A stretch of 64,000 nucleotides of DNA, taken from a bacterium. Lineage in GTDB: Bacteria > UBA8248. Positions within the stretch are counted from its first letter, which is position 1. Each line of letters starts with the position of its first letter. Under the pieces are notes generated by a model. It did not search any database and was not told the DNA's origin. It saw only the letters and a list, made by a program, of their open reading frames with translations. The position numbers and the translations under genes were made by a program. Below, piece by piece: positions 1 to 64,000 of the stretch. The DNA lies in assembly GCA_965213685.1 (NCBI GenBank), contig CBDBZY010000018.1, forward strand, positions 1 to 64,000, written 5' to 3'.

Positions 1-460
<460 letters not shown>

Positions 461-649
461 ATCGAGTTTGTGGTGTGAGCAAACGGACACTCCGAGAAGC
501 GGACAACCTCTGTAGAATGGACAAACTGCCAATATACCATCACTACACTTCTACCTCCGAGACACGGACAACTTCTAATCTCCGCCAAACAGACTAATCT
601 CATGCCACATGCACACAAATAAATACATTTTCCAAATATTTAGAGGAAT

Positions 650-960
650 GTTTGGATGGGAGTGCCAAAAACTACACAAACTAGATTCTATGGATGGCAG
701 TGTGCAGGCAACCCAGGGCATAGGAGGACTACACAAGTACCCACCCTATGTCTTCTTTTTTATTTTCCTTACTGACACAAAGCTGTTTCCAGCAATCTCA
801 CAGCAAAGCTTAAAGATAAATGTTGCATTCAAAAGAAACAAAAAAGGTGTAGGGATGGGATTACTTGAGTATATACTCCTATGCCCTGTGCTCCCTGCAC
901 GCTGCCATCTACGTGTCTAGCTTGTGTGGTTTTTGGCACTGCCATCCATACATCCCTCTA
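650..960. repeat. Foldback (hairpin) repeat, copy 1
   Basis: Left arm ggatgggagtgccaaaaactacacaaactaga...gggcatagga is complementary to right arm tcctatgccctg...tctagcttgtgtggtttttggcactgccatcc; related copy at 3716..4000. Confidence 0.75.
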
Positions 961-1677
961 CATGTTTGCAAAATGTGTTTCATACTCATTTTTGTGCTTC
1001 AAATCTCTTAAAGATGAATCTAATAGAAAAAAAATAGAGCGATTTGGTGGTTTAGTCATTTTCTGGCAATAATACTCTTTAGCTACTTGGGAGGTGTTTT
1101 TGGGTAGAGAAATGCCTGAATGAGGTTGCTAAGTGCCTAAACATTCTTAGAATGCTAGTAGGAGTGAGTTTAGGAGGCTTTTGTGTGTACACACATACTA
1201 TGGGTGTGTGGGTGCCATCCACACACAGAGAGTCTACAAAATTAATAACTAGCAGAAGAGGGAATGTAACACAATTTTAGTAGGATGAAGAGTAATTTGC
1301 TTTCATGTACATGTGTTTAGATGCAATGAACAACACTGTTCACAGCAGAAAAAAAAATACCCAATAATTGTTTATGGAATAATAATCATGCCATAAGCAT
1401 TGCACAATTTGGGGGAGTTACTTGTGTATATCCTCTTATGCATATCCTCCTGGGTTTACTTGTGTATATCCCATGTATATCTTCTTATGCCCTGTGTTTC
1501 CTGCACATTGCCATCATTGTGTCTAGTTTGTGTTGTTGTGGCCTGCCATAATTATTATGGCAGGCTACAATGAATGAAAATATACACATGCAATGCTAGT
1601 CCAAAGAAGAGCAAATCTCCTGTGCTTAGCTCAACAGATCCTATCCATCTACCAAAACAGGAGAAAAGTCTTCAGTA

Positions 1678-1915
1678 CCTTAAGATGACTATTTTTTACA
1701 GGTACATTTTTTGGCGATTTGGGGATTATTATCATTTTGCAGGTACTAAATTTTGCTATTTTCACTTGTGAGTGAGATGACCAATCATTCAAATATATTG
1801 TTGAGAAGACTACATGCTAGTAAAACTTTTGTTTGCGTGTACAAAATTTTGCATTTTTGTGCCAATCCGCAAAAATGTCAAACATTCGTACCCGCAAAAA
1901 ATAGTCACCTTAAGG
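1678..1915. mobile_element. Tc1/mariner-type MITE
   Basis: TIR CCTTAAGATGACTATTTTT / AAAAATAGTCACCTTAAGG, flanked by TA on both sides. Confidence 0.8.
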
Positions 1916-3715
1916 TATATTTGAAGTGTCTAATTCTATTGTGATTGCATAGCACAAGATTTCCAATGACAATATTATGCTGCCAATGTATTGCAAAATG
2001 CAGTCACAATATTATTACATTGCTTGAGCTTTCAATTACAAAAACTGTAAGTCATAACGAGCTGTAGCTCTAATACACAATTATTCTAATAGATACGTGA
2101 GTTCACTCTTCCAAGGGGTATATACTTGCATCGAAATAGTATTATGCCTCATGATAACATTGTGTAGCACTCTTATGAGAATGGCCACATCATCAGGCAG
2201 TGTAAATTGCAATCATGACAAATTCAGAATGCAGTTCAACATGGAACGTATGAAACATTATATCCAATGAAGATAATATGGCTATATTGTCTGTGCCCAT
2301 AATCAGTTCAGCTTGAAAGTTGTTTGTTAACATTTTCAACTTCACAAGTAGTCATGTGAAAATAATTGTTATGAACATATTATTTCTTGTGCAGCTACAC
2401 CACAGAAAGAACATTATATGCATTTCGTCACTGTAGTTTTAATATCACTGATAGTAGGGGTGTTCATGGCTCTGGCCAGCATACTGCTAGAGCCATTGCA
2501 TGCAGGGATCATTAACTGTGCTTCTATACTTCCAGAGTGTGGTGTACCACTTAGTGACCGTTTTGTTGTGGCAGAGTAGCCACAAAGTTGTTCAGGAATC
2601 ATGGAATCACTATTGCTTGCTTGTGCAGAATAGAGATGCTTATAGATGCTTATAGGCTTGTCTTTTCCTAATCAAAATCCATCTACAGATACATGAATGT
2701 ACTTTTCTAGTGACATGGCCTTCCCACAGAGCAGACAGTGAAGAGTAGTGGTTACTTTCAAGTGTATTTTTGGGGTACTGACTAAGGGAAGAGAAGAATT
2801 AGGTGGCAGTATAATGGATACATGTACAAAAGATGTTATACAGTGAACTTAGTATATACTACAAGGAGGTACAACAATTACACAATGACTTCAACAAGAA
2901 GAACAACAAAGTGTACAAATTATGTAAAGATAGTTGATACTTCAATGAAAGATGTTGCGTAGCTACCTTGTACACCAAGAAACATAGCATGACTAGCAAT
3001 ACTTACACCAATATTTGATTACATTTGTGTACATAAAGAACAACAAGCACACATAAACACATAAACAAAACAAAAGACACACAAAGCACAAAGGGCCACT
3101 TAAAGGCTGCACGTGATGGAATCCGTGGGAATTCCTGTGAATGAAGTGAGAAGAGCCCATTGATTTATGTATGTATGCTAAACACACATACATGCAAACA
3201 AATTTAGTGCATGTAGTGAATGTTGACATAAATACTCCAAACCCCAAAACCTTGCAGTGTTTGTACGCTATTATCACAGCAAACTTTCATTATGTGTTTG
3301 TTAACACAACGTCAGAAAACATAAGGCCACAGATGTAGTGGAGCAATGATAGCAAGGTGCACATGAATGGAAACATAAGGAATACAGATGATCCATTTTT
3401 GAACTTAGGAATAGTCTCCTTACATCAAGCTGAGTGCCACACTAACATAGCAATTTATCATTGCATGTGTTGGCCATGGGAATATTTTCTCCACATTCTG
3501 GTAAATGCAGGCCTGCACCATTCAACAGACTAATGCAAGTGTAGCTACAAATGCCCTTATGGTATACTCGCAGGTTTGCTAATGTTGCACCTAGTGTGGA
3601 GCCACACCTTCTCATTAGCAGAAGGGAATGCCCCCTTCCATTAATATTCTAACAAAAGATATATTTTCACAGCAAATAGTATGAAAAACATTTTCCAAAC
3701 ATATAGAGGGCTGTA

Positions 3716-4000
3716 TGGATGGCAGTGCCAAAAACCATAGAATGTAGGTGTAGGGATGGCAGTTTACAGACAAGACAAGTTATACAAAGACTACTACACA
3801 AGCAACCCAATCCCTACATTGTTTCTTTACCACATGGTATTGATGTTCCCAGGATTCTCATAGCTAAACTCACAGAACAATTTTAAGTAAAAAAAATCAT
3901 GTAGGGATGGGTTGTTTGTGTACTCTTTGTATAACCTGTCTTGCCTGTAAACTGCCATCCCTATACCTAGTTTCTATGCTTTTTGGCACTGCCATCTCTA
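3716..4000. repeat. Foldback (hairpin) repeat, copy 2
   Basis: gatggcagtgccaaaaaccataga...gggatggcagtttacagacaagacaagttatacaaaga pairs with tctttgtataacctgtcttgcctgtaaactgccatccc...tttttggcactgccatc. Confidence 0.8.
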
Positions 4001-5049
4001 CACACCTGTACAATTTTTTCATGCTTGTTTGTGTACTATTTTTTGTACAATAGTACACAAAACGTTCTTGCAAGCTTCTTCAGTGATCAGAGCAGCCATT
4101 GTTACCAGCCAGCAGCAGAGATACGGAGGGTAGAGTGGGCATTGAACCTCGTCATCAGTCACCTTTGAAGTTGGGAGGCTGAGCCCCTCTAAAAAGTCCT
4201 GAGCTACAGTAGTTTCCTCACTGTATCTGACTTTCTAACTCATACTAGTTACATTAATGTTCATTGTACAACTGTACAGCGAAGTAAGATGCTGCTCGAA
4301 CGCACTCCTTCACTGAGACAGTAACCTTTGGCACGTCAAGCCATTGAGAAATTAATTGGTGTGGCTTCGCGAGGTCAACCCCTCACGTGCATACAATTTG
4401 CACCGCATGACAGAAAATGGCTTCCAAATAATTATGGTAAAGTTGTTTGAGACTTCTAGATTCAGCTCATAGTAGAGAAGATACTAACATGTTATCGTAG
4501 ATCACACTTGGTAGTGATTGCAGCGGATCTGTGAAAGAACTACGGTGATTACTTCAGCCAGTTTCAAGTAAAGTCATTTGAAAAAAATCTCGTAAAAAGA
4601 AGAATAAGAACAACAAACAAAATCACCTTTCAGCCATTATCTGGCAGTAAGTCAAGGAATGCATTTCAGCTACTTGTGGGATATTGTTGGGTAGAGAAGC
4701 GGTGGAATAGCCCATTTGCGTGCTGAGAAAGGCTTAAAACGCAAGTATTCTCGAGTCAAGAAGGCTCTCCAATGTACACACACTACGGGAGTGTTGGTGC
4801 CATCCCTACATAGAGAGTCCACAAGGTACATAGAATGCCGTAGTAGAGTTTATATGCCACAATTACATTCACTCACCCTTCCCATTATGTGATTGATACA
4901 AAATGTGTGCAAGCAGTGCAGAAGGATTAAATCTGATGAGTTTTGCCACTTGCACATTGAATTACTATTGTTTTACTAATATTGCTCCACATAGAGCATT
5001 ATAGATACCTATAGTTCAACAAAACAGAGGTGTGTCAGAAGATACTTAC

Positions 5050-10040
<4,991 letters not shown>

Positions 10041-10149
10041 CTGTTCACGTAAAAGCAAGTAGCAATAGTAACAGTAAGGGCAATCAAAAGCCAGTATGAC
10101 TGCTATATAAGTGTATAAGCAGATGCGGCACTGCCTGCACTTTACATTC

Positions 10150-11050
10150 GCACTATAATCTTTTTTGTGGGGGGTTATTGAATGTCCTAGTATTGTGTTT
10201 ACAGCGCAGTAGTGTGATTGTCCGCCGTTCCTGCATAACGCTTCGCACGGTCGTATAAGAGCGTTCGTACTCGCGGCCTTCCGCAGGCTGGGCGTGGCTT
10301 ACTTTGGCCTCTGCCTTTGCAGCTGCGCCTTTGGAAACGCTTACGATAAATTTGAGAGCTTCACGTCTCACGACGTGTGCATCACGATATCAGGCCAGCA
10401 ATATATACATGTACATAGCGGAATAAGGTTGCACGTGACACACTTGAGCCTCATTTCCGCTCATGCGCATGCAGGCACTAATTCCGGGTATTGCATATTG
10501 ACCACACCCGTGAGGGTCAAGGTTCACAATTAAGACCATCCTGTAGCTGGAGAAACAGCTGTTCACATGAAGATCAGGTGAGGGTGCCAAGCAACGTGAA
10601 GACGCACGATCACGCGCTTCATGAGCGGCCAGAATGATTACTGACGCTGAACTCAGAACGACTGAAGGTACGGACAATGGACTGCCTTTATCCGAAACCC
10701 TCACAGAGCATGATTACGTGGGAACTTATTAAGGGAGGGCGAGTCATGATTGCGTTCTTCGTCAATTACTCTACTGTCGCTTTCCCCCTACATTTACCAA
10801 CGCGAAAACGACAGCAATTCTTTGGCGCGGTTGCAAATTCGCTGGGAAAAAATTCATATTTCCCGCTACCGTTGGACGTGCGGCGCTGTGTGGCGCCAAC
10901 CGGTGAAGAGGTGGATGCTCGCCAAAGGGGAGTGAACTAGTTTATGCGCAATGGGTTGCTCGAGGCTTGGCTTGTTACTTTACGGCAGAAATTGCTACCG
11001 TTTTTCTAAATTCTGCAGCACGAAGAAAACGATTATATGTCTAGAAAGAA
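10150..11050. promoter_or_regulatory. CpG-rich island at the 5' end of the Roc-COR gene (probable promoter/first exons)
   Basis: Local CpG enrichment against CpG-poor flanks; ORF 10153..10371 could supply a first coding exon ending in a phase-1 GTAAAC donor near 10203. Confidence 0.45.
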
Positions 11051-11468
11051 AGATTAGCACGGATTTTTAATTTTTATTTGGCTCTATGTGTATGTGGCAG
11101 TTAAAGAGTTCCTGTAAGCTATCAGTGTGTGTTTGAATGTTGTGATACTCTGATACATGTATCTGTACATGCACATGTATATGCTTCGCTGTGCAATTTT
11201 CAACCTGCATCTCTCTCTCTCTCTCCCTCTCTCTCTCTGTAACGAGATAAGCCGAGTGGATGAACTGGCTCAACTCATAAGCCTTACAGACTGAGACAAG
11301 ACAAAGGTACAGATAACCATGATAAAGGTACAGATAACCACACCCACTGCGTGTAGTCAAGATGGATCGAGGGCCATCTGCAGTGATAGAGCTTCCTTCC
11401 TTTCATTGCTGAGTTCGTTTCTCCCTCCCTTGCTCTCTTCTCCCTCTCCTCCCCCTCTACTCCCTCAG

Positions 11469-11833
11469 GTGTTCCAGAAGCACTCATTCTCCAACCTCTG
11501 CCAGCTCAGAGGTGAGTGGTAGAGCATCCCCCTACTTCTTTACCTGTCCTCCTCCCTTCCTGCCTCCCTCCCTCCCTTCCTGCCTCCCTCCCTCCCTCCC
11601 TCCCTCCGTCCCTCCCTTCCTGCCTCCCTCCCTCCATCCTTCCCTTCCTGCCTCCCTCCCTCCCTCCCTTCCTGCCTCCCTCCCTCCCTCCCTTCCTGCC
11701 TCCCTCCCTCCCTCTCTCCCTTCCTGCCTCCCTCCCTCCATCCTTCCCTCTCTGACTCAGGCTTCGAAGTCTCTCTCCCCTACCCCTACTCCACCACTTG
11801 GAGTGGCTCTACCTGGGAGGAAACAAGATCCAG
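11469..11833 (+). pseudogene. Two orphan leucine-rich-repeat exons
   Basis: cag|11469-11511|gtgagt = VFQKHSFSNLCQLR and cag|11761-11833|gtag = LRSLSPLPLLHHLEWLYLGGNKIQ (LxxLxLxxNxI); their phases are not directly compatible. Confidence 0.55.
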
Positions 11834-12089
11834 GTAGCCACCCACCTTCCTTCCCACACTCTCCCTCCCTCTCTCCCTCTCCCTTCCCTTTTTCTTTCTG
11901 TCCTTTCCTCTCTCTCTCCCTTCCTCCCTCCCTCCCTCCCTCCCTCCCTCCCCCCCTCCCCACCTTCACCCACACAAACTCGCCACATACATGTATGACA
12001 ATTCCTAAACCATAATATTATGACAAGTCCTAAACCACAAGCCACCTGTACCACTCTCTCCCTAATAAGGCACACCATGCAGCCACCAG

Positions 12090-12188
<99 letters not shown>

Positions 12189-12481
12189 GCGTGCGTGCGT
12201 GCGTGTGTGTGTGTATGTGTCTGTGTGCATGGAGGAAACAGAGGTGGGATATGTACTTTTACATAGGCCTCTTCCTACTAGGCGTGCTAATCTGTCCTCA
12301 TGCACTGCACCATACAATGAATATTGTTTGCATGGGTGGGCTGATCTATAATGAGTTATAGTGTGCACGGTTATTGTGTTTGAGGGTTATGAAGATTGTG
12401 GTGAAACTGAGTTGTTGACTGAGGTTTGAACTCTAGCCTTAGGATAGTACCATCAATCCTGCACTCCTCTGCCACCAGACA

Positions 12482-12548
12482 CCCAGTGGCTCAGTAGTAA
12501 GAGTGTCTGATTAGTATTCAGAAGGTCCTGGGTTCAAATCCCAGCTAG
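12482..12548 (+). mobile_element. tRNA-derived SINE head / tRNA pseudogene
   Basis: A box tggctcagtagtaagag, B box ggttcaaatccc; imperfect cloverleaf. Confidence 0.6.
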
Positions 12549-12640
12549 GTCCTGACTCTTTCAGGACTTCTTCAACAACTCAGTTTGACGTAGACGAATA
12601 CCTCTAATTCCATCATGTCTCTCTCTCAAGTGAGCTCTAA

Positions 12641-12830
12641 ATGGTGAGTCTGGTTCCCAGACCAGTGCTCTCCATTCGTGGACCAAGTTCTTCTCATAGT
12701 GCATGCATGTGCACCATGTCTGGAAACAAGTGCAAAGTCTGAGAATGAGGCTGCAGAGGGTGATCAGAGTGGGCATTTCGTGATGGCAAGTCTTCCAGTG
12801 TTCTCCACAGAGTCACTCTCTCAATATGTG
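12641..12830 (-). repeat. Interspersed repeat; inverted copy at 56035..56175
   Basis: Reverse complement matches atattgagagagtg..tctgtggagaaca.tggaagacttgccatcacgaaatgcccactctgatcaccctctgcagcctcattctcag. Confidence 0.8.
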
Positions 12831-14421
12831 TGTACATGTATGCTTAATTAGCTAGTCAAGTATTCCAGTTGAGTCCAGTGTTTCTACACTTCCGTTCTGT
12901 CTGCCTGTCTGTCTGTCTCTGTCTCCCCGTCCATCTGTTTGTCTGTTCTGCTGTCCCTATTGGAACTCCCTCTGCCTTTCATATTTCTTTTCCTTCTCAC
13001 CAAAGAACAAGTATAGATGTGCCACTTCATTTTGATGGTGGGTCAGTGGAATCTCCCGACTACAAGTGTGGCTACAAGTACACTGCAGGCAAGTATAGCA
13101 GCTTTTCATGCAGCCACAGAGAGCAAGTGGTGGCTATCCTCTCAGAGTGAGTGGTTCTGGTGCGATACATGTTCACTGCACACCTCAATCACTGATACTT
13201 GTCCACTGCAGTGGCTGTTCTCAGCTGCGTTGATGGGTGGGAAGAGACAGTGAGGAAGGAATTGCTGAAACTCAGACAAGCAACATTGCTGACATCATGA
13301 CTGCTTTTAAATTCATTGTGAATGTATGCTGTTATGTACATGTACATGTAATTAATTTTCTTCAGCCACTTCCTGCGCAACATACCGCGTATAAAGGGCT
13401 CACAGTGGCGTTTAACTCCATGAGTACAGATATACATGTACATGTGCCATAGATATCCCATGGATGGGACTTTGAACTCGGGTGAATAGCAGATCCTTTG
13501 GTACGTTTGTTGATGCGTAGTTCCACGGACGAAGAGGGAAAGGTCGACATAAAAACGATGGCCGTTTCGAAAAAGATCAACGTGTGAAGACGTGCGTTTC
13601 CAAGACGTTAGAGACTTACATGTACGCGTACCGCGTACTGCCGCGGGTGAGCTGCATAAGATCTTCCAGCTTGCTGGACACAAAGGCAGAAGCAGCATTT
13701 CAGGAAGCGAGCAGTGAGTGTGTGCTCTCCCTCTCACGCTGTTGACAGTCTCTCTCACTGACGGACGTTAGACATTAGACAGTGATGGTGCCAGTCTTAT
13801 ACATGTCTACTCACTTGCTCTGCATACGCACATTATGCATACATATTGCTGTACATGTACATGTTACGTTGTCTCTACTACTGCTACATGTACCATCTTT
13901 CATTTCTTGTTATACCTCATTCCTCTACCTCAAACTTTGTCTATTCTATTCCTATTCCTATCACATATTGAGAGCCGCTAGTTATATGCACGTCTTGCAT
14001 ATGCATGCACATTTCTATTTACTCTCCCTCCCTCCCTCCCTCCTCATTATCTCTGTCCTTCTCATTGACAAGGACATTTTGATATTTTAGTATTACTGCC
14101 AGTCAAAAGAATGTTCCAACATACACATATACATGTAAATCCTGTTGGAGAACAATGCTCTCTTGTCAGACTGTACTAACTGTTGTTAACTGTGATGTCA
14201 TCTGTGTGTCTCTTTATAGCATGTATAGTGATGTAATGGTGTAGGCTTATTTAGAACTTTGTGTTGGCTGTGTAGTTCCAGCCACATGTTCATAAGAGTC
14301 AGTGCAATCACTTATTGTCAAAGCCGAGTCAGTCGCAAGTGCTTCTCTTTGCAACATACCCATCCCTTAATTACACCATTCACATTTCACTTGGTATATT
14401 CCTTCCCCACAACCACATGCG

Positions 14422-14455
<34 letters not shown>

Positions 14456-14653
14456 AGATACAACCCCCTGTGACACCTTACCTTTTACCTTCACCTTCAG
14501 CTGATACCAATTATTCCTCTTCCTTCCCCCACTTCCCCCCTTTGTTCCTCATCCTTACCTTTCTCCCTCTCTTGCTCACCCACCAAGATAAGATACTATT
14601 CCAACTATGTCCCTGCCCCATGCTGTGATGAGCTAGTGAGGTAGTGCCTACCT

Positions 14654-17600
14654 TCACTCTCTCTCCTCTGCCGTTCTTCCTCCAACTTGGACCCACTCAG
14701 GACATTAGTTAGTGTCCACTTCTCTCCATCTTCACACTCTGCAGTGGAGGCAGAGATACATGTGCAGTTACCTAGGCAACACTCTTGCCAGTAATTAGTG
14801 GAGCACTCCTCCCTCTGCCCACAGAGGAGATCACTACATCATCCACTCACACCTGACATCCTGTGCATAGTGCACTATGTACCCACAGGGAGGACATGCC
14901 ACAGCCTTGTACATGTACATACAATCTCACCACATCTCCTACTGCTACTGCTGCCCACAGCATCACTCCACAGTGAGCAGTGTGGCCAGTCCCCCACTCC
15001 ACTCACTGCCACAGTGCCCATCATGCTGCCTACCACACTCACTCCACTCACCAAACTCCAGGACTGTGGTGTCTGAGAGCAGCAGAAAATCATGTGGTGA
15101 GGTATACTTGGTAAGCTTATTGGAGACTCCAGCCACAGCCACTACCAACTTCTTTGTAGGAGTGAGGTGGATCACTCCACCACCATGCCCCCACCGTGGA
15201 GTCAGGGATCCTGGGGGAAGGAGTACCTGTAGGGAGGGGAACAAGAGAACACTCAAATGTACAGCAGTCCACACAATTATCTGCTACTCCACTGCTTACT
15301 GTTGGCTGTCAGTGGAAGTGTGTTGTGTATTATCTCAAAGGCTGCACATCACCTCCTACACACCCACTGCACTCACTGCTGTCCAGTAATGGAGCAGCCC
15401 ATTCCTCACTACTCTCTCCCTCTCCATACCACACAACTCTACACCACATGACTTCTCTATATGCACTGCACACACTGCCATATGCTCTGCACATGCCAAC
15501 CTCTGACATGCCACACCTACTCACCTGGGTTGGCTGCACAGGACAATACCACACACACACCACCACACACCATCACTACTGGTATAGGGGCAGGCTTACA
15601 AGGGGAAGTGTTCAGCTGCCACACATGCAGTGTGAAGGTCATTGCCACACAACAGCTCCACTAAGGGGACATCAACACACTCACTGCCTCATGAACTCAC
15701 AGCTCACTCACCTCCTCCCACTGGATGGCATTAATATTGAAGAGCCACACATCTCCCAGTGGCTCGCCTGTATCGGTCACACCTCCCACCATCACCATAC
15801 ATGGATGAAGTGGGTCTGTGTCTGGATCCCACAGACTGTAGGCTGTGTGGCTAGCCCTCTCCTCAGGCCATGGCTGGCCTGTCTGAGGTAGCACTGGTCC
15901 AGTCCAGTGCTGGAGAGGGAAAATAATTTGAGAACACTTTGAGTTCATGTAATCCACTCACATATGCACATGCTCCAGCTCAGTAAGGCACCCTCTCCTC
16001 TCTACACTGCCTGTATGGACTCACACTACTAGCTAGCCACACATGCCAGCCCATGTACATGGAACATGTACCTGCAAACCTCTTCTCCCATGCACACTAA
16101 CTGGCATGTACACTGTACATACATGTACACTGTATGTAGTCTACATGTAGATTCTGTCTCATCTTGATAAGTACAACATCTTGTCCACTACTCTATCAGT
16201 TACTATGCATGTACAGGCCACTATTGGGTCCCACCAGAGACAATATATTACTGTATGTATGCCCATATTCACGTGTGTATGCTCATATTCATGTACATGT
16301 GTGTGCATGTGATGGTGTCTTGTGCAGGGGACAGTGTCTCCTGTAGCACTGCTCTACATGTATGTACTGCCAGACCTGCCACTCCTCATTCCAACTCACA
16401 GGCCATGCTCCCCTCTCTACACTGGCTCATGGCTGATGACTGAACACACACTGTCTTCCCTGCACTGACTCATACCAGGTATCTAGGCCCACACTAGCCT
16501 CACATCACATCATTGCAATCATATTACACTGATAGATAAATGTACACACATGGAGAAGGCACTAATTATGTGTTTTATTGTTCAAACAACTGAACTACAT
16601 AAGCAGTAGGCCACAGGTGATCTCAGACAGTACATTATTAATTAGGTACAACTATATCTCAGCCACTCACCCATGCCACAGTGTCCAGGATGAACACTGC
16701 ATTTGTCCTCCTCATCCTCTCCCCATTCCGCCCACCAAACCACACGACTCTCCTCCTGTCCACTCTAGTGAGGGTCATGCCACCAGATGGAGGAGGGGTC
16801 CTACCAGTGGTGGGTGGAGTGGACCACTGACCTGGGGGGGAGGGAGGGAGTGGTCTGGGACTAGCCACACCCACTGGCCAGGGGACACTGCTCACATGAT
16901 CCACCAACACCCACCAGGCAAGGCACAAGGCACTCTGCTCTTCACAACCGTCTACACCACTACATACTGACATGTACTAGTCAACATGTGAGGAGCTCTG
17001 CAATGCTCTCACTGTACTTGCTCTATTTGATTCTTTTACCATAAAATCGAACTCTGTTGCTGTTGGGGTAGGCGAATGGGAAATATGTAAACAATTAACT
17101 TCTTATTCACAGACTGTAGTGGTATTGTGGGCATGGGAGTGAATACAGTTCATAGTTGACGCAGAAGAGGTGCCTGGCTCTGCAATGCTCTGACTGTACT
17201 TCATTTGAATATTTTACTATGAAATAATTTGTTGGGGCCAATGGGAACTATCTCAAATAAGTAAACATTGAAACTTTCTGTTTATCATAGACAGTGGTGT
17301 AGTGGTATGGTGGGCATGGGAATGAATACAATTCATAGTTGACACAGAAGAGGTGCCTGGCTGACTGTCCAAACATGAGCATGCCAGGCTGATTGCCTGA
17401 CATGATACAGGTACATACATGTACATAGCAGAGGGTGAGGGATGTGACTTGTGTAGAGCAGCATACATAGTCACATCATTTGCATGCCCACCTCATGTGG
17501 TGAGAGGTAACATGTCTGTGCATATATGTATGCTAGAATACCTGACATGGTTACCATGTACACAGGAGGAGAGAGTGCTTCCTTATTAGGAAGCATACTA

Positions 17601-20600
17601 TTACCATGCCTGGCCAGGCTGTGTGGGTGTTTCCCAACTGTCTGTGATGGGGCACAGAGACCACCTCCACCCTAACTAACAGCTCCTCCTCAAGCAGCCA
17701 CTGCTAGAGAGGCAGCACTGCAGCACAGAAGAGACAGCCTAGCACCAAACATTACTAACTAGAGGAGTGATGCAGCCGAGGAGGGCCTTGGAAACAAGAG
17801 AGACATGTCTACAGCAGATGAGCTTATATCAGCTCCCACGACTGCTCCTGAGACTGCACTGGAGGGAGAAGCTCGGCTACAGTAAAGACACATTATATAT
17901 AATTGCTTAAAAATAGATTGGCCTCTGAGACAATAGACAGGAGAGAGGTCCAGCTATGTAGTCCAGTTAGAGGTGATAACAACTCCTCAGCATGAGAGAT
18001 TGCTCAGTGATAGTACTAGACAGAGGGAGCTGCAGAAAGTCACAGCTACAAGAAGCTCAGGTGCAGTAGAGAAACGGATTGCTTTGAGGCTGTTACTTAA
18101 TGGCCTTTGAGAGAGTAGAGACAGTAGAGAATGGAGAGGTCCAGCTGTACAGTCCAGTTAGAGTTAAGAGCAACTCCTCAGCATGAGATATATCTCACTG
18201 ACAGTACCAGACAGAGGGAGTTGCAGAAAGACATAAACTACAGTGCATGTGTACATGTACATAAGGGTTAACTCAAAGTTTGCCATTCATATGGAGGGCA
18301 CACTCCCACTAGAGGGTCTGAAAGAATGCCACTGAGTAAATTATTGAAGTACAGACACTCTCAGATGGATTCTGACGTATTCTGCAAGTAGTCATAGCCA
18401 TTCCCATTATTTTGTTGGGGAGGGGGAGGGATGAAGTTGCTTTCTTGTGGGAGGGGGTGATATTCTAGGCCTTTTCCTCCCCCTGCATGAACCCCTGCTG
18501 ATTTTGCAACACAACTGTACCCCATACACATGGCCACATGTACAATCATGCATACCTTACTGCACCTAATGATATCCTAAAATTTGAGGTACATAGGAGA
18601 GTGCAAAGAAAAGGTATAACTGATCTGCAGCACACACTGTAAAAATGGGGTGTTATCAGAGCACCAGGGTGTCAAATTTCTGTGTGTTATGCAGACACCT
18701 AAGTGTTCCCACAACACTCCAATGTCAAGATAACACCAATGGGGTGCTAATGGAGCACCCCTTGTGCTGTCTCAGCACCTTGATTTCAGGTATCAAAGCT
18801 AGGAGTGCTTTTGCAACACCCTGGTGGTTACAGCAACACTGTGACACTCATACCTGGGGTGTTACCTTAACATGCCAGGTGTCCAGGCATGTAGCACCTG
18901 TGGTCATCTTAGCACCCACAAGGGGGTCACAGCCAATTTTGATGTCTACGGTACCATATGTAACCTATACGTATGTGAACATCATGCAATAATAACTACA
19001 CAATGGTCATTGAAAGTGATGTCTCATGATTATAACAATTGTAATAATAATAATTATTATATTCACATAATGTATATAATACTGTGGATTTGTTTAAATG
19101 TATAGAAAAGAAAGAGGAAAGTTTACACCACAGGAAACCTACCAACATCCCATCAAAGAGGAGTGAGAAAGTAAATGTGAATGCAACACCAATGAGAGCT
19201 CGATTTGTTCACAATAAAGTCGAGAGCTGCCCATCAAAAGATGTGCTATCTTGACAGCTATAATTGAAGATATTTTTAGTGTCATGGAGCATGCATATGA
19301 GAGTATTAAGAACAAAGATTGGAATGAGCAAATCCAGGTAGCTAAATTACGGATGAAAATAGCCTGTACAAATGAGAGAAAAGTCACAAGAAAGGAGAAA
19401 GGACAATAAGCCATACAAATGCATTTTACACTCACATTCCACAGGTTGAGGAAGTGAGATCATTAGTCTGGCATCAGTTATGGGTCACAGTGTGGAGCAG
19501 AGATTTGTACTCTATCACTTTACCTTCTGCCTTCTTTGTATATTAAATATTTCATGTTAGTGTTGACCTATATGTGTTTTCTGAAACTTACAAATGTAGC
19601 TGATAGTATTAGTGTAAATACACATAATTAATAACAAAAATTAATACAGTCCATGGAAACAACCAGAATATAATTCACTCTAAGGTAAGGTCATCAGCCA
19701 CAAGGCCCAACATATCAGACAAACAGCCACACAGCCACCAAAGCCCAACATATCAGACTGAGAGCCACACGGCCGCCAAAGCCCAACCTATCAGACTGAC
19801 AGGCACACGGCTGCCAAAGCCCAACATATCAGACTGACAGCCTCACGGCCGCCAAAGCCCAACATATCAGACTGACAACCACACGGCCACCAAAGCCCAA
19901 CGTACCAGACTGATAGCCACACGGCCACCAAAGCCCAACATATCAGACTGACAGCCACATGGCCACCAAAGCCCAACATATCAGACTGACAGCCACACGG
20001 CCACCAATGCCGAACATATCAGACTGACAGCCACATGGCCACCAAAGCCCAACATGTGAGACTGACAGCAGCACAGCCAAACATACAATGTACAATGTAT
20101 CCAACCGTCAACACACAGCCACACTGCCACAACTCTAACATATCAGACTGACAGTAACAAAGGCAAACATATCAGACAGACAGTCACACTGCCACAAAGT
20201 CCAACACATCAGACTGACAACCGTACAGTCACATATGTGGCGGACGGGTACAAACTTAGACAACATAAATCAGCATGCCTTTTATACGAAGAGATTAGGC
20301 TACGCAGGGGTAAAGACTAGCGTTTAGTAATAAACTCACTGGTCTCCTCCAGCAATCGCCACACATGTCTAGGTTTGCCGCTACTTGTCTTAGGACTCCT
20401 TTTCCATCCCACGTCCCAAGGACAGTCAGGACATCCCAGGGTAGCCCTGTCTGTCCCATTGAGGGCCCAAATCACACTGTCCTTCCCATCCCACGTCCCA
20501 AGGACACTCAGGGCATCCCAGAGTAGTCCTGTCTGTCCCATTGAGGGCCCAAATCACACTGTACTTCCCATCCCATGTCCCAAGGACAGTCAGGACATCC

Positions 20601-23600
20601 CAGAGTAGTCCTGTCTGTCCCACAGAGGGCCCAAATCACACTGTACTTCCCATCCCATGTCCCAAGGACAGTCAGGACATCCCAGAGTAGTCCTCTCTGT
20701 CCCATTGAGGGCCCAAATCACACTGTCCTTCCCATCCCATGTCCCAAGGACACCCAGGACATCCTAAATTGTCATGTCTCTCCACATATGAACCCAAAAT
20801 CACTCTGGCGTCTCATCCCATGTCCTGAGGACTGTCAGAGTGCAGTCCTGTCTGTCACACTGATGGCATAAAATTAATAGCACTGTTCTTTTCACCCCGA
20901 TCCCAGGGAAGTTGGGGCATCCCATGATAATCTTATTTGTTATAGTGGGTGGCATTTGGCACTTTATCCCAAACATTTTATTTGTCCTTTTGGGTGATAC
21001 TATGCATATAGCATCCTTGAAGACAATAATTTAGTTGTAGCACATTTGAAAAAGAATCATCACTTCATACTATATGAGATAAGGTACATGCATTTTGGCT
21101 ACTAAATGCTATGAATCCTTGATGTTGAGGAATAATGAATGGTATGGGAATAATGAATGCTTGATATCTGGGAATAATAGTTATCTGGGAATAATAAATG
21201 CTTGATATCTGGGAATAATGAATGAACCATAACCTGATCAGTGGATAAATGAAAAGATGCATGTGATTAAGATTAGTTTTTGGATGGTGAAGCCCTTTCT
21301 GGACTGAACTTTCTTGGAGACTTTCGCACAGGAGGTTCATAGTCCAGCATGCACTTTTTTTCCTTTCACTCCACTAAAGAACAGAGATACCTATTGTAAA
21401 GCACACAGACTTATGAACACATCAAAGAGTAGAGGCATGTGGCTTTCACTCTACCTGCACACGAGGTTAATTACAATGTTCTTATAATATTATTGTTAGG
21501 CAACAGCACAAGATCACCTCTCTGTATAGACTAAGAGTCAGTATTAAATGATACAGAGAGGGAAAATGGTGGCTGCTACATTGTGGTAACTGATGTTGGT
21601 ACATGTAGGTATGAGGTGGAAATCTTCATGCATGCATTCGCTATGACCTCACCCTTTGATTTCAGGTTGCTCAAGCTGTTGTGAATACTGGAGCAAGGAC
21701 ACTTTGTATTTCATCAATGCTTTAGCTAGTGAGCCTCGTTCCTCATCAGTCTCTGGTATGCTGGTTTTTACAAACCTGTAGTGCTATCAGAGGTGTGACA
21801 TTCACATATGTGTGAATGAAACCTAGAGTGCCTTTAAAACATGCGCCCCTATAATATCCACATTAAAATATACCGGATTTTCTCCTTCCAACTTTCCTTG
21901 CCCATCACTCTGCAGCTTCCAGAATGCTGTCAAGGTACCTTCTTTGTTCCCTCTATTTCGGAACTTCTTTGCCAGCAGAAGGCTTGGCAAATGAAGTTCA
22001 CGCCCAGGCAAGGTAAGGCAAAATGCCTCAATACTAGCTGGGGCTTTCACAGATGGTCTGTTTTCCTGCACAGTACAGTAGAATACCATAAACAAAAGTT
22101 ATAATTATTACTTTGTGGTGAGCCATTCACAGTACACAAATGTAGTGCTTGGTGACAAAATGAACCAGTTACAATGTAGGTTTAGCTAGGGTAACTTTCA
22201 CAGGCACAATTATACATGCATGCCTATGTACATCTGTTCATACATCCCTAAACCCACATAAAATATATATGCACCTGCTTCGATCAGTTTTATTTCCTTT
22301 TCAATCTCACCACGACCTGCAATGTATGCTGTCTGTTGACAACAGACCTCTACAAAGTCAATGGCTGCTATTACAGCCTGTTCCGAGATAACATCTGGGA
22401 GTGACTCTTGTGATGTATCAGACAGTAAGTGGAAGAGGACGTGAAGAGATGCTGCAACTCGTAATGTCTGCCCTAAAGACTTGCTCAACATACCTATAAG
22501 GAGTGATAGTCATTGTACATGAAAATTTGAGAAGTTAATGTAGCCATACCAGCCAGAAGATCATCTAAGGCAGCCAAGGTTTCCAACTGCTCTTGAACAC
22601 TATCATACTTAGTTGTGAAAGCATCCAGTCTTGATGGTACATGGAAAATCCATTCATTCAGGCCTCCATCTCGTGGTTTTTACCTCCACAGTGAAGCAAT
22701 GCTCACTGCAACAGTGCACATAACACAACAAAGTAATAGTGCCCTATCTACATTGTTCATAATCAAAAACGTTTAGGGAGTCTAACATTACCATGCAAAA
22801 GTGCAGGCAATGCTATTCTTCAATCATGTATGGGAGTGGTCTTTGCCACAGTGTTCAGTGCATGATACTACCAAGGATTCAACAGTAATGACATACATGT
22901 AGAAGCATAAAAGTACCCAGTAACATGTTAAAATTTTGCATTTGTACTGTTATTTTTACACGTACCTATTTTGTCACTAAAGTCTTTCCTAATTGGCTCC
23001 AATGAGTCAAATTTGCCATACAAAGGTTTTGAGAATATCCACAAAAACCGCTGCGAGAGGCCTTTCTCTGCGTTACCAGGCATTTCAATGAGAGCACGTG
23101 CAAATGACGGCTGGTTGAATCCTCCAACTGTAAGACTAGTTTTCGCATTGAAAAGTTAGCATCTCCAGTTACTGCATAGATACATACATGTGTATGTATT
23201 TACAAAAGCTAAATTATTAGTACTTGGATTAAAACATACCCGTGCTCCTTGACTATGGATTAGCATTGTATAGTTCTAAAAACATAGCTAATTCATGGGA
23301 ATCGGAAATTCCTCTTCCTCGGAAAATGTTCAGCTTTCCAAGAAAAGATGACAATTCATCGTACATCCCGAGCAGGCAACCCCCATTAGCAGCCATTAGT
23401 GCCTCCATCTTTTCAAAGGATGCATCCTGCAATAGCCACACACTCTCATTTATCAAAAGATGTGGGATTGATCAAACACAGCACCTGAGAATGTACATAG
23501 TATCATCTCCATTTTCAGGCTATCCTATCACACATAGAAACTTAACCAGCACCAGCCTATGCCTACATTACATATACTTCATCTCCCCTAAGAATTAGGA

Positions 23601-26600
23601 GGCCTACTGGTCAGCCCAAGAGTTGCATACTTCTGTATGTGATACCCTGGAGAGCTTGGCAATGGGGGCTAATATATGTAATACCTCTGCAATCAATCCG
23701 TGTCTTAGCAGTCCTGATGAGGTTGAGCAGGTACTAATGCATTGTGGACTTACGACTCCCTGTTTGCATACATATCATAAGCCAAATGAATGCTGGCTCT
23801 GCCCAGTCAGTGGAAGGTACACGCACGACTGCAGGTGACAGTACAAAGCTTGTGAGGATAAGCAGCCCTCCTAGTACAGCAGCAGCAGGTACACTAATGG
23901 CTTTAGCAACTTGATGACATCCCTAATAAATTATAGCATACAACTTATACTTTGAGTTGGAAACACATAGAGATATATATATATAACTACCAGAATGGGT
24001 ACTATGACATTAAGAAGAAATATCACACAGCAGAGGGTCCTACACCTGAAGTATCAAGGTTTGTTAGTGAAACACGATTTTACACTCCCCAAGCACATCG
24101 CAAGCAATAGTTGTTAGTACTTTACTTTTAGTGGCTCATGCACTGAATATGGGGAATGGTATTTACAATGTACGTACATACCTCCAGGTGTATGTATACA
24201 TTACAGGAGTCTACAGGCTAACATACAACTGTAGGTGTAAATCATATTCGGGCCAAGTGCACATGCTAATTTGATCTATTGTACATGTACATGCACCTTG
24301 CTCAGAGTGTAAATAAAAATATGATGCAATTTCACAATTCACAGGGAGCTGTTAGAGCGAATGAAGATGGATCGTTGAAGGCTAGAATCAGCACACTTGC
24401 GGTTTGCTGCATTAAAAGTGTGTTCAAAGTATGGTGCTGTAAGATCCCTGTCTGCCAACACAGTACACGCCGATATTCAACAAACACTAGCTAAAATCAC
24501 TCCCATGTTTTTCACTGTCTTTAGATCTACTTATGCAGGTATGTACATGTATGATAGCATAACATGAGCATGCAATTGTACTTGTGAAAGTATATACAGC
24601 AGATAGATGCATGCTGGCAGAATTAACAGGGTATGTATAAGTATGTATAATTCTTCACCAGTCTCTTTAACTATTACTGTCACATAATGTTTACAGAACA
24701 TTGCTGTACATATCCTGGATGCGGAACAGTGCTAGTGCTGGATGGCAATCTCAATAACCAGTGGGAAGTATGCATGGCAAAAGATGCTGGCTTCACTGAG
24801 TTTGCTGGGTCTACCAGGGTCGATAAGAACAGGGTGTCCACGTACTCCTGCCTTTAAATGTCGGTATTGTACAGAGCACATGAACCAAGCATGTACATCT
24901 CAACCAGAATGTGGAAGTGCTGAAAGTAGTGAAGGAGAGTCTATAATTGAGGTTATTCTTGCCAAAAAGGTTACACGTAGTGAGACATACTATCAGGTAC
25001 GTCGCACTAACTGAAGTAATTCCTGTTACTGCCCCCCTATGATTCCATTCATTGCTTCCTATATTCTTTTAAGGTTTTGTGGCTTGGTCAACCTCAGTTG
25101 AAGACAACTTGGCTTGGTGCATCATCACTTCCTGCTACTGCCATTGAAGAGTATGAGAATGGTGTATCCACAGAAGCAATAACGACTACAGGTCATTCGT
25201 ATGGTCAGGTGTCTAGTACACTATCTGTTACAAAACGAAGCAAGACAGGACCTGATTCAAAATGTGCAAAGACAGTCCGACCAGTAGTTGCAATAGCTGA
25301 GGGGTAAGCACTTCATGTTTATCATAGTTTGTTCCCAAACTATTTGTGGATGCCTACAAATGAATGAATTGACATATCCATGTTACTTCTCTGTCATAAT
25401 AGAACAAGTATTATTTCAGGGTGCAAGTAGCTGATATATTTACTACTCGGGGTTTTCAAGGAAACACAAGAAGAACACAGTGTAAAGCCTAAATGCGGAA
25501 CAGAAAAAGACAAGGGCATAAGACTGAATGCACGAACTGCTGGTATGAAAGCAAAATGCACAACTCTACCTCTCTTATAAATACATTCTACCTTAAACCC
25601 TGAGAAACCTTGGCAGAGACACTGTTGTTAGTAACTGTTATGGTTGCCAGGCAATGGCACGATACCAGTGTACACAGCTGAGCAATCCATGTATCCCACA
25701 TTCCCTTTGGTTACATCAGTTCTACAAACTATTACACAACTACTAGTAACAGTTTCCACAAATGACTAGATGTTAATTATAACATTCCCATTTTTGTTAA
25801 ACCTGGTCTGGCCAAATATCTACCCTCTGTCCTCCAACATTGTGCACTTTTAGGTATCAGGGCATGTATGCAACTCAAAAGGGGTGTCTATAAGTATGAC
25901 AGAAATTTGCATATATAGTACCTATTCTACAATAAGTGTTATACGTATGTATGCTTACGTTCTTCTTTAAGCACAAACTTACCCTTCCATGTGCTATATA
26001 TTTGTATTATATATCTGCCACCAATCTCAGGCATCCTCGCTGCAATGTGGTCATGTGGAATCATTATGCATGTTTCAGAGCTATTCACCGCTGAATCAAA
26101 ATCTCAGGTTTATGGACAGCTACATGACCTGCTACAAACAGAAAGTGCCATTGCAACTACTTTAAAGTGCGTTCATACATGTACATGTGGATCAAAATTC
26201 ATTATAAAAATATTCATCACACTCTTTTCCTTCTTTTGTACATGGACATGGAGAATTTGTCTGTATGATGACGGATGTCACCTTAGAAAGTTTGCCCAAA
26301 ATCCCTGCAGAAAAGATGCTACTCCTACAGCAACAGTTATTTCAGGGTTAAACATTGTAGTAGATAAACTTCACATGAAAGGTCATGTAGACCCTTGGTG
26401 CAAAGCAAACTCTGATGCCAAAAGTTTCACAGACCTTGACAATGTAAGGTGGAAGGTTAATAAGATTCAAGATTGAATTCACTCTTATACTCTCTTCTCC
26501 ACATTTTAACGCAGGTGAACACAGAAATTTGCGAGCAGACATTTTCATGGCTGTCAAGATACAGTAAAATCACAAGAAAGATGTCACGTCACACCTTCTT

Positions 26601-29600
26601 TTCTTCGTGCTCTATTTATGTGACCTCCATAACCAATGAGAAATTCGCAAGCTCAAAAATAGCTCATTAATGTGACAATGTTTTCTGAATATTGTGATTT
26701 TCTCACTGTCTCTTAAAGTACATTTACATAGATGACTCAATACACATACATTTTATAAAATGTCCATTAAATGCATTGGTTTGGTGGGATGAACAACAAT
26801 GTCTTGACTGGCCTTGGGACTCCAGAAAAGTGTCACTGAGTTGGACAGATGGGACTATCTTGGGGTGTCCCAAATTGTCCTGAGGACACAGAAAGTGGGA
26901 TCAGTGGGATTATCCTGGGATGTCCCAATTGTCCCAATTGGGACACAGGATGGGAGGGACAGTGGGATTTGGGCCACCCAGTGGGACAAGTGGGATTGTC
27001 CCGAGATGTCCCAATTGTCCTTGGGACACAGGATGAGAAGGACAATGGGATTTGGGCCACCCAGTGGGACAAGTGGGATTGTCTCGAGATGTCCCAATTG
27101 TCCTTGGGACACAGGATGGGAAGGACAGTGGGATTTAGGCTACCCAGTGGGATGAATGGGATTATCCTGGGATGTACCAATTGTCCAAATTGTGCCAATT
27201 GGGACACAGGATGGGAAGGACAGTGGGATTTGGATGACCCAGTGGGACAAATGGGATTATCCTGGGATGTCCCAATTGTCCTTGGGACACAGGATGGGAA
27301 GGATAGTGGGATTTAGGCTACCCAGTGGGACGAATGGAATTATCCTGGGATGTCCCAATTGGGACACAGGATGGGAAGGACAGTGGGATTTGGGCCACCC
27401 AGTGGGACAAATGGGATTATCCTGGGATGTCCCAATTGTCCTTGGGACACAGGATGGGAAGGACAGTGGGATATGGGCCACCCAGTGGGACAAATGGGAT
27501 TATCCTGGGATGTCCCAATTGTCCTTGGGACACAGGATGGGAAGGACAGTGGGATTTGGACCACCCAGTGAGACAAATGGGATTATCCTGGGATGTCCCA
27601 ATTGTCCTTGGGACACAGGATGGGAAGAACAGTGGGATTTGGGCCACCCAGTGGGACAAGTGGGATTGTCTCGAGATGTCCCAATTGTCCTTGCGAAAAA
27701 GGATGGGTAGGACAGTGGGATTTGGGCCACCCAGTGGGACAAGTGGGATTGTCTCAAGATGTCCCAATTGTCCTTGGGACACAGGATGGGAAGGACAGTG
27801 GGATTTGGGCCACCCAGTGGGACAAGTGGGATTGTCTTGAGATGTCCCAATTGTCCTTGGGACACAAGATAGGCCACTCAGTGGGACAGATGGGACTCTT
27901 TTAGGATGTCCCACTTGCTCTTTACATTTTGGAGTCATTAGAAAGAATGACAATAGGCTCAATTCTTGTGCCATTATTATAGCAAGAACAGGATGGTCTC
28001 AGGATATCCTAGGCAGTCCAAAAAATGGGACATGCAAAGAATCCTAGGACTAGTGGTGGCAAACCGGGACAACACTGGCAATCGCAGAGTGATGCATGTA
28101 GAAACAGCCCCTCATGGCTCCCAACACATCATGCACTTTCTGTGTCAAGGTCAACTGCCACTTGGCCGTCGCGCCCGGCCGAGTGCATGCCCAAAACGAC
28201 GTGCGCCTGCGCACAAAAAAAAGCGCGGTGCATTCGAACGTGAGCAGATACTTCAGCCATGATTTCTTCAAAGCGCATGTTCCCATCATATTTAGAGGGC
28301 AGTGAAAATCACGGATTGATGGCAGAGTTACCATGAAGTTCAGTTAAAACCTCCCACGTGAAAACAATACCCGGCCTGAGATCGGTGCTACTGAGATCAG
28401 TGGAAGATAAACAAGGCAAGATTGTACTTTTATCTCTCATTGTGCGTGCTTCGGTGAGCTCTGGGCAAGCATGAACTTTCGTAAGCCATATATTCGTTTT
28501 TGTGTTCGAAGTATGTCCCTTGTCATGTTTTATAGAGCACTCCTATCACCTCAAACTAGCGCTATTAAACACGAGCTGTGTAACCCTACCCCTCCCCAGA
28601 AGACCTGCCTGTCAACTACCTCAACTGGCACGAAGCTTTTTTGCATGAAGGTAAGGGGGAAAGCGCCATATATTGTGAACAAACATGTACACTTGCATGA
28701 CTCTCCTTCCCTCTCCAGATGTTGGCAATGAATTGGCCACATCCTGTCTTGTGGGTATCATGTATGGTGTGACAACTCAGGAAGCACTCTAAGTCTTCCC
28801 ATTTATGTGTTTTCCTTAGTGAGTAATGATGAAGTGATATCTAGTTTTTGAATGCAAGAACTTGTCTTTTATAGAAGTGTAGAAGTGAAGAAGAATTGAA
28901 GCCTATAACTGTACTGTGTGGTACATTACCTATAAGAACATCTAACACATTACCATGTAACTACCATGACTGGACTCTCAGGGAGGTATGCTTCTGTTAG
29001 AAGTCCCATAATACAAATGTGTGATATGTACTTTTTCATCCTTCATTGCAGAATTCATTGAAGAAGTTTTATACTTTAACCTGAGGAGCATCACTATTAT
29101 GGTAAGTGTTGAGGTAGTTAACCCTACAAAGCAACATCTTGCAGCCTATAGCTACTTGCATGTATTATGTTGTATCTATTTTATGTCCACATATTTCAGA
29201 CCATATATATCAGTTCATCCATGAAGTTAACATAGGTAAGTATTTAGATGCCCTCTTACAAAAGTATAACTAAAAAGAGATGGTTATTTCAACCTTGCTA
29301 AGGTTATCTCAGTTGCAACTGAATGACATCATGTCACCCCCACACTCACCCTCCACACTGAGTTATCCTATACTCTTGAGACTGAAGGCATGTGGGCAAA
29401 GTGTAGAGTGTCTCCAATAATACATGAGTAATTGTACAGTTAAAAAGAATTTGTTGGTTTGACAATGATGTTTGTTATGTGGGGTTTGTTGTGTCAAGGC
29501 CTGGCTTTCATCCACCATAAGCACCTTTTGAGCAGTCAAACCTGTATTCTGGAATGTTATTGACAACATACAGGAAACTTCTACCTATGCTTCAGGCTGC

Positions 29601-59449: not shown

Positions 59450-62400
59450 ATGAGTACCTCAGGGAGGGTGTGTCCTTGTGGTGGCTGCAGGACACAAGGT
59501 TCAAGATCCCTCGTGTCAACATGCACTGTTCCATTGAGTCAGTCAGAGCTGAGAAGAGTCCACGGTGGATGGGTACATTACGCTGCCTACTGTACTTGTA
59601 CAGGTACACATTACGTGTACAGTATATGTACATGTACATGTACATCATTTACAGTAGACGTCAAGAAAAATGTAACTGTTACAACATAGTACACTAGCAT
59701 TATAGTACTTGTACATACTACACTGTCAACTTCGAGTGTAGTTGCAACATAGTACGCTAGTGTATATAGCTAATTCTGAAGTCTACTGTACATGACTGTG
59801 TGGTGTGCAAGGGTATCACACTTGTGTATGCATGTATGTTCCATGTGCAGTGTGCACTTACAGGAACAATCAGTAAGGTACATGTACATTAAAAGAAAGA
59901 AGGAAGAAACAGATATATTTATATATTTATATAATATTTTCTGTAGGTAAATGATACGCAAATAGTTTTAAATTCTCCCTTGGTGTGCAAGGAAGAAACG
60001 GATATATTTATATATTTATATAATATTTTCTGTAGGTAAATGATACACAATTAGTTTTAATTCTCCCTTGGTGTGCATGCAACAGAGGGCTACTGTATTT
60101 GTGTGTGTGTGTGTGTCTCCACTGGAGCTAATCTGCGGACTGGTGCTAGTAAATGTGTAACTGAATGTACTAGCGGCTTGAGCGGCACAGTTTCACTAAA
60201 AAGGCATTTTCTCTAAAACTGCTTCGTTAGAAAGTTAAAAGTAGCATTAAAAACTTACCAGGACCAAGCCAGCTCAGGTCCACCTTTATGTTCATGTTGC
60301 AATGTTTCATCTACAGTATGGCTCAAAAAAAGTTAACATTTTGTCTCCGTTGCACGGAATGGAATATACTGTACATGTACATGTACCTCTTCATTTCACG
60401 CCCATAAATCTAGTGTGATAATGGTTCTGCCTAAGCGCATGAGTGTACAAGGCTAGTAGGTGCACACACATATATACATAGGCCCTAGAACAAAGACAAG
60501 ACAGGACACTAGACTATAGCCCAGTTAAATGGACTTAAACCAACAATGCTTGCTTCATCTGTGCAGACTGTTGTAGCATGCAATGCAACTGCGCTGAGGG
60601 TTTGTACTTTAGTGCTTAATTTTTTATGTAGTAAATGCATATGTACATGTTACATATATTTATTTTTCTAAGCCGTTGAGGCTATTCTCCAAATATTAAA
60701 CTATATTTTTCTAAGCTGTTGAGGTTGTTGTCTATTCTATAGTGTGTGATTCTTCTTTCTTTCTTCTCTGTTCTTTTCTTTCTTTCTTTTAAGTTGTGGT
60801 GCACTATGCACGTGATTGTTCATGTACATACATGTACATAATTGTGGTGGACTGTACTACTCTCTCCTTCCTCACAGATCTGACCGTCCTCTACATCAAC
60901 CTGGTTACAGAGGCTCTCACCCCTGCCCTCTATGCAGCCACTGAGCTCACCTACTCTGCCTCTCTCTCAGCCACTCCTCGAGGCCTCACCCTCTCCATCT
61001 CAGTCTTCAGTGATCAGGACGTGATGGAAAGGTTCCTGAACACTGCCCTCACTCATGAGTCTACATATGATGTTGGCACATGTACATGTACATTACTATG
61101 CTACATGTATACATGTACAGTACCTGACTTGTACAATTGCACGTACATATACATATATGTGTGGAGCCTGTCCGTGGATGTTATTTATGCTACATGACAC
61201 ATGTTCGTACATGTACATGTACTAATTTGCTCTCATTCTTCCATAGAGCTGAGGAACACCTCTAGTATGGCTCATCTCTTTGATCAAGTGAGAGAGGCCC
61301 GTCAGCAGTACCTGATGAACTATGGACTTACCACTCTGCCATACCGATACATCTACCAGTACCTCCAACCGTAAGTACCACACACACATTCCTGTGCACC
61401 TTCCATATACATGCACATGTACATGAACAATCAAGTATATAGAGCACTACTTAGAAAGAATGAGAAGGGAAAAAAAGAGAAAGAAAGAAAATTACAACAA
61501 CCCCAATGGCTTAGAAAAATATAGTCTTTACAGCCTCAACGACTTAGAAAAATAGAATGTACACAGCGGTTATGGTTTAGGAAAATAGAATCTGTACAGC
61601 CTCCACGGCTTAGGAAAATAGAATCTGTACAGCCTCTACGGTTTAGAAAAATAGAATCTGTACATCCTTTATGGCTTAGAAAATAGAATCTGTACAGCCT
61701 CTAGGGCTTAGAAAAATATAATCTTTTCAACATTGTAGCTTAGAAAATTAGTTCATACAACTAAGAAAGATACACACAAACTAACTACAACAAATTAGCT
61801 TAACAGATGGTCCACATGCCCAACCTTGAGAGCTGGGAATGGGGGTCGAAGATCTTTTACAGTGCACCAACTCTCACCACCCATGTGGACCATCTATCAG
61901 CTACACAAGACATACAGGACAAAGACACACAGCAAACATCCTGACCTTCTCCTACTGACTCTGGTGATTCAAAAATGCATGCACAGTATGTATAGCAGCT
62001 GGAGGTGTTATTCTTAGCACTATATAGACAGGCCCGTAGCCAGGGGGGGTTCGGGGGGTTCGATCGAACCCCCTAAATAATACTTACTTGGAGCGCCCAT
62101 GGTGACTTCTCTTACACGATGCATGCGTACGCGCTACGCGTAGAGTAAAGATGGCTAGCGGAGCTATACTCATGGAGACTTCAATTTAGTAGCGTACTTT
62201 TAGAATCAAATAACATTTTTCATTGTACTGGTTTATTGACGCCTACTGTACATGCATGTAAATGTACATACATAATTATAGTCTCTTTCTTCTCACCCTT
62301 AACCACTGCTTGTGTTCTTACCTTCTTCTCTCCCTTCTTTATGTCTCCTCCTGTGCATTCTCTTCCTCTGCTCTCTCCCATCTTCTCCCCCATCTTCTGT

Positions 62401-62624
62401 CCCATCTTCTGTCCCATCTATTCCCTCCCTTTTCTTCCTTTGATGTCACCATCTCCTCCTTTTCCTCTCACAGTGTGATAATGGAGAGACCATACTGGAA
62501 ACATGAACAGTTGTTTAATGCGACACTTTCAGTATCATTTGAAGATGTTGTTACACATGTAGAGCAGTTGTTCTCTAATGCCAGTGTCATTTGCTTTGCT
62601 CATGGGAATATTGCTAAAGACCAG
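59450..62624 (+). pseudogene. Four exons of an M16A metallopeptidase (insulinase/nardilysin-like) middle region; one splice donor damaged
   Basis: Exons 59450-59572, 60878-61054, 61247-61370 and 62474-62624 in matching phases: LWWLQDTRFKIPR, LYINLVTEAL..LYAATEL..GLTLSISVFSD, SFEDVV..ICFAHGNIAKDQ; the donor after 61054 reads ATGAGT. Confidence 0.7.
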
Positions 62625-62635
62625 GTAACATCAAG

Positions 62636-64000
62636 AGGCGCGTTTACCCGGCACATTTTGATCCGGATTTGAATCCGGATTCTAATCCGCGGAAACACGA
62701 TAGCGTGTAAACGGGGTGCGGTTTGTAACTCCGATGCGTTCGTCCACGTGCATACCAGGAGTTGCTCCAATTAGTTTTTCTGTCTCTCCTACTGCCGCTG
62801 GACTGGATTTGAGTCTGCTGGGGGTGTACCAGCTTTGCAAATGTTCACGGTGGAGCCTTGAACTGTGAGTGAACCTTAATGTAACGATCTGTTGTACGTT
62901 TCTACTTGTGGCATGAGTCCATCCGCATGTCTGCCGTGTTCGCCTACAAGAGCCTGCTGTTGTTGCCGCGCAAACGCTCATGAGCTATTGGTTTAACCAA
63001 TCGTTTCTCTCGATCCGTTCATGCGCACGATTTTAAATTGAAAGTGCTTGGCAACGGCGATAGTACCGTAGATCGGGAAATTTTCGTCGTTAAAAATATT
63101 TCGTCGGTGCCTCTAACGTCGAAATTTTAACACGCGAAATATTTTCCACGTCTAAAAATAAGAACACGCGAAATATTTTCCATGTCGAATAATAAGATCG
63201 CGAAGCACTTCAGCGAGTAGCCTCGTACCCAGGCTTTCAACGCGGGGGCCTGGGTACGAGGCTATTCAGAGTACACGTGTGAAGCAAATGGCTTTGTTGA
63301 GCCAATCGGTTCTCTACCTGATCCTAGAGGAGACTCGATCCATGTACGTAAGTGTACAGATACCGTAAACGCCGTTAAAATTTTGTCAGAACAACTCCCA
63401 ACTCTACACCAAGGGTGAGAGGGGTGATCTCTTTGAGGATAGGACGGCAATTATAAATGCCACCAGAGTACCTGTTGTGGTTCTGGGAGATCCAGCATAC
63501 CCCCTACGGCTGTGGTTGATGAAACCATTAATTAACACTGGGTCTCTTTCTACTGAACAACGACGGTTCAACTATCGTTTAAGTAGGGCCAGGGTTCCCA
63601 GAAACTGTCAAAAATGGTGCAATCACATTTACATGCATTTCTCTGCTCTCTCCCTCTGCTCTCTCTTTTTTTTACTATGAGACGGTGTAGCCTTACTCTT
63701 CAATTTTTTTGGAGAGGGCATATCAGCATCATGTTGTGATTCTTCATATGGAAGCAAAACAAATAAAAGTACATATTACTAACCGTGAACATGTTTCTCC
63801 TTACTCTCAGGCTGTGATGCTTCATCTGAAAGTCCGGAACCAACAGTGGAGGAGAAAGAGGCTGAGTAATACCCTTAAAAATTACCAAGATGAACCTACC
63901 ATTTCTTCTGTCATCATCTCCCTCCTCCGTTGGTTCAACAGAGATTCCTCCAGGACTCACATCCAGGACAAGAGGGGGAGCAGAAGCTGGTCGATGCCCC
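62636..64000 (+). mobile_element. PIF/Harbinger element (partial) with nested small repeats
   Basis: AGGCGCGTTTAC start with gatccggatt subterminal repeats; 63450-63595 encodes VVVLGDPAYPLRLWLMKP..EQRRFNYRLSRAR (HARBI1-like). Confidence 0.7.

Follow-up and report, generated by a model that had tools for sequence, protein, structure and literature searches.

A decayed transposon assigned to the KDZ superfamily carries a DUF3987 helicase-family gene beside its transposase

Eukaryotic cut-and-paste transposons are generally held to require no more than the transposase, sometimes with a DNA-binding helper. Positions 20360-28077 of the window (the whole stretch of DNA that was analysed, 64,000 nucleotides) hold a transposase gene next to a gene of a helicase family, and the question is whether the two belong to one mobile element and work together. 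We read this interval as a dead 7.7-kb copy of a KDZ-superfamily DNA transposon lineage in a eukaryotic (animal-like) host genome, with a probability of about 0.7 for this explanation as a whole.

The preliminary description had reported an exact 8-bp target-site duplication, terminal inverted repeats and two divergent, intron-bearing genes, and all of these were confirmed in the window, the inverted repeats being imperfect. The ends are organised as follows.

20352-20359: left target-site duplication, GCAATCGC
20360-20397, + strand: left terminal inverted repeat, tip CACACATGTC; aligned without gaps to the reverse-complemented right end, it matches at 27 of 38 terminal bases and at 14 of the outermost 20
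20404-20838: left subterminal tandem array, 5.3 copies of an 82-bp unit
26894-27870: right subterminal tandem array, 11.7 copies of an 83-bp unit, in inverted orientation relative to the left array
28040-28077, - strand: right terminal inverted repeat, tip (reverse complement) CAGTGTTGTCC
28078-28085: right target-site duplication, GCAATCGC

Among 441 offset pairs (10 bp to either side of each end), GCAATCGC was the sole exact 8-mer match. Duplications of 8 bp are also found in Zisupton and in the mobile Cryptococcus KDZ1 (PMC12730594, PMC11343200, both in excerpt). The tip CAYACATGTC is common to the left inverted repeat of the window, the L016/L017 family and the L028 family. The pentamer GGACA/TGTCC occurs about 44 times per kb in the left array, versus 1.8 per kb in the element interior. 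Neither the subterminal arrays nor the chromodomain listed below figured in the preliminary description of this interval.

The transposase gene lies on the + strand, behind a shortened intergenic region.

23923-24339: shortened intergenic region, lacking the CxC5 exon of about 0.9 kb; relatives place their N-terminal exon here
24340-26658, + strand: decayed KDZ transposase gene, its family assigned through relatives
24340-24543, + strand: exon remnant
24666-24809, + strand: exon remnant with DGN
24808-25005, + strand: exon remnant, frame-shifted
25044-25304, + strand: exon remnant, chromodomain
about 25458-25545, + strand: exon remnant, CGTEKDK..TAG
25994-26227, + strand: exon remnant
26240-26449, + strand: exon remnant with YDDGC..HxxGHxDxWC
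26488-26658, + strand: exon remnant with NTEICEQ

The motifs DGN, YDDGC, DKLHMKGHVDPWC and NTEICEQ, previously put forward as the mark of a KDZ transposase, were all found on this strand. Their order, DGN..YDxxC..HxxxHxxxxC..TExxE, which we take to be KDZ-defining, can be read in the open reading frames 24651-24857, 25919-26476 and 26464-26670, and the motif set is conserved in alignments A3 and A6. Pfam returned no KDZ match on the window's own fragments, and the window exons are 44-53% identical to those of relatives. In the relatives, KDZ PF18758 was matched above cut-off by a read-through ORF of L020 (281-712; 32 bits versus 26.6) and by 8 of 9 long relatives (31-46 bits, from a profile search giving 1635 matches at E<=1e-3); an L012 exon stayed below threshold (E=8.6e-4). 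CxC5 PF18718 passed its cut-off in L012 (33.8 bits), C41 (27.5 bits) and P0149 (33.7 bits), as did the Chromo domain in P0072 and P0104. No SWIM or CxC4 domain appeared in Pfam scans of the window, C41, L012, L017 and the database relatives. On these profile matches the element is classed as a member of the KDZ superfamily. The epithet "Zisupton-like" is imprecise, since this lineage has CxC5 and a chromodomain, whereas Zisupton is described with CxC4 plus SWIM (PMC11343200, in the part available).

The second gene lies on the - strand.

21658-23922, - strand: decayed DUF3987 (SF6-like helicase) gene with three in-frame stops
23922-23698, - strand: exon remnant with Walker A (GSRKST)
23450-23232, - strand: exon remnant with Walker B (YDELSSF)
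23146-22979, - strand: exon remnant with GGFNQP..QRFLW
22712-22545, 22506-22276, 22047-21835 and 21780-21658, - strand: further exon remnants

All four motifs first ascribed to this NTPase gene (GSRKST, YDELSSF, GGFNQP and GLSQRFLW) were recovered on the - strand. Pfam gave four collinear DUF3987 matches on the window fragments (profile positions 2-53, 124-179, 197-237 and 312-362), at 18-21 bits and all below the cut-off of 27. Because DUF3987 matches in the window are sub-threshold and KDZ matches absent, both family assignments rest on the better-preserved relatives. There DUF3987 PF13148 was matched above cut-off by the intronless L034 ORF (73.6 bits), an L017 exon (53.7 bits) and C41 exons (37.8 and 28.6 bits), so the DUF3987 identity proposed earlier is upheld, and the profiles place the second gene in the DUF3987 P-loop family. 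P0004, a relative, also matches the PHROG family "DNA helicase" (E=5e-5).

In alignment A7 the Walker A lysine is conserved in 15 of 15 covering rows and the Walker B YDEL in every row that spans it. Of 14 rows covering QRF[LIM]W, 11 retain its arginine, the full-length proteins L034 and P0004 among them; L029 (QHFLW) and two decayed fragments, P0156 and P0158, do not. AlphaFold2 models were poor, both for the full protein (P0003 with alignment A5, pLDDT 41) and for its first 338 residues (A7, 26 rows, pLDDT 51), so the AAA+/SF6 fold is a prediction from Pfam and the literature. Profile A5 had no significant match among PDB sequences (the best, an unrelated protein, had E 0.18), and word-indexed protein searches returned 2, 2 and 6 matches, too few for a deep alignment. 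In the literature, DUF3987 has been linked to MCM/SF6 (PMC4889955), and ATP-dependent unwinding of DNA has been shown only for a bacterial PriCT-DUF3987 protein, which works in the 5'-3' direction (PMC11724360), both sources being available in part.

That this copy is dead and has no identifiable 5' exons, as had been claimed, is borne out by stops and frameshifts in the two genes and by the absent CxC5 exon. The DUF3987 reading frame is interrupted by stops near 23733, 23253 and 22680. Its Walker A reads GSRKST, versus GSGKS[ST] in most relatives, and is followed by a stop, so this motif is degenerate. In the transposase gene, a stop lies at about 24379 and frameshifts near 24808 and near 26590-26600. 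Introns are canonical GT..AG, for example at 26444-26514 in the window and at the DUF3987 exon junctions of L017/L020. The CxC5 N-terminal exon was not found in the window by tblastn with the N-terminal ORFs of three relatives (E<=1e-3). Only some 420 bp separate the two genes, and the shared divergent promoter was probably lost from 23923-24339 together with that exon.

Better-preserved relatives give the intact plan. They measure 12-13 kb, with terminal inverted repeats and, at both ends, long subterminal arrays of 65-83-bp repeats. Two spliced genes are transcribed divergently from a 0.4-0.7-kb spacer. One encodes a transposase that has an N-terminal CxC5 and the DDE-type catalytic domain of KDZ, with a chromodomain inserted between DGN and YDDGC; the other encodes a free-standing DUF3987 protein of about 500-600 amino acids. 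A look-up of RNA for L017:2000-11700 gave no listing. The L016-L019 copies are 97-99% identical and the flanks of L016 and L017 differ, which argues for recent activity. L016 and L018 have the left flank in common and not the right one, so rearrangement is possible. The inverted repeat of L012 is 77 bp long (91% identity), and a clean 8-bp duplication was not recognised in L012 or L016, the two other copies with both termini.

Is the pairing a property of the lineage? Using a DUF3987 exon alone, we retrieved 23 metagenome loci. KDZ exons were present in 17 of them, a count that is not the fraction of chromodomain-KDZ elements with DUF3987, as the loci were picked through the latter. In every one of the 17, they lay upstream of DUF3987 on the opposite strand, and 10 loci had the full set (N-terminal, DGN, YDDGC and TExCEQ exons). 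This head-to-head layout recurs in at least six lineages, whose proteins share 40-70% identity, and in five sets of metagenome records. The two refutations set out in the preliminary description, absence of the DUF3987 gene from other copies and failure of profile searches to support either family, were both put to the test, and neither was borne out. DUF3987 occurred without KDZ in two informative loci, L022 and L031, the former being a deletion derivative of the L016 family. Leads from the ESM Atlas suggest that rotifers and cnidarians may have the pairing too. Scans of genome contigs with DUF3987 and KDZ, and of viral contigs with KDZ, revealed no relative.

Both genes are under purifying selection between lineages. 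From the L017 to the L020 family, dN/dS was 0.03 and 0.04 for DUF3987 exons (pN 0.05-0.06, pS 0.67) and 0.10 and 0.16 for transposase exons; the DUF3987 exons are thus under the stronger constraint. Pairwise identities of the two proteins correlated at r=0.92 over all 50 pairs, a value driven by close relatives. With one close pair kept, r was 0.75 (65 of 5040 permutations), and with six lineage representatives it fell to 0.38, a value equalled or exceeded in 122 of 720 permutations. Because the correlation is weak with one representative per lineage, we make no claim of deep co-divergence.

The transposase would bind the GGACA-containing repeat units and the terminal repeats, then cut and paste with an 8-bp staggered cut of the target, its chromodomain perhaps directing the element to chromatin. 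From the conserved linkage and the purifying selection, we infer that the NTPase is a transposition cofactor. Rather than passive cargo, it would be a motor that the element maintains and that works on the element's DNA while transposition proceeds or immediately afterwards; unwinding of the ends, or coupling of strand transfer to replication or repair, are candidate tasks. That this is the first eukaryotic DDE-type (KDZ) lineage dependent on its own MCM-like (SF6) helicase, one of phage or bacterial mobile-element origin and long kept in animals, is a possibility that we put forward tentatively. If true, it would mean replication- or repair-coupled, Mu-like transposition, or ATP-driven target choice of the MuB/TnsC kind, in animals. 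With a phage-type replicative helicase kept under strong selection, the KDZ superfamily would gain a new accessory function, and there would be a clear example of an animal transposon that has recruited a gene, introns included, from prokaryotic mobile elements.

Pairs of a DDE transposase and an AAA+ ATPase are known in Mu (MuA/MuB), Tn7 (TnsB/TnsC) and IS21 (IstA/IstB), and among eukaryotic elements AcademH and Helitron have helicases. The present element resembles them in joining a transposase to an element-encoded P-loop ATPase or helicase, and differs in the ATPase family. A functional analogy is hypothetical only. The lineage offers a testable parallel to the bacterial transposase-plus-ATPase systems.

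The KDZ superfamily itself (Kyakuja-Dileera-Zisupton, PF18758) is known, reportedly since Iyer et al. 2014 (PNAS). The lineage shares with it the catalytic domain, an N-terminal CxC cluster, a multi-exon transposase, inverted repeats, large size and, in the window copy, the 8-bp duplication; it is set apart by the chromodomain within the catalytic region, the long subterminal arrays and an obligate-looking DUF3987 partner. We could not find this partnership described, nor any eukaryotic transposon paired with DUF3987, in the literature searched; Repbase, supplementary files or the KDZ-defining paper may already hold such a description. Prokaryotic and phage DUF3987 helicases such as AgaPH have in common with ours the Pfam family, Walker A and B and an association with mobile DNA. 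Those helicases support replication of their elements and are joined to an AEP or DnaG primase or encoded next to one, whereas the gene described here has spliceosomal introns, no primase or polymerase, and a DDE-type transposase as partner.

Could DUF3987 instead be conserved cargo that helps element or host by a route outside the transposition reaction, for instance through counter-silencing, DNA repair or defence? Additional genes have been described in KDZ elements. Dileera elements of fungi associate a KDZ transposase with a second DNA-acting enzyme gene, TET/JBP (PMC12730594, in excerpt), and such cargo can be conserved too; that partner is a base-modifying dioxygenase, ours belongs to an NTPase/helicase family. 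The experimentally mobile Cryptococcus KDZ1 and KDZx1 are 6-11 kb long, with an 8-bp duplication and, besides the transposase, extra ORFs of unknown function (PMC11343200, in the text available). They are fungal and have CxC1 or CxC4 plus SWIM. Against cargo, the DUF3987 protein is stand-alone, its gene faces the transposase gene head to head in all 17 loci and is more tightly constrained than it, and its family consists of replicative-type helicases of mobile elements that act on DNA (PMC11724360, PMC4889955, PMC5862659, each seen in part). We regard the cargo explanation as unlikely, yet by no means negligible.

Domestication, by which the pair would be host genes and no transposon, is very improbable. 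Strong purifying selection, as measured from the L017 to the L020 family, would fit it, as would the rearranged C41 locus of the window's assembly, where chromodomain and DUF3987 exons lie on one strand. Inverted repeats, target-site duplication, subterminal arrays and near-identical copies with different flanks speak for a transposon instead. Moreover, L015 versus L021 gave dN/dS of 0.6-0.96, so recent copies decay neutrally, and all four loci of the window's assembly are broken.

Still harder to sustain is a chance nesting or one-off capture, whether of unrelated elements or of a transposon and a neighbouring gene. Two of the four loci in the host DNA of the window's assembly have both genes; C64 has KDZ only and C18:806913-810225 DUF3987 only. 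C64, however, is a short internal-deletion derivative between arrays, and the linkage across copies asserted in the preliminary description recurs in 17 of 23 loci across these record sets and lineages, which contradicts a single capture.

A mis-assembly that joined a bacterial or phage DUF3987 gene onto eukaryotic sequence is scarcely credible. The family is chiefly prokaryotic or phage and the record is a bacterial genome by marker genes (94% complete), but the gene sits 20 kb into a contig of 813 kb with 45% GC and low ORF density, has GT..AG introns at conserved positions and has a relative, P0004, in a sea anemone protein set. A search of 41 bacterial genomes from the same family found no KDZ. 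Contigs of the bacterium are rich in ORFs and have about 65% GC; the window contig is host DNA of eukaryotic origin, wrongly binned with a bacterial genome. This origin had gone unnoticed in the earlier account. About 4.9 Mb of this "bacterial" reference genome comes from the host, a point of importance to users of the record.

The linkage of a KDZ transposase gene to a DUF3987 gene is the core of the finding. Metagenome contigs were searched with a single query, the Walker B exon of DUF3987, giving 23 loci from five record sets, which were then probed by tblastn with exon pieces of both genes. At least one KDZ exon was present in 17 of the 23, a figure that, the loci having been chosen through DUF3987, is a share of DUF3987 loci and not of KDZ elements. 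Without exception, these 17 had the KDZ exons upstream of the DUF3987 gene and on the opposite strand, with 0.4-0.7 kb between the two start regions. Ten loci carried the whole exon set (L012, L013, L014, L016-L020, L027 and L028); the KDZ gene meets the contig end in L015, L021, L025 and L029, and only a KDZ piece is kept in L023, L024 and L026. Upstream DNA is KDZ-free for at least 6.8 kb in L031 and L022, the latter derived by deletion from the L016 family, and is shorter than 1.6 kb, hence uninformative, in L030, L032, L033 and L034. The set has some redundancy: L030 lies within L031, L023 and L024 are nearly identical, and L016 and L018 have one flank in common.

At least six lineages could be told apart by protein identity: the window element, the copy on contig C41 of the same assembly, L012/L013, L014, L015/L021, and the L016-L020/L025/L027/L028 group. 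Between lineages, identity was 40-60% for the transposase DGN exon and 46-71% for the DUF3987 exon. Transposase and DUF3987 identities were strongly correlated when all 50 pairs were counted (r=0.92), and weakly when each lineage was represented once (r=0.38, a value reached or exceeded in 122 of 720 permutations).

Both genes are under constraint between the L017 and L020 families, where synonymous sites are near saturation (pS 0.51-0.67) and replacement sites are not. The DUF3987 exons had a pN of 0.052 and 0.059 and a dN/dS of about 0.03-0.04; in the transposase exons, pN was 0.12-0.13 and dN/dS 0.10 and 0.16. The recent copies L015 and L021 gave a dN/dS of 0.6-0.96, as expected of neutral decay after insertion. 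Since L016-L019 are mutually 97-99% identical and the left flanks of L016 and L017 differ, this family was recently active.

The element is best read as an autonomous two-gene KDZ transposon. From what is known of the family, the transposase (CxC5 for DNA binding, DDE-type catalysis, chromodomain for targeting) would recognise the terminal inverted repeats (TIRs) and arrays and cut the target with an 8-bp stagger. Its helicase partner would be co-expressed with it from the shared spacer and take the element DNA as its substrate, perhaps to unwind the ends or to couple strand transfer to replication or repair; linkage, constraint and the known activity of its family point to such a role. The main alternative likewise takes the DUF3987 gene to be conserved, as cargo with another function.

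The ends of this putative two-gene transposon lie as follows in the window:

20352-20359 and 28078-28085, target-site duplication GCAATCGC
20404-20838, left tandem array, 82 bp x 5.3, just inside the left terminus
26894-27870, right tandem array, 83 bp x 11.7, just inside the right terminus

The boundaries proposed in the preliminary description were borne out by the exact 8-bp duplication, the sole exact 8-mer match when 441 pairs of offsets at the termini were compared, and by the inverted termini (imperfect, 27/38); the motifs it quoted were all found in the window. The two arrays are mutually inverse. A little way outside the left end, 19697-20069 is taken up by 9.8 tandem copies of a 38-bp unit (89% matches). 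Relatives are longer. L012 spans about 12.6 kb and has a TIR of 77 bp (91%) and, in its arrays, about 22 and 25 copies of an 80-bp unit; L016 spans about 12.9 kb, with arrays of 65-bp units. No target-site duplication was recognisable at either. The tip CAYACATGTC is common to the window, L016/L017 and L028. In three divergent families (window, L012, L016), whose array units otherwise differ, the subterminal arrays hold GGACA/TGTCC at 10-29 times the density of the element interior, a count that array repetition by itself inflates. The pentamer is also present in the TIR core (ATGTCC), and is a candidate transposase-binding core.

Pfam scanning of the plus-strand fragments of the window gave no KDZ match and a weak Chromo match (E 0.16); the KDZ assignment rests on relatives. 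A search of 1.84 billion representative proteins with a profile of the YDDGC..HxxGHxDxWC..TExCEQ exons gave 1635 matches (E≤1e-3). Of nine long matches scanned, eight had PF18758 (KDZ) above cut-off, two had Chromo above cut-off upstream of KDZ, and one matched CxC5. PF18758 also scored 32 bits (cut-off 26.6) in a natural read-through ORF of L020, and CxC5, a cysteine cluster that accompanies KDZ transposases, was above cut-off in the N-terminal exon of L012 and of the C41 copy. Neither SWIM nor CxC4 appeared in any Pfam scan of the window and its relatives; the enzyme is therefore a KDZ-superfamily transposase and not Zisupton in the strict sense, and the label "Zisupton-like" is imprecise. 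The window gene has lost the CxC5 exon and carries one stop and two frameshifts.

On the minus strand, four collinear fragments match DUF3987 below threshold, and the copy has three in-frame stops; its Walker A motif reads GSRKST, GSGKS[ST] in most relatives. The proposed DUF3987 identity was supported by relatives well above threshold: L034 (73.6 bits), the first exon of L017 (53.7) and the C41 exons (37.8 and 28.6).

L034 1587-3194, intact intronless DUF3987 ORF of 535 aa, on a short AT-rich contig

This contig is too short around the gene to reveal a transposase. The L034 protein is 40% identical to P0004, a 611-aa "hypothetical" Exaiptasia diaphana (sea anemone) protein from the same DUF3987 group. 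The ESM Atlas gives a lead: closest is a cluster of eukaryotic proteins, most of them from rotifers, named "DUF3987 domain-containing protein" (71 members). Together with two further near clusters, one of CxC5/KDZ proteins (299 members, again mostly rotifer) and one of chromodomain proteins that includes a sponge member, it hints that rotifers may have the pairing too. Two structure models were both poor. Phage DUF3987 proteins are described as divergent SF6/MCM-like helicases with a C-terminal winged helix (PMC4889955), the family as travelling with archaeo-eukaryotic primases on bacterial mobile elements (PMC5862659), and one PriCT-DUF3987 protein as an ATP-dependent 5'-3' helicase (PMC11724360).

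No eukaryotic transposon appeared in the DUF3987 literature searched, nor a helicase partner in that on Zisupton/Kyakuja with helicase, AAA or accessory genes. As far as three reports describe them, KDZ elements carry TET/JBP genes or extra ORFs of unknown function, and no helicase partner (PMC12730594, PMC9297572, PMC11343200). In the literature covered, which did not extend to the original description of KDZ, to Repbase or to supplementary data, no earlier account of the pairing was found; this is not to say that none is in print.

The assembly holds four loci of the element family, all decayed; no second nucleotide copy of the window element was found in its 8 Mb.

Window copy, genes head to head
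L009 (C41:422000-440000) 5797-11925, minus strand, rearranged copy, 5' half of the transposase gene on the same strand as DUF3987
L010 (C64:1552000-1568000) about 6600-8850, short copy, transposase 3' exons only, flanked by arrays of ~91-bp repeats
C18:806913-810225, DUF3987 only

In the C41 copy, the DUF3987 exons and one array come straight after the N-terminal, DGN and chromodomain exons of the transposase, and the YDDGC/TExCEQ exons are absent; it resembles the product of an inversion and a deletion in the canonical head-to-head unit. The C64 copy is probably a non-autonomous deletion copy. Beside the C41 copy, an uninterrupted 981-aa ORF (L009 13875-16820, minus strand) has endonuclease-like and reverse-transcriptase-like motifs (YADD), suggestive of a LINE-type retrotransposon.

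The assembly (7.97 Mb, 71 contigs) is deposited as a single bacterial genome but is a chimeric bin. In fifty of the contigs GC is about 61-69% (33% in one small 2.5-kb contig), and long ORFs almost fill most of them; the bacterial part amounts to about 3.1 Mb at roughly 65% GC. The other 21 contigs, 4.89 Mb together, are eukaryotic host DNA, with a GC of 42-54% and little of their length in ORFs. Marker genes give 94% completeness and 3.7% contamination, a figure that does not reveal the chimerism. The window is the first 64 kb of contig C18, which has 45% GC and 15% ORF cover. KDZ matches were absent from all 41 further genomes of the bacterium's own family (2.0-4.6 Mb), the window also has LINE-type reverse-transcriptase fragments, microsatellites and death-domain-like ORFs, and the introns of the element's genes are GT..AG. 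From this, together with the GC and ORF split, the window is eukaryotic DNA binned with a symbiont; its source is most likely an animal host. At 5009-10044 (minus strand), a 716-aa ORF with the P-loop GAPGVGKTS adjoins a death-domain-like ORF, and the two recall animal NLR/ROCO-type immune genes.
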